A stretch of 64,000 nucleotides of DNA from an uncultured Methylomirabilota bacterium (GTDB lineage: Bacteria > Methylomirabilota > Methylomirabilia > Methylomirabilales > 2-02-FULL-66-22). Location of the stretch: assembly GCA_963705305.1 (NCBI GenBank), contig OY970067.1:1504001-1568000 (forward strand), in the 5' to 3' direction. The notes under the pieces were generated by a model that was not told where the DNA came from, made no database searches, and saw only the letters and a list, made by a program, of their open reading frames with translations. The position numbers were made by a program, and so were the translations under genes. Below are positions 1 through 64,000 of this stretch, in pieces (the first letter of the stretch is position 1; each line of letters begins with the position of its first letter).

Positions 1-1
1 G

Positions 2-922
2 GCATCCGGATCGGGGCGGGCCGGCGATCACGCGCCGCCGCTCTCCGATCGAGAGGCCATTCAGGCCGAGCTGGGCCGGCCGATGAGCGAGCTGCGGTCG
101 TGGTCCACTCAGGCGTTGCAGGCGTACATCCAGCGGCTGGCGCACCTCTCCGCCTCCCTGGAGGCGACGACGGATGTTCCGCCGGCGGAGCACCAGAGCC
201 TGACCGAGCAGCTGCTGGCCCGCACGGCCCAGGTGGCCCTCCTCGTCCGCCAGCGCTCGGGGGAGGTCCCGCCGGCCGAGCGGGCGGCCCGTCCGTCCGC
301 AGTCGGCACCGCCCAGGCGGTGCTGGGAAAGCTGGCGGAGGCGCTGCAGGACAACTCGCTCCTGTTCATTGCCCTGTTGGGGGGGACGCTGGTCGTCTTC
401 GCGATCGGAAATCTGGCGGGCTATCGCCGTGGGGCCCGTCAGGCCTCGTACTATGGGGAGGGCGACCCGCGGATCCGGTTCCTGGTCCGCCCCTCCGCCA
501 CGCCGGAGCAGCCCGGGGAATCGATCCGAGTCACCCTGCCGCAGATACGCGACCGGCTGGCCAGCGGGCGCATGGTCATGCTCCAGCTCGGCTACGAGGT
601 TGCGCCCGCACACCGCCCGCGCTTCCTGGCGCTGGTGGACGATGTCGCGGGAGTTCTGAGCGAGATCGAGGGGCTGACCTACACGGTGTGGGAGGACCCG
701 CGGCATCCCAACCGGTTCTACGAGCTGCTGGTCTGTCACCGTGTGGCGGCTCTCGACCGCCTCACCGCGACCGAGGCGCGTCTCGCCCACCTGGCTCAGG
801 CGGTAGAGGCCTGCCGGGTTTCCGGCGGGCCGGTGCTGCGGCGGGCCTGGCTGGCGGTGCTGCCCCAGTCCGGAAAGACCGCCGCATCTCCCGCCGCCCC
901 GGACGCCTCGCAGCTGCGCTGA
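2..922 (+). CDS. hypothetical membrane protein, probably 5'-truncated by the window edge
   Basis: Frame of ORF 83..922 is open back to base 2; hydrophobic segment LLFIALLGGTLVVFAIGNLAG; GC3-rich codons. Confidence 0.6.
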   Translation, partial: ASGSGRAGDHAPPLSDREAIQAELGRPMSELRSWSTQALQAYIQRLAHLSASLEATTDVPPAEHQSLTEQLLARTAQVALLVRQRSGEVPPAERAARPSAVGTAQAVLGKLAEALQDNSLLFIALLGGTLVVFAIGNLAGYRRGARQASYYGEGDPRIRFLVRPSATPEQPGESIRVTLPQIRDRLASGRMVMLQLGYEVAPAHRPRFLALVDDVAGVLSEIEGLTYTVWEDPRHPNRFYELLVCHRVAALDRLTATEARLAHLAQAVEACRVSGGPVLRRAWLAVLPQSGKTAASPAAPDASQLR

Positions 923-1130
923 GAGAGGCGGCCTAGAGCCCTGTGAGGCAGAGAGGCCGTGTCCCCGTGAAGGCACGCCGGCCGACGCTTCCTGTGAATT
1001 CTGCCGAGGAGGCCGGAGCCGGGCGGGCGGTTTCGAGGCTCTTGCGGGAGAGACGGACAGCCGTTTAGGCGGGTGGCGCGAGGACCGGCGCTGGGTCAGG
1101 GAAAGTCGAGTCGTGGGCTCGGCGATCGAA

Positions 1131-1325
1131 TCAGCGGGCGGCTCTCTTCCCGCCCAGCCAGGCCGCCGGGACCTTGCCGGTGCCGCCACACATGCCGCAG
1201 GCGGCGTTGGGGGCCCATTGCTTGGGAACCTTGGAATTCTGGGGCCACTCGAACCGACCGCGCCCGCCGCAGCCGGGACAGGGCACCATCTGCTCTTGCG
1301 AAGCAGGCGCGACCATCGTCATCAT
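1131..1325 (-). CDS. small zinc-finger protein with two DnaJ-type CxxCxGxG motifs
   Basis: CPGCGGRG and CGMCGGTG in a 64-aa ORF directly downstream of a same-strand gene. Confidence 0.6.
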   Translation of the reverse strand: MMTMVAPASQEQMVPCPGCGGRGRFEWPQNSKVPKQWAPNAACGMCGGTGKVPAAWLGGKRAAR

Positions 1326-1365
1326 CCCCGCCAGAGGGAATGCGGCCGGAGCGGGCGCCTGAGGC

Positions 1366-1683
1366 TTACGTCAGGTCTCCAAACCAGCGGTTGAAGATGA
1401 CCTTGACGTCCGGTCCTGCAGCCCCGGTGCCGTACACCCCGTCCGCCACCCCGTCCACCCCCCGGACCTGAAACAGTGTGAAATGCTTGCGCTCTTCCCC
1501 GGCGGCGATAAACCGGGGGAACCAGGTGAGATCGCAGAAGCGGTGCAGGCCCTCCGCGGGAATCGCTCCCGCAGGTCCGGCGGCGCCGCGGTGCCGGGCG
1601 GTCAGCCGGGGCTGCGAACTGCGCCCCCGCGCGGCCTCGATCTCCGTGCAGGACTCGACCTCCCAGATATCCACCGCCCCCAT
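1366..1683 (-). CDS. hypothetical protein (105 aa)
   Basis: ATG at 1683 preceded by AAGGAGG; MGAVDIWEVESC...VIFNRWFGDLT. Confidence 0.6.
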   Translation of the reverse strand: MGAVDIWEVESCTEIEAARGRSSQPRLTARHRGAAGPAGAIPAEGLHRFCDLTWFPRFIAAGEERKHFTLFQVRGVDGVADGVYGTGAAGPDVKVIFNRWFGDLT

Positions 1684-1851
1684 GCGGATCCTCCTTGGCA
1701 TCGTCAGCACCGGACGCCCCAGATGGGCCGCCGTCCGGCCGTCCCCTCGGTGACGGTCGAGGCCTTCCCTCGGTGCCGCGATCGATCCGGCGCCCGAAGG
1801 TGGAAACCGGGCGAGAGGCATGGCAGGAGAACCCACCCGGCTGGAACAGCA

Positions 1852-1929
1852 TGGCGTGCCCGACGCGATTTGAACGCGTGACCTTCGGCTCCGCAGGCCG
1901 ACGCTCTATCCAAGCTGAGCTACGGGCAC
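1852..1929 (-). tRNA. tRNA-Arg, anticodon GCG, encoded CCA
   Basis: Minus strand GTGCCCG-TA-GCTC-AGCTTGGATA-GAGC-G-TCGGC-CTGCGGA-GCCGA-AGGTC-ACGCG-TTCAAAT-CGCGT-CGGGCAC-G-CCA folds into a full cloverleaf. Confidence 0.96.
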
Positions 1930-2069
1930 TCGAATGGTTCGGCCGATACACATGTGATAGGAAATCTTACCCCGGAAGCCTATCGTGCGTCCAGCAAAAG
2001 CTGCCGGGGAGCCTCCGGCGGTGCGCCGTCCCGCCGCCGCGCAGGCACAGGTCCCGGGCCAGGATCGGG

Positions 2070-3185
2070 TCAGGCGGCAGGCGGGAAGCACTTGATGACT
2101 TCGAGGGAGGCGCCCTCCGCCGCCTCGAAGGACGCGTGACGGGAGAGGGCCGGGACAAAGAACGTCCCTCCGGCTTGGAGGGGGAGGTCGATCCCGTCGC
2201 CGCGCAGGCGCCCGCGACCCGCCGTCACGATCCCGACGTAGCAACGTCCCCGGTCCCGATCCGGCACCGCCTCTCGCACGCTGAGGCGGCTCACCCCGAA
2301 GCATGGCGTATGCTGGGGGCCGATGAGCAGCTCTTCCGTGCCGTGCGGATCTTCGGCCAGCGTTCGGGGGGCCAGCGTGTGTCGGCTGACAAACGCCTCG
2401 CCTGCCGCGCGGTAGTCGAAGCAGCGCATTCCCAGATCGAAATCCAGACCCATGAAGCACTGGGCCTCGGTCCGGCGGATCTCGCCGAAGGAGTACTCGG
2501 CGTTGACAACCAGGTCGGTGGGCTCCTGCACCTCGATGAGGAAGACGCCCGGCCCGATGGCGTGGGCGGTTCCCGCGGTGACGAGGTACACCTCGCCCGG
2601 GCGGACCTCGATTCGGTTGAGGGCCGCGACCATGGCCGGGATGTCCTGGGCCTTGGCGGCCCGGCGGAAATCGGCCTCGGTCACCCCGTCGCGGAAACCG
2701 AAGAGGATGTGGGGCGTGTCCACACCGATGGTTCGCGTGGCCAGGACGAGCCAGGACTCGGTCTTGCCGAAGGTCGAGCCGAGGTGCTGGCGGGCAAAGA
2801 CGCGATCCGGGTGGGACTGGATGGGCAGGCGCATGGCCGAGTCCAGGAGCTTGCAGAGGACTCCCAGCTCCCGGCCATGGCGGGCCACGTGAGCGGCCCC
2901 CAGCATGGCCTCCGGGAATTGCTCGATCAGCGTTCTGAGGAGGATCGTTCCGCTGCCGGGCAGCGTCACGCGGCTCAACCCCTCTTCGGGAGGCCGGTTG
3001 GGAAGCTTGGTGACCGTGGTGGAGCCGACCCAGTCCTCCGGAAAGTGACCGTCCTCCGGCCGCTGCACGCCTTGAAACCGGTCCAGCAGGGCCCCGCCCC
3101 GCCAGCGACGGTACACGCGGTTCTGCGCCAGCGGCAGCGGGCGGCGCGTCAGAGGCTCGAGCGATGCGGGGGGCTGAGAGGGCAT
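2070..3185 (-). CDS. class I mannose-6-phosphate isomerase-like cupin protein
   Basis: Motifs PEDW, KLLD..RLPIQSHPD, KTESW, AHAIG, EVQEPTD. Confidence 0.8.
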   Translation of the reverse strand: MPSQPPASLEPLTRRPLPLAQNRVYRRWRGGALLDRFQGVQRPEDGHFPEDWVGSTTVTKLPNRPPEEGLSRVTLPGSGTILLRTLIEQFPEAMLGAAHVARHGRELGVLCKLLDSAMRLPIQSHPDRVFARQHLGSTFGKTESWLVLATRTIGVDTPHILFGFRDGVTEADFRRAAKAQDIPAMVAALNRIEVRPGEVYLVTAGTAHAIGPGVFLIEVQEPTDLVVNAEYSFGEIRRTEAQCFMGLDFDLGMRCFDYRAAGEAFVSRHTLAPRTLAEDPHGTEELLIGPQHTPCFGVSRLSVREAVPDRDRGRCYVGIVTAGRGRLRGDGIDLPLQAGGTFFVPALSRHASFEAAEGASLEVIKCFPPAA

Positions 3186-3231
3186 GGCTTCATCCTCTCC
3201 GGGCATTGAGATTGAAAGCCGCGCTGCACTT

Positions 3232-3298
3232 CGTCACCCCGGTGAAAACCGGGGTCCAGGGTCGGTCCGCCTGGATTCCGGCTTCCGCCGGAATGACG
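3232..3298. repeat. REP-like double-hairpin palindromic element
   Basis: CGTCACCCCGGTGAAAACCGGGGTCCAGG ... CCTGGATTCCGGCTTCCGCCGGAATGACG: two hairpins in inverted orientation with GTCA/TGAC ends. Confidence 0.75.
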
Positions 3299-3532
3299 TG
3301 CCTGACACCCTGCGTGCGGGTCCCGCGAACGTCGGGAAGCGTTGGAACAATTCGCGCAGTAACGCATGCGTATACTCCCTCTCGCCGGGGGCCGCGTGGG
3401 TCCAGTCTCCCCCAGCGGCGACCGCGTGTCAACCGTCGCGCCTCGGGCTATGCCGGGGCGTCCCGTTGGAGTATGATGCCTCGGAGCGGCATGAGTCAGG
3501 CGTCGCGGAAACCCCGAGCGAGGAGGAGACAG

Positions 3533-4006
3533 ATGTCCGGCCAGGTTGCCTACACATCGCACGTGCGGATCGAGCGGGTGAAGGGCCCGCTGCGGCGGGC
3601 CTATCTGCCGGTGGAGACACAGCCGACCCTGTTCGGCGTGCACTCCGAGGTGGCGCAGCATTACGGCGTGGACCCCGCCGTCCACGAGCCCCACGCCACC
3701 ACCCTGGACTATATCGTCGCGGCCGCCGCCGGGTGACTCACGGGAACCTTCGGGGGCGCGCTGGAGGCGCGCGGGATTCCGGCGGGGGAAGGCCGGCTGG
3801 TCTCGGAGGCCACCGGCGAGATCGAGGCAGACGGGCGGGTGCTGGTGATCCGCCGCATTCACGTGCGCTATCGGCTGAAGCTGGAGCCGGAGAAGCGCGA
3901 GGCGGCGGAGCGGGTGCTTCGGATCCACGCCGATCACTGCCCGGTCGCCCGCAGCATCGGCGGCTGCATCGCCATCTCGACCTCGCTCGAGATGCAGGAT
4001 GCGTGA
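3533..4006 (+). CDS. OsmC/Ohr-family protein, predicted selenoprotein (Sec68 at TGA 3734-3736)
   Basis: RBS AGGAGGAG; frame continues through TGA as LDYIVAAAAG-U-LTGTFGGALEARGI...IHADHCPVARSI...EMQDA; TGA sits at the OsmC catalytic Cys position. Confidence 0.88.
3743..3780 (+). promoter_or_regulatory. candidate bacterial SECIS element
   Basis: GCGCGC(3756-61)-TGGAG-GCGCGC(3767-72) stem-loop; loop starts 25 nt after the TGA and contains G; possible lower pairing GGAA/TTCC. Confidence 0.65.
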
Positions 4007-4071
4007 TGGCGGGAGGCGGTCGCCCCGGCCGGCCGCCGTCCGGCCGGTCGCGGGGCGCGGGAGGACTCCAG

Positions 4072-4650
4072 ATGCGCCAGATGCGGAGGGCGACGGAAAC
4101 GAGCCGGTCCGCCCGGCGGCGGGTCAGCCCGACAGGGGCCGCGTGGCTCCTGGCAGCCGGGCTGCTCGTAGCGGCAGGCGCGGCCCAGGCCCTGGACCTA
4201 TCCAGTCCGGGCTTTCCGGCGGGTGGGGAGATTCCGGCGACCTACACCTGCGACGGGGTAGACAGGTCGCCGGCCCTGCGGTGGGGCGACGTGCCGGCGG
4301 GCGTCAAGGAGTTCGCGCTGATCGTGGACGATCCCGACGCGCCGGGGGGTGTCTGGGTCCACTGGGTGCTCTATGGGATTCCGGCGGACGTGCGGTCCCT
4401 CCCCGAGGGGGTCCCGCCGAGAGACGCCGTCCCGGGGTCCGGGATCCAGGGCGTGAATGATTTCCGGCGGACAGGCTATGGGGGCCCCTGTCCGCCGCAC
4501 GGACCGGCCCACCGGTACGTCTTCACCCTGTATGCCCTGGACAGCCGATTGGACCTCAGGCCGGGCCTGACCAAGGCGGATCTGCTGAAGGTGATGGAGG
4601 GCCACATCCTGGCCCGCGGCGAGATCGTGGGGCGCTACAAACGCCGCTGA
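4072..4650 (+). CDS. YbhB/YbcL (PEBP) family protein with signal peptide
   Basis: TCDG..SP, DPDAP..WVHW, YGGPCPP, HRYVFTLYALD. Confidence 0.9.
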   Translation: MRQMRRATETSRSARRRVSPTGAAWLLAAGLLVAAGAAQALDLSSPGFPAGGEIPATYTCDGVDRSPALRWGDVPAGVKEFALIVDDPDAPGGVWVHWVLYGIPADVRSLPEGVPPRDAVPGSGIQGVNDFRRTGYGGPCPPHGPAHRYVFTLYALDSRLDLRPGLTKADLLKVMEGHILARGEIVGRYKRR

Positions 4651-4673
4651 GGGCGCGGGCCGTTCCGGGGCGA

Positions 4674-5195
4674 TCAGGCCCGGTCGCCCAGCAGCTTCTC
4701 CATGATGACGATGTCCACCCGGCGGCCGTCCAGGAGACCCTGCTCCTTGTAGATTCCCACCTCCCGAAAGCCGGCCGCCCGGTAGAGCGCCATCCCGCCC
4801 GGGTTAAAGGGGAAGGCCGCCAGGACTAGCTTGTGATACCCGAGGTCTCGAGCCCGCTCGGTGAGGGCCTGGAGCAGCCGTCCCCCCACGCCGCGGCCGC
4901 GCCAGGAGCGCTCGACGTAGAGCGAGAAGTCGGCCACGTAATCGTACGCCTTCCGGGGATTGAACGAGTTCAGGCTGCCGAACCCGACCACCCGACCGTC
5001 CGTCTCGGCCACCAGGACGGGATGCCGGGGCCCCCGTGCCTGGAGCCAGGCCCGCCGCTCTTCGACTGGCCGTTCCTCCGTCTCGAGGGTGGCGGTCCGG
5101 TCAACGATCCCCTGGTTGTAGATCAGGGCGATGGCCGGCGCGTCCTCCAGGACGGCCTCCCGGATGCGGATATCTTTCACTTCGCGGCCGGACAT
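4674..5195 (-). CDS. GNAT N-acetyltransferase, phosphinothricin/ArsN1-like
   Basis: IYNQGIVDRTATLET, RGRGVG, YRAAGFREVG; RBS GGAGGAG before ATG 5195. Confidence 0.85.
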   Translation of the reverse strand: MSGREVKDIRIREAVLEDAPAIALIYNQGIVDRTATLETEERPVEERRAWLQARGPRHPVLVAETDGRVVGFGSLNSFNPRKAYDYVADFSLYVERSWRGRGVGGRLLQALTERARDLGYHKLVLAAFPFNPGGMALYRAAGFREVGIYKEQGLLDGRRVDIVIMEKLLGDRA

Positions 5196-5425
5196 GGCTC
5201 CTCCTTCGTGTCGATCGGCTGCCATTGTAGGCGGTCGTTCGGCCGTGTCAACCGCTACGGGCGGATTCGCGTGCTGCGACCGGCGGCAGCTCGCCGCGGG
5301 TTTTTTCTTGACGCCTGGGGACCGGGCAGGGGATGCTCTGGCTCCGATCCAGCCGCCGACTTGGTTCATTCCCGTCGGTTGCCATACCCCCGGTTCCGGG
5401 TCCACACGCGCGAGGGGACACACGC

Positions 5426-6528
5426 ATGGATCCCTGCTACCGCATTCAGGACGTTCGAGCAGCTCGAGACGCCGGCCCTGGTCTTCTACGAGGATCAGAT
5501 CCGCCGGAACATCGCCCACATGGGCGAGCGGCTGGGCGGCTACGCCCGCCTGCGGCCGCACATCAAGACCCACAAGTGCCGGGAGGTTCTCGACCTCCAG
5601 ATGGCGGCCGGCATCCAGCGCTTCAAGTGCGCCACCATCAAAGAGGCCGAGATGGCCGCGGGCGCCGGGGCAGCGGAGGTGCTGGTCGCGTATCCGGTGG
5701 TCGGCCCGATGGCGGGGCGGGTGGCGGCCCTGCAGAGACGGTACCCGCTCGTCCGGTTCGACGTCTCTGGCGGATGCGCCCGCGCTCATCCCGCCGCTGT
5801 CGCAGGCGGCGGCCAAAGAAGGGGTCGAGCTGGGAGTCATGGTGGACTTGAATGCCGGCCTGGATCGGACGGGCGTGGCCTCGCCGGCGGGGGCGGCGGC
5901 GCTGGCGCGGGCCATCCAGGACGCGCCCGGGCTGCGCTTCGCCGGGCTGCACGGCTACGGCAGCCGGCCGGCCCGCGGTGAGGCGGAAGAGCGGGAGCGG
6001 GTGTACCGGGACGCCATCCAAGCGACTGTGGCGATGCGACGTGGGCTGGAGGCCGCCGGCATCCCGGTGCCCCGCGTGACGGTCGGAAACTCGCTGGACT
6101 ATCACCTGGCGGCGGAGATGGATGGGGTGGACGAGGTGTCTCCGGGAACCTGGATCCTCTGGGACAAGGGGTACGAGGATCTGCTGCCCGGGCACTTCGC
6201 CTGGGCCGCCCTGGTGATCGGCCGGGTGATCAGCCGGCCGACAGCCAGCCTGTTCGCGGTGGATGCCGGCTATAAGTCCGTGTCGGCCGATCCCGCCATC
6301 CCGCATGCCCAGGTGATCTCCGTGCCAGGGAGCGAGGTGGTGGGGCGCTGGGAGGAGCATCTGCTGGTCCGCCTGCCCGACGCCTCGGCGGAGCCCACAG
6401 TCGGGACGCCGATCTACGTCGTCCCGGTCCACGTCTGCTCGACGGTGAACCTGTGGGACGAGGCCGTGGTGGTGAACGGGCAGGGGCAGGTGGCCGGCCG
6501 TTGGAAGATCGCCGCCCGCGGACACTGA
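5426..6528 (+). pseudogene. fold-type III PLP enzyme (D-threonine aldolase/D-serine dehydratase-like) with two +1 frameshifts
   Basis: MDPCYRIQDV | EQLETPAL..RPHIKTHK..KCATIKEAE..FDV | LADAP..DRTG..GLHGY..DAGYK..EEH..PVHVCSTVNL spans three frames; extra bases near 5455 and 5766. Confidence 0.8.
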
Positions 6529-6837
6529 GCATCGGTGTGAGCGGCTGACACGAGGGACGGAAGGCCAGGCACTCGCTCGCATCTGCGCGACATGATCACG
6601 GCACGGGAAACAGACGGGCGGGATCGAATTCCAGCGTGCGCCGGAAAGAACACTTGCAGGATTTCTTTGTACAGCCTGCCGAGTGATGCGGGCCCCGCGG
6701 CCGCACCCGTTGACAGCCCCATCCCTAGAACTTCTGTCTCTATGGACGGCGAATTTTCCCGCTTGACAGGATAATTCGCTGGTGATACGTGTAAAACTCC
6801 AATAAGAATTGGTGTAAGACTATATAAAGTATATTAC

Positions 6838-6847
6838 TGTAAATACA
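6838..6847 (+). promoter_or_regulatory. candidate GntR operator abutting the start codon
   Basis: TGTA-AA-TACA palindrome in an AT-rich upstream region; TTGACA at 6763-6768. Confidence 0.4.
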
Positions 6848-7492
6848 ATGACTTACAAAAAAGTAACGCGACATAACAAGATTTTTGAGACCATCCGCGA
6901 TCGGATCGTCTACATGGACTATCCCCCGGGAATGGGCCTGACCGAAAAAGAGCTCTGCCAGGAATTCAAAGTCAGTCGAACCCCCCTGCGAGAGGCGATT
7001 CGAAAGCTTGAGGAGATGAAGCTCGTCAACGTCATCCCTCGCTTTGGGACGTACGTTTCGCCTATTGATATCAATGAGATACGGTGCGCCTTCGAAGTCA
7101 AGATAAAGCTCGAGGGCCTGGCGGGAGAGCTGGCCGCCAAGCGCATTACCGCCGATAAGCTGGAGGAAATGAGCGGGCTGGTCGCGGATGCGGATCGGAT
7201 ATTGGAAGACGGTGAGCACCGAAGCCTCATCGGGCTGGATGCGCGCTTCCACGAGATCATTTATGTGGCTACGCAAAACACCATTCTCCAGGAATTTCTG
7301 GAGAACCTCCACAGCCGCTGCGCGCGCCTGTGGGGCTCATCGCTGAGCGAGGTCATCCCGAGCCGGGAGGTCATTGACCAGCTTCGCGGCATTCAGTCGG
7401 CCCTCCACGAAAAGGACGGCAAGAAAGCCGGGCAGCTCATGGAAGCCCACGTCCAATATTTCATCGACAGGATCAAGATGCAGCTCCTCTGA
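6848..7492 (+). CDS. GntR family regulator with FCD domain
   Basis: wHTH VSRTPLREAI; FCD motif DARFHEII...MEAHV. Confidence 0.93.
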   Translation: MTYKKVTRHNKIFETIRDRIVYMDYPPGMGLTEKELCQEFKVSRTPLREAIRKLEEMKLVNVIPRFGTYVSPIDINEIRCAFEVKIKLEGLAGELAAKRITADKLEEMSGLVADADRILEDGEHRSLIGLDARFHEIIYVATQNTILQEFLENLHSRCARLWGSSLSEVIPSREVIDQLRGIQSALHEKDGKKAGQLMEAHVQYFIDRIKMQLL

Positions 7493-7524
7493 CCAGCGGC
7501 GCTCGCGCCGAAGGAGGGAATCCT

Positions 7525-7929
7525 ATGCAGGTGCTCAACGTCAATGACCGGAAGGACACGAAGATCCAGACCTTCCCCTACAAGGGGAAGCCGCTCGAGG
7601 TCAAAGATGTCTGGATTCGATGGCTCTCCCAGGCGGGGCCGGATGGATCCCCGGAGTATGGGCTTCGGTTCTTCACCATCGGTCCATCGGGATTCATTCC
7701 GATCCACAACCACCTGTATCACCAGACCATGTACATCCTGACCGGCCGCATGAGCTGCGTGTGCCATGACCCCACGACCGACGAGGTCGTGGAGGAGAAG
7801 CTCGTGGGCCCCAACGACTTCATCTACGTGCCGAGCATGGAGCCTCACAGCATGAGGAATCTGAGCGACTCAGAGCCCGCGACGTTCCTGTGTTGTATTG
7901 CCAACGTGTACGAGGACGAGCGGGACTGA
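7525..7929 (+). CDS. cupin domain protein
   Basis: IPIHNH..HQTMYILTG, YVPSMEPHSMRN; RBS AAGGAGG. Confidence 0.88.
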   Translation: MQVLNVNDRKDTKIQTFPYKGKPLEVKDVWIRWLSQAGPDGSPEYGLRFFTIGPSGFIPIHNHLYHQTMYILTGRMSCVCHDPTTDEVVEEKLVGPNDFIYVPSMEPHSMRNLSDSEPATFLCCIANVYEDERD

Positions 7930-7947
7930 GAGGAAAGGAGACGAACC

Positions 7948-9108
7948 GTGAGAGTTGCGTCGCGATTGGAGGCTTTCCGAGCGTACTTGGGCACCGAGAT
8001 GAACGTGCGCCTCACCCGAATGCGCAGCGAAGGGCGGGACGTCATCAATCTCGGGCTGGGGGATCCCGATGTCACGCCCCCGCCCCACCTGCTGCATGCC
8101 CTGCAGGAGGCGGTGGGCGCCCCGGACCATCACCATTACCCCAGCTTCTATTCCAACCGGCCTCTCAAGGAGGCCATCGCCGGGTGGTACGGGAGGCGCT
8201 TCGCAGTCGAGCTGGATCCGGATACCGAAGTCCTTCCGCTCCTGGGCTCCAGCGAGGGGCTGTTCATCATCCACCTGTGCCTGCTGGACCCAGGCGACAC
8301 GGCCCTGGTGCCGGATCCCTGCTATCCCTCGTACGTGGCGGGGGTGAAGCTTGCCGGGGGCCAGGTGGAGCCGATCCCCCTGCTCCGGAAGAACGGATTT
8401 CTCCCGGATCTGGAGTCGATCCCGTCCGATGTTGCCAAGCGGGCCCGGATGATCTGGGTCAACTACCCGAATAACCCGACGGCGGCGGTGGCCCCGCCCG
8501 AATTCTACCGCCGGCTGGTGGCGTGGGCGAAGGCCGCCAACGTCATCGTCGTGCACGACAACCCGTATTCGGAGGTCGCATTCGACGGATACCGGGCACC
8601 CAGCTTCCTGCAGTTCCCCGGCGCCAAGGAGGTGGGAGTGGAGTTCCATTCCCTCTCGAAGAGCTACAACTGCTGCGGCTGGCGCACCGGGATGTTGGTG
8701 GGAAACAAGGATGTCATCGCCGGCATGGCCAAGATCAAGTCCCATTCCGACCGGGGGATGTACTACCCGATGCAGGTGGCCTCTACGGCGGCCCTGAACG
8801 GCCCGGTGGATTTCATGGCGGCTCGGAATGCAACATTCAAGGAGCGACGGGACATCGTGGTCAACGGCTTGCGCGCGGTCGGGCTGGACGTCGATCTGCC
8901 TCAGGCCACGTTCTACGTCTGGTCCACCATTCCGGCCGGGTTCATCTCCCAGGACTTCTGCTTCAAGGTGCTGGACACGATCAACGTGTGGATGATCCCC
9001 GGCTCCATGTATGGACAGTACGGCGAAGGGTACCTGCGCATCGCCTTGACCCATCCGGCGAAGCGCCTGGCGGAGGCCATGGCTCGGCTGAAGGAATTCT
9101 TGGGATAG
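7948..9108 (+). CDS. class I/II PLP aminotransferase (LL-DAP aminotransferase-like)
   Basis: NLGLGDPD, NYPNNPT, HDNPY, SLSKSY..GWRTG, GEGYLRIAL. Confidence 0.92.
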   Translation: MRVASRLEAFRAYLGTEMNVRLTRMRSEGRDVINLGLGDPDVTPPPHLLHALQEAVGAPDHHHYPSFYSNRPLKEAIAGWYGRRFAVELDPDTEVLPLLGSSEGLFIIHLCLLDPGDTALVPDPCYPSYVAGVKLAGGQVEPIPLLRKNGFLPDLESIPSDVAKRARMIWVNYPNNPTAAVAPPEFYRRLVAWAKAANVIVVHDNPYSEVAFDGYRAPSFLQFPGAKEVGVEFHSLSKSYNCCGWRTGMLVGNKDVIAGMAKIKSHSDRGMYYPMQVASTAALNGPVDFMAARNATFKERRDIVVNGLRAVGLDVDLPQATFYVWSTIPAGFISQDFCFKVLDTINVWMIPGSMYGQYGEGYLRIALTHPAKRLAEAMARLKEFLG

Positions 9109-9300
9109 CCGCCGGATGCGGCCCGGGGATCACCGTCCCGAGGGGATCTCAGGTGCGCCGCCGCGGCTCGCCGAGCTCACCACACGGATCGTCACACCGG
9201 AAAGGCTGGCGGAGCGGCAGATGGCCACGCGGGAGGAGGCCGCGCCCGCGTGGCCGGGGCCTCGGGGGCCGGCAACGGCGGGGCGGCAGGCGGAGGATTC

Positions 9301-10704
9301 ATGGCGTCCACGATCCTGGAGTCGGAGTTCTACGGCGATGGCTGGAGCACCCCGGAGATGCGCGCGGTCTTCGACGATCGGCGTCGCTACCAGCGCTGGC
9401 TGGACATCGAGGCGGCCCTGGCCCGCGTTCAGGGCGACCTGGGTGTGATCCCTGCCGAGGCGGCCCGGGAAATCGCGCGCCAGGCCAGGCTGGAGAACAT
9501 CGATCTCGACCGGCTCAAGGCCGAGCTCCGGCAGACGCAGCATTCCCTGGTCCCCCTGCTGCGCGGGCTGCAACGCGCCTGCGCCGGCGGCCTGGGCGAA
9601 TACGTCCACTACGGCCCCACGACCCAGGATATCGAGGATACCGGCGCCGTGCTCGAGCTCCGGGACGCGCTGGGGATCCTCCTGCGGGACCTGCGCGCCA
9701 TCGAGGCTGCGCTGATGGAGCTGAGCCTCCGGCACCGCGACACGACGATGTGCGGCCGGACCCACGGCCAGCAGGCCCTGCCCATCACCCTGGGGTTGAA
9801 GTTCGCGGTGTGGGTCAGCGAGATTCGGCGCCACATCGAACGCTTCAAAGAGATGAAGCCGCGCCTGTTCGTGGGGATGCTTCACGGCGGGGCCGGGTCG
9901 ATGGCTGGTCTGGGGCCGAGGGCCATGGAGACCATTGCGGGGCTGATGCGGGCATTGGACCTGGGTGTGCCCGACGTGGGGTGGGGCAACGCCCGAGACA
10001 ACCTGGCGGAGTATGCCACCCACGTGGCCATGGCCGCCGGGACCATCGGGAAGCTGGTCAACGAAATCTTCGAGCTGGGTCGAACCGAGATCGGAGAGTT
10101 CGCCGAGGCGCTGCCCGAGGGCTACGTGGGCAGCAGCACCATGCCGCACAAACGCAACCCGGAAATCTGCGAGCAGGTGGTGATGCTGTCCCGCGTCATT
10201 CGCGCCCATGCCCTGGTGGCCATGGAGGCCATCCAGGCTGCCAATGAGCGGGACAGCCGCAGCTGGCGCACGGACTGGTGGTCCCTGCCGGAGTGCTCCA
10301 TGCTGTTCGCGGCCATGCTGGCCATGACCAAGCGGCTGGTCATGACGATGGAGATCCATGAGGACAGGCTTGCCGCCAACCTGGACCGGCTCCGCGGACT
10401 GCTCTTGTCCGAGGGGCTCATGTTCCAGCTCGGCGAGAAGATCGGAAAGCAGACGGCGCATCACGTCATCGGCAAGGCGTGCCTGGAGGCGCACCGGAGT
10501 GGCCGGTCTCTTCGCGAGGTCCTCCAGACCCTGCCGGAGGCGTCGGCGCATCTTTCTCCCCAAGAGATTGACGGGCTGCTGGACTACCGGAAGCACATCG
10601 GGTTCGCCCGGGAGCTGGTGGATCAGGTCTGTCGGACGTTGGCGGCCGCTCGGAAAACCGACGGGGCGATTCTGAGATACTGCGGGCAAGCTGCGGAGGG
10701 CTGA
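9301..10704 (+). CDS. adenylosuccinate-lyase-like enzyme (fumarase/aspartase superfamily)
   Basis: HYGPTTQDI, GRTHGQ, signature GSSTMPHKRNP; RBS GGAGG before 9301. Confidence 0.9.
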   Translation: MASTILESEFYGDGWSTPEMRAVFDDRRRYQRWLDIEAALARVQGDLGVIPAEAAREIARQARLENIDLDRLKAELRQTQHSLVPLLRGLQRACAGGLGEYVHYGPTTQDIEDTGAVLELRDALGILLRDLRAIEAALMELSLRHRDTTMCGRTHGQQALPITLGLKFAVWVSEIRRHIERFKEMKPRLFVGMLHGGAGSMAGLGPRAMETIAGLMRALDLGVPDVGWGNARDNLAEYATHVAMAAGTIGKLVNEIFELGRTEIGEFAEALPEGYVGSSTMPHKRNPEICEQVVMLSRVIRAHALVAMEAIQAANERDSRSWRTDWWSLPECSMLFAAMLAMTKRLVMTMEIHEDRLAANLDRLRGLLLSEGLMFQLGEKIGKQTAHHVIGKACLEAHRSGRSLREVLQTLPEASAHLSPQEIDGLLDYRKHIGFARELVDQVCRTLAAARKTDGAILRYCGQAAEG

Positions 10705-12144
10705 ATGGCGGCGGCGGGCAACGCATCCGATGGCGGTCCACACCGCTCCCTGACGAGGACGCTGGCCGAGTTCGCGGCCGCGCTCCGGCTGTCTGATCTC
10801 GATCCGGCCGTGGCGGACGCGGCGCGGCAGGCCGTGTTGGATTGCGTCGGATGCGGTGTGGCGGGGGGGGCGGACCCTGCGGTGAGCCGCCTGCAGGCGA
10901 CCCTGCTCAAGTCGGGAGAGGTCGGGATGTTGCCCGTCTTCGGCGGCGCCGCGAGGTTTGCGCCCCGGGCCGCGGCGCTCGTGAATGGAAGTCTGGCCCA
11001 CGCACTGGAGATGGACGACACGCACTCCTTTTCCAGCGTACACGCCGGAGGTCCCATCGTGGCCGCCGTGCTGGCCGCCGGCTACAGCGGGGTAATCCCG
11101 GGTGCGCGACTCCTGGAGGGGGTGGTGACGGGCTACGAGATCGCCTGCCGCCTGGGGATGGCCATCCGGGGTGCCACCCCTTACCATCGGGGCTTTCATC
11201 CCACAGGCATATGTGGTGTGTTCGGAGCCGCCTCGGCCTGCGCCAAGATCCTGGATTTGGACCCTGGCGGGTTCCAGAGCGCCTGGGGAATCGCCGGGAG
11301 CATGGCGGGCGGCCTTATGAGCTATCTGCAGAACGGGGCTTGGACCAAGAAGTTGCAGCCGGGCTGGGCGGCGCAATCCGGCCTGCTGGCGGCAGTTCTG
11401 GCCACGGAAGGCTATCTGGGGCCGGATGACATCTTCACCGGTCGGTTCAATTTCTGCCGGGCCTATGCTGACGCCTGGGATCCGGCGATCTTCGTGCAGG
11501 AACTGGGATCGCGCTTCGAGATCTGCCGAATGTCCTTCAAGCGGTTTGCCTGTTGCCGAACCATCCACGGGCCAATCACGGCGGCGCTGAAGATCCGGCA
11601 GCAGCCCGGATTCGATGCGGCGTGCGTGGAGCAGGTAGAAGCGCGCATCCCCGACGAGGACCTCGATCTGGTGGTGGAGCCCATCGAGGCGAAGGTCCAC
11701 CCTCGCACGATCGTGGAGGCCCAGTTCAGCATGCCGTTCGGTATTGCCCTGGCCCTGGTGCGCGGAGATGCCATGCCGGGCGACTATCGCGAGGAGAGCC
11801 TGCGGGACCCTTCGATTCAGAGGATTGCGGCGGCATTCCGGTATGTGGTCGATGGGGCCTACACGCGGCGGCGGCCGCGGGAGTTCCCGTGCTGCCTCCG
11901 GGTCCGCGCGGGCGGAAGATGGTACGCGGCCGAGGTGGATGCCCCCCTGGGCGACTGTACCAACCCCCTTTCCGCGGTGGAGCTCCTGGGGAAGTTCGAC
12001 GCTCTGACCCGTCCCGTGCTGGGACCGGCCCCCTCCGAGGCCTTGCGGGCAGCTGTCCAGCGCCTCGGAACAGGTGGATCGGCCGACCGGGCCAATCGCA
12101 TCCTCGATCTCGCGGCGCTGCCAGCAGACGGGCGCCCGTCTTGA
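10705..12144 (+). CDS. MmgE/PrpD family protein
   Basis: AHALEMDDTH..VHAG, GFHPT, KRFACCRTIH, AQFSMPF. Confidence 0.92.
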   Translation: MAAAGNASDGGPHRSLTRTLAEFAAALRLSDLDPAVADAARQAVLDCVGCGVAGGADPAVSRLQATLLKSGEVGMLPVFGGAARFAPRAAALVNGSLAHALEMDDTHSFSSVHAGGPIVAAVLAAGYSGVIPGARLLEGVVTGYEIACRLGMAIRGATPYHRGFHPTGICGVFGAASACAKILDLDPGGFQSAWGIAGSMAGGLMSYLQNGAWTKKLQPGWAAQSGLLAAVLATEGYLGPDDIFTGRFNFCRAYADAWDPAIFVQELGSRFEICRMSFKRFACCRTIHGPITAALKIRQQPGFDAACVEQVEARIPDEDLDLVVEPIEAKVHPRTIVEAQFSMPFGIALALVRGDAMPGDYREESLRDPSIQRIAAAFRYVVDGAYTRRRPREFPCCLRVRAGGRWYAAEVDAPLGDCTNPLSAVELLGKFDALTRPVLGPAPSEALRAAVQRLGTGGSADRANRILDLAALPADGRPS

Positions 12145-12259
12145 CCTGCCGATGCCGGGATCGCATTGTCCTCCCCGGCGGCGAGTGCTGGACAGGATCT
12201 CGAAGATCCTGCGATATGGAAGGTCTTCTGCCGGGATGCAGGGGAGGAAAGGAGAAGGA

Positions 12260-13861
12260 ATGATGCGAAGGACTTTCGCGGGGATCGCCATCGGCGCGAT
12301 CGTGGTTCTTGTCGGCCTGCTTCCCCAGCTCGGGAACGCCCAGGAGCTGGCCAAGGAGCAGCATATCCGAATCGCCATTCCTGTGGCCGACATTCGCAGT
12401 TTGGACCCGGCCTACGCCACGCTCACCGGCGAGAGCGAGATTGTCGGTGAGATCACCAATGGCCTACTTCGGTTTCCCCACGGCAAGCTCAACGTGGAGA
12501 AAATCGAGGGTGACCTGGCCGAGCGGTGGGAGGTCTCACCCGACGGCCTGACCTGGACCTTTCACCTGCACAAGGGGGTGAGGTGGCACAAGGGCTTCGG
12601 GGAAGTCTCGGCCGAAGACGTGAAGTTCACCTTCGATCGAATCATGGATCCCAAGAGCGGATCGCCCTGGATCAAGAAGTACGCCAACGTCCGGGCCGTA
12701 GAAGTCGTGGACCCGCTTACAGTGCGCATCCGGCTCAAAAAAGCCGACCCGTTCTTCGCCCTGGACGTCATCGGCTATCATGGCGGCCAGATCGTTTGCA
12801 AGAAGGCGGTGGAGAAGTTCGGCAAGGACATCGCCTTCAATCCCATCGGCACGGGACCGTTCGTGTTCGAGTCCTACACCGCGGGACAGGGAGTCATCCT
12901 CAAGCGAAATCCCACATACTTCCGCGGCGCTCCCATCCTGGAGACCGTGGAGTACCTCTTCATGCCAGACGACAATAGCGTCATGCTGGCCCTGCAGAAG
13001 GGGGAGATCGATCTGGGGGCGGGCGTGCGCCGGAAGGAGTGGGCCGAGCGGGCAGCCAAGCTGGGTCTGGTGCTCATGCCCCCCAACCCGCCGCAGCAGA
13101 GCATCCTTGTGTTCAACATGACGCGGAAGCCGCTGAACGATCTCCGGGTCCGGCAGGCTTTGGCCTACGCCCTGGACAGGAACGTCTTTGTCGACCTCGT
13201 GGGCCCGGTGCTGGGTGGACCCCAGATCGGTCCCATCCCCCCCGGCTACTTCGGGTACACCGAGGAGGGGATGGACCCCTACAATTACAATCCGGAAAAG
13301 GCCAAGAAGCTTTTGGCGGAGGCCGGATATCCCAATGGATTCGACCTGGGGGACGTGAACGTCGCCAGATCCTGGGACTACCTGGAGCCCATGAAGATCG
13401 TCCAGGAGCAGTGGCGTAAGATCGGAGTGACGTTCAATCTCAAGGTGGTGGACCACCCGACCTATCACAAGCTCATCCGCGAGGATGTCAACCCCGTGGT
13501 CATCTACGGCGGCGTGCGTCTGCCCGTGGCCAGCTCACTGTTGACCGAGTTCTACAGCAAGGATGCCATCGTGGGGAAGCCGACGGCGATCACCAATTTC
13601 TCGCACTACGGGGAAGTGATCCCGGGCATCGACGAATACCTGCAGAAGGCGGCAGCGACGACGAATCTGGCGGAGAGAAAGAAGTTCTTCATGTTGGCCG
13701 AGCAGAAGATCAACAAGGACCTGCCCGCCTATCCCCTGTTCCTCAACCGGGTGGCCATGACGCGCCAGAAGTGGGTGGACCTGGGGTATGACACCAATCC
13801 GTACGAGACCCTGTACTACGTCATCGAGGTGACCGAGAAGACGAAGCTCCTGAAACATTGA
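12260..13861 (+). CDS. ABC transporter substrate-binding protein, family 5 (peptide/nickel type)
   Basis: Signal peptide; LAERWEVSPDGLTWTFHL, GTGPF, RVRQALAYALDR. Confidence 0.93.
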   Translation: MMRRTFAGIAIGAIVVLVGLLPQLGNAQELAKEQHIRIAIPVADIRSLDPAYATLTGESEIVGEITNGLLRFPHGKLNVEKIEGDLAERWEVSPDGLTWTFHLHKGVRWHKGFGEVSAEDVKFTFDRIMDPKSGSPWIKKYANVRAVEVVDPLTVRIRLKKADPFFALDVIGYHGGQIVCKKAVEKFGKDIAFNPIGTGPFVFESYTAGQGVILKRNPTYFRGAPILETVEYLFMPDDNSVMLALQKGEIDLGAGVRRKEWAERAAKLGLVLMPPNPPQQSILVFNMTRKPLNDLRVRQALAYALDRNVFVDLVGPVLGGPQIGPIPPGYFGYTEEGMDPYNYNPEKAKKLLAEAGYPNGFDLGDVNVARSWDYLEPMKIVQEQWRKIGVTFNLKVVDHPTYHKLIREDVNPVVIYGGVRLPVASSLLTEFYSKDAIVGKPTAITNFSHYGEVIPGIDEYLQKAAATTNLAERKKFFMLAEQKINKDLPAYPLFLNRVAMTRQKWVDLGYDTNPYETLYYVIEVTEKTKLLKH

Positions 13862-13876
13862 GCGGCACCGTGTGGC

Positions 13877-13908
13877 GGTGGGAGCCTCCCGGGCGGGAAG
13901 CTCCCACC
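13877..13908 (+). other. intercistronic hairpin after the SBP gene
   Basis: GGTGGGAGCCTCCCG / CGGGAAGCTCCCACC near-perfect stem, no U tract. Confidence 0.5.
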
Positions 13909-13983
13909 CACCGCACCGGACACACTTCTTGCTCGGAGGGCGAGGCGGTTGGCTATCCTTCCGGGTAATGCTGGAGATATGTC

Positions 13984-14925
13984 GTGCTGAGGTTTGCACT
14001 GCGCCGAATCCTCTGGACGCTCCCCCAGATCCTCTTCGTCTTCACCATCGTGTTCTTCGTCATGCGGGTGGTGGCCGGCGATCCGGCCCAAGTGATCCTT
14101 GGTGAATACGCCAACGCGGAGGCGCTGCGGAATCTGCGGGAGTCGCTGGGGCTGAACGAGCCGCTCCTGGTCCAGTATGGCACGTCGCTGTTCAGCCTGC
14201 TGCATGGAGACTTCGGGCGGTCAATGATCAACAATCGGCCCATCGCTCCGGAAATCCTCGAGGTCCTGCCGTACACCATCGAGCTGACACTCGCCGCCAT
14301 CATCATCGGGGTCGTGGTCGGCCTTCCCCTCGGCATCGTGTCCGCGCTCCGGCGCAACACCATGGCGGACTACCTCCTCCGCGTCTTCTCGCTCACCGGG
14401 CTCTCGATGCCCGCGTTTTATCTCGGCGTCGTGCTTCTGATCCTATTCGCCGTGAAGCTCGGCTTCTTTCCCATCATCGGGTTCCGCGAAGGGAGCGGCC
14501 TGTTGGAGCAGATGTACTACCTTGTCCTGCCGGCATTGAGCCTAGGCCTGACCATGGCCGCCTTCACGACCCGGATGAGCCGGTCGAGCATGCTGGAGCG
14601 CCTGGGCGCCGACTACGTCCGCACGGCGCGGGCCAAGGGGCTTCCCGAGTATAAGGTCATCTTCAAGCACGCCCTCAAGGACTCCCTGATTCCGATCGTC
14701 ACGGTCATCGGCGTCTACGTGGGAGTCCTGATGGGCGGGTCCATCCTGACCGAGATGGTCTTCAACCGGCCCGGCCTGGGGAAATTTCTGATCGGGGCCA
14801 TTCAGCAGCGGGACTACAACGCCATCCAGTCGGGGCTGGTGATCTACGCGGGGATCGTGGTGTTCGTCAACTTGGGGGTGGATCTCGTCTACGGCGTCAT
14901 CGACCCGCGCATCCGGTACGAGTAG
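13984..14925 (+). CDS. ABC permease (DppB/OppB-like)
   Basis: DYVRTARAKGL, TEMVFNRPGLG, IDPRIRY. Confidence 0.93.
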   Translation: MLRFALRRILWTLPQILFVFTIVFFVMRVVAGDPAQVILGEYANAEALRNLRESLGLNEPLLVQYGTSLFSLLHGDFGRSMINNRPIAPEILEVLPYTIELTLAAIIIGVVVGLPLGIVSALRRNTMADYLLRVFSLTGLSMPAFYLGVVLLILFAVKLGFFPIIGFREGSGLLEQMYYLVLPALSLGLTMAAFTTRMSRSSMLERLGADYVRTARAKGLPEYKVIFKHALKDSLIPIVTVIGVYVGVLMGGSILTEMVFNRPGLGKFLIGAIQQRDYNAIQSGLVIYAGIVVFVNLGVDLVYGVIDPRIRYE

Positions 14926-14935
14926 AAGGGCGACC

Positions 14936-15778
14936 ATGGCCATTGCGAGGCAGAGAGCTCTCCTGTCGTTCCGGCGCAACAAGGTGGCGGTCTTCGGCCT
15001 TGTCCTGGTGGTCGTCCTGCTTGTCGTCGCCATCTTCGCCGGCCTGCTGTCCCCCTACGACGTGCGCGAGCAGAATGTCCGCCAGCGGTACTCCCCCGCA
15101 TCGGCCGCCCACTGGCTCGGCACGGACGAGCTGGGCCGGGACGTTCTCTCCCGGATCCTCCTCGGGTCCAGGGTCTCGCTCTTCGTGGGGCTGAGTTCGG
15201 TGGCGGCGGCCATGGTCCTCGGGCTGTGGCTCGGGGTGCTCGCCGGTTATAGAGGCGGGCGGTCGGACCGGATGATCACCTGGATCGTCGACAGCCTCAT
15301 GGCGTTCCCGTCCCTGCTGCTGGGCCTCCTGGTGGTCAGCGCCATCGGACCCGGACTGCGGAACACCATCATCGCCATCGCGCTGGCGTTCGTTCCCCGC
15401 TTTGCGCGGGTCGCGCGAGGACAGACGATCGTTCTCCGCGAGTACGAGTTCATCCTGGCCGAAAAGGCTGCCGGCGCCTCGGACACGCGCATCATCCTCC
15501 GCCATATCCTGCCGAACCTTGTCGGCGAGATCGTGGTCATGGGCAGCCTCTGGATCTCCACGGCGATCATCATCGAGTCCAGCCTGAGCTTCCTGGGCCT
15601 GGGCGTGCAGCCGCCCACGCCTTCCTGGGGGATGATGATCAAGTCCGGAGTGGACGAGATCCTCATCGCTCCCTGGTTGGCGGTGTATCCGGGCGTGGCC
15701 ATCTCCCTCGCCGTCCTGGCCTTTAATTTGGTCGGGGACGGCATGCGCGACGTGCTGGATCCGAAGCTCCTGCGCTAG
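14936..15778 (+). CDS. ABC permease (DppC/OppC-like)
   Basis: HWLGTDELGRD, RHILPN, LSFLGLG, GDGMRDVLDP. Confidence 0.93.
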   Translation: MAIARQRALLSFRRNKVAVFGLVLVVVLLVVAIFAGLLSPYDVREQNVRQRYSPASAAHWLGTDELGRDVLSRILLGSRVSLFVGLSSVAAAMVLGLWLGVLAGYRGGRSDRMITWIVDSLMAFPSLLLGLLVVSAIGPGLRNTIIAIALAFVPRFARVARGQTIVLREYEFILAEKAAGASDTRIILRHILPNLVGEIVVMGSLWISTAIIIESSLSFLGLGVQPPTPSWGMMIKSGVDEILIAPWLAVYPGVAISLAVLAFNLVGDGMRDVLDPKLLR

Positions 15779-15824
15779 GGGCTTATTCCCTGTAATCACG
15801 GCGGACATCCGCAGGACAGCTCCG

Positions 15825-17000
15825 ATGGACTATCCGTTCGACACGGTCGTCAATCGCCGGAACACCGACTGCATAAAGTGGGACGATATCCAGCGCCGCT
15901 ACAGGGTCAGCGGGGAGGATCTGCTGCCGTTCTGGGTGGCCGACATGGAGTTCCGGCCGCCCGAGGCCGTGGTGGAGGCCATGGTCCGCCGCGCCCGGCA
16001 CGGCATCTGCGGGTATCCGGCGGGCCTGGACGGCTACCATGCCGCCATCCGCGGCTGGCTGCTCCGCCGCCACGGCTGGGAGATTCAGGAGGACTGGATT
16101 CTCTCCACGCCCGGGGTGGTCTCGGCCGTCAATCTGCTGATTCGAACCCTCACCACGCCCGGGGACGGCGTCGTCCTGCAGCCGCCCGTGTACTACCCGT
16201 TCTTCCGCGGGGTGGAGGAGAATGGCTGCCGGCTGGTGGAGAACCCGCTCCGCTTCGACGGCCGGCGCTACCGCATGGACTTCGACGATCTGCGGGCCAA
16301 ACTGCGCCAGGCCAAGCTGCTCATCCTGTGCAGCCCCCACAATCCGGTGGGACGGGTGTGGACGTTGGAGGAGATCATGACGCTGGCCTGCCTGTGCCTG
16401 GAATCGGGGGTCCTGGTCATCTCCGACGAGATTCACTTCGACCTGGTCTTCTCCGGCCACGCCCACACGGTGTTTGCCTCGCTGTCGGAGGAGCTGGCCC
16501 AGCGCTCGGTGGTGTGCACCTCGCCCAGCAAGAGCTTCAACCTGCCCGGCCTGCATCCCGGGATGGTCTTCATCCCCAACCCGCAGCTCCGCGGCGAGTT
16601 CCAGCACACGCTGCGGGCCTGCGGCTTGCCGGGCCCCAATGTCTTTTCCCTGGAGGCGGTCAAGGCCGCCTACGACCACGGGGAGCCGTGGCTGAAGGAG
16701 CTGCTAACGTACCTGGAGCAGAACGCCGCCGTCCTGGAGCGCGCTGTGGCGGAGGAAATGCCGCGTCTTCACCTGGTGCGGCCCGAGGGCACCTACCTGG
16801 CCTGGCTGGATTGCCGGGAGCTGGGCATGGATCCCCCCAGCCTGGAGCGATGGCTCCTCGAGGAGGTCCGGCTGGTCCTGAATCAGGGCTACACGTTCGG
16901 TTCGGGGGGAGAGGGCTTCGTCCGGATCAACTTCGCCTGCCCGCGGGCCATGCTGGAGGAAGGGCTGGCCCGCCTGGCCCGCGCCGTCCGGGCCCTCTAG
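15825..17000 (+). CDS. PatB/MalY family PLP-dependent C-S lyase
   Basis: WVADMEF, CSPHNPVGRVW, SDEIH, SPSKSFNLPG, EGTYLAWLD. Confidence 0.92.
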   Translation: MDYPFDTVVNRRNTDCIKWDDIQRRYRVSGEDLLPFWVADMEFRPPEAVVEAMVRRARHGICGYPAGLDGYHAAIRGWLLRRHGWEIQEDWILSTPGVVSAVNLLIRTLTTPGDGVVLQPPVYYPFFRGVEENGCRLVENPLRFDGRRYRMDFDDLRAKLRQAKLLILCSPHNPVGRVWTLEEIMTLACLCLESGVLVISDEIHFDLVFSGHAHTVFASLSEELAQRSVVCTSPSKSFNLPGLHPGMVFIPNPQLRGEFQHTLRACGLPGPNVFSLEAVKAAYDHGEPWLKELLTYLEQNAAVLERAVAEEMPRLHLVRPEGTYLAWLDCRELGMDPPSLERWLLEEVRLVLNQGYTFGSGGEGFVRINFACPRAMLEEGLARLARAVRAL

Positions 17001-17196
17001 CAGGCTCCTGAAAAAGGCCCATCTGCCGGGTACCCATCCCGAGGGATGGGTGACGCCGCCTTGCCGTTCGACAGGCCCTTCGACAAGCTCAGGGCGGTGA
17101 GCACAGTCGAACCGCTCACGGTCCCGAGAGAAGTCGAGGGACATCTGGACCTTTTTGAGCAGCCTGGGAGGAACGGGTTTCTCGGCAGCCTGCTAG
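16997..17196. mobile_element. ~200 bp MITE-like non-autonomous element flanked by CTAG
   Basis: Ends CTAGCAGGCT... / ...AGCCTGCTAG; the left end also pairs with an inner copy CATCTGGACCTTTTTGAGCAGCCTG; internal hairpins. Confidence 0.75.
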
Positions 17197-17202
17197 GGGC
17201 CG

Positions 17203-18094
17203 CTACGGCTTCGCGCTCCAAGTGACGAAGGTATCCATCGACTTGATCGCCGCCCGGATGTCCGTGTAGACGGGCAAGCCGTGCCCTTCCAGGATGGGCT
17301 TGCTGCCCCGTCGCGCCAGGTCGAAGAACTGCCGCCCCTCGCCGGGATCCAGCCCTTCGATGTACAGGGCGATTACATCGCTTCCGGCATCCGCCTCGAA
17401 ATAGGCCAGGCGATCGGCGATCTTGACGTCATACTTGTTGCCGAAGCTGACGATGGTCCGGAACAGCCGCGCGTTGTGCAGCTTGTCGAGGGCGGTCACC
17501 GCGAACGCGCCGCTCTGGGTGAGCAGCACCGTGTTGCTGTGGCCCGAGGATTTCACCTCCAGCCGCTTCTCTTCGATGAACAGGGTGTTTAGGCCCGGCC
17601 GGTCCGCCGTGGGCGCCGTAAACACGCCCATGCAATTCGGGCCGATCACGCGGACGCCCGGCGGCAGCACATCCGCCAGCTCCCGGGCAAACTCCGGACA
17701 GGCGATGTTGGCCGGCATTCCCGAGTTCAGGAAGCCGCGAAGGTCCGGCCTCTGGGCCGGCGTTTAATAGCTCGACACCTCCTCCTGCATCCGTGCCATC
17801 ACGAATTGCACGAAGAGCGGGTCGTCCTGCTCGATCACCTTGACGCCGCCGACCCGCTGCTTGTGGGCGATTTGTGGCGAGACGACCTTGACTACGAGCT
17901 TCCGGCCGAGAGGGGCCAGGCGTGCGGCATTCACCTCGCGCGGGTCGTTGACAAAGACCCACCGGGGAACCTGAAGCCCCAGCTCCGCGAGCACCTGATA
18001 CACCTCGAACTCATACAGCGCCCGCCGCCCGTCCGCAGCCGCAGTCCTCAAGATCTCGTTGATTCGGCTCCAGGCCGTCGGCGGAGATGGGCAC
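17203..18094 (-). pseudogene. acetate/acyl-CoA ligase (ADP-forming) remnant
   Basis: ATP-grasp start (KVVSPQIAHKQRVGGV) ends in a stop; then RVIGPNCMG, SQ/TQSGA-type and SFGNKYDV pieces, then a short C-terminal tail; frameshift near 18068. Confidence 0.75.
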
Positions 18095-18408
18095 GGTCGC
18101 CTCCTGGGCACGAGGGCGGACGGCAAGCGGTCCGCACGGAGATTCCCCGGTGTGGGTTCTCCGCGGCTCGGAACAGATGCCGGAGGCCCCGGTCCTTGTT
18201 GCTTGGGCGGCGTCCGGCGATCTCGGAGAGCATGGCGCAATGCGTCGGATCGTGTCAAGGGGAGAGCCGCCCGCGGGCGGTTCGATCGCAAGCGGGGGGC
18301 CTGCGGCGGATGCACAGCGGGGTTGCGAGCCGGGGAGCGGTCAGCTAGACTACCGCCGGGGCGAGTCCCCCAGGCGCCGCCCGGATCGGGCGAGGAGGGA
18401 GCTGAGGC

Positions 18409-19530
18409 ATGGCCAAGTACATCGGGATCCTCACGGCGGGGGGCGACTGCCCCGGCTTGAATGCGGCCATCCGGGGGGTGGGAAAGGCGGCGATCGGGTT
18501 CTACGGTATGCAAGTCATCGGCTTCCGGGACGGCTTCCGGGGATTCATGGAGAATCGCACCATGGAGCTTGACAGCAACGTGCTGTCGGGAATCCTGACC
18601 CTGGGCGGCACTATCCTCGGCACCAGTCGGGACAAGCCGCACCGCATGCCCGTCGCCGGCGAGCTGCGCGACATGACCGGCGTCATGGCCGAGAACTACC
18701 GGAAGCACCACCTGGATGTCCTGGTCTGTCTGGGCGGGGGCGGCACCCAGAAGCACGCGCTGCGCCTGGCGCAGAAGGGAATGAATATCATCACCCTGCC
18801 CAAGACCATCGACAATGACGTGGCGCTGACCGACGTCACCTTCGGGTTCGACACGGCCCTCGGCGTCGCGACGGAAGCCATCGACCGCCTGCACAGTACG
18901 GCACACAGCCACCACCGCATCGTCCTCGTCGAGATCATGGGAAACAAGGTGGGCTGGCTGGCGCTGGGGGCGGGGATGGCCGGCGGCGCCGACGTGATCC
19001 TGATTCCGGAGATCCCGTACAACGTGGAAAGCGTGGCCGAGGCCATCCGCCTCCGCAGCCACAGCGGCAAGCGCTTCAGCATCGTGGCCGTGGCCGAGGG
19101 CGCCATCTCGCAACAGGATGCGAAGGCCCTGGAGGCCGCCCAGCATGCCGTCAAGCGGGCGACGTCCAAGGCCGCCAAGGGCAAGGCCGAGGCGGCGGTG
19201 AGCCAGCTCGAAACCCAGCAGGCCGGCCATACCTTCCGTCTGGCTAAGCAGCTGGAGCAGCTGACGGGCCTGGAGTCGCGGGTCACCATCCTCGGCTATC
19301 TCCAGCGAGGGGGGACGCCGTCGGCCGCGGATCGACTCCTCGCCACGCGATTGGGCACGGCGTGCGCCGACCTCATCAAGAAAGGCCATTATGGGGTGAT
19401 GGTGGCTGCGCGCGCCGACAGCGCGAAGCCCGTGCCGCTGGAGGACGTGGCGCGCAAGCTGAAGTTCGTTCCTCTCAATCATCCCTGGGTGGCGGCAGCG
19501 CGACGCGTGGGCACTTGCCTGGGCGATTAG
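18409..19530 (+). CDS. pfkA: 6-phosphofructokinase (group III type)
   Basis: [39 protein letters not shown]. Confidence 0.93.
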
Positions 19531-19765
19531 CCGGCCCGGCCCGGGCTTGCCGGGAGCCGTTCCTCGCGGCACTGCAGAATCGTGTTGACAGGCTCAGGTG
19601 TCCGGGAAGCCTGTCACCCGGATCGCCGTCGGGCTGCCGTGTCCGCCCGTGTCCGTTCCTGCCGTGCGCACTGGGCCGTGTGGGCCCTGGACCCTTGCCA
19701 GCTTGATACGCGACCCCGCACCCGTGGAGCCGGTCGGGGGAGCCTTCGCGACTGGAGGTCCCGTC

Positions 19766-20482
19766 ATGGCCGACGGATCGCCGCTGCATCGCTCGCCGCG
19801 GTTCCCGATCGTTCTGCCAGTTCTGTTCCGAACGGCGGATGCGGCCCCCCGGAGCGGCAAGGGCCGCTCGTGCAGCCTGAGCGACGGGGGGGCCTGCCTG
19901 GAGCTGGCCGAGAGCCTTGCGCCGGGCACACTCCTCGACGTGACCCTGCAGACCGACGAGGGGGGGCTGACCATGGAGGCCGAAGTGGTCTGGGTCGGGC
20001 GGCGGGGCTCGGCCGGCAGGGGCACGCTGCACGGCATCAGGTTCACCGGCCTCATCCCGGAACAGAAGCGGGCCGTGCGCAGGGTCATCCAGCGCCTCGG
20101 GAGGCTGCCGCAGGATGCCAGCCGCGTGCCGGTGCGGCTCCCGGCGCGGTGCCGTCCTGCCGCCGGTACGGGGGTGCCCGTCCAGGGCTGGACCGAGGAC
20201 ATCGGCCAGGAGGGCCTCTCCGTATCCCTGCCCCAGCGGTTCCCCGTGGGATCCGTGATCGAGATCGCACTGCCTACACCGCGAGGCGCCTACACGACCG
20301 AGGCCACGGTCGTCTGGGTCGATCCTGCCTCGACTGGGCCGCACACCCGTCACGGGGTTCAGTTCGGACCGCTGATCTGGGTCCGCGAGCTAATCCTGGC
20401 CCTCTCCTCAGGCGAGCTGCCGGTCGGTCGCCCGGCGGGACCCAGGCCGGGCGGCGAGCCGGACCAGCAAGAGGGCCCCTGA
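19766..20482 (+). CDS. tandem PilZ-domain protein
   Basis: Two repeats: HRSPRFP..SLSDGG..EVVW..HGIRF and ASRVP..DIGQEG..TVVW..HGVQF. Confidence 0.75.
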   Translation: MADGSPLHRSPRFPIVLPVLFRTADAAPRSGKGRSCSLSDGGACLELAESLAPGTLLDVTLQTDEGGLTMEAEVVWVGRRGSAGRGTLHGIRFTGLIPEQKRAVRRVIQRLGRLPQDASRVPVRLPARCRPAAGTGVPVQGWTEDIGQEGLSVSLPQRFPVGSVIEIALPTPRGAYTTEATVVWVDPASTGPHTRHGVQFGPLIWVRELILALSSGELPVGRPAGPRPGGEPDQQEGP

Positions 20483-20531
20483 TGGCGGCGGCCCCACGGC
20501 GGGCTGGGGCGGGCTGCCGGTGAGGAGTTTC

Positions 20532-21677
20532 GTGGAGCGCCCGGGCACGAAGGCCGTCCTGATGCGCTGGCTCCTCCTGATCGCTGCCCTGGCGTCGGCC
20601 GGAGCGCCGCTCGGCTGCGCGACCTTCCAATCGGGGGCGGCCGTCACCCAGAAGAGGCTGATCGAGTTCGGCTGGGACGAGCCGGACACGGCCTTCATGC
20701 GCCGGCACATCGCCGAGATGGAGCGGAGCCCCTTCGACGGCTGCGTGTTTCACATCACCTACGTCAAGCCCGACGGAACGCCCGGTCAGTTCATGTGGGA
20801 GGCCTGGGGTCGGCGCGCCTTCACCCGGGCGGAGATTCAGCTGGCGCTGGCCGATCTCCAAGCCACGCGCTTCACCCGGTTCACCCGGAATTTCTTGCGC
20901 TTCAACACTGTCCCCGGCGATGTAGACTGGTTCGAGGACTTCTCGGCCATCCTCGCCAACGCCCGCCTGGCGGCGGAGGTCGCGCGCGCGGGGGGTACCA
21001 GGGGGGTCCTGTTCGATGTCGAGCAGTACAATGCGCCGCTGTTCGACTACCGCAAGCAGCGGGACGCCGGCGCGAAATCGTGGGAAGAATACGCCACCCA
21101 AGCCCGGCGGCGCGGCCGCGAAGTGATGGAGGCCTTCCAGCAGGGCTATCCGGGACTGACGGTCTTCCTCACCTTCGGCTACAGCCTATCCTGGCGGCAG
21201 ACGCAGGAGGGAAAGGCGCCGCTCGCCGACACCGAGTACGGGCTGCTGGTGCCGTTCCTGGACGGCATGGTGGAGGCGGCGCAAGGGCAGACGCGGCTGG
21301 TGGACGGGTACGAATTGGCCTATTTCCACGACAAGGACGTCGCCGCGTTCGCCGACGCCTCCCGGACGATCCGGCAGGGGCTGCTCCCCCTGGTGGCCGA
21401 CCCGCAGAAGTACCAGCGCCTGATCTCGGTGGGGTTCGGGCTCTGGATGGACTTTGACTCCACGGCCATCGGTTGGAACGGCGTGGACGGGAGCAGGAAC
21501 TTCTACACCCCCGAGGAGTTCGAGCGGAGCGTCCGGGCGGCCTTGGAGGCCGCAGACGAGTACGTCTGGATCTACACGCAGATCCCGCACTGGTGGTCGG
21601 CGGAGGGGAAGCCGGTCAACCTGCCCGAGGGATACGCCGACGCCTTGCGCCGCGCCCGCGCCGGCCTCGCCCCGTGA
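20532..21677 (+). CDS. conserved hypothetical exported/lipoprotein, possibly a glycoside-hydrolase-like barrel
   Basis: Signal ending PLGC; IEFGWD, PFDG, GVLFDVEQY, ADEYVWIY; RBS GAGGAG before GTG. Confidence 0.65.
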   Translation: MERPGTKAVLMRWLLLIAALASAGAPLGCATFQSGAAVTQKRLIEFGWDEPDTAFMRRHIAEMERSPFDGCVFHITYVKPDGTPGQFMWEAWGRRAFTRAEIQLALADLQATRFTRFTRNFLRFNTVPGDVDWFEDFSAILANARLAAEVARAGGTRGVLFDVEQYNAPLFDYRKQRDAGAKSWEEYATQARRRGREVMEAFQQGYPGLTVFLTFGYSLSWRQTQEGKAPLADTEYGLLVPFLDGMVEAAQGQTRLVDGYELAYFHDKDVAAFADASRTIRQGLLPLVADPQKYQRLISVGFGLWMDFDSTAIGWNGVDGSRNFYTPEEFERSVRAALEAADEYVWIYTQIPHWWSAEGKPVNLPEGYADALRRARAGLAP

Positions 21678-21972
21678 GCGGATGCGCTGCACCCGATTCG
21701 ATGCCGCGGGCGGAGAGAGGGGCGTCTCCCGGGGATCGCCCGGAGGGGAGTCAAAATGCGGGGACGCGCCCCGCAATTGGGTGTATACTCGCCGCCACAA
21801 GATCTTCCTGTGGGCCCGTCAGCGGCCTTCCCCGTGGCCCTCGCGCTGAACATCGAGAAGTTCCTCGCCGTGGGGCTCTCGAGTCCACAGCCCTAACGCA
21901 AAGCCTTGCTGTGCAACCGGGACCGTGGCCGGCAGCTTGCCCGAACGACTTGGCCACAGAAAGGATCCGCCT

Positions 21973-23058
21973 ATGCCTTTCCGGAGGCCCCAATCACTTT
22001 CCATCGGGGATCTGACTGCGCCGCTGCCCATCGTCCAGGGCGGGATGGGGGTGGGGGTCTCGCTCTCCGGGCTGGCCGCCGCGGTGGCCAACGAGGGTGG
22101 GGTGGGGGTGATCGCCTGCGCCGGGATCGGGATGATCGAGACAAACCTGGCTCAGGACTTTGAGGCCGCCAATCTCCGGGCACTCCGCAAGGAGATCCGG
22201 CGCGCGCGAGAGCTCTCCAAAGGAATCGTCGGCGTCAACATCATGGTGGCCCTCTCGAATTTCGGGGAGTTGGTGAAGACGGCGCTCGACGAGGCCATCG
22301 ACATCATCTTCTCGGGGGCCGGCCTGCCTCTCGATCTTCCCCGGTACCGCCGGGGAGGAGATCGCACGAAGCTGGTGCCGATCGTCTCGTCCGGCCGGGC
22401 GGCCAAGATCATCGCCAGGCGGTGGATGGAGCGGTACGACTATCCGCCGGACGCGGTCGTCGTCGAGGGACCGCGGGCGGGCGGCCACCTGGGGTTCAAA
22501 CCGGAGCAGCTCGCCGACCCGGCCTACGCGCTGGAGCGGCTCCTCGCGGAGGTCCTCGCGGAGATCAGGCCCATCGAGGAGAAGGCGCGACGCCCCATCC
22601 CGGTCATCGCGGGCGGGGGGGTCTACTCCGGGGCCGACATGTATCGGTTCCTGCGGCTTGGCGCCGCTGGCGTCCAGATGGCGACGCGCTTCGTGACGAC
22701 CCACGAATGCGACGCCTCGGCGGCCTTCAAAGAGGCCTACATTCGGGCGACGCCGGAGGACCTGGTGATCATCAAGAGCCCGGTGGGGATGCCGGGTCGG
22801 GCGATCCGGAACCAATTCCTCGCGGACGTGAATGCCGGCAAGCGGATGCCGTTCTCCTGCCCGTACCACTGTATCGTGACCTGCGATTACGCCACCAGCC
22901 CCTACTGCATCGCCCTGGCCCTCATCAGCGCCCAGCGCGGCCGGATGGATCGGGGCTTTGCCTTCGCCGGCGAGAACGCCCATCGAGCGACGGAGATCGT
23001 GTCCGTCAAGGCGCTGATCGGAACACTGCTCGCCGAATACCGGGCGGCATCGGCCTGA
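21973..23058 (+). CDS. nitronate monooxygenase / FabK-like flavoprotein
   Basis: PIVQGGMGVGVS, EGPRAGGHLG, GVQMATRF, SPVGMPGRA, C-terminal Cys cluster. Confidence 0.9.
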   Translation: MPFRRPQSLSIGDLTAPLPIVQGGMGVGVSLSGLAAAVANEGGVGVIACAGIGMIETNLAQDFEAANLRALRKEIRRARELSKGIVGVNIMVALSNFGELVKTALDEAIDIIFSGAGLPLDLPRYRRGGDRTKLVPIVSSGRAAKIIARRWMERYDYPPDAVVVEGPRAGGHLGFKPEQLADPAYALERLLAEVLAEIRPIEEKARRPIPVIAGGGVYSGADMYRFLRLGAAGVQMATRFVTTHECDASAAFKEAYIRATPEDLVIIKSPVGMPGRAIRNQFLADVNAGKRMPFSCPYHCIVTCDYATSPYCIALALISAQRGRMDRGFAFAGENAHRATEIVSVKALIGTLLAEYRAASA

Positions 23059-23273
23059 CCGGCCGGCGGCGGGAGCGTCGGGAGGGGAGGCCGCCACGAA
23101 TGAGGGGGATGCCCTCGCCGCCTGTACCCTTGCCGTCCGGTGAGGATAAACGCGAGCCTGAACACCACGGCGAGGTTCGTATGGGGCGGTGCCGGGGGAG
23201 CGAACCAGATTGTGGCCGGCTGTCTTGCCGACCGAAACGGGCGGGCCCCCGGGGCCGGCGTGGCCGGAGAGGA

Positions 23274-24686
23274 CTAGGCCCTCTTTCGCCTCTTTCGCAT
23301 CCAGCGTCGGGCCGACCGATACCCGAGGAGCGGGAGACGCGGAAGCGCATCCGCCAGGTCGCGCCACCGGACGATCCCGAGGCGACCGGCTTTCCTGATG
23401 ATATGGGCGATCTGCGGGAGATCGTAGAACTCCGAGCGGATCCGGTCGCGGATCCGCCCGAGCTCCTTGAGCCCGTACCGGTCCGAGTACACCGGGCCGC
23501 CGACACGGTCATAGTGATAGCCCGGCGTCTGCTCAACCGCTTCCTTCAAGGGCGAGAACTTCTCGACGCGGAGTTTCTGGAACGAGATGGAGTCCAGCTT
23601 GATCTCCTTCGCAAACTTTGGGATGTAGAGCATCTCCTCTTCGGTCTCGCCGAGGTTGCCGTAGATGAAGTACCCGTGCAGATAGAAGTCGTACTGTGAC
23701 AGGACGGTAAAGGCGTCCCGCACCTGCTGTTGGGTGATGCCTTTCTGCAGCTGCTTCAAGATCCGGTCGTGCGGAGACTCGATGCCGATCAGAAGGATCT
23801 TGAAGCCCGCCTGCTGCGCCTTGTCCAGCAGCCTGGGGTGTTTCGCCACGTCGATCCGGGCCTGGACCACAAAAGACTTCCGGATCTTGTTCTCGATGAT
23901 CAGGTCGCACAGCCGTTCGGACCGCTGGGGATTGTTGAAGAAGTTGTCGTCGCTGAAGAGCACCGCGTCTGCGGCCACCGTCTTCAATTCCTCGACGACC
24001 GATTCAACCGGCCGCTCGGAATAGCCCCGCTTCTGCCCCAGCGGGTTCAGGCTGAACGTACAGAACTTGCACTTGAACGGGCACCCCCGCGTGGTCAGCA
24101 CCGTGTCGAAGGTATGCCTGCTGAGGCGGACGCCGTGCTGAGTGAAATAGTAGTCGTGGCGTCTCAGGGACCGGTCCGGAAACGGAAGGGTCGCAATGTC
24201 GGGGAGCGGATGGATCTCGTTGTGCAAAATCCCTCCGTTCTCCCGGTAGGAGAGCCCACGGATATCCGCCCGCGGCACCCCGGAAACGACCTGCCGAATG
24301 ACCCCCTCGCCCTCGCCGCGCACCACCATGTCGACATTGGGACACCGCCCGAAGAGGTCTTCGACTTCCACGGTCGCCTGGTAGCCCCCCACGACCGTGG
24401 TGATCTCCGGAGGGAGCCGTGCCACAAAGTCGCAGATCTCCCGGAACTGGGATTGCCAACGGATACTGACGCACAGGAGGTCGATCTCGTTCCTGATGAA
24501 CTCGCTCAGGACCGTGGGATCCTGGTACGCCGTCTCGTAGCGCAGATCGAGGAGGGTGACCTTGCCGACCAGCCCCTGCATGCTGGCCGCGATGTACTCC
24601 AGACCGGTCGGGGGAAAGGTCCCCATGATGGCGGTGGAATCCGCAAAATAGGGGTTCAGGGCGAGGACGTGCTTGTACTTGCTCAT
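23274..24686 (-). CDS. B12-binding-domain radical SAM protein
   Basis: PPTGLEYIAA, RGEGE, TRGCPFKCKFC, DDNF, GIES. Confidence 0.92.
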   Translation of the reverse strand: MSKYKHVLALNPYFADSTAIMGTFPPTGLEYIAASMQGLVGKVTLLDLRYETAYQDPTVLSEFIRNEIDLLCVSIRWQSQFREICDFVARLPPEITTVVGGYQATVEVEDLFGRCPNVDMVVRGEGEGVIRQVVSGVPRADIRGLSYRENGGILHNEIHPLPDIATLPFPDRSLRRHDYYFTQHGVRLSRHTFDTVLTTRGCPFKCKFCTFSLNPLGQKRGYSERPVESVVEELKTVAADAVLFSDDNFFNNPQRSERLCDLIIENKIRKSFVVQARIDVAKHPRLLDKAQQAGFKILLIGIESPHDRILKQLQKGITQQQVRDAFTVLSQYDFYLHGYFIYGNLGETEEEMLYIPKFAKEIKLDSISFQKLRVEKFSPLKEAVEQTPGYHYDRVGGPVYSDRYGLKELGRIRDRIRSEFYDLPQIAHIIRKAGRLGIVRWRDLADALPRLPLLGYRSARRWMRKRRKRA

Positions 24687-24692
24687 GGGCGC

Positions 24693-24698
24693 ATTATA
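24693..24698 (-). promoter_or_regulatory. -10 box of a probable leaderless promoter
   Basis: Minus strand TATAAT-GCGCCC-ATG; no Shine-Dalgarno. Confidence 0.6.
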
Positions 24699-24953
24699 CA
24701 GGAACGGCGCTCATCTGCATCCGAATACTGGGACAAGTCTGGATGATCGGTCAGGATCAGGCAGGCAGCCCAGAATGAGATGTGGCCGTGTTGTGGGGGA
24801 GCGTCACCAGGATTGTCCGCCATGGGGTGTTTTGCACAATTAGGGTGCCGGGGGCCCGGCCCCCTGCGGGAGCGATGGAGTCGATCACCGACCTGCTATT
24901 CCTTCGGGTGCGGCGGATTGCCTTCCGAGAGTCCAAGATCTGAGGCGTAAGCG

Positions 24954-25508
24954 TCACTCCGCATCCTGGGGATCCGGCGTCGCGCGCAGCCAGAAAAGGC
25001 TATCGTCCACTTCCTGATCGTCCAGGGAATCCTCTGCGCCTCCCGCGAAGAACTGGCCCCGGCTGCGCTCGCGGATGGGTCCCTTCGGCCCGCGCTCTTC
25101 CCTGGAGCTGCGCCCCTTGGATTTGCGTCTCCCGTGCGGCGGCGCGTCCGGGCCAAAGGTCTTCGTCGGCTGAGCCGGCCGCGGTGCGCGGTCCGGTGCA
25201 CCCGGCCCAGCTGCCCGCCCCCCCTGGGCGAAAGTGTTGGATCTGGACCCAGCCGCTTCTTCCCGGGGACGCGCCTCGTTGACGACGAGCGGCCTCCCCT
25301 TGAAGAGCTGCTGGTGAAAGCGGCGGACGGCCTCTTCGGCCTGCGCCGAGTCGCTCCACTCGACGAAGGCAAATCCCCTCGGCTTGCCGGTTTCCCGGTC
25401 TGTGGGCATCCGGATGGACAGCGGCGAACCGACAGCGGAGAACAGCTCCTGCAGCTCGGCCTCCGTCGCATCATAGGCCAGGTTCCCCACGAAAAGTCGC
25501 ACCGACAT
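24954..25508 (-). CDS. RRM RNA-binding protein with long disordered tail
   Basis: RNP2 LFVGNL, RNP1 RGFAFVE, GRPLVVNEARPRE; RBS GGAGG. Confidence 0.92.
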   Translation of the reverse strand: MSVRLFVGNLAYDATEAELQELFSAVGSPLSIRMPTDRETGKPRGFAFVEWSDSAQAEEAVRRFHQQLFKGRPLVVNEARPREEAAGSRSNTFAQGGRAAGPGAPDRAPRPAQPTKTFGPDAPPHGRRKSKGRSSREERGPKGPIRERSRGQFFAGGAEDSLDDQEVDDSLFWLRATPDPQDAE

Positions 25509-25580
25509 CGATTCCTCCAGCGTTGGTTGTGCGCTCGCAGGGGCTCCGCCCCCTCCACGCGGTCGCCCTCTGCAGGAATC

Positions 25581-25609
25581 AAAAAGGACCCGTCTCGTGT
25601 CGGGTCCTT
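25581..25609 (-). terminator. intrinsic terminator in the 5' leader of the RRM gene
   Basis: Minus strand AAGGACCCG-ACACGAGA-CGGGTCCTT-TTT. Confidence 0.65.
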
Positions 25610-25658
25610 CCTGGTGGCTGCCGCAACCATACACCGACATGGTCGATTCAGGGCATGA

Positions 25659-25687
25659 ACTATCCCCGACCTCGCTGTTCCTGTCAA
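25659..25687 (-). promoter_or_regulatory. sigma70-type promoter for the RRM gene
   Basis: TTGACA-17 nt-GATAGT on the minus strand. Confidence 0.5.
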
Positions 25688-25772
25688 TTGAATTCCCACA
25701 TCCGTCCGGCCCGCCGGGCGCCGACTGAAACCAATGGTAGGCTCCCCCGCCTTACCGTGCTACTCTGCTGGC

Positions 25773-26174
25773 ATGGTCAATGACGGATTCCCCGACGAGG
25801 CCGCGCCGGCGGGCCGGCGGCCTGCGCGGTCCCCCCGGTCCACCCCCGAACTCATTGCCGAGTTGCAGGCGAGGGCCGCAGGCCTCACCTTGGCCGCCAT
25901 CGCCGTGGTGAATAACGACGTCACCCAGTTCGTCTTTGCCGTCGATGACGATCCGCTGGGCGCGCTCAACAGCCTCATCGGCACCGGCGGCCATCCCATT
26001 GGCCTCGTGGGCGTCCGCATCGGTGGCGGCGCCATCGAGTACTATGCCCAGCCGTTTGTCGAATACCGGCACAACCCCCACGCGCTGGCTTACCTGCAGA
26101 GTCTCCGCCACCCATTTCTGGCCCTCATGCAGACGCATGTCGATCGCATTCCCGATGATCCTCGCCTGAACTGA
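25773..26174 (+). CDS. hypothetical protein
   Basis: 133-aa ORF with normal composition, preceded by TGcTACTCT-6 nt-ATG. Confidence 0.65.
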   Translation: MVNDGFPDEAAPAGRRPARSPRSTPELIAELQARAAGLTLAAIAVVNNDVTQFVFAVDDDPLGALNSLIGTGGHPIGLVGVRIGGGAIEYYAQPFVEYRHNPHALAYLQSLRHPFLALMQTHVDRIPDDPRLN

Positions 26175-26276
26175 CCCCGTCGGAAAGCTCTCACCGCCAA
26201 GGCGCCGGGAATTGCAGGGCGGGGCACCCGGAGGCCTGAGCCCCGGCGCCCTCTCAGCCCGCGCCCTTTCCTCCCT

Positions 26277-27412
26277 TCAATCGGAGCCGTACTTGGGCAG
26301 CGGCCGGGACTCCTCGATCGCGAACTTGAGCAGGGCGGCCGCACGGTAGACGGCGTGGGCGAACTTGCCGTACGGCATCGTGAGGAACAGCCCCAGGACC
26401 GCGCCCAGGTGGACCACGAGCAGCAGCCCCAAGCCCCAGGTCTCCCGCAGGGCCAGCAGCAGGAGTCCCGTGAGACTGGTCAGGAACAGCAGCGCCAGGA
26501 AGGCGATATCCATCCCCTGCTGATTCTCATCCGTCAAAACCGGATTGCGCTTGCCCTTCAGCCAGAGCAGCCCCGCCGGTCCGATCAAGAGCCCCAACCC
26601 GCCGGTGGTTCCGAGCACGACCGGGAGGCTCCAGAACGCATAGGGGGCCGGCCAATCCAGCACGTAGTCGTAGAAGGCGGCGACCGTGGTAGCGGCAAAG
26701 CAGAGCAGGAAGCCGTAGAACGTCACGTGGTGGAAGCGCCGCCGGACCAGGCTGGGCTCCTCCTCGGGAGCAAAGCAGCCCTCGCCGCCTCCGCCGAGGT
26801 TCGTGAGCCGCAGCATATCCAGCGCCGCCCGGCTCAGGGCGGGCGGATCCGCCAGGGCGCCGAACCGCTCGCCGGTGTCGCGCCAGAACCGCCCGCCTCC
26901 TACCCCGAACGCCACGAGGACGCCGAGGGATGCGGCGCCGAAGAGAGCCACCATGACATGGTGGGGGAGCACCGCATAGAAGGCCCCCTCGGCGAGCGGG
27001 TGGCGCGAGAGCAGGGCCGACGGACCCGCCAGGATGAGCGCCCCCAGCAGGAGGAGCGCCAGGCTTGCCCCTGTGATGAGGCCGACCGCCAAGGCGTTGC
27101 GCCGGAACAGTCCGGCCAGGGCATCGGGCCACGCGTACTTCCGGTAGGTCGCCCCCCGGATCTCGGCGAGGGCCCTCGGGAAGTTCAGTGCGAACTCGTG
27201 GGGCGGCGCGTACTGGCAGGCGTCATAGCACGATCCGCACTGGTGGCACAGGTTGGCCAGGTAGTTCAGATCGCCCTCGCCGAAGGTGAGTCGCCGCTCG
27301 AGGGCCGGGAACACCGCGCAGTACCCCTCGCAGTAGCGGCAGGCGTTGCAGATGCGCATGAACCACTCGCCCTGCTGGACGAGCGGGGGGGAATCGTCCT
27401 AGCCGATGGCAT
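26277..27412 (-). CDS. tcuB: tricarballylate utilization 4Fe-4S membrane protein; apparent 1-nt frameshift near the 5' end
   Basis: ICNACRYCEGYCAVFPA, LANLCHQCGSC..CQYAPPHEF, PYGKFAH; ATG at 27412 overlapping the tcuA end is 53 nt from the in-frame ATG at 27359, across a G7 tract. Confidence 0.88.
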
Positions 27413-28793
27413 GGCGCGCGGCCTCCTGGCCCGCGATTCGTCCGAAGATGGTGCCGATGGTCATCCCGATGCCGGCCAGGTACCCCTTTCCCAGGATGTT
27501 TCCCGCCATGATCTCCCCCGCCGCGAAGACGTTTTCCGCCGGCCGGCCGTCCTGCAGGATCACCCGGGCCCGGTCGTTTACCGTCACCGCGAGGTACGTG
27601 AAGGTGATGCCGGGGCGGAGCGGATACGCGAAGAAGGGGGGCGCATCCAGCGGCCGGGCCCAGTGGCTCTTGGGCGGGGTGAGCTCCCCCGTGGCGCAAT
27701 CGTCCAGGACGGTATGGTCGAAGCTGCCGGGCCGCACCGATCGGTTGAACCGGGCGACCGTTCCCTCGAGGGCGCCGGGATCGAGACCGAGCGCCTGCGC
27801 GAGATCCCGGATCGAGCCCGCCTGGATCGGCGGGTAGACGGGGGGGATGAAGCTCCCCATGGGCTTGGCGTCGATGATCGCGTACGCCAGCTGGTCCGGC
27901 TGCCCGGCGACGAGGCGACCCCAGATGGCATAGCGCTTGGGCCAGAAGTCCTCCCCCTCGTCGTAGAAGCGCTCGGCGTGCTTGTTGACCACGATCCCGA
28001 GGGAGATGGCGTCCACCCGCGTGATGATGCCCCCGTCGAACTTGGGGGCCCGGGCGTCGCAGGCCACGGCGTGGCACTGGGTTGGGTCGCCCACGGGTTT
28101 CGCGCCCCGGTCGATCAGCACCCGCAACACGCGGCCCAGATTGTAGGGGGTGCCGCGGATCAGGAAGTTATCGGCGACATCCCCCCAGGCGTCCTTCAGC
28201 CAGGCGGTGTTCGACTCGAACCCCCCGGCGGCCGCGACCACGGCCTTGGCCCGGACCTCGTGGGTGGCCCCGCGCTGCCGTACGAGCGCGGACGTGAATC
28301 GGCTGTCCCGGATGGCGAGGTCCTGGACCTCCGCCTCGTACGCGACCTCGATGCCGAGGGTGCCCGCCGTGCGGTAGTAGGCGTTCACGAGCGCCTTGCC
28401 GCCCCCCAGGAAGAAGGCGTTCGTCCGCGAGAGGTGGAGCGCACCGCGCAGGGAGGCCTGGAAGCGTGCTCCCTGCGCCCCCATCCACGTCCGGCAATCG
28501 GCCGACTGGCGGATGGTCAGCCGGGCCAGCGCCTCGTCCGTCTGCCCGCCCGTCACCCGGCGGAGGTCTTGCCAGTACTCCTCTTCCGGGTAGGCGTCCG
28601 TGAGCACGTCGACGGGGCGCGCGTGCATGCACCGCAGGTTGCGGGTGTGCCGGCTGTTCCCCCCGCGAAACTCCTTGGGGGCCCCCTCGAGCAGGAGCAC
28701 GCTGGCGCCGGCGCGGCGGGCCGTGATCGCGGCGGTCAGGGCCGCATTGCCGCCGCCCAGCACGAGCACATCATAGGGGTGCGACAGGTCCAT
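27399..28793 (-). CDS. tcuA: FAD-dependent tricarballylate dehydrogenase
   Basis: GGGNAAL, RGGNSRHTRNLR, LSRTNAFFLGGGKA, FWPKRYAIWG, PGITFTY. Confidence 0.95.
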   Translation of the reverse strand: MDLSHPYDVLVLGGGNAALTAAITARRAGASVLLLEGAPKEFRGGNSRHTRNLRCMHARPVDVLTDAYPEEEYWQDLRRVTGGQTDEALARLTIRQSADCRTWMGAQGARFQASLRGALHLSRTNAFFLGGGKALVNAYYRTAGTLGIEVAYEAEVQDLAIRDSRFTSALVRQRGATHEVRAKAVVAAAGGFESNTAWLKDAWGDVADNFLIRGTPYNLGRVLRVLIDRGAKPVGDPTQCHAVACDARAPKFDGGIITRVDAISLGIVVNKHAERFYDEGEDFWPKRYAIWGRLVAGQPDQLAYAIIDAKPMGSFIPPVYPPIQAGSIRDLAQALGLDPGALEGTVARFNRSVRPGSFDHTVLDDCATGELTPPKSHWARPLDAPPFFAYPLRPGITFTYLAVTVNDRARVILQDGRPAENVFAAGEIMAGNILGKGYLAGIGMTIGTIFGRIAGQEAARHAIG

Positions 28794-29109
28794 GGATCCA
28801 CCCCTTTCCCGACCCGGCCGCCTCCGCAGGAATACCGGCGCCCTGCCGGCCCTTCCACAATGGGCCGCGGGCCCGCCCGATCATATCACGCCGGGTGGCT
28901 TGAGGGTCCGAGAGTTCTTCGGCCTCCTGAGCGGCCCGCCCGGGGAGCCGCGAGGCCGCACGGCCCGGAAATGTCTCCCCGGGGGAATCCACGGGCGGGG
29001 GAGGGCGGCCGGAGTGCGTGCGGACCGCCGATGGGAGTGCCCGCCTCGACCGGTCCTGCCGCGGCCGCGTTTCCGCCACGGCGTGGCGCATCGCAAGAAC
29101 CGGACGGGT

Positions 29110-29278
29110 TTAGCCGCCATGTCCCGGCAGCAGCAGGGCGATCTGGGGGAACAGCAGGACGAGCGCGAGGCCGACCAGGGCCATCAAGGCATATGGGAGG
29201 GAGCCCATCGATGTGCAGTCCCCGCAATCCCGGCAAGAATATCGGAATCATGACCAGAGTGGCGCGCATCAAGTGCAT
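29110..29278 (-). pseudogene. internally deleted C-terminal remnant of a TRAP large permease (DctM)
   Basis: TLVMIPIFLPGLRGLHID then, in another frame, GSLPYALMALVGLALVLLFPQIALLLPGHGG*. Confidence 0.55.
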
Positions 29279-29296
29279 ATCACTTCACTCCCGCGC

Positions 29297-30184
29297 TCAC
29301 GGGCACTCCCCCATGCCGGCCAGTAGGCGCTGCATCTGCTCCACCTCCGCCTCGCCCACCTGGGCGACCACGGGCGCGTCCGGGGGGCAGGCCGTGCTGC
29401 GGTCATGGACCGGGACCATCCGGATCTTCCCCGACTCATCCGCCCGGTAGGAAGGCTGGGAGGTCAGGTAGTTGTAGGGGAAGAAGGGGAATCGCGTCTT
29501 CGGCGGCATCAGCAGGGTGAATCGGCTGTCGTCCGGTGCGTACTCGATCCGCGCGCCATCCGGGAGCCTCACCGGGCACGCGCTCTGCAGCGGGCGGTTC
29601 GCTTCGATCCGGCGGAATCGCGCGCGACCCGCCCGCGTCTGCTCCACGCGAGCGAGGGCGAGCTGGTAGGCGACGAACTGCCGGAGGGCCCGCTGGCGGG
29701 ATGCGTCGCCGACGGGCCAATACCCCGCGAATGCCACCACCATCCCCAGCAGGGCCGTGGTCAGCACGAGCAGCGCGATCCCCGCGGGCAACAGCCGCCC
29801 CGGATCCGCCGACGCGAGGTGCGGGGCCCGGCCCCCGGCCGTGCGGGCCCCCAGCCCCCATCGCAGCATCTGCACGCCGCGCTGCAAGCCGAGGATCCCG
29901 AAGATCCACGCCACCAAAAAGCCGATCCCCCCGCTGGCCCCCGAGACCAGAATGGCCAGCACGGCCGACGCGCCGCGCAAGAGACGCCATCGCTTCGCGC
30001 GAGGCTGGAGCACCCGCAGAATGGCGTAGGCGCCGCCCGCCAGGGAGAGGAGGATCATCACAGGGAGGAGCCCCACCTCAGCCAGGAGCAGCTGCGGGCC
30101 GGGCGGCTGGTTCGCCTGGGCCACCCCTGCCGCTGCCATGAGCGCGATCGCCGTGCCGAGTCCCGTCGTAGTGGCGCGTGTCAT
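29297..30184 (-). CDS. hypothetical multi-pass membrane protein with extracytoplasmic C-terminal domain
   Basis: Signal plus several hydrophobic helices; C-terminal SYRADESGKIR and three Cys. Confidence 0.65.
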   Translation of the reverse strand: MTRATTTGLGTAIALMAAAGVAQANQPPGPQLLLAEVGLLPVMILLSLAGGAYAILRVLQPRAKRWRLLRGASAVLAILVSGASGGIGFLVAWIFGILGLQRGVQMLRWGLGARTAGGRAPHLASADPGRLLPAGIALLVLTTALLGMVVAFAGYWPVGDASRQRALRQFVAYQLALARVEQTRAGRARFRRIEANRPLQSACPVRLPDGARIEYAPDDSRFTLLMPPKTRFPFFPYNYLTSQPSYRADESGKIRMVPVHDRSTACPPDAPVVAQVGEAEVEQMQRLLAGMGECP

Positions 30185-30227
30185 CTCCGGATTCCCTCCG
30201 GTCCGGGCCCCCGCAGCCGATTATGGC

Positions 30228-30455
30228 TCAGGGGGCCAGAAGCTTTTGAATCAACGCCACCAGCATCCATCCGAGGCCGGCGGCCACACATGCCACCGTC
30301 AGCAGCATGAACCAGTGCGGACGGAACCCCGTCACCTCCGCCGGCGGCGGAGGCGGCCGGCGGATATCTCGGACGAGCTTGATCACGAGCAGCACGATCA
30401 GGACGCTGAAGGCCAGCATCAGGAGCCAGAACTCCAGGGGGAGAAATGCCAGCAT
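30228..30455 (-). CDS. small two-helix membrane protein
   Basis: RBS AGGAG; two hydrophobic segments flanking RPPPPP. Confidence 0.6.
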   Translation of the reverse strand: MLAFLPLEFWLLMLAFSVLIVLLVIKLVRDIRRPPPPPAEVTGFRPHWFMLLTVACVAAGLGWMLVALIQKLLAP

Positions 30456-30464
30456 CGCGCTCTC

Positions 30465-31072
30465 CTAGCCGGACCGGTGCAGGACCGGCACCTCCCAGGA
30501 AAACCGCCAATCCGCCGCCGGCATGAACCGGCTCCGCTCGAAGCTCCATTGCCCCGGGGAGGTCTGCTCCAGGGCGTAGCCGCTCCACACCAGCCTCATG
30601 CCCTCCCCGTGCAGGGTGTACACGGCGGCCTCCAGCGGCCGCCGCCACGGCCGGGTCGTGGTCAGGAGATAGCGCCCCCCTCCCAGGCTGGTGCACGCTG
30701 CCGGTAGCGCACCGCAACCCGGACCTCTTCGTGGGCCCCAAAGCGGACGTCAAACGCCATCCGGCCCAGCAGCGTCCGGACGGGCAAAGCTACAGGCATG
30801 GGCGTGAGGCGGGTGACCGTCAGCTCCGTGGACGCGGGGTGCTCCGCATCCACCGGCAGCGGCACCGTGAGGCCCTGCGTCACGGGAAATGGCCAAGGGT
30901 TGCGGTAGACGTAGCATCCCGCGACGAAAATCTCGTCGGGCTCCAGCGTGATGTCGATCCGCTCGCGGACAAAGCGCACGATGGGCAGCAGGCCGGCGAG
31001 GAACGGGAGTGCGAGCAGCAGGGCCACGACCGTCAGCCACGGCCCGCCGGTGAGCGAGCGCTCCCGCGGCAT
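30465..31072 (-). pseudogene. membrane-anchored protein (DUF4424-like) with a frameshift at a homopolymer
   Basis: MPRERS..FVRERIDI..VRYRQRAPAWEG | RYLLTTTRPWRRPLEAAVY..FMPAADWRFSW*; break at the C6 tract 30675-30680. Confidence 0.6.
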
Positions 31073-31137
31073 CAGGTGTGCACGGCTCAGGCTGCCACTA
31101 TTTCCTCCGCCGTCCCGTTCCGGGGTCCCGCCAGGGG

Positions 31138-31476
31138 TCAATAGACGACCCGCAGGCCGGCACAGTGCGCCGTGGCCCACTTCAGGTACTCCTCGCCGCA
31201 GAGGGCCTTCTTGGCTCCCTGCACCGGAGGCATGCAATCCAGATACTGGCTTCGGGGACACGTGTACCGGGGAGCCTCCGGCGGCTGGACGGCCGGGGCC
31301 GGCTGCGCTTCCGGATGGGGCACGACCTGGGGGGCGGGAATGACCGGAATGGTCGGCGCGAGGGTCGGTCCGGTCGATTCGAGGGTCCCGGCGTGGGCGG
31401 CCGGCGGCCATCCGATGAGACATCCGGCGGCGAGCAGGCCTCCGAGCCGCCACATAGCAGATTTCCCCCGCATCAT
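31138..31476 (-). CDS. secreted Pro-rich protein with 4-Cys C-terminal domain
   Basis: Signal ending AHA, Pro-rich linker, CP..LDCMPP..C...C. Confidence 0.65.
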   Translation of the reverse strand: MMRGKSAMWRLGGLLAAGCLIGWPPAAHAGTLESTGPTLAPTIPVIPAPQVVPHPEAQPAPAVQPPEAPRYTCPRSQYLDCMPPVQGAKKALCGEEYLKWATAHCAGLRVVY

Positions 31477-31553
31477 CGCACCCCCATCTATTTCTGCCCG
31501 CCGGCTCCGCAGGCCAGGAGATGCCCCGGCGCGTCCGGCGCACTCCCCTGACC

Positions 31554-32804
31554 CTATGGGTTCGGATTGGTGACCCGTCCCTGGAACAGGACCACTCCGC
31601 TGGCATCGTGGCGGATGAAGACCAGGAACGGATGGTCGGCCGTGAAGAACACCGGCCTCGGCCCTTCCCGGCCTATCCGGGCCGTGGGGAGATCCATGCG
31701 GGCCGCCGTGGCGGCGGCCGCCTCGGTTCCTTGCTCCGTGACGGCGACGTATGTCTGGTGGTACACCTCGGAGAGCTTGAGATCTTTGCCGGTCGTCATG
31801 CCCGAGAAGTCAGCCTCCGGCCCGAAGGCGTCCCGCATCCCGAGGGCCTTGAGGGCCGTGGACAGGCTGAACTCGGATCGAAACGTGAAACGAGGGAGGG
31901 CCACCGCCACATCCTGGAATGAGGCTTTGCCTCCCAGCTCGTCGAGCCGCTCCGGGGTGATCCAGCGCTCGAGTGCGGCAAGCCCGTCCCGCTTCCTGGG
32001 CAGGACGATCCACATGGAGGCCTGGCCGGACGCATAGGGCAGCTGAAGGCACTGCAGCGCATCCGTCTCCGCAATGAAGAGTTTTTCGCGGAGATGCATC
32101 GTGGACACGCCAGATTCCTGGCGTCCCCCGACGTAAAAGGTGTCAACATGGGTCGCGTGGGGACTGAATTCGAAGGCCCAGGCGCTCTTGAAGTACAGCG
32201 CATTGACCAGGACGAGGCGCGTCAGGGATGAGACGCCGCCCCCCGGCACCAGGTCGACGATCTTCCCTTCCGTGACCTTGGACACCCAGCCATTGATGGC
32301 CTGCCGCGCCCCCTCCGGATTGCCCTGGAAATCCACCGCATTCGCTTGGGCCCCGTACACCTGCTCGGCCGTCTGCCGAAAGGCGGGCTGGAACGGAAAC
32401 CCGTCCTGGGCCCAAAGTCCGTTTGCCACCCGGAGGGCGCCGGTCGCCCTCTGGGCCGGTTTCGGCTGTTCCTGGACGGCCGTCTGGAGGTTGGCAAACG
32501 CCGCATTGATCGCGCCCCCGCTCCCGGCCAGGTGCAGCACCCGACCCATCTGCTCGGCGGTGCGGCCCAGGGCACCGGCGCGGGTCATGGCGAGGGCCGT
32601 CTCGATGGAGTAGGGTGAGATCAGAACATTCTCCTCCGGCCGTCCAAGCTGGCGAATCAGGTCGAACCCGAAGGCATTCACGGCACCGGCCGCCTCCGCG
32701 GGGGGGCCGGCTGTCGCGGCATGGGCCGCCCCTCGCCATCCGCCCACTATCCCCAGTACGATCAGCCCCAAGATCCATCCAGTATTCCTGCGCGCCTGAC
32801 GCAT
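31554..32804 (-). CDS. secreted serpin
   Basis: ISPYSI, INGWV..TEGKI, LVNALYFKSAW, LPRF, hinge EQGTEAAAAT, FTADHPF. Confidence 0.95.
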   Translation of the reverse strand: MRQARRNTGWILGLIVLGIVGGWRGAAHAATAGPPAEAAGAVNAFGFDLIRQLGRPEENVLISPYSIETALAMTRAGALGRTAEQMGRVLHLAGSGGAINAAFANLQTAVQEQPKPAQRATGALRVANGLWAQDGFPFQPAFRQTAEQVYGAQANAVDFQGNPEGARQAINGWVSKVTEGKIVDLVPGGGVSSLTRLVLVNALYFKSAWAFEFSPHATHVDTFYVGGRQESGVSTMHLREKLFIAETDALQCLQLPYASGQASMWIVLPRKRDGLAALERWITPERLDELGGKASFQDVAVALPRFTFRSEFSLSTALKALGMRDAFGPEADFSGMTTGKDLKLSEVYHQTYVAVTEQGTEAAAATAARMDLPTARIGREGPRPVFFTADHPFLVFIRHDASGVVLFQGRVTNPNP

Positions 32805-32994
32805 TCCAGCCTCCAATGACTGCCTAGCGTGCCCCGATCCGCGTGCCCGGGCCGGCGGAAATCGCCCCGTCATGGCCCGCGACGTCCACCCCCTCCCTCT
32901 GTCGGTAAGACACCGGCGGCCCGGTTTGGTTCCCCGTCGCGGCCGACCGAGTTTGCCGCATGACATCGGCGGAGCGGGACAGCGGGCAGGACGC

Positions 32995-34166
32995 TAGTCT
33001 ACCGTGTCACACAGATGCCATCTTATGCAGCACTGCTCGAGCCCGCTCGACTTTCGCCAGGATGTCCTCCACCTTGGCCGTCCAGGTGAACGACCGGGGG
33101 TGGCGGTTGTGGTGTGCGATGAAGGCCTCAATGGCGGCGATGAGGTCGGCGACGCTCTTGAAGACGCCCCGGCGGAGCCGCTTGGTCGTGAGCTCCCGGA
33201 ACCACCGCTCGATGAGATTCAACCACGAGCTGCTGGTCGGAATGAAGTGCATGTGGAAGCGTGGGTGGCGGGCGAGCCAGCGCTGGACCGCAGGGTGTTT
33301 ATGGGTGGCGTAGTTGTCCACGATCAGGTGGAGGTCCAGGTCGGGCGGGGTCTGCGCGTCGATCAGCCGGAGGAACCGGAGCCACTCCTGGTGCCGATGC
33401 TTGGGCAGGCACGTGCCGATGAGCTGGCCCGTCACGAGCCCCAGGGCGGCGAAGAGCGTGGTCGTGCCGTTCCGCTTGTAGTCGTGGGTCAGGGTGCCGC
33501 ACCGGCCCTTCTTCAGCGGGAGGCCGGGTTGGGTGCGGTCGAGCGCTTGGATCTGGCTCTTCTCGTCGGCGCACAGCACCAACGCGTGCTCAGGGGGATT
33601 CAGGTACAGCCCCACCACATCGGTCAGCTTCTCGAGGAACCGCCGGTCGCGGCTCACCTTGAACGGGCGGACCCGATGCGGCTTCAGGCCGTGGGCCTGC
33701 CAGACCCGGTGCACGGTCTTCGGGCTCACGCCGACCGCGGCCGCCAGGGTCCGCGTGCTCCAGTGGGTGGCGGCGGGCGGCGCGCTGGTTGTCGTCAGGG
33801 TGACGATGCGCTGCAGGACCGCCGGGGCGATGGCGGGCGTCCGGCCGGGGCGCGGGGCATCCCGCTCGATCCCGGCCAGCCGCTGCTGGGCGAAGCGAGT
33901 CCGCCACCGACCCACACACTCGCGATCCGTGTCCAGGGCCCGGGCGACCTCGTCGTTCCGCTGCCCCGCCGCCGCGCGCAGGACGATCTGCGCCCGGCGC
34001 ACGAGGCGCGCGGGGGTGCGCCGCCCCCGTGCCCAGCGTTCCAAGATGGTGCGTTCCTGCGGGCTCAGCACAATCGGCACCGCCACACGCATGGCTTGCT
34101 CCTCCTCACCGAGGAGCATACCAGAGTACGTACTATAAGTCACCGTATTTATGACACACTAGACTA
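32995..34166 (-). mobile_element. IS630-family insertion sequence
   Basis: Imperfect terminal IRs TAGTCTACCGTGTCAC / TAGTCTAGTGTGTCAT, each end within CTAG (TA target); single transposase ORF. Confidence 0.92.
33007..34092 (-). CDS. IS630-family DDE transposase
   Basis: [57 protein letters not shown]. Confidence 0.96.
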
Positions 34167-34451
34167 GCACCCGGCTGGGGACGCGTCAAGGAGGCGACGT
34201 TCCCTGCGGGGAGTTCCGCGGGATATAAGGAGAGGCAGACAAGGCAAAGGGAAGGACTCGATTTGTTCCGCGGCGTCGTGCTAGTGTCCCAAGTGAGAAA
34301 TCGAGGAACGACTGTACGGCCTGCGGGAGCACCTCCGGAGACCCGCTGGGTGCATCGGACCGCAGCCGGCGGGTCATTCACAGGGCGGATCTCTTCCGGG
34401 TTCCCGGCTGTCTCGTCACTGTGCCGCAAACCGCACGAAGGAGGAGGACAG

Positions 34452-34778
34452 ATGCAGCCCGAAACGCCCATCGCGGCCATCATGCTGCGCGGCGCCGACA
34501 ATGTCGCCACGGCCCTGCGGGAGCTGGCGGCCGGAGAGCAGGCGGTGGTGGGGGTCCAGGACCGCAGGGTTGTCGTGTGCGTGCTCCAGCCCATCCCCTT
34601 CGGCCACAAGCTGGCGATGGCCGATATCCCGCAGGGGGCGAACGTCGTGAAGTACGGGGAAGTCATCGGCCGGGCCACGCAGACGATACCCGCCGGCGCC
34701 CATGCGCATGTCCACAACATCGAGAGCCTGCGCGGGCGGGGCGATCTCGAATCCAAGGGGACGGGCCATGGAATTTAA
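34452..34778 (+). CDS. UxaA-family small subunit (SAF domain; SuyA-like)
   Basis: DNVATAL, IPFGHKLA, VKYGEVIG, HVHNIESLRGRGD. Confidence 0.9.
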   Translation: MQPETPIAAIMLRGADNVATALRELAAGEQAVVGVQDRRVVVCVLQPIPFGHKLAMADIPQGANVVKYGEVIGRATQTIPAGAHAHVHNIESLRGRGDLESKGTGHGI

Positions 34779-35928
34779 GGGCTACCGGCGGCCGGACGGG
34801 CGGGTGGGCACGCGGAACTACGTGGGCGTGCTCTCGACCGTGGTCTGTGCGAATGAGGTCGCCGGGCGGATCGCCCGGGAGGTGCAGGGGGCGACCGCCT
34901 TTATGCATCACCAAGGCTGCGGTCAGATGCCGGTCGACGTGGCCCGGGTCAGTCGGACCCTGGTCGGGCTCGGCCAGAACCCGAACCTCGCCGCGGTGCT
35001 CCTGGTCAGTCTGGGTTGCGAGAGCGTGAAGGTGGAGGAGGTGGCCCGGGAGATCGCCGCGTCCGGGAAGCGCGTGGAGCAGCTGGTGATCCAGGAGGAA
35101 GGGGGGGCGGCGCGCTCGGTCGCGAAGGGCGAGCTGCTCGTCCAGGATCTGGTGATGGAGGCCTCGACTCTCTCCGCGTGTCCCTGCCCCGTGTCCGAGC
35201 TGGTGCTTGGCCTCAAGTGCGGGGCCTCCGACACCACCCAGGGGCTGTTCGCGACCCCGGTGGTGGGCATCGCCTCGGACATGCTGGTGGGAGCAGGCGG
35301 CACATCGGTGCTCGGGGAGGTCACGGAGTTCATCGGGGCCGAGCACATCCTGGCCTGCCATGCGCGGACGCCGGAGGTGGCGACCCAGATCCTTGCCCTG
35401 GTCGAGCGGATGGAGCGGCGCGCCAAGGCCATGGGCTGCGACATGCGCGGGGGGCAGCCCACGGGAGGGAACATCAAGGGCGGGCTCTCCACGATCGAGG
35501 AAAAATCCCTGGGGGCCATCGCCAAGGCGGGGACTTCCCCCGTGGAGGCCGTGTACGAGTATGGAGAGCGCCCGCAGGTGAAGGGCTTGGTGGTCATGGA
35601 CTCGCCCGGCCGGGAGCCGGAGATCCTCACCGGTCTGGCCGCCGCGGGGTGCACGCTGATCGCCTTTGCCACCGGGCGTGGCGCCCCCCAGGGCTTTCCC
35701 TTTGTCCCGGTGGTAAAGATCACCGGCAACAAGGTCACCTGGGAGAAGCTCCACGACCATATGGATTCCTACGTGGGGACGATCATGGAGGGGGTCGAGT
35801 CTCTGCCGGCGGCAGGGAAGCGGCTCTTCGCCGAACTGGTGGAATTTGCCTCGGGGCGGCTCACGAAGGCCGAGATCTGCGGCTATACCGACTCGATGGA
35901 CATCTACGTGCTCGGACCGGTGATCTGA
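34768..35928 (+). CDS. UxaA/GarD-family dehydratase large subunit (SuyB-like)
   Basis: GYRRPDGRVGTRN, HHQGC, LGCE, KCGASD, GNIKGGLSTIEEKSLG, FATGRG. Confidence 0.92.
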   Translation: MEFKGYRRPDGRVGTRNYVGVLSTVVCANEVAGRIAREVQGATAFMHHQGCGQMPVDVARVSRTLVGLGQNPNLAAVLLVSLGCESVKVEEVAREIAASGKRVEQLVIQEEGGAARSVAKGELLVQDLVMEASTLSACPCPVSELVLGLKCGASDTTQGLFATPVVGIASDMLVGAGGTSVLGEVTEFIGAEHILACHARTPEVATQILALVERMERRAKAMGCDMRGGQPTGGNIKGGLSTIEEKSLGAIAKAGTSPVEAVYEYGERPQVKGLVVMDSPGREPEILTGLAAAGCTLIAFATGRGAPQGFPFVPVVKITGNKVTWEKLHDHMDSYVGTIMEGVESLPAAGKRLFAELVEFASGRLTKAEICGYTDSMDIYVLGPVI

Positions 35929-36034
35929 GGGGGCGGTTGGGGTGTGATCCGCTTCCCCCCGGGGGAGGAACGCGGGGTGCAGCGTTTTGATCCTGCCAGG
36001 GGAGAATGGCGGAAAATCGCAAGGGGGAGCTGCC

Positions 36035-36826
36035 ATGGCGGATGTGAAAGTGTACCAAGACTACGGTGAAGAGCTTGAGAGAAGACTGCGCCTGAAGACC
36101 TTTCCCATGGCCCTGAAACTCCTGGAAAAGGAGCAGGATATTCCTGCGGGGGCCCAGAGGCCCCTGAAGGACTTCGGCCATCACCTCTCCCTGTGCCAGG
36201 TCTTCCAGATGTCGCGCCGGGAAGGACGGACCGTGGCCATGCTGAAAGAGGACCACTGGTGTTTCGAGCCGGTCGTCGGCTACGGACTGGCCGAGCCCCC
36301 CGACTATTTTCTGGCGGGCCATAACCGGTATCCACGGGACGTGGCGACGCTGGAGGCCGGCAGGCACTATGCCGCGGAGTTCCCCCGCGTGGAGGCGGGG
36401 AGATATGTCGGGATGGTCTCGGCCCCCCTCCGCACCACCAGTTTTGAGCCCGATCTGGTGGTAATCTACTGCGACCCATCGCAGCTGTGCCTGCTCCTGC
36501 TGGGGCGGGAATACCGGGAGGGATACAACCTCAAATGTGAGATCTCCGGCCACGCGGCCTGCGTCTACGGCGTCATTCCGGCGATCAAGAGTGGGGAGTG
36601 CCAGGTCGCCGTCCCCTGTCGCGGCGACCACTATCGGGCCATGGCCGGGGATGAGGAGATGGTGTTCACGGCGCCCCGGGGCAAACTGGATGACTTGATG
36701 CTGGGCCTGCGGAGCATCGAGAAGACGGGCTCGAAGCTGCCGACCGGGTATTCGCTCCTCCCCGAATATCCCTTGCCGGAGAGCTACCGGAAGATCGGGC
36801 AGATGATGGGGTATCTCAAATCGTGA
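36035..36826 (+). CDS. DUF169 family protein
   Basis: LRLKTFPMALK, LCQ..MSRR.G, FEPDLV..Y..P.Q, AAC, PCRGD. Confidence 0.8.
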   Translation: MADVKVYQDYGEELERRLRLKTFPMALKLLEKEQDIPAGAQRPLKDFGHHLSLCQVFQMSRREGRTVAMLKEDHWCFEPVVGYGLAEPPDYFLAGHNRYPRDVATLEAGRHYAAEFPRVEAGRYVGMVSAPLRTTSFEPDLVVIYCDPSQLCLLLLGREYREGYNLKCEISGHAACVYGVIPAIKSGECQVAVPCRGDHYRAMAGDEEMVFTAPRGKLDDLMLGLRSIEKTGSKLPTGYSLLPEYPLPESYRKIGQMMGYLKS

Positions 36827-36940
36827 CGCAGGCAGCGTCCGGCACGATAAAGAAATCCGCACCGCCCCTGGGCGGCCAACAGCACGAGACGCGGTAGAGA
36901 GAGCCGCGGCGCGGGCGGCCGGGTCTTCATGCTCCGCCAG

Positions 36941-37843
36941 CTATGCCGTGCACTCCGGGCCCTGCGGGCTTCCGCCGAGCCGCTCCCGGACGTGCCGCAG
37001 CTGTCCTTCCAGCCCGCCCTCGCCCGGCAGGGTCCGGCGCACGCCAAACACGGGGGGAAGCGGAAGCCCGCGCTCACGGAGGAGCCGTGCCAGCTCCTCG
37101 ATGAACACGCCCGATTCCGCTTTCTCGGAGGTGTCCCGGTCCAGCCCGAGCATGGTCCCTTTTCCCTTTGAAACCTCCACGCCGCAGGAGGGGCTGGGGT
37201 TCATGCCAATGATCCCGAGGATCGTGCATCCGCATGCCTGGTACGCCTCGACCTGGTCGGCCACCGTTTCGGCCACGCGGCGGAAGGCGCCCCGGATTGC
37301 CGCGTCCGACCCCACGGCCCAGCCCGTCTTCTCGAGCCCCAGGCACAGGAACTCCGGGCAGGGCATCTGGACGATCCCCACCTCGTGGTGCAGCAGCAGC
37401 TCGACCAGGGGGATGTTGGCCCCCGGAAACTCCGCTCCCTCGGGGAAGCGGGTGTTCATATTCAAGAAACAGTGGGCCAGAAAGACCACGCGACGATTCC
37501 GTTTGTCCCCGAGAAAGAGGTACCCGAGGCGGAATGCGTCGGAGAACTCCCCGTCGAACTGCACATCGCCGGTGACCCACAGGGCGAGAAAGAAGGGAAG
37601 CTCGCGCCGGGCCAGCCTCCCCAGGACGTCCCGCGAGCAGCGGAGCGTGAATCGGGACTCGCCGGGTGCCGTGAGCGCGACACCCCCGTCCCCGATCTTC
37701 ATGAAATAGGTCCCGCCGTCGATGTCCCACCGGATGGTCCAGGGCTCGGCCCTTGGGTGCCGCCGCCCGGACCTGTCCTGGTTCGCCCGCACCACGAGCG
37801 TGCGCAGATCATCCGCTATAGACGAGCGAGTCATTTTCATCAT
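36941..37843 (-). CDS. SCP2-like domain fused to a DUF523/TudS-related desulfidase-like domain
   Basis: N-terminal FFLALWVTGDVQFDG; C-terminal AHCFLNMN, QMPCPE, SPSCG, GVFIEEL. Confidence 0.75.
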   Translation of the reverse strand: MMKMTRSSIADDLRTLVVRANQDRSGRRHPRAEPWTIRWDIDGGTYFMKIGDGGVALTAPGESRFTLRCSRDVLGRLARRELPFFLALWVTGDVQFDGEFSDAFRLGYLFLGDKRNRRVVFLAHCFLNMNTRFPEGAEFPGANIPLVELLLHHEVGIVQMPCPEFLCLGLEKTGWAVGSDAAIRGAFRRVAETVADQVEAYQACGCTILGIIGMNPSPSCGVEVSKGKGTMLGLDRDTSEKAESGVFIEELARLLRERGLPLPPVFGVRRTLPGEGGLEGQLRHVRERLGGSPQGPECTA

Positions 37844-38172
37844 CCTTTCCGTACGGGCTGTTCTGCGTTCGGCGCGGGCACCCCCGGCCTTGTCGCCGGT
37901 CCGTCGGCGGAAGGAGCATTTCGCGGCGCAACCGGATGTCAAGACCGGCCGCGGCGGGTCGAGCCGGGTCGTGAAATCAGAGGCGCATGACGACGGGCCG
38001 GACGCTAGCACCGGGCAGAGGGCGTGTCAAGGCGGCGGAATTCTCCATGGGCGCCCACGCGTTGACACCCGGGAGAACCGGTGTCTATCATACGACAGCA
38101 CCTTCCGTCCTTCTCTCGGGGGCGTGCCGGTCCGCGGGCGCCCGGCGTGGAACAGATCCAATGGAGGGATTC

Positions 38173-39342
38173 ATGAGCGCGTGGTTGAGAGCCGCCTGGC
38201 AGTGCCTGGGGTGCCTTCTCCTGCTCTCTTTGGCCTCCCCCGGGCCGGCCCGGGCCGATATGGGAATGATCCGGGCGTCCAGCGCGAGAGTGCATGAGGA
38301 CGCGCAGAAGGCCATCATTCTGCACAATCTGGAGGAGGAAGTTCTGATCCTCGGAACCGACCTCGCCGCCGACACGCCCACGACCATCGTCCGATTCATC
38401 GCGTTTCCCTCCGAGCCCGTGGTCAGTCTGGCCCAGCCGGACGCGTTCACCGCCGCGGCCAAGCTCATCGCGGAGAACCGGCTGGTGTTCTTCCATTATT
38501 CCAAGAGCAAGGGCGGCCCCGCGCCGGAGGCCGTGGAGCTCCGGTTTCACGAGCGGCTGGGCGCGCACACGATCACCGTGATCAAGGTCAATGACGCGTC
38601 GCAGATACGGCGCTGGGCGAACGAGTTCTTCCGCCCGGAGGGGCTGCCGCCGCAAGAACGCTACGCGGAAATCGAGTCTGTCGTGGACGATTATGTAAAG
38701 CGGGGCATCGACTACTTCGTGCTCGACGTGGTCGGGGTGACGACGCAGACGCGCTTCATCGAGCCAATCCAATACCGGTTCAAGTCCGAGCAGGTATATT
38801 ATCCACTCAAGACCACGAACACCTTCGGGGGCCACGGGGAGATCGACCTGATCGTGTTTGCGCCCCGGACCCTGTGCCAGCCGCTGGCCGACGGGTATTT
38901 CAAGGGCTGCTTCGACCTGGAGCGGATGTCCGGCAGCACGTCAGCGCAGGTCAGTCCGGCGCAGCTCGGGAAGATCTACGCCGATGCGGATGCCTTCTTC
39001 AAGGGGGAGCATATCTATCTGCAGCTGACGCGCTGGTACGGCGCGTACCAATTTGACCGGGATATCCGCTGGCGCCCGTCGCGGGGCGTGGACGCCGCCC
39101 TGTCGGCGGATCAGCTCATCGGACCCGGCTCCAACAACTATGCCGACGCCGTCTCCCGCATGTTCCCCGAGGCCCGATGCCACGTCCGGCCCGACCCCGG
39201 GCCGTGCAAGGCCCGCCTGGAGCGGTATTACTACGACGCGACCGCGAAGCGGTGCGCAGAGTTCGCGTGGGGCGGCTGTCAAGGCATCGTGCCGTTCACG
39301 ACCAGGGAAGAGTGCACCGTGAACTGCGAAGGAGCAAAATGA
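38173..39342 (+). CDS. secreted DUF2330-like protein with C-terminal Kunitz/BPTI domain
   Basis: Signal ending ARA; QKAIILHN..EVLIL, YYPLK; Kunitz pattern C..GPCKA..YYYD..C..F.WGGC.G..F.T..EC..C at 39178-39327. Confidence 0.8.
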   Translation: MSAWLRAAWQCLGCLLLLSLASPGPARADMGMIRASSARVHEDAQKAIILHNLEEEVLILGTDLAADTPTTIVRFIAFPSEPVVSLAQPDAFTAAAKLIAENRLVFFHYSKSKGGPAPEAVELRFHERLGAHTITVIKVNDASQIRRWANEFFRPEGLPPQERYAEIESVVDDYVKRGIDYFVLDVVGVTTQTRFIEPIQYRFKSEQVYYPLKTTNTFGGHGEIDLIVFAPRTLCQPLADGYFKGCFDLERMSGSTSAQVSPAQLGKIYADADAFFKGEHIYLQLTRWYGAYQFDRDIRWRPSRGVDAALSADQLIGPGSNNYADAVSRMFPEARCHVRPDPGPCKARLERYYYDATAKRCAEFAWGGCQGIVPFTTREECTVNCEGAK

Positions 39343-39376
39343 GGGCAGGCCGTCTCTCCGGTGCAGGCAGACGGGG

Positions 39377-39646
39377 ATGAAGTCCTCGTCGGGCCGCGCG
39401 CTGCTCTGGCTGTCCGCGGGCCTCGTGCTGATGGGATCGATTATCGGCTCGTCGGCGGGCGGGGTGGCGAGCCTGGTCCTGGCAGCCCTGTGCGCCGTGG
39501 CGCCCGTTGTCGCCGGACCCGCCGGTCGACGGATTGCGGGCGCGGCGCTGCTGCTGGCGGCCGTCGGTCTCGGCATCGTCCGGCTTCCGGCGGCCCGGGA
39601 GGAGATGGGCCGATATCGTGCGCACGTGATGAAGGGACATCCGTAA
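39377..39646 (+). CDS. small membrane protein
   Basis: Three hydrophobic segments; same strand as neighbours. Confidence 0.55.
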   Translation: MKSSSGRALLWLSAGLVLMGSIIGSSAGGVASLVLAALCAVAPVVAGPAGRRIAGAALLLAAVGLGIVRLPAAREEMGRYRAHVMKGHP

Positions 39647-39684
39647 GCGCGGCGCTGTCCGTCGGGAACATGAAGAGGTGACGA

Positions 39685-40083
39685 ATGGGCGCATCCAAGC
39701 GTTCGGTGAGCGTGGGGCCGAGCAAGGGCGGGGCGGTCGTGATGATAATCATGGGCCTCCTCTTCCTGGGCTTTGGGCTCGTCCTGACCAACCTGGGCAT
39801 GGCCGATGCCGCCGACGAGCCCGGGCTCCAGCTGGCGCTGTGGATGTTTCGCCTGATCTGGATCGTGGCGTGCCTCGGCATGGCGGGATGGGGGCTCTTC
39901 TCGCTGCTTCGGCGCACTCCCCTGGCCATGGTGACCCTCAGCACCGACGAGGCGGGGAGCGGAGACGCCGCTCCGGATTTCGACACCCGTCTCAGAAAGC
40001 TCGCCGCGCTTCGCCAGGAGGGACTGATCAGCGAGGAGGAGCACGACCAGAAGCGCGCGCAAATCATGGGCGAGCACTGGTAG
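39685..40083 (+). CDS. membrane protein with SHOCT domain
   Basis: Two TM helices; RLRKLAALRQEGLISEEEHDQKRAQIM. Confidence 0.8.
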   Translation: MGASKRSVSVGPSKGGAVVMIIMGLLFLGFGLVLTNLGMADAADEPGLQLALWMFRLIWIVACLGMAGWGLFSLLRRTPLAMVTLSTDEAGSGDAAPDFDTRLRKLAALRQEGLISEEEHDQKRAQIMGEHW

Positions 40084-40161
40084 CCTCGGCCGGCGCCGCA
40101 CCGCTCGAGGCATGACCTGACGACCCGACTCGCCAGGGGGTTCTCGGGAGTCTCGCAGATA

Positions 40162-41940
40162 TCAGCCTTCCACTCCCGTCCCAACAGAAAGCCGGGCGCT
40201 CTCGCCGCCCCCAAAATCCGGCGTCTCCGCCGGCAGGTCGATGACCGGATCGCGCTCTACGATCTTGTCGAGGGAGACGCCCATGGCGGCGTCCGTCTCG
40301 CGGTCCTCGCGGATCTCGACCAAGACCGGGATCCGCCGTCGGTTCGATTCCTCGATCGCCCAGGCCAGCGCCGGCTTGATCTCGTCCGGCTTGAGCACGC
40401 GGCGGCCCAAGCCTCCGAAACCCTCCATGATCTTGACGAAATCCGGTCCGTACCCGTCGCCATACCCGATGTCCACAGCATAGTTCATCTCGTAGATGTA
40501 CTTCGACGGCTGCCGGATGAGCGACAGGTAGCCGTTGTTCAGCATGACCATCACGTAGGGCACGTTGTTCTGGACGGCGGTGGCCAGATCTCCCAGGAGA
40601 AACTGGAAGGAGTAGTCGCCGACGACGCCCACGACCTGCGCCTCCGGCTTGCCCAGCTTGATCCCCAGGCAGGTCGGCACCTCCCAGCCCAAGGGGCCCG
40701 CCTGCCCGCAGCAGAAGTACGTCTCCGGCTGCTGGATCTCCTGGAACTGCCCGGACCAGATCTGGTACAGCCCGATGGAGGTGACGAAGACGGTGTCGGG
40801 TGGGAAGAACTCGTTCAGCTCCTGGAAGATTCGCTGCGGCTTGATGGGAACCTGGTCGAAGTCCATCTTGCGCCGGAAGCGGCGCTTGTAATCCGCGGCC
40901 TTCTTGGCCCAGTCGCCCGGGGCGCGCGGACCGGTCATCTCCCGGGCGACCCGCAGGAGCGCCTCCACCGCCAACTTTGCGTCCGCCACGATCCCGAGGT
41001 CGGGCGGGAAGACTTTTCCGAGCTGGGTCGGCTCGATGTCGATGTGGATAAACTTTCGGGTGCCGCGATAGACGGGTAGGTCGCCGGTGTGCCGGTCGGC
41101 AAAGCGGTTGCCGATGCAGAGGACCAGGTCCGATTCCAGAAACAGCTTGTTGCCGCCCCGCGTGTTGGTCTGGCAGCCCACCCGGCCTCCGTAGAGGGGA
41201 TGGTCGTAGGCGATACCCCCTTCCGCCATGTAGGTCGGGATCACGGGGACTTGCAGGTGCTCGGCCAGGGCAACGAACTCGCGGTAGGCGCGGGCGCGCA
41301 TCACGCCCCCGCCCATCAGGAGCAACGGGCGTTCGGCCTGGAGGAGCATCTGCAGCGCCCGCCGGATCTTCCGGATGTCCGGTGCCGGCTTACTCACCTC
41401 TAGCGGGGCATCGACGGCCGGGTCGTACTCCACCTCGCCGCGCTGGACGTCCAGGGGCAGGTCGATGAGCACGGGGCCCGGCCGCCCCTCCCGCGCGATC
41501 CGGAAGGCCTCGCGGAAGACGGACGGAATCTGGGCGGTCTCCAGGACACAGTAGCTTTTCTTCACCACCGGTTTGGCAATCTCGGCGATGTTGACCCCCT
41601 GGAAGGCCTCCTTGTGCAGGATGCTCTTGACCGCCTGGCCCGTGATGCAGACGATCGGAATGGAATCGCCCTGACAGGTGTAGAGGCCGGTGATCATGTT
41701 CGTCCCGGCGGGGCCCGAGGTGCCGATGGCCACGCCAACCTTGCCGGTGATCCGCGCCCAGCCATCGGCGGCGTGCGTCGCGCCCTCCTCGTGCCGCATC
41801 GTAAGGTGTCGGATCTTGCCGGACTTCGATAGGGCCTTGTAGAGTGGGAGGATGGCCGCCCCCGGAATGCCGAAACAGACCTCCACGCCCTCGCTCTCGA
41901 GAATCTTGACCGCCGCCTCCATCACGGGCATCTTGGCCAT
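40162..41940 (-). CDS. gcl: glyoxylate carboligase
   Basis: FGIPGAAILP, GTSGPAGTNMITGLY, LHKEAFQ, CGQAGPLGW, GDYSFQF, NNGYLSLIRQ. Confidence 0.92.
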   Translation of the reverse strand: MAKMPVMEAAVKILESEGVEVCFGIPGAAILPLYKALSKSGKIRHLTMRHEEGATHAADGWARITGKVGVAIGTSGPAGTNMITGLYTCQGDSIPIVCITGQAVKSILHKEAFQGVNIAEIAKPVVKKSYCVLETAQIPSVFREAFRIAREGRPGPVLIDLPLDVQRGEVEYDPAVDAPLEVSKPAPDIRKIRRALQMLLQAERPLLLMGGGVMRARAYREFVALAEHLQVPVIPTYMAEGGIAYDHPLYGGRVGCQTNTRGGNKLFLESDLVLCIGNRFADRHTGDLPVYRGTRKFIHIDIEPTQLGKVFPPDLGIVADAKLAVEALLRVAREMTGPRAPGDWAKKAADYKRRFRRKMDFDQVPIKPQRIFQELNEFFPPDTVFVTSIGLYQIWSGQFQEIQQPETYFCCGQAGPLGWEVPTCLGIKLGKPEAQVVGVVGDYSFQFLLGDLATAVQNNVPYVMVMLNNGYLSLIRQPSKYIYEMNYAVDIGYGDGYGPDFVKIMEGFGGLGRRVLKPDEIKPALAWAIEESNRRRIPVLVEIREDRETDAAMGVSLDKIVERDPVIDLPAETPDFGGGESARLSVGTGVEG

Positions 41941-41974
41941 CGGGCCGCCTCCGGAGCCCTGTCAAGACCCACGC

Positions 41975-42358
41975 CTACCTGGGGCCGACGCATAACCCGC
42001 CATTGGCGTCATTTGCCAGCTCCCACAAGGCGATCCACTGGCTGGTCTTGATTCCCAGCGCCTGCCGCAAATAGTAGGCGCGCTCTTCCTGCGCCCACGC
42101 CTCGCCGCACCTGGCCAGCTGTCTCAGCCGTGCGCGGAAGAGCCGGCCATGTCCGTCCGTCCCGATGTGGCACATTTCGTGGAGGAGGGTCTTTCGCACA
42201 TCGGGCGAGGCGCAAATCCAGATGGTCCTGGCCGCATCGTCGATGCAGCCAAACTCGCCGGCGTGCGGCTGGCGTCTTCGCACCCGGTACTTGGGGAGCC
42301 GCCCGTCGAACAGGCGGCTGTTCAGGTCATCGAAGAGCCGGTCCAGATCGGTGTCCAT
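41975..42358 (-). CDS. small SprT-like HExxH zinc-binding protein
   Basis: FDDLNSRLFDGRLP, TLLHEMCH, HGRLF. Confidence 0.7.
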   Translation of the reverse strand: MDTDLDRLFDDLNSRLFDGRLPKYRVRRRQPHAGEFGCIDDAARTIWICASPDVRKTLLHEMCHIGTDGHGRLFRARLRQLARCGEAWAQEERAYYLRQALGIKTSQWIALWELANDANGGLCVGPR

Positions 42359-42432
42359 CCATGCCCTTTTTCGCTGCAGACCCGGGATCCTCCCCACGCG
42401 GTCAGAGGCCGGCCGCTGCCGTGGGGTCTCGC

Positions 42433-44322
42433 CTACCACGAGTCCCCCGGTTTGGCGGCCCACTCGATGCCCAGCTCGACCAGCTTCGCGTAGGTCGGCC
42501 AGCCGGTTTCCGGGTCCCATCCCTCCAACTGGTGGTAGAGCCGGAGAGCTCGCTGAAAGGCGTCCGGCTCGACGCGCACCCCCGCGAGGGGCCCGCTGGT
42601 GAAGGCCTCGTGCAGCCGCTTGGGCAGCGTGTCGTCCTTCGGCGTGAAGCCCTCCCGGCAGTTGAAGGCCCGGGCCAGGGCCTTCGACCGCTCCCCCACC
42701 TTGATCAGCTCCCACAGGCTGGTATCCCAGCCCGTCACGGCGCGCATGGCATTCACGACCAGGGTGAGGCCAATGACGTTGGCGGGCGCGGAGGCAAGGT
42801 GACAGACCCCGATGCAGCTGCAGAGCGCCCACCAGTGATTGGCGTAATGGTAGGCGCGCACCTTCCGCGGGCTGAGCTCCAGGCGCTTGAGCGGCTCGGC
42901 CAGTCCCAGGGGCTCCAGGGGGTGCGCTCCCTGCGGGTGGAAGCCCTCGTAGGCCGGGTCTTGGGGGGCGCGCATGTGGTCCGCCCCGGCGGGGGCGGTG
43001 GCGTAGGAGAGGGACAGGGCCTGCTTTCCCCTCGGCTCGTGCATGGGGAGCTCCTGCCGCTTGACCGTGAGGACGAACTGCTCCGCGCCCTGCCCGAGCC
43101 GCTTCGCCGCCCGGTCCGAGCCCAGAGCCAGGAGATCTCCCAGACCCTCGCGCCGGGCGATCTTCTCCGTCAGGGCGAGCATGGCCTCGGCGTTCCCGAA
43201 CCGGAGGTCCAGCCCGTCGGTGTCGGCCCGGGTCAGGATCCCGTTCTCGAAGCACTCCATGGCGAACGCGATCGTCATTCCCACCGAGATCGTATCCATC
43301 ACGTACTCCCCACAGATCTGATGGAACTTGGCGATGGCCTTCAGGTCGCCGATGCCGCAGACCGAGCCGCTCGAGCCGATGGTCTCGTACTCCGGGCCTC
43401 CGTACTTGGCGGTCACCCCCATCTCGGGGACGTTCACGTCCCGCTTGCAGGCGATGGCACAGGCGTAGCAGGTCCCTTCGTCCTCCAGGATCGTCTCCGC
43501 CATGGTCTGGCCGCTGATGGCCTTGGCGTCCTCGAATTGCCCTTCCCGGAAATTGCGGGTGGGCAGGATGCCGTCGGCGCTCATCGCCACGACATTCCGC
43601 GAGGTCCCGTACTTGTGGAGCATGTCGGTGTCCCGGTTGTAGTGCTCGCGGAACCATTTCACGCAGGCCTGAAGCCCCTCCTTGTCCTTGGGCTCGAGTC
43701 GGTCGTGGCCCCGGACGACGATGGCCCGCAGCTTCTTGCTCGCCATGACGGCCCCCAGGCCGCTCCGGCCGTTAAAGTGCTTCAGCTCGTTCACGATGTT
43801 GGCCATGAGGTTGCCGAGCTCGCCCGCGATCCCGCACTGGAGCACCCGGGCCCGCTTGTCGGTCTCCGCCACCAGGCGATCCTGTACGTCGCCGGAGAGC
43901 TTCCCCCAGACGTGCGCGGCCTGCCGGATCTCCACCTGCCCATCGCAGATCCAGAGATAGACCGGGGCGGGGGACCGGCCAGTCACGATGATCCCGTCAA
44001 AGCCGGCAAACTTCAGCTCGGGTCCCCACCAGCCGCCGGCCTCTCCCTCCCCGTACCCCCCTGTGAGGGGCGACTTCGCGGCCGCGCTGAACCGATTCGT
44101 GCCGGAGAGCGGAATCCCGTTCAGCGGACAGGTGGCAAACACGAGCATGTTGTCCGGACCCAACGGATCCACGCCCGGCGGCAGCTCGCGCAGCAGGATC
44201 GAGGCCGCCATCGCCGCGCCCCCCATGAACTGGCGGTAGGTCAGGGGAGAGAACTCCTCCACGGCGGTGGTGCCTTCAGTCAGGTTTACTCGCAGGTACT
44301 TCCCGGTGAACGCTCCCTGCAC
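42433..44322 (-). CDS. aldehyde ferredoxin oxidoreductase (W/Mo AOR family)
   Basis: KSPLTGG, GRSGLGAVMASK, CYACAIAC, GPEYET, MDTIS, FNCREG..DDTLP. Confidence 0.94.
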   Translation of the reverse strand: MQGAFTGKYLRVNLTEGTTAVEEFSPLTYRQFMGGAAMAASILLRELPPGVDPLGPDNMLVFATCPLNGIPLSGTNRFSAAAKSPLTGGYGEGEAGGWWGPELKFAGFDGIIVTGRSPAPVYLWICDGQVEIRQAAHVWGKLSGDVQDRLVAETDKRARVLQCGIAGELGNLMANIVNELKHFNGRSGLGAVMASKKLRAIVVRGHDRLEPKDKEGLQACVKWFREHYNRDTDMLHKYGTSRNVVAMSADGILPTRNFREGQFEDAKAISGQTMAETILEDEGTCYACAIACKRDVNVPEMGVTAKYGGPEYETIGSSGSVCGIGDLKAIAKFHQICGEYVMDTISVGMTIAFAMECFENGILTRADTDGLDLRFGNAEAMLALTEKIARREGLGDLLALGSDRAAKRLGQGAEQFVLTVKRQELPMHEPRGKQALSLSYATAPAGADHMRAPQDPAYEGFHPQGAHPLEPLGLAEPLKRLELSPRKVRAYHYANHWWALCSCIGVCHLASAPANVIGLTLVVNAMRAVTGWDTSLWELIKVGERSKALARAFNCREGFTPKDDTLPKRLHEAFTSGPLAGVRVEPDAFQRALRLYHQLEGWDPETGWPTYAKLVELGIEWAAKPGDSW

Positions 44323-44430
44323 GGTGGCTCCTCCACACTCGGCAACTGCGTGTCATGGTGCGGGACGCCGGTCAGGTCGGGCCGGCTGGCGCATGGCTCC
44401 CGCCTCGGCGATCCGGCGCGCCGCGCATCC

Positions 44431-44703
44431 CTAGTGCCCCTCGAGCACCCGCCGCACCGTCTCCTCGGCCGTCCGGACCTCGGCGTTGACCGCCTTCTCG
44501 ACCATCACGGCCGCCCGGATCGCGTCCTCGGCCGCCTGGAGCTCCTGCGGAGTGCACAGGCCTTTGGCGACCAGCACATTCGTGATCGCGGCGACCCGGT
44601 AGCCGTACTCCTCAACCGCGTGATGGAGGGCGCCGAGATAGCCCAGGTACTTCCGGTCCATTGCCCTGAGGAGTTCCTGATGCTCCAGCGTGAATTCGGA
44701 CAT
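44431..44703 (-). CDS. hypothetical protein (90 aa)
   Basis: RBS AGGAG; helical, LVAKGLCTPQEL. Confidence 0.65.
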   Translation of the reverse strand: MSEFTLEHQELLRAMDRKYLGYLGALHHAVEEYGYRVAAITNVLVAKGLCTPQELQAAEDAIRAAVMVEKAVNAEVRTAEETVRRVLEGH

Positions 44704-44726
44704 GGGCCACACTCCTGAATCAGCGG

Positions 44727-45440
44727 CTACCCGTTCCACGCGCGGACGCGGGCTGGCGCCAGAGCCGCGAGGCATACCAATGCATCTTGGCTGCGACCGT
44801 GCTCGCGCATGACTCGCTCACAAACCTCGTAGTCCTTGAGCCCGAGGGCGAAGAGGGCGTCGCGGTGCGCCGCCACGGCCCGCTGACAGCCGTCGCGGGA
44901 GATGCGCGCGCCCGGCCAATGGCGCATGAGATGCTGGCTGTTGGCCAGCATCCGGCCGGCAAGCCGCGGCGTGCCGGCAACACCGGCCGTCAGGGATGCG
45001 TGAAACCGGTGATTCCACGACGCGACGCCGATCAGACTCCCGCGTGCCATGGCGGCCTCCGCCTGCCTGACGGTCTCGGCGAGAGCCGCCAGGACCTCCT
45101 GGCTCGCCCGCTCGCCGAGAAAGCGAAACATATGCCCCTCGAGCACTCCCGTAAGCTCGGGGAGATCATCCATCTCCGCCTCCGACTGGAGCGGCATCAT
45201 GAAGCCCCGGTGGGCGTGGGGCACGATCAGGCCCTCCGCTTCGAGCCGGTGTAGCGCCTCCCGCACCGGAGTGCGACTGACCCGGAGCGCATCGGCGAGA
45301 TGGACCTCGGTCAGCCGCTGGCCGGGCGGAATCGAGGCGGACAGGATCGCCTGCTTCAAAGACGCGTAGACCCGGGTGCGGGCGGGAGGCGCAGCTGGGC
45401 GGCCGGGGTGCATCGCGGGGGAGGGTTTGGTCTCCATCAT
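44727..45440 (-). CDS. GntR family regulator with FCD domain
   Basis: VSRTPVREALHRLEAEGL; NHRFH, AAHRD, MREH. Confidence 0.88.
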   Translation of the reverse strand: MMETKPSPAMHPGRPAAPPARTRVYASLKQAILSASIPPGQRLTEVHLADALRVSRTPVREALHRLEAEGLIVPHAHRGFMMPLQSEAEMDDLPELTGVLEGHMFRFLGERASQEVLAALAETVRQAEAAMARGSLIGVASWNHRFHASLTAGVAGTPRLAGRMLANSQHLMRHWPGARISRDGCQRAVAAHRDALFALGLKDYEVCERVMREHGRSQDALVCLAALAPARVRAWNG

Positions 45441-45517
45441 TACCCTGAAATCCGAGAGTGATCCGGGGCTCACCCCGGCAACGGGGCCGGCGCACCAGCC
45501 GGGCGTCAAATTCTTTA

Positions 45518-45535
45518 TATGCTTTTTAAAGCATA
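45518..45535. promoter_or_regulatory. palindromic operator candidate in the divergent gntR / Tm-1-like intergenic region
   Basis: TATGCTTT-TT-AAAGCATA, adjacent to minus-strand TTGACT. Confidence 0.55.
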
Positions 45536-45796
45536 GTCAAGGGGATGCTCACAGCCTCGCGGTGTTTGTCATGATCGACGTGCCACTTCCAGACTCCCGG
45601 CGGACGGAACGGCGCGCCGTCCTCGAGGGGATAGGCAAAATTCATTTGATTTATCGGATGGATGGCGGCGATTATGTGGTCGCCGGCAAAAAGAGCGGGT
45701 GATCGACCCGGCGGAAGGCACGGCGAACGGGTCATGCGAGGATCGCTGGCGCGCGAGGAGTTCTGCACGCCGACAGCGGGGTGAGGAGCCGTCGGT

Positions 45797-47041
45797 ATGG
45801 CAAGCCCCAAGACCATTGCTGTTATCTGTACCCTGGATACGAAGGGTCTCCAGGCGGAGCTGATCAAACGGCTCATCGAGGGGGCCGGTCACCGTCCCCT
45901 TATCGTAGATACCGGCGTGCGGGGGGCGCCGGCCTTTTCCGCCGACGTGTCCCGCGACGAGGTGGCCCGGGAGGGCGGAACCAGCATTCCTGCGCTGGCG
46001 GGGCTGGGAGACCGGGGGAAGGCCTTGGAGGCAATGATGATGGGCGCATCCGCCCTGGTGGCCCGGTTGCACCGCGAGGGGAAGATCGACGGCGTGCTGG
46101 GTCTGGGCGGAGGCAGCGGGACCTCGATCGCCTGTGGGGCCATGCGAGGACTGCCCTTCGGGGTGCCCAAAGTCATGATTTCCACGATGGCGAGCGGAGA
46201 GGTGGGCCGGTACGTCGGGACCAAAGACATCGCCATGCTGAATTCGGTCACCGATATCATGGGGTTGAATCCCATCCTGCGCCGCATCCTGGCCAACGGG
46301 GTCGGGGCCATCGTGGGCATGGTGGAGGCGGCTGAGCGCGCGATCGAGTGCGAGGGTGAATCGACAAAACCGACCGTTGCGATCACCGCCTTCGGTGTCA
46401 CGACCCGCGCGGCCATGCGATGCCATGCCCTGCTGGAGGCGGCGGGCTTTAACACGATGATCTTCCACGCCAACGGAACCGGCGGCCGAGCGATGGAGGA
46501 GCTCATCGCACACGGGGCTATCGACGGCGTGCTCGATCTCACCACTACCGAGCTGGCCGATGAGCTCTGTGGGGGGAAGTTGAGTGCCGGTCCGCGGCGG
46601 CTCGAAGCGGCTGGCGCGCGCGGGATTCCCCAGGTCGTCCTGCCGGGCGCCATGGATATGGTGAACTTCGGCCCGCCGGAGACGGTCCCGCCCGAGTACA
46701 CCGGGCGACGCCTCTACCGCCATAGCCCCGCGACGACCTTGATGCGGACCACCGTCGACGAGAATCGCCTGCTGGGGAAATGGATGGGGGAGAAGCTGGC
46801 GAAGGCCGTTGGTCCAACCGTGTTGATGCTGCCCCTGCGGGGCTTCTCGGAGTATGACCAGGCAGGCGGGGTGTTCCACGACCCGGAGGCCGATCTCGCC
46901 TTTATAGAATCGGCCCTGTCGGCGCTGGGGAGCCGTGTCGAGGTGGTGCGGCTTGATCGCTCGATCAACGACCCTGCGTGCGCCGATGCCGTCGTGAAGT
47001 CGCTGTTGGAATTGATGGGACGAACGAGTCCGAAGGGGTAG
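45797..47041 (+). CDS. Tm-1-like ATP-binding domain protein (UPF0261)
   Basis: TLDTK, GGGSGT, LPFGVPKVMIST, FGVTT, FHANGTGG, DLTTTE, DMVNFG. Confidence 0.9.
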   Translation: MASPKTIAVICTLDTKGLQAELIKRLIEGAGHRPLIVDTGVRGAPAFSADVSRDEVAREGGTSIPALAGLGDRGKALEAMMMGASALVARLHREGKIDGVLGLGGGSGTSIACGAMRGLPFGVPKVMISTMASGEVGRYVGTKDIAMLNSVTDIMGLNPILRRILANGVGAIVGMVEAAERAIECEGESTKPTVAITAFGVTTRAAMRCHALLEAAGFNTMIFHANGTGGRAMEELIAHGAIDGVLDLTTTELADELCGGKLSAGPRRLEAAGARGIPQVVLPGAMDMVNFGPPETVPPEYTGRRLYRHSPATTLMRTTVDENRLLGKWMGEKLAKAVGPTVLMLPLRGFSEYDQAGGVFHDPEADLAFIESALSALGSRVEVVRLDRSINDPACADAVVKSLLELMGRTSPKG

Positions 47042-47076
47042 AAGGCATTTCAGGGATTGGCATGGGAGGCACGCGA

Positions 47077-47913
47077 ATGGCGATCAGGTACAGTCGCAAC
47101 CAGGTGGCGGCACGACTTGCGGCAACCCTCAAGGCCGGGAGCCCGGTGATTGTCGCGGGGGCGGGAAACGGCCTCTCCGCCAAGTGTGCAGAACTGGGCG
47201 GTATCGATCTCATCATCATCTACAACTCCGGACGCTTCCGCATGGATGGGATGCCCTCCATCGCGGGTCTGATGCCGTATGGCAATGCGAATGACATCGT
47301 GCTGGAGATGGGGGAGCGTCATGTCCTGCCCGCGGTGAAGGGGACGCCCGTCCTCGCCGGGGTCTGCGGAACCGACCCGACCCGCGACATGCGCCGGTTC
47401 CTCGGGCGGGTCGTGGACACCGGCTTCTCGGGGGTGATCAACTACCCGACCGTGGCGCGTTTCGAGGGCAATCTTCGTCGGGATCTGGAGTCGGTCGGTC
47501 TGGGATTCGCCCGGGAGGTTGAGATGATCGGCATGGCCCGAGAGCTCGATCTTTACACGACCTGCTACGTGCGGACTCCGGAAGAGAGCCGGCAGATGGC
47601 GGCAGCGGGCGTCGACTTGGTCGTCCCGCATGTGGGCCTGACCACCGGGGGGACGATCGGCGCGAAGAATGCCCTCAGCCTGGAGGAGGCAGCCGCGGCC
47701 ACCCAGGCCATGATTCGGGCGGCGCGGGAGGTGAATCCCGAGGTGATTGCCCTGGCGCACGGCGGGCCGATCGCCGGCCCGGAGGACGTGGCGTACATCT
47801 TGACGCACACCGACGCCCAGGGGTTCGTCGGCGCGTCCAGCATGGAACGGCTTCCCGTAGAGCGGGCGATCGTGCAGGTGGTCGAGGACCTCAAAGCTCT
47901 CAGGCTGCGATAG
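47077..47913 (+). CDS. phosphoenolpyruvate-hydrolase-like TIM-barrel protein
   Basis: GAGNGLSAK, YNSGRFRM, HVGLTTGGTIGA, HGGPI, GASSMERLP. Confidence 0.9.
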   Translation: MAIRYSRNQVAARLAATLKAGSPVIVAGAGNGLSAKCAELGGIDLIIIYNSGRFRMDGMPSIAGLMPYGNANDIVLEMGERHVLPAVKGTPVLAGVCGTDPTRDMRRFLGRVVDTGFSGVINYPTVARFEGNLRRDLESVGLGFAREVEMIGMARELDLYTTCYVRTPEESRQMAAAGVDLVVPHVGLTTGGTIGAKNALSLEEAAAATQAMIRAAREVNPEVIALAHGGPIAGPEDVAYILTHTDAQGFVGASSMERLPVERAIVQVVEDLKALRLR

Positions 47914-48225
47914 CTCTATCGATCGGGCGCTCACGATCGGTGGGGTGCTAGTGGAAAGCGGGACAGGAAGCCAGACGCTCCTTCCTCTGTCTCCTGGATC
48001 CCCTTGAGCAGGTGGCGCGGGTGGCGTCGTCGGGGGAGATCGTCCGCCTCGATCCTGCGGACGATCATGGGGTGGAGGATGCCCAGGACGGCCGGCCGCA
48101 CTGGCGGGGCATCACGGCTCCTGTCATCCTGAGTGAAGGTCGTCAGAATAATTCCAATGAGTCAGCAACCCCAGTGCGGAGCGAGGACGAGCGTCGTAGC
48201 AGAATGGAGCGGATGCCGGCGGCCC

Positions 48226-49140
48226 CTACCGATCAGTCTTGCCGGCCGGAATTCGGCTCTCGCAGGGGACATCGGTCTGGCACAGCCCGCAGCCCGGGTA
48301 CGGGCCCACGTAGCCGGTCCTGCCCTCCGCCTGCAGGCGGGCCGGCATTCCCGTGCGAAGGTACGTCGCACACGTGGCCTTGTCATGGCCCTGCGCGGTG
48401 ATCGCGCCCACGGGGCATCTGGCGGCGCACCGGCCGCACGCCCCGTTCCTGTAGAACAGGCAGTAGGCCGTATGGGAGCCGGCGGGACGGGGCGACGGCG
48501 GGATGGGAAGGTCGCAGACGACGCTCCCGAGCCGGACGGCGAGTCCCCTGGGCGTGATCAGCCCGTCGTTCAGGCTGAAAGTGCCAAGGCCGGCGGCGTA
48601 GGCGACGTGACGCTGGGACCAGCGCGAGGCGGGGGCATTGGGGACATCGCGCTTGACCTCGAACCAAGGCGCCAGCTCCGGGGCGACGGCATGGTAGCCG
48701 TGGTCTTCGAGCAGTGCGACCAGGTGGCGGGACAGCCGGACGATGCACTCCTGGCCGTACCAACGGGTGGCATTCCAGCGGGGTGAGCAGATCGCCGTTT
48801 CCTGGTGCTGGCTTGCCCGCGTCGCCGCCGTGCTGGGCAGGACGAAGGCGATGACGCTCACGGCTGCCGGATGAGGTCGATTGCACTCCGTCGCCCGGAT
48901 GCGCATCTCCAGGGCCTCCCGCGGCGTCATATGGAAGTCGCCGATGATCCGCCGGTAGTCCTGGAAGAGCGGGTCGTCGCCATCGGCAAAGCCCACGAGG
49001 GGGGCGTCCCAGATGGCCTCCCCCAGCGCACCGGGCAGCCGGTTGTTCACGCTGGTTGCGACGTACGTCTCGATGGCCGCCGTCAGCACCTTGGCGGGGG
49101 CTATCGCAAGTTGTTCCGCGGCTGCCGGAACATCATTCAC
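48226..49140 (-). CDS. QueG-like (epoxyqueuosine reductase-related) 4Fe-4S protein
   Basis: PLVGFADGDDP, WSQRHVAYAAGLGTF, CGRCAARCP, GCGLCQTDVPC; GTG start after GGAGG. Confidence 0.85.
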   Translation of the reverse strand: MNDVPAAAEQLAIAPAKVLTAAIETYVATSVNNRLPGALGEAIWDAPLVGFADGDDPLFQDYRRIIGDFHMTPREALEMRIRATECNRPHPAAVSVIAFVLPSTAATRASQHQETAICSPRWNATRWYGQECIVRLSRHLVALLEDHGYHAVAPELAPWFEVKRDVPNAPASRWSQRHVAYAAGLGTFSLNDGLITPRGLAVRLGSVVCDLPIPPSPRPAGSHTAYCLFYRNGACGRCAARCPVGAITAQGHDKATCATYLRTGMPARLQAEGRTGYVGPYPGCGLCQTDVPCESRIPAGKTDR

Positions 49141-49905
49141 CTTGGACCTCCTCCGGGAAGACAGGATAATACCGCGTCGGTCGACCCGCGAAGCATACAC
49201 CGAATTGCCGAAGAACGCCTGCGGTATCTGCGGCAATCCGACCGGTCGGGGCGAGTCATGGACGCGATGAGGATCCACCCGAAGGCTGGTAGCAGGTGGG
49301 CTGCAGGGGCAGGAGCCGAGCTCTTGAAGGCACGGGGCCGACGGGATCGGTCAGGAGACAATGAGGCTGCCGGGGCAGGCCGGCGACCATAGATAGGTGG
49401 TGTCCCCAGCAGGATGCGCCCACCCGCGGGAGCAGCCCTTACGTTTCAAATCGAGGGTGGCGCTTGTGGATTCTGCTTGCCGGTAACATGAAATCCCAGG
49501 GTAATTCGTTGACTTACTATGGCGCTTCCTTTTTCGCCATGGGTAGCATCGGGTGGTTTTGGGCGGGTTTTGGGTCCTCGCCGGCACAGTCTTGGACCCA
49601 ACCGGGCAGACCCCCGACTTCCCTAAAATGACTCGCGGGCCCCCCGCTGGTGCTAGTGGGCAGACCGGCGGGCGACCGTCAGCCCAATTGCGAGAATTGC
49701 GCATATCACGCTCCTGCCCTCCGTCATGCGTTCTTCATATGAGCATTTGGGCTTGACAACCATGTTTGGTGCAACGGATACTCCGCCGCACACAAGGCGC
49801 CGAGCCTGGACCGGGCCGCCAGGGGGCTTTTTGGGGCGCTCCGTCGGGGTGCGAGATGGCCGCTGCCCCAACAAGAAGCAACTTCCTGTCACGTTAAGGA
49901 GGTGC

Positions 49906-50904
49906 ATGATGTGGAGAGTTATTCGGCCACTACTTGCGACTCTGTTCGTGAGCCTGTTCGTCGTATCTCTTGCCGCCGGAGCACCGAAGGAGCCCGAAAA
50001 AATCTTTATGAAAATTTATACCGCCTATCCGCCGGGGGACGAGTCCTATGTGACCGCGATGGAATTCGCCAAGCGCGTCGCCGACTACAGCAATTCGACG
50101 ATTACGGCGGAAGTCTTCCATAGCGGGACGATGGGCGGAGAGAAGGAAACCGTGCAGGCCGTCAAACTCGGCGACGCGCAGGGTGTTACGACGGGCCTTC
50201 TTCCTGTGACGATGTTCACCCAGGACTACGGCTTCTTTGACGGCATCTACGTCTTCAAGAACTTCGACCATTTTCTGGCGGCCTGGAACGGAAAACCCGG
50301 GGAGGGAATCAAGAAGATCCTTCTTGAAAACAACCTGCGTACGATGGGAGTCTATATGCGCGGCATGAGGAACCTCTCGGCGAACAAGCCGATCAGAACT
50401 CCCGCCGACGCGAAGGGATTGAAACTCAGGACTCCCCAGGACCCGGCCATGGTCATGACCTATCAGGCCATGGGTTTTCTCCCGACGCCGATCGCACTGC
50501 CGGAGCTCTTCACTGCTCTTCAGACCGGTGTTGTCGACTGTGCCGAAGGGCCCCCCTCCCAGATGCTTTCCTATAAGTACCAAGAGGTGCAGAAGTACCT
50601 CATGATGACGGGCCACAACGTGTCGGTCGCGATGTTCAACCTGAGCGAGCGTTTCCTGCAGGGATTGAGCGCCGACCGAAGGGCGATCGTCGAAAGGGCT
50701 GCCAAGGAGGCGGTCGTCGCCGGCGGCGAATACGCGGCGAAAGCCGACAAGGAGAAGCTCGATAAATTGATCCAGGGCGGAATGACCCGAATCGAGCCGG
50801 ACCGGGCCGCGTTCATGGCCGCGGCGCGACCGGCCGTCGAAGAGCTTTTCAAGACCAAATGGAAGGTCACAAACTGGAACGAGATCATGTCGTACGCGAA
50901 ATAA
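49906..50904 (+). CDS. dctP: TRAP transporter substrate-binding protein
   Basis: Signal peptide; GMRN, GLKLRTP, ELFTALQTGVVDCAE, YQEVQKY. Confidence 0.92.
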   Translation: MMWRVIRPLLATLFVSLFVVSLAAGAPKEPEKIFMKIYTAYPPGDESYVTAMEFAKRVADYSNSTITAEVFHSGTMGGEKETVQAVKLGDAQGVTTGLLPVTMFTQDYGFFDGIYVFKNFDHFLAAWNGKPGEGIKKILLENNLRTMGVYMRGMRNLSANKPIRTPADAKGLKLRTPQDPAMVMTYQAMGFLPTPIALPELFTALQTGVVDCAEGPPSQMLSYKYQEVQKYLMMTGHNVSVAMFNLSERFLQGLSADRRAIVERAAKEAVVAGGEYAAKADKEKLDKLIQGGMTRIEPDRAAFMAAARPAVEELFKTKWKVTNWNEIMSYAK

Positions 50905-50926
50905 AAGCTCGGAACCGGCGCACAAG

Positions 50927-50955
50927 AGGGCTCCGCCCTTCAGCGGAGCCCTTTT
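50927..50955 (+). terminator. hairpin with short U tract between dctP and dctQ
   Basis: AGGGCTCCGC-CCTTCA-GCGGAGCCCT-TTT. Confidence 0.6.
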
Positions 50956-50977
50956 GGTGGAAGCATGGGGCGCGACT

Positions 50978-51478
50978 GTGATTCCAGTAATACGAAAGCT
51001 GACAGCGGCTTCCGTCGATTATCTTGAATGCGTCTGCGCCGCGCTGTTTGCTGGCATCTGTTTCATCGTGCTTTTTCAGGTAGTCACCCGCTTCATCCTG
51101 AAGATTCCGACGCCATGGTCCGAGGAGCTGGCTCGCTATCTTCTCGTTGTCCTCACGTTTCTCGGTGCCTGCATATCCATCCGAGAGGAGACGCACCTTA
51201 TCGCACTGAACATCTTCAGCGGCCGCTCGGCCAAGGTCGAGAAGATCGGTCGATTGATCGTCGCTGGAATCCTCTTGTCCGTGAACGTCCTGTTCACCCG
51301 CAACAGCTTCCGCATGTCCGCGATTGCCGGCACGGAGATGGCTTCCTCGATGGTCTGGCTTCGAACGAGCTACCTCTACGATATCATTTCGCTGGGCTTT
51401 TTGATGTCGTCCCTCTTTTCCGCGTCTCTGATCCTGGAGGCCCTCTTCGGCAACCAGCGCGAGATAGGGACATGCTAG
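50978..51478 (+). CDS. dctQ: TRAP transporter small permease (start uncertain)
   Basis: QVVTRF..WSEELARY..FLGA..H; four TM helices. Confidence 0.88.
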   Translation: MIPVIRKLTAASVDYLECVCAALFAGICFIVLFQVVTRFILKIPTPWSEELARYLLVVLTFLGACISIREETHLIALNIFSGRSAKVEKIGRLIVAGILLSVNVLFTRNSFRMSAIAGTEMASSMVWLRTSYLYDIISLGFLMSSLFSASLILEALFGNQREIGTC

Positions 51479-52773
51479 AAACGGCTCTCCTTTTTGGCGG
51501 CATCCTGTCGGCGGCTTTTGTTATCGGGGTCCCCGTAGGGTATGCCATCATCTTTACCGCGACGCTGCTCTACTTCCTCTATAATGGCGGCTCCGGCGAT
51601 TCCGCGATCCTGCTCCAACGCATGTTCGACGGCCTGAACAGCTTTCCGCTGCTCGCCATTCCGATCTTCCTGCTGACCGGCAATTTGATGAACACCGGCG
51701 GGATCACCCTGAGGATCTTTCGCTTCGCGTCGGCTCTGGTCGGCCATTTCCGGCTCGGGTTGGCGCAGGTGAACGTCGTCGCGAGCATGATCTTTTCCGG
51801 CATGTCAGGATCTGCCACCGTGGACGCTGCCGCTCTTGGCCAGGTGGAAATACCGGCGATGCTCGCCGCGGGATATGACCGGGATTATTCCGCCGCCGTC
51901 ACCGCCGCGTCGGCCACCATGGGACCCATCATTCCCCCGAGCGTCCCGCTCGTCATCTACGGCATTGTGGCGGAGGTCTCGATCGGGCGGCTCCTTTTCG
52001 CGGGCGTCATCCCCGGCTTCATCATCGGCGCGACCCTCATGATTCTGATCGCGATCCAGGGGCGGAGGGGAGGTTACCAGAGGGGCCGCTTCGAAGGGTT
52101 CGCCCATCTCTGGAAGTCGCTGAAGGAGGGCTTCCTGCCCCTCCTGACGCCGATCATTCTTCTCGGCGGCATCCTGCTGGGTGTCTTCACGCCGACCGAA
52201 GCCGCTGGTGTGGCCCTGTTCTACGCAATGGTTCTCGCCATGGCAGTCTATCGAGAAGTAAGCGTGATGCGGCTATGGGAGCTGATGAAGCAGACCTTCC
52301 GGGTGACGGTGGAGATCATGGTCATCATCGCGGGGGCGAACGCCTTCGCGTACATGATCATGAGCGCACGACTTCCTCAGGACATCGCGCAATTCGTCAT
52401 GTCGTTTTCCTTGAACAAGTATACCGTCCTGATTGTGATCAACCTCGCCCTCTTGGTCGTAGGCTGCTTCATGGAGACGGTCGCCGCCATCACGATCTGC
52501 GTGCCAGTCCTCATGCCCCTCGTGAATCACTACGGTATCAACCCGATACATTTCGGTCTCATCCTGGTGTTCAATCTCGTCTTCGGCCTCTTGACGCCCC
52601 CCGTTGGGATGGTGCTCTTCGTGACGAGCCGCATCGCAGAAATCTCCGTGTCCCGGCTTGTTCGGGCACTTCTGGTTTTCTATATTCCGCTCTTATTGTG
52701 TTTGATTCTGATCACCTTCATCGAACCCCTCTCGGTCTGGCTGCCGACGGTATTGATGGGCGCGAGCAGGTAA
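51472..52773 (+). CDS. dctM: TRAP transporter large permease
   Basis: LLAIPIF, GMSGSA, IIPPS, FTPTEAA, LTPPVG. Confidence 0.94.
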   Translation: MLETALLFGGILSAAFVIGVPVGYAIIFTATLLYFLYNGGSGDSAILLQRMFDGLNSFPLLAIPIFLLTGNLMNTGGITLRIFRFASALVGHFRLGLAQVNVVASMIFSGMSGSATVDAAALGQVEIPAMLAAGYDRDYSAAVTAASATMGPIIPPSVPLVIYGIVAEVSIGRLLFAGVIPGFIIGATLMILIAIQGRRGGYQRGRFEGFAHLWKSLKEGFLPLLTPIILLGGILLGVFTPTEAAGVALFYAMVLAMAVYREVSVMRLWELMKQTFRVTVEIMVIIAGANAFAYMIMSARLPQDIAQFVMSFSLNKYTVLIVINLALLVVGCFMETVAAITICVPVLMPLVNHYGINPIHFGLILVFNLVFGLLTPPVGMVLFVTSRIAEISVSRLVRALLVFYIPLLLCLILITFIEPLSVWLPTVLMGASR

Positions 52774-52789
52774 ACAAAGAATCCTGTGG

Positions 52790-53138
52790 TTCCCGCCTGA
52801 GTGCGACGCGCCCGGAGCGGGACCTGAGGGCCCAGCCCGCCGATATGCGCCGCCTCCTCGCCAAGCACATCCCGTAGGCCCGGCAGATGCTGCGGAAAAT
52901 GCTGGAAGACCGGCTCGATGTGACGCCCATCGAACGGAACGGCAAGATGGGAGTTCGCTTCGAGGGGAAGGATTCCTACGGCGGATTGCTCTCAGGGGAG
53001 GTCGGACTGGCGGCAGAGGGTAACACGTCTGCCACCAGCCATCGTGTCCCCAGGGGGAATTTCCTCAAATACATACCCCTGGACCCTCTGCAGCATGCCG
53101 GATTGATCGTCAGTTTTGAAGGAAGAGTGGCGGCGTAA
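52790..53138 (+). pseudogene. probable C-terminal remnant of a large serine recombinase
   Basis: DMRRLLAKHIP*ARQMLRKMLEDRLDVTP..GVRFEG..YGGLL with in-frame TAG at 52875-52877; no N-terminal domain; family call is from recalled resemblance. Confidence 0.5.
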
Positions 53139-54102
53139 CAGAGCTCTACAGGGGTTGGTGCCGAGGGACCGGACCGCCAATTGAGCAAGACAGATGTCCC
53201 CCAGAAGGGATTGCCTCTGAAGCGAGACTTGGGGACCCTTGGAGCGCAGAGATTAGCGGGCGTCTTCGGCGCTGAAGGCCCAGGACGTTTGCACAAGGTA
53301 GGGCCGTGCAAGCGCGGCGCGGCTCCCACCGAGTTGCCCTGTGTGGCGATGCCTCTCCACCGAGACGCCGCCTCTCGGCGAGAGCTAGCCCCATTCCAAA
53401 AATATCCCACCGCCAAGGACACCCAACGCTCGCGTTGGGTACCCGGAATGGCACGGCAGGGATGGGCAAAATACCAAAGGCCTCGACCCCCGTCATGTCC
53501 CCTGGGGGGCGTTGCGGTGCCCCGAATCAAAGCCGCCGAACCCCATGGACTGTGGAGCCTTGGCGTCAGGGCGGTTGAACAATTCTTTCGGTTCAAGGTT
53601 TAGCATACTGCGTGACATGGCACGAGGGATTACCTACCTTCTTCCAATTTTGACGATTTGCCCATCGATTGTTCCTCGGTGCCATGACGGAGTACAGCCT
53701 CGCTTACGCGGGGGTGCCGGCGCGGCTCCAGACCAAACAGGTAAAGGTCCTCGGCATTCAAGGGGGCCCCGACGTGAGGAGTCCAGAAGAGGCAGAGGCT
53801 GAGGCCCAGGCTGGCCTGGCGGACTTCGCGTGGAAAGCGGATTCAGCCCGGCGCCGGAAGCGGCGGCAGGGAGGCGGCCCGTGCAGGGGGCGCAGGAGGT
53901 GGACGCCGAAGGCTGAAGCCCTGCACAGGTCCCCGGCCCAGCGGGGCCGCGCTGCCCAAGGCGCTACCGCTGGGGGCGACGGGAGTGGCCGCGGAGGGCA
54001 TGCCGTCGGAGGGGGGAGGGGCCGCCGTTACCCGGGGGAGCCCGCGGCCGTCGAGACCGCGGGGGATCGTATGGCCCTGTCGGCGTCTTTGAGCAATCAC
54101 CT

Positions 54103-57100
54103 CTACACACTGCGTGCGCTGCCCGAGGTGGGCATTCTCACCTCGACCGTGTGCTCCTGACGGTCGTCAACTAGGTGAATCGCCTTGTCGTCCTGCTCAA
54201 CCCCATCAACAGTCAGACTCATGCCGCCATTTCCAGCGCTCGTCTGCAGGACGGCGATGTGGAACACGGTTTCCCGATACCGGTAGTGCACGGTGAACCC
54301 AGTCCAATGCGCCGGGAGACGCGGCGCAACTTGCAGTGTGCCTGCTTCCAGCTTCAGCCCCAAGAGGGATTCCACGATCAACCGATACATCCAGCCGGCC
54401 GAACCCGTGTACCAAGTCCATCCACCGCGGCCGGTGTGCGGCTGGAGCGCATAGACGTCGGCCGCAACGACGTACGGCTCGACTTTGTAGGCCGCCATGG
54501 CCTCCGGAGACCTGGCATGGTTCACGGGGTTGAGCATTGCCAAGAGCTCCCACGCACGCTGGCTGTCGCCCAGTGCCGCGAACGCCATAGCTGCCCAGAC
54601 CGCCCCATGGGTGTACTGTCCGCCGTTCTCCCTCACGCCCGGGGCATACCCGCGGATATACCCCGGGTTCAAGGTTGAGGTGTTGAACGGGGGGTCCAAA
54701 AGTTGGACCAGTGCACGGTCTCGGCGAACCAGCCGCCTGTCCATCGCCGCCATGGCCGTGCGCGAGCGTTCAGCATCGCCCGCCCCGGAGAGCACAGACC
54801 AGCTTTGCGGAATCGAGTCAATCTGGCACTCCGGGTTGCTCGCCGATCCGAGCGGCGAGCCGTCGTCGAAGTAGGCGCGGCGATACCACTCACCATCCCA
54901 GCCGTGCTGTTCGATATTCCGGCGGACCCGAGCCGCCTCCCCCTGGCAGCGGTCGGCGAAGGGTGCGTCCCCATGCCCGCGGGCAACCGCGGCGAACCGC
55001 AGGAGCACGTCATACAGAAAGAAGCCCAACCAGACACTTTCGCCTTGGCCGTGTTCGCCCACCAGGTTCATGCCGTCGTTCCAGTCGCCGGAGCCAATCA
55101 GTGGCAGGCCGTGCCCACCGTATCGAAGACCCAGCAGAATGGCTCGCATGCAATGCTCGTACAGGCTGGCCGTTTCCTCGGACCGGCTGGGCAGGTCGTA
55201 ATACGAGTCCTCCTCCGCGTTGACCGGGCGGCCGTCGAGGAAGTGGACGGCTTCGTCCAGCACACCCGTGTCCCCGGTGGTCAGGACGTAGCGGCTGGTT
55301 GCCAACGGCAGCCACAAGTAATCATCCGAACAGCGGGTCCGCACACCCCGGCCCGAGGGAGGGTGCCACCAATGCTGGACATCTCCCTCTCGAAATTGAT
55401 GCGCTGCGGAGAGGAGCAAGTGCTCGCGGACGAGGCGCGGCTCGGCGTGAATGAGTGCCATCACGTCCTGCAACTGGTCGCGGAAACCAAAGGCGCCTCC
55501 CGGCTGGTAGAATCCGCTCCGCGCCCACAGGCGGCACGCAAGCGTCTGATACAGCAGCCAGCCATTGGCCAGCACGTTGAGGGACGGGTCCGGTGTGTCG
55601 ACGTGCACCGCGCCGAGCGTGTGCTTCCAGTACTGCCATACCGCTTCGAGCGCGCCGCGGGCTGCGGCCGATCCCCGGAAGCGCTGCGCGAGAGTACTGG
55701 CGTCGCCGGCGTCTTGGCCGACGCCGAGTCGAAAGATCACCTCACGCTCCTGGCCGTCCGCGAGCTCGAACGTCACCTGGATCGCGGCGCAGGGGTCCAG
55801 CGCGGCCCCCACCTTGCCAGACAGCCGCGAGCGGGCCATTGCCGCCGGACTCGCAAGCGTGCCGTTCCGCCCCAGAAATTCCGTCCGGTCGCCGCTCATG
55901 GTCCGCGGCGCCGGGTCCGTGTCAAAAAAGGCGACCCGACCGGCGAACTCCGGGTTGTACGGGTTCCGGGCGAAGAGCGCGCCGCTATTGGGGTCGATCT
56001 CGGTGACCACGTGCATGGCCGTTTTCGGCCGCAGATCTCCCAGCACCCACTCCACATATCCCATGGCGGAGAGCCGGCGGAATCGGCCGGACTCGTTACG
56101 CACTCTCAACACCCCGAATTTGATCGGCGCATCCAGGGCCACATAGACCCACACCTCCGAGCGGATGCCGCCCTCCGTGTGCTCGAAGACGCTGTAGCCG
56201 AATCCGTGGCGACTGACGTACGGCCGCGGGCTGCCGCTGGGCAGCGGCGTGGGGGACCAGAAGTGGCCGCTCTCTTCGTCCCGGAGATACAAGGCTTCCC
56301 CGCTCGAGTCGCTCACCGGGTCGTTGGACCAGGGAGTGAGGCGGAACTCGTGGGCATTCTCGCTCCACGTGGTGGCCAGGCCGCTCTCCGAGACGATACT
56401 CCCGAAGTGCGGGTTCGCCAGCACATTCACCCAGGGGGCCGGCGTCATCTGCCCGGGCATGGTCGTGATGACGTACTCGCGCCCATCCGGGGTGAATCCT
56501 CCGAGCCCATTGAAGAAGACCAGATCGTGGCGAGGCGGCCCGGCGGCGGTCTGGACTTCGGCGCGGTGGGTCCGGGTCGGTACGAGGCGCGGGACCGGCA
56601 CGTCCGCCAGGCCGCGACGGTTGAGCTGATCCGCTAGCGTTCCCCGGCCGTCGGTGAGGATGGCCCGGGAGACCGCTTGCAGCAGAATGCGGTCCTCGGT
56701 CGAGATCTGGTCCACCGGTCGGACAAAAATGCCGCCCGGCCGATCGGTCACGTTGGCTTCGATGCCAGCGGCGATCAGCCCCATGATCTGCTCGTGGAGA
56801 AGCTGCCGGTACCCCGCATGGTCCTCGTTCCAGATCACCAGATCGACCGCCAGCCCTTTGAGGCGCCAGTACGCGTGGGCCTGCACGAGCTGGCGCGCCA
56901 GATCGATATTGGCTGGCTCTTCGATCTGCAGGAGCACGATCGGTAAGTCGCCAGAGATGGCGTAGCCCCAGAGACCGGATTGCCCGCGACGGTTCTTGAG
57001 GAGGATGCTCGGATTGGCACGCAGCGAGGCATTGGCGTAGAGGATGGAGCCGGCCAGGCGTCCATAGAGTTGCGCGTCGGCCTCTGTGGCATTGAGCTGC

Positions 57101-60100
57101 CGCAGGAGGACCTGGCTATGCGTCCATGCCAGCTCGAAAGCGCGATCCGCGAGCCGCCGATCCTGGTATTTCACCACCAGGGCCAAGCCCCCGTCGCGGG
57201 TCTCAGCGATGCCGGAGACCATAATTATTGTCGCCGATGCCTCCGGACCGAGCGTGATCCGGCACTGGATCGCCACAATCGGATCCAGCACGGAGCCCTG
57301 GCTCCCCGAGAGCGGTGAGGACTCGTGCATGATTTGCGGATCGCCGGCGGTGCGTCCCCGGCCGATGAACCGCATGCGGTCGGTCTCGTAGGAAATCCCT
57401 TCCACGTCTGCACCGTGCACCGCCATGAGGTGAAACATCCAGGGGGCCGGCTCGCCAATGGAGCGGGGGCGGCGCGTGCAGAGGATCGCCTGCCGCTCCG
57501 GGACGATCTCCGTCTGCACGAAGAGATTGCCGAACGCCGGGTGCAGCGCGTCCGCAGCCGGCGATGCCAGCACGACCTCCGCGTAACTCGTGACCTCAAT
57601 CGTCCGGGGTGTTCGAGAGCAGTTGGTGATGCGAATCCGCCGCAGCTCAACGTCATCCTCCGGCGAAACGGCGACCTCTGTATGGGTGTCCAAGTCGTGG
57701 CTGCGGGAGCGGAACTCCGCGCGCGCCTCCGAGAAGATCACTTCGTACGTGTCCGATCGCTTGAGCGTCGGCTGATACGCGGGAGACCAGAACTCCCCGC
57801 TCGTCACATCGCGGAGGTAGCAGAATGTGCCCCAGTTGTCGCGGGTGCTGTCTTCACGCCAGCGCGTGACAGCCAGCTCCTTCCAGCGGCTATACCCGCC
57901 GCCCGCGTTCGTGATCATCACGTGGTACCGGCCGTTCGACAGCAACTGGACTTCCGGTATCGGTGTGTCGGGGCCGCTGAACACGCGGACCGGCGTCTCC
58001 GGACCACTGGACATGGTCTGGTAATGGGAGCGCTCGGCGGTGTACGAATAGGTCGCGGTGGCCTTTGGCACCCGCTCCTGGAGCAGCAGCGTGGTGGCCT
58101 GGAATGCCGGATCCGACTCGAATCGTTTCTGCATCGGACGGTCCAGGAGCAGATGGGTCAGGGCGAGGAGGCTCATGCCCTGGTGGTGTGCCATGAACGA
58201 CCGGACGACGACACCCGATTGCCCACGGGGGACACGCGACGGGGTATAATCGATAGCCTCATAGAGACCATACTGGCCTTCCAGTCCGTCGGCGGCGAGT
58301 CGCTGCAGGTTCAGGCAGGCCTCCTCGGGTGCCACCATCAGGGCGAGCGTCGAGGCGTACGGCGCAACGACCACATCTTCAGCGAGCCCGCGTTTGAGTC
58401 CCAGGCCGGGCACGCCAAATGCCCGGTACTGGTAGTGCAGGTGCACGTCGATCGTGTTGTAGCCGCACTCCGAAATCCCCCAGGGGACCCCACGCGTTCT
58501 CCCGTAGGCGATCTGCCTCCCCACGGCCGCCCTGCACGTCTGGTCGAGCAGCGTGTGCTCATAGGTCGGCATCACCAGGAGCGGCATCAGATACTCGAAC
58601 ATCGAGCCGCTCCACGACAGGAGAACCGGCTCTCCGTCAACGCTGGTCAGGAGGCGTCCCAGGGCAAACCAGCTCTCCTGGGGCAGCTGGCGCTGCGCAA
58701 TCGCCACAAAGCAGCACAATCTCGCCTCTGAGGCCAACAGATCGTAGTAACTCGCATCCCGCCGCCGCTCACCAACGCTGTAGCCGATCGCCAGGAGTTG
58801 GCGCGCCTTGTCGAACAGGAAGTCATACTCGATCCCCGCGAGTGTGCTGCATTGCAGGGCCAGGCGCTCGACGGTCGCAATTCGGGCCGTGGCGCGGCGG
58901 CTGGCTTCCGTGACGAGCCGTCGGAGCTCCTCGCACCGCTCGCGCTCCTCCGGACCGGACCCCGCGCCGAGTCGTGCCTCGATTCCCGGCAACCACTCCA
59001 TCTCGAGCCGTGCCAGTTCGCGCAGCGTCGGGATCTCATCGGGTCCGTGAAAGTCGTTGAACGCCTTCTGAGATGGTGGCAACCCGATCCACGGCGCGAG
59101 ATACCTCAGCTCATCGAGAGCATCCTGGCATTGCCGGGCGAGGGCCCGCGCCCACCAGGTGGCGTGGCTCTCGGGGGCGATCTGGAGGCTTTTCACCACC
59201 TCCGCCGCGGAGGCCACCAGCCGATCGAGGCAGCGGAGCGCCCCCAGAAGCGTCGCGGGCCGAGACTTGGATGCGGATGCCAGATCCCCCTGCAATTGAG
59301 CGAGTTGCGCCGGAGCGGCTCCTCCCGCCGCGTCCACGAGAATCCCGAGCGTATCGCCGAGCCCGGCAAACACTCGTGCTCCCAGAATCTTGTCATCGGG
59401 CAGCACGAGAAGACCTGGCCCCAATGTCAGCAGATGGCCCGCGAGGTTCCCGCTGTCCACCGTCGATACGTAGCGCGGCGGCAGCGGCTGCAACGACTGG
59501 GTGTCGTACCAGTTGTAAAAGTGGCCGCGGTGCCGTTCCAGCGCCTCCATCGAATGGAAGGCATTGGCCGTGCGCTCGATGAGCTGTCCGGCCGGGAGGT
59601 AGCCGAAGTCGTATGCGGACAGATTCGCGAGGAGCGCCAGCCCCATGTTGGTCGGCGAGGTGCGGTGCGCCACCGCGCCCACGGGATGCTCTTGATAGTT
59701 ATCGGGGGGCAGCCAATGATCTTCCGGGCCCACGAAGGTCTCGAAAAACGCCCAGGTCTTCCGGGAAAGTTGCTGGAGGAAGCGTGTCTGGTCTGCTGAG
59801 AGCCGCGCGCCGTGGCGACCGAGCGGCCGGCCGAGCCACCACACGATCGCGGGTGAGGTAAACCAGAGGCCCAGGATGGGCCAAGCCACCCCGAACGCGG
59901 CCGGCCTCGAAAGCGTCAGATCAAGCGCTGCGGCGACCGCAAGGATGGGGGCGATCCACATCGTCCGGCAGGAGGCGGCGAGGTGTGTGCGATTCGGGCG
60001 GTCCGGGTCGCTCGACGGACTCCACTCCAGCAGGTGTGTGTGGCTGACCAGCATTCGACCGGCCGTGCGCACGATCGCGTCCAGGCTGAAGAAGGCCTCG

Positions 60101-62835
60101 TAGGGGAGACAGGCGAGCGCGAATGCCGCCTGAGCGGAGTGCCGGCCGGCCGAGCGGACCCCGGCGGCGAGATGCTGACGGAGCAGCACATCACCCGGCT
60201 TCTGAAACAGGTCCAGGATCGAGGCCATCCACGGGGGAATCAGGATGGTTCCGATCACCGCCAGGGTCCAGAGCCAGGCTGGAGACAGGACCGTCCAGCC
60301 CAGGAGCAACAGCAGAGTCAACGCTGGAGCGACGAGGCTCCGACGCAGGTTATCGAAGATTTTCCACCGGGACAAAGCAGAGAGCGGATTCTTCTGGCGG
60401 CCGGTGCCGAGGCGGGGGACGCACGGCAGCAGCCACCGCGCAATCTGCCAATCCCCGCGAATCCAGCGGTGCCGGCGGCTCACGTCCGCGCTGTAACGGG
60501 TGGGGTATTCCTCATAGAGCTGCACATCGCTCAGCAGCCCCGCTCGCGCGTAGCAGCCCTCCAGAAGGTCGTGGCTGAGAATCCGGTTCTCGGGAAACCG
60601 CCCCTTGAGGCTCCGCTCGAACGCATCAACATCATAGATCCCCTTGCCAATGAACGAGCCTTCCCGGAAGAGATCCTGGTACACATCGGAGACCGCACGC
60701 GTGTACGGGTCGATGCCCGATTCACTCCCGTACAGGCGCGCGTACCGTGACCGGCTCGTCCCTGGCAAGCTCGCCGCCACGCGCGGCTGCAGGATGCCGT
60801 ACCCCTCGGAGACACGCTGCCGCTTTTCATCGTACCGTGCCCGATTCAACGGGTGCGTCATAGTCCCCACGAAATGCCACGCCGCATCGCGCGGGAGTTG
60901 CGTATCCGTGTCCAGGGTGATCACGTACTTCACGTTCGACAAGACCGCCCTCTCCCCCACGATGAGAGAAAAACGATCCCTGGCGCCGCCGCGCAGCAGC
61001 GCATTCAATTCCGCCAGCTTCCCTCGTTTCCGCTCGTACCCCATCCAGAGCCGTTCCTGCGGATTCCATCGGCGCGGGCGATGAAAGAGGAAGAAGGTGT
61101 CGCCTGTCGCGCTCCGGTACTTTCCATTCAACCCTTCGATCCGCTGCTGGGCCAGTCGCAACAGTGATGCGTCCTCCGGCGTCGTCTCCTCCGGTGCGTC
61201 TCGGAAATCCGTCAGCAGCCCGAAGTGCAGGTGCGGGTCTCGGTTGGCCAGAAACCGCACTTCAAGCGCCTCGGCCAGCTCCTCGATGCCGTGGGTGCTC
61301 GTGAGCATCGTCGGGATCACGACCAGCGCGCGCGCTTCCGGCGGAATGCCTCCAGACAAGTCCATTCGCGGCAGGACCTGCGGCGTCGCCAGCACGGTCG
61401 CCAGCCAGTTCACCATCGCGACCGCCAGCTGACTCGCGCACACGACGGAGAGGACCCCGACCAGCGCGAGGAGCCACCCGCGCACGCCGTTGGCGTGCGC
61501 CTTCGCCAAAAGGGTGCCGGTGAGGATCACTGTCAGCAGCAGGATCGTGCCGAGGTAGGCACACAATGGGCACCGGCGGCTCAGCTTCTGCAGAACCTCC
61601 GCGGGGGACCGACGGACCTTCGTCCTGCGTTCGAGCGCCGGCACCCCCTTGTCAATCAGGTAGAACCCGACGTGCGCCGCTCGATCGTCGTGGCCATGCT
61701 TCGCCGCCCCCGCGTGGGTCAATTCGATTGCGCTGCGCGCCACCTCGCTTTCGGAGAGCCGGCTGCTCTTTGCGATCTTCTCCACCACGTGACGGTAGCG
61801 ATCGCGGGTGGCAAAATCCATCTTGTTGTAGACACCGCCGGGGTCCTCCCGCAGGGTCCGCTCGACGACGCTCATCGTCTCGACGAACTCGCGCCAGTCC
61901 ATCGCCCCCAGGAAGCGAAGGCTGCCGATGCTGTTGCTGATGGAGACCTGATCGGCGGCCTGCTGCTGGTTCTCCGCCTGCACCAGCTGCTCGATTGTCA
62001 GGCCCGACTCGGAGAGCCACTGCTCGATCCAGGTGAGCGGCAAGGCCAACGCGGGGCCCTTTCCCTGCAAGCGGCGCGCACACTCGGCGACAAACGCACC
62101 CACCATCGGCGGCCTCGACCGCGCCATATCCGCGATCACGAGGATCAGGCTCTTGGGGTCCTTCTCGGCGATCTCCGTCATCTGGTCCGCCCAGCGGTCG
62201 GCGTGGTTGCGGTCGGCGCGGTCAGCCGCAAGCCGAGCGCCAACGCGTCGGAGATTCTCGATCAACGCCAGACGCAGCATGATCGGGATGGCCCACAGCT
62301 CGCCCAACGCCAGGATGGTCACCGTCTGGTAGGCCGCGACAAAACTGCTGAGACTTTCCGGATCCACCCGCCCATCGCCGTGTGTGATCGTCTCCAGCGC
62401 GATGTCATACACGCGCGGAAGTCCAGCCGATGGGCCGCTGAGCAACCGCGGGAGCCCCCGGCTATAGCCCTTGGGCAAGTGTCGTCTGGCCGTGCGAATC
62501 TGTTCTTCGATCAGGTAGAAGTTGTCGAGCAGCCATTCCCCGGCCGGCGCGATGCGGCGGCTCGCCGTGACCGCCTCGGAAAGGAGGCTGCAGGCTCCCC
62601 GCAGGACGCCTTCATTTTCGGCGAGCCGGCTCAGCAGTTGGTCCGGGGCGCGGCTCACTCCCACCCGGTGCGCCCCCGCCAACATCTTGCCATGCTGCTC
62701 CATCTGGTCGCTGCTGAACAGCTCCGCCCGGAACGGGGGCTCGTCGCCGGCGTACTCGTGTGGCCCAGAGTTTCCGCGGAGGCGTGTCCATGCTTGGCGC
62801 ACGGTGGCGCGAATGGTCTGGCTGCCCACCTTCAC
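54103..62835 (-). CDS. ndvB: cyclic beta-1,2-glucan synthase (Cgs/NdvB/ChvB-like; synthase region plus GH94 phosphorylase)
   Basis: [83 protein letters not shown]; likely GTG start at 62835 after GGAGGAG. Confidence 0.93.
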
Positions 62836-62959
62836 CTTTGAGGTCTCCTCCCACGCGACGGTACCGAGCGCGCGCGTCACGATTCCGGAGTGGTCAGGAT
62901 CTGGGGACACAGCGAGGTCAAGGGCCAGAAGCGTCGACGAGGCCGAGGCGTATCTGTCT

Positions 62960-63583
62960 CTACCCGGCGGATTCTCCTGCCTGGGCGAGGCGCGCCTGGA
63001 TTTCCTCCGTCGTGAGGGCATCCCGTCCCACGGGCCGGCGGTCCGAGAGCAGCGTCCCTGTCCGCGGATGCGCCAGCTTTCGCTCGATCATCGCCTTGCG
63101 CCGGAGCTGGGGGTAGAGGAAATGCACGGCGATGGTCGCCGGGGGCGGTACGCCATAGGGGAGCGGCGGGACGCCGAACCCGCCGTCGGCCCGCCGCACG
63201 AATGGCGCCAGTCGGGATTCGTCGTCCCTCAGCGTGTCGCCCCTTTGGGGGCGGCATTGATTGGTGTGCGTCCGGATCGTCTCCCAGGTCGCCAGGTAGG
63301 CTTCCCAGCGATCGGCCTTGTCGAGCATCGAGAGGATGCCGCGATAGAGCAGAATCTGGTTGGCCTGGCACCCGCGCTCGCCGAGCTGCCGGCGGTGCTG
63401 CTGCGTGGCCAGGAGCAGCCGCAATCCTGCTTCCAGGCCATCCTCGTACGCTTCGGTCGCGTCGATCTCTCGCCAAAGGGCCTTCCACGTCTCGCCCTCC
63501 ATGGTGACGCAATAGCTCTCCCAGTCGAGCGGGTCCGCTGTCGGGCGCGAGAGGAGCTGCGCGAGCCATTCCTGAATGTTCAT
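62960..63583 (-). CDS. hypothetical protein
   Basis: 207-aa [14 protein letters not shown]... in a same-strand run. Confidence 0.6.
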
Positions 63584-63689
63584 GGGGCCCTCTTGTGAAG
63601 GGGCGATTGGCACGGAGGCTGACCGAAAAGAGCCGGCGTGTCACCGGCGCGAGCGCCAATGCCAGGTGGGGAGGGATGCGTCATACGCC

Positions 63690-64000
63690 TCAGCCTCTTG
63701 TTCGTTCGCTGCGCAGAGCCTTCAAGTGGCCGTACCCGACCCACGCGCGTCGCTCCTCATCCCACAGGCGGTAGGTAAGGGATCTCAGACTGGAGAGCAA
63801 CGTCACGCGTTCGACGCTCTGAAACAGCGGATCGGCATTGTAGCACCTCTCGAGGTTATAGTTGGGGATCCCGGGGCTCAGGTGATGGATGTGGTGGAAC
63901 CCGATGTTGCCCGTGAACCACTGCAGCACCCTGGGGAGCTTATAGAAGGAGCTGCCGTAGAGTGCCGCCGTCACATAGTCCCAGCGGTCGCGGTGCTCCC
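63690..64000 (-). CDS. membrane fatty acid desaturase, 3' part only
   Basis: GSSFYKLP..LQWFTGNIGFHHIHHL..IPNYNL (third His box). Confidence 0.88.
   Translation of the reverse strand, partial: EHRDRWDYVTAALYGSSFYKLPRVLQWFTGNIGFHHIHHLSPGIPNYNLERCYNADPLFQSVERVTLLSSLRSLTYRLWDEERRAWVGYGHLKALRSERTRG

What the first reader, a model, noticed from the sequence alone, without database searches (positions are those of the whole stretch)
6848..17000. Candidate catabolic operon for succinylated amino-acid or thioether adducts
Seen: nine co-oriented genes (GntR, cupin, aminotransferase, adenylosuccinate-lyase-like, MmgE/PrpD, SBP, two permeases, PatB), with the lyase and PrpD genes abutting and no purine genes nearby. 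Known: an MmgE/PrpD epimerase paired with a fumarase-superfamily lyase degrades iminodisuccinate, and similar components act in S-(2-succino)cysteine salvage (YxeQ; ASL-like lyase). Inference: import, epimerisation and fumarate release, then C-S cleavage or transamination of the freed amino acid. I do not recognise this combination with a cupin and a family-5 importer as a described pathway.
Basis: partly seen in the sequence, partly recalled or inferred. Interest (0 to 1): 0.7.

Follow-up and report, generated by a model that had tools for sequence, protein, structure and literature searches.

The report
Importer-epimerase-lyase operon for fumarate adducts
A nine-gene bacterial operon, eight genes of which recur together in a distant lineage, most likely imports a fumarate-damaged amino acid such as succinylated cysteine, corrects its handedness and cuts fumarate off again; this is a variant of a known repair route, and its substrate is inferred, not tested.

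Summary
Observation confirmed. Nine co-oriented genes; lyase and MmgE/PrpD abut; no purine genes; no ABC ATPase.
- The lyase is not the genome's PurB, and the aminotransferase is not its DapL: both exist elsewhere above curated cut-offs.
- By tree and motifs the lyase lies outside PurB and PcaB, near S-(2-succino) lyase (2SL) and XcbD, and far from EDDS lyase.
- MmgE keeps the His/Tyr pair of epimerase-type members.
- Eight of nine genes recur in one genome of another phylum, with a different lyase sub-clade and no PatB. Lyase and MmgE orthologues share contigs in four more cases.
- GntR-cupin-aminotransferase is a separate, wider module (12 of 32 cupin loci carry the aminotransferase).
- The binding protein is closest to opine-binding MoaA/SacA, which keeps an N-linked substrate alive.

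Best reading (0.45): uptake, epimerisation and fumarate elimination from a succinyl-cysteine-type thioether without a dedicated acetyltransferase, then cysteine breakdown. No substrate was tested. The scan reported similar lyase-PrpD operons before on other DNA (e1-2444119, e1-1461029; unchecked). New variant of a known kind; interest 0.5.

The parts
6848..7492 (+). GntR/FadR-family regulator (GntR + FCD); head of the GntR-cupin-aminotransferase module
   Evidence: Pfam; orthologues at 66-72% beside the cupin in 7 of 32 cupin loci
7525..7929 (+). TM1459-like metal-binding cupin; His61, His63, Gln67, His108, Cys123 and Cys124 invariant; function unknown
   Evidence: model pLDDT 93.9; TM1459 Z 16.3, rmsd 2.4 over 111 residues
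7948..9108 (+). Class I PLP aminotransferase related to DapL/AlaC but not DapL; Arg269 where the genome's DapL has Ser
   Evidence: below all cut-offs shown (487/507); true DapL elsewhere; alignment
9301..10704 (+). Aspartase/fumarase-superfamily lyase near the 2SL/XcbD branch; keeps His155 (GRTH) and SSTMPHKRNP
10705..12144 (+). MmgE/PrpD protein of epimerase type (His113/Tyr160, plus His99, Glu102, His165, Lys215, Lys279)
   Evidence: mechanism from PMC12290011
12260..13861 (+). Family-5 solute-binding protein of the MoaA/SacA-like (opine-binding) subfamily; start inferred
13984..14925 (+). OppB/DppB-type ABC permease
   Evidence: 72% to L205
14936..15778 (+). OppC/DppC-type ABC permease; no ATPase follows
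15825..17000 (+). PatB-family PLP C-S lyase; the genome's only close PatB; absent from the syntenic cluster
   Evidence: TIGR04350 471/340; B. subtilis PatB 375 bits

Best explanation
A GntR-controlled catabolic operon for a small S-(2-succino) thioether, most likely S-(2-succino)cysteine (2SC) or a close relative. Steps, all inferred: (1) the family-5 binding protein and two permeases import the adduct, borrowing an ATPase encoded elsewhere; (2) the MmgE protein inverts the C2 centre of the succinyl group with its His113/Tyr160 pair, so both diastereomers of a non-enzymatic fumarate adduct become usable; (3) the lyase eliminates fumarate and frees cysteine; (4) PatB, and possibly the aminotransferase-cupin pair, remove the cysteine at once and pull the unfavourable lyase equilibrium forward, in place of the acetylation and deacetylation used by the yxe/2SL route; (5) fumarate enters central metabolism. 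Shown here: gene content, conservation, family placement and catalytic residues. Not shown: any substrate, activity or expression.
For: Lyase. Best NCBIfam match is XcbD, a cysteine-adding enzyme (506/600), above PcaB (378/595) and PurB (300/326). In the 37-row tree, PurB and PcaB form separate 100-supported clades; the lyase's clade sits in a loosely supported (81) group with context-labelled 2SL (L035, L112, L291) and XcbD (L292, L293). It shares His81-Ser82 and ERD..W(R/K).(D/E)W with those, where PcaB has NS and ERSLGLWH and PurB has HD and ERD..SSxER. 2SL enzymes release fumarate from 2SC and N-acetyl-2SC with Kc of about 0.005-0.007 (PMC9706529). MmgE. All characterised members act on a C4 1,4-dicarboxylate at C2, and the extra catalytic Tyr marks the epimerases (PMC12290011). 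His113 and Tyr160 align with the IDS-epimerase residues and are invariant in 22 rows. Linkage. Lyase and MmgE orthologues share contig length and source in 4 of the 16 MmgE orthologues, one pair with consecutive accessions MBN1828072.1/MBN1828073.1. L205 carries 8 of 9 genes with a lyase from another sub-clade (50% versus 58-74% for the rest). An MmgE gene lies in 7 of 51 loci whose lyase is at least 39% identical and in 0 of 108 below that. PatB closes the operon. A class II fumarase-like gene is in the genome (43%).
Against: The binding protein's closest characterised relatives bind or are predicted to bind N-substituted amino acids (MoaA 303 bits versus 168 for the next PDB hit; pTiEU6 SacA 39%). 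The yxe loci use a family-3 amino-acid ABC system instead. The lyase passes no curated cut-off and is only 38-41% identical to 2SL- and XcbD-type proteins, against 35-37% to PcaB; the uniting fork has support 81. Trans-aconitate decarboxylase Tad1 scores 272 bits, so this branch also does non-thiol chemistry. Characterised 2SLs prefer N-acetyl-2SC 60- to 320-fold, and no YxeL-like gene was found in the genome. An ArsN1-type amino-acid N-acetyltransferase lies about 1.7 kb upstream on the other strand, so acetylation is not excluded. PatB is not in L205, and G283's best PatB-like match is 31% on another contig. The cupin occurs without the aminotransferase in 20 of 32 loci. One orthologous lyase (64%) sits directly after an MttB-family methyltransferase on a 3-kb contig (L105), which this reading does not explain.
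Confidence: 0.45

Rival explanations
1. The substrate is an N-linked imino acid (opine-like), for example N-(1,2-dicarboxyethyl)-glutamate or another N-substituted aspartate. MmgE epimerises it as IDS epimerase does, the lyase acts as a C-N lyase giving fumarate plus an amino acid, and the aminotransferase deaminates that amino acid.
For: The binding protein is of the MoaA/SacA subfamily and shares its VVDHPTYH, YG..R.P.A and TNF.H blocks. SacA is the predicted succinamopine-binding protein (PMC6733357). IDS epimerase is among the top PDB hits for MmgE (123 bits). The aminotransferase has an invariant Arg269 that could bind an acidic side chain (inferred from recalled aspartate-aminotransferase numbering). 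A Thalassospira plasmid has MmgE, an opine dehydrogenase-family gene and this SBP family together, though that MmgE is only 24% identical.
Against: The known N-succinyl chelator lyase (EDDS lyase) is remote (50.6 bits). The two characterised relatives on this branch do C-S chemistry. PatB has no role in this scheme. The same SBP subfamily also occurs with an M81 peptidase, so 39-42% identity does not fix the ligand.
Confidence: 0.2
2. A mosaic: a generic GntR-cupin-aminotransferase module has picked up an importer-lyase-MmgE cassette and, in this genome only, PatB. The parts share a promoter but handle different substrates.
For: The module appears with TTT, TAXI-TRAP, DctP or LIV-type transporters and URO-D-like, ATC-hydrolase-like, RidA or FAD-oxidoreductase genes, with no lyase or MmgE in the fetched stretches. 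The cupin is in 29 of 401 genomes of G283's phylum but 2 of 251 of the window's own. L204, a sister genome of L205, has the module and the lyase but a TAXI-TRAP system and no MmgE in about 53 kb fetched around it.
Against: The eight-gene set recurs in two phyla with a changed order and a replaced lyase, which suggests selection for the combination. This rests on one genome.
Confidence: 0.17
3. The C4 skeleton is not a fumarate-cysteine adduct but another 2-substituted succinate (mercaptosuccinate, sulfosuccinate, an itaconate/mesaconate or aconitate adduct), or the lyase is a Tad1-like decarboxylase.
For: Tad1 272 bits. MmgE members include methylsuccinate isomerase and cis-aconitate decarboxylase. 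XcbD uses sulfoacrylate rather than fumarate (NCBIfam name; PMC9457059 passages). The sister-clade locus L028 has lyase, DcuC, MFS and MmgE with no amino-acid enzyme except a divergent M20 peptidase.
Against: A peptide/opine-type importer, an aminotransferase and PatB point to an amino-acid-containing substrate. MmgE keeps the epimerase Tyr.
Confidence: 0.13
4. Degradation of the chelators IDS or EDDS by the known epimerase plus C-N lyase route.
For: MmgE resembles IDS epimerase; the EDTA-binding EppA is also a family-5-like protein (PMC7312458).
Against: The lyase is far from EDDS lyase (E 1e-12). EppA is only 18% identical to MoaA, the SBP's nearest solved relative.
Confidence: 0.05

Closest known systems
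2SL variant of the yxe/scm S-(2-succino)cysteine pathway (Enterococcus italicus, Dickeya dadantii; Hillmann et al. 2022, PMC9706529)
   Same: Lyase class I enzyme on the same broad branch with shared motifs; an MmgE/PrpD partner (YxeQ, function stated as unknown in that paper); an ABC importer.
   Different: No YxeL acetyltransferase or YxeP deacetylase in the cluster; family-5 rather than family-3 binding protein; no ATPase; adds GntR, cupin, aminotransferase and PatB; lyase only 39-41% identical to context-labelled 2SLs and in its own clade; MmgE 26% identical to the YxeQ-like protein of L035.
Iminodisuccinate epimerase plus C-N lyase (Agrobacterium BY6; PDB 2HP0/2HP3) and EDDS lyase (Chelativorans BNC1; PDB 6G3H group)
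   Same: Epimerase-then-eliminate logic; His/Tyr two-base pair conserved in MmgE.
   Different: The lyase is remote from EDDS lyase (50.6 bits). The IDS C-N lyase sequence itself was not available to test.
XcbD 3-sulfopropionylcysteine synthase of bacterial coenzyme M biosynthesis (PMC9457059; NF052536)
   Same: Best-scoring NCBIfam model for the lyase (506/600); shared motifs; a PLP enzyme nearby.
   Different: Below cut-off; separate clade; XcbD has SITMPHKVNP against SSTMPHKRNP here; no phosphosulfolactate synthase match in the genome.
Opine importers MoaA (PDB 6TFQ/6TFS/6TFX) and SacA/LecA of succinamopine/leucinopine Ti plasmids (PMC6733357)
   Same: Same family-5 binding-protein subfamily (about 39% to SacA), with shared motif blocks.
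   Different: Those loci cleave opines with flavin dehydrogenases and carry ATPases; here a lyase and an epimerase stand in their place.
TM1459 cupin, and more distantly the MTXu-5P methylsulfurylase Rru_A2000
   Same: Cupin_2 fold; metal ligands and the active-site Cys position of TM1459 are kept (Cys123 aligned with Cys106).
   Different: Gln at the third metal ligand; an extra invariant Cys124; Rru_A2000 is only a weak match (E 0.004 by profile; Foldseek rank 31).

Membership tests
PurB adenylosuccinate lyase | TIGR00928 score above 326 and placement with PurB | tested here: not met
   300 bits; outside the PurB clade; the genome's PurB at C1:4806856-4808151 scores 523. Caveat: the cut-off leaks, since 2SL-like L035 and P0019 pass it.
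PcaB 3-carboxy-cis,cis-muconate cycloisomerase | Model cut-offs; Trp at the GRT(H/W) position; PcaB clade | tested here: not met
   378/595 and 269/356; His155 retained; outside the PcaB clade (PcaB labels assigned from organism and motif, not assay)
2SL / yxe pathway | Lyase class I gene clustered with at least three of YxeK/L/MNO/P/Q | tested here: not met
   Only a YxeQ-family gene is present; no YxeL match in the genome; best YxeP-like match 28%, elsewhere; the transporter is of another family
2SL / yxe pathway | Lyase groups with 2SL sequences | tested here: inconclusive
   Shared motifs, but a separate 99-supported clade joined to 2SL/XcbD only by an 81-supported fork; references were context-labelled, not the two assayed enzymes
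2SL / yxe pathway | Fumarate release from N-acetyl-2SC or 2SC | not testable with these tools
   Needs an enzyme assay
XcbD (CoM biosynthesis) | NF052536 above 600 and xcbB/C/E context | tested here: not met
   506 bits; no XcbB match in the genome
EDDS / IDS C-N lyase | Close homology to EDDS lyase | tested here: not met
   50.6 bits, E 1.2e-12
EDDS / IDS C-N lyase | Homology to the IDS C-N lyase of Agrobacterium BY6 | not tested
   Sequence not obtained
MmgE/PrpD epimerases (IDS epimerase, methylsuccinate isomerase) | Catalytic His plus the extra catalytic Tyr, and the dicarboxylate-binding His/Glu/His/Lys/Lys | tested here: met
   His113, Tyr160, His99, His165, Lys215 and Lys279 invariant, Glu102 nearly invariant in 22 rows; aligned to 2HP0. 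Mapping to the residues in PMC12290011 is by motif spacing; the isomerase sequence was not aligned.
2-methylcitrate dehydratase PrpD | PrpD equivalog score | tested here: not met
   26 bits against cut-off 950 for the only PrpD model that matched
DapL LL-diaminopimelate aminotransferase | NF006756/TIGR03540 cut-offs | tested here: not met
   487/507 and 479/593; the genome's DapL scores 624 and 610
PatB C-S lyase | TIGR04350 cut-off | tested here: met
   471/340
Cupin methylsulfurylase (Rru_A2000) | Close sequence or structure match and catalytic cysteine | tested here: inconclusive
   E 0.004-0.008 by sequence; Foldseek E 3e-8, TM 0.64; the alignment at the cysteine was not displayed and the primary paper was not held

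The most novel reading that the evidence does not exclude
The operon is an acetylation-independent 2SC degradation pathway that would assign the missing function of YxeQ-type proteins (2SC epimerase). In addition, its aminotransferase-cupin pair is an undescribed desulfuration module. The aminotransferase would turn cysteine or an S-substituted cysteine into the mercaptopyruvate, and the cupin, with metal plus invariant Cys123/Cys124, would strip the sulfur to give pyruvate and an enzyme-bound persulfide or mixed disulfide, as the cupin methylsulfurylase does with an alpha-thio-ketone. That would give a function to a conserved cupin family with hundreds of members.
Probability: 0.12. Interest if true: 0.75.

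Novelty: new variant of a known kind. Interest (0 to 1): 0.5.

Why it matters
Fumarate damage to thiols is widespread. The two described bacterial salvage routes both start with N-acetylation, and the role of their MmgE/PrpD gene (YxeQ) was stated as unknown in 2022 (PMC9706529). This cluster offers a fixed lyase-MmgE pair with intact catalytic residues, so the epimerase hypothesis and an acetylation-free route can be tested with two purified proteins. If the substrate is instead an opine-like imino acid, it would be a lyase-based, non-redox opine cleavage. Either way the chemistry type is known; the substrate and the cupin-aminotransferase function are the open parts.

Tried and rejected
No close lyase orthologue was found in: 40 relatives (best 46%); 250 other genomes of the own phylum (best 48%); 251 genomes of G042's phylum (none at E<=1e-125); or 301 genomes of G044's phylum searched with P0019 (none). 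These are samples, not absence. Order and class searches around G283 held only 2 genomes. Viral contigs gave no relative of P0019. Plasmid searches gave no MmgE orthologue (best about 40%) and no cupin orthologue. The promoter/terminator scan was at chance level (1 promoter versus 1.8 expected; 6 terminators versus 5.5). Cluster GC (0.646) is within the genome range (23rd percentile), so composition gives no support for transfer; only the patchy distribution does. A DddK-like DMSP-lyase role for the cupin was considered (Z 14.4) and set aside because the position I take to match DddK Tyr64 is Met69 (mapping recalled). Rru_A2000 was not among the 50 rows. Literature searches found no paper describing this gene combination, an anaerobic lyase-PrpD 2SC route, or a YxeQ activity. 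The library lacks most subscription papers: Niehaus 2018, Warlick 2012 and Erb 2012 were not held, and Matthews 2022 and the MoaA structure paper were not seen. No supplements were opened.
Full report
Observation. Gaps are 0-192 bases and the lyase stop abuts the MmgE start. The lyase most likely starts at 9301 (467 aa) and the binding protein near 12260 (533 aa). There is no ABC ATPase; the genome has 4 OppD/OppF-like pairs for 14 matches to each permease, so sharing is plausible. Other notes of this scan call it Methylomirabilota (unchecked), which fits same-class genomes grouping with a Rokuibacteriota record.

Not housekeeping copies. The genome's PurB is at C1:4806856-4808151 (TIGR00928 523/326) and its DapL at C1:2859310, in what I read from ORF starts as a lysine-biosynthesis cluster (624/507). 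The cluster lyase and aminotransferase pass none of the cut-offs listed.

The lyase. NCBIfam ranks XcbD (506/600) and PRK08937 (504/626) first, then PcaB (378/595), PurB (300/326) and nitrosuccinate lyase (272/650). PDB hits are a fumarate lyase (309 bits), PcaB (280) and Tad1 (272); the EDDS lyase entries score 50.6 (6G3H is EDDS lyase per PMC6973171 passages). I built a 145-row FastTree (162 locus lyases were subsampled below 39% identity and 48 database proteins added) and a 37-row IQ-TREE with context-labelled references. The labels were yxe-type loci (L035: lyase, GNAT-like, ABC, amidohydrolase, MmgE; L112; L291) and CoM loci (L292, L293). PurB and PcaB each form 100-supported clades without the query. 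The query sits in a 98-supported clade of orthologues (58-86% identity), sister to a clade from Aminobacterium, Pseudodesulfovibrio, Treponema and Duodenibacillus. The fork joining these to 2SL and XcbD has support 81 only. It keeps His155 and SSTMPHKRNP, and shares His81-Ser82 and ERD..W(R/K).(D/E)W with 2SL and XcbD rather than the PcaB or PurB forms. From PMC9706529 I read the abstract, introduction, results and discussion parts: 2SL cleaves N-acetyl-2SC 60-320 times more efficiently than 2SC, the equilibrium favours the adduct, and YxeQ is of unknown function.

The MmgE protein. Sixteen database proteins at 49-71% form a distinct group before scores drop from 458 to 341 bits. His99, His113, Tyr160, His165, Lys215 and Lys279 are invariant and Glu102 nearly so in 22 rows, which include 4 outgroup rows. 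His113 and Tyr160 align with the His and Tyr of IDS epimerase (its residue numbers are recalled). PMC12290011 (passages and part of the discussion) states that all characterised members act at C2 of a C4 dicarboxylate and that the epimerases have the additional Tyr. An epimerase role is therefore the best inference, but the Tyr is also present in the outgroup rows, so it does not name the substrate.

Conservation. G283:C168 (L205), from the phylum of a MAG titled Deltaproteobacteria bacterium (probably Desulfobacterota; inferred), carries GntR 69%, cupin 70%, aminotransferase 74%, MmgE 58%, SBP 68%, permeases 72% and 74% and lyase 50% in one orientation, with the lyase moved to the end, no PatB and no ATPase. 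Its lyase belongs to a different sub-clade, which reads as replacement. The sister genome G322 (L204) has the module, RidA, an Asd-like dehydrogenase, a PPC protein, a TAXI-TRAP system, one permease and the lyase. Lyase and MmgE orthologues share contig length and source in 4 of 16 cases (25147, 26260, 11821, 8114), one confirmed by consecutive accessions. Across 159 scanned lyase loci, MmgE is present in 7 of 51 with a lyase at 39% or more and 0 of 108 below (similar mean locus length; kin are not independent). In the own phylum no close lyase orthologue was found in 250 other genomes and the cupin in 1 of 250. The cluster is therefore a patchy acquisition, although GC content does not show it.

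The front module. The cupin was found in 29 of 401 sampled genomes of G283's phylum. Of 32 cupin loci outside the window, 12 have the aminotransferase (60% or more) within 3.5 kb and 7 have the GntR; 5 of the 20 negatives end within 1 kb of the cupin. Neighbours vary: TTT, TRAP and LIV-type transporters, URO-D-like, ATC-hydrolase-like, FAD oxidoreductase, RidA and PALP genes (57 selected ORFs scanned). The cupin folds like TM1459 (Z 16.3) with His61, His63, Gln67, His108, Cys123 and Cys124 invariant in 35 rows. A weak match to Rru_A2000, a cupin that removes a methylthio group from an alpha-thio-ketone (PMC5893883 and PMC4334135 passages), suggests but does not show sulfur removal from a mercaptopyruvate. 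The aminotransferase keeps the PLP lysine (Lys238) and has Arg269 in all 13 module copies, where DapL has Ser.

The importer. The binding protein's best solved relative is the 6TFQ/6TFS/6TFX group (303 bits; next 168). 6TFX is MoaA (PMC7312458 Table 4); its ligand mannopinic acid is recalled. On plasmids the subfamily includes the pTiEU6 protein that by gene order is SacA, the predicted succinamopine-binding protein (39%; PMC6733357 passages), but also a copy beside an M81 peptidase. This is the main evidence against an S-linked substrate.

Mechanism and odds. Best reading (0.45): import, C2 epimerisation, fumarate elimination from a succinyl-cysteine-type thioether, and immediate removal of cysteine by PatB (471/340) or the aminotransferase-cupin pair, without the YxeL/YxeP steps (no YxeL-like match; an ArsN1-type acetyltransferase lies upstream on the other strand, unrelated to the L035 GNAT). 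Rivals: N-linked opine-like imino acid (0.20); mosaic of independent modules (0.17); another substituted succinate or decarboxylation (0.13); IDS/EDDS (0.05). Every enzymatic step is inferred.

Novelty. It works like the 2SL/yxe and IDS routes but fails membership of both. Ten literature searches found no description of this combination (listed under Tried and rejected), within a library that lacks most subscription papers. This scan earlier reported lyase-PrpD operons with fumarase and malic enzyme, one also with a C-S lyase, on other DNA. One shares words with the sister-clade lyase P0019. I could not fetch those loci, so they are leads and not support. Verdict: new variant of a known kind, interest 0.5.

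Noticed in passing
window about 5430-6528 (+): A D-threonine-aldolase/BhcC-like PLP enzyme gene directly upstream of the cluster is split over two frames, with the hand-over near 5770-5800; a real frameshift or an assembly error. An intact paralogue lies at C1:4435672-4436841.
   Followed up: partly
window 4674-about 5195 (-): ArsN1 family A N-acetyltransferase (NF040503 194/170); no such gene was noted in the syntenic L205 cluster.
   Followed up: partly
window about 17026-17200: A ~170-bp palindromic repeat element right after PatB has 159 blastn matches in the genome at E<=1e-5, the best at 91-97% identity; REP/MITE-like.
   Followed up: partly
window 17203-17718 (-): Short fragment of an ADP-forming acyl-CoA synthetase (Succ_CoA_lig domain); a further piece of such a gene seems to lie near 17800-18000.
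   Followed up: no
window 6815-6850: AT-rich stretch running straight into the GntR ATG with no clear ribosome-binding site; similar AATA(C/T)TATAA-like stretches precede several GntR orthologues. Possible operator or leaderless start.
   Followed up: partly
L105:45-1514 and 1564-2943: An MttB-family (trimethylamine methyltransferase) gene directly precedes a 64%-identical lyase orthologue; unexplained.
   Followed up: no
L028:9998-15690: Duodenibacillus operon: sister-clade lyase, DcuC carrier, MFS and MmgE, with a divergent M20 peptidase and no acetyltransferase; an independent lyase-MmgE pairing.
   Followed up: partly
L258, L259, L261, L263-L265, L267, L269: The cupin is repeatedly followed by a URO-D-family gene and near ATC-hydrolase-family genes. 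The window's genome has a 72% URO-D orthologue at C1:4398806-4399732 and an ATC-hydrolase-like gene at C1:3343000.
   Followed up: partly
L295:6090-11271: Paraburkholderia plasmid locus: GntR, lyase, dicarboxylate symporter and class II fumarase; another uncharacterised fumarate-releasing cassette.
   Followed up: no
L287:5774-10482: Thalassospira plasmid: MmgE next to an opine dehydrogenase-family gene and a SacA-like binding protein; possible opine epimerase.
   Followed up: no
L035, L291, P0019 against TIGR00928: 2SL-like lyases can pass the PurB cut-off (L035 385, P0019 330) and L291's is annotated purB, so automated annotation mislabels this branch.
   Followed up: yes
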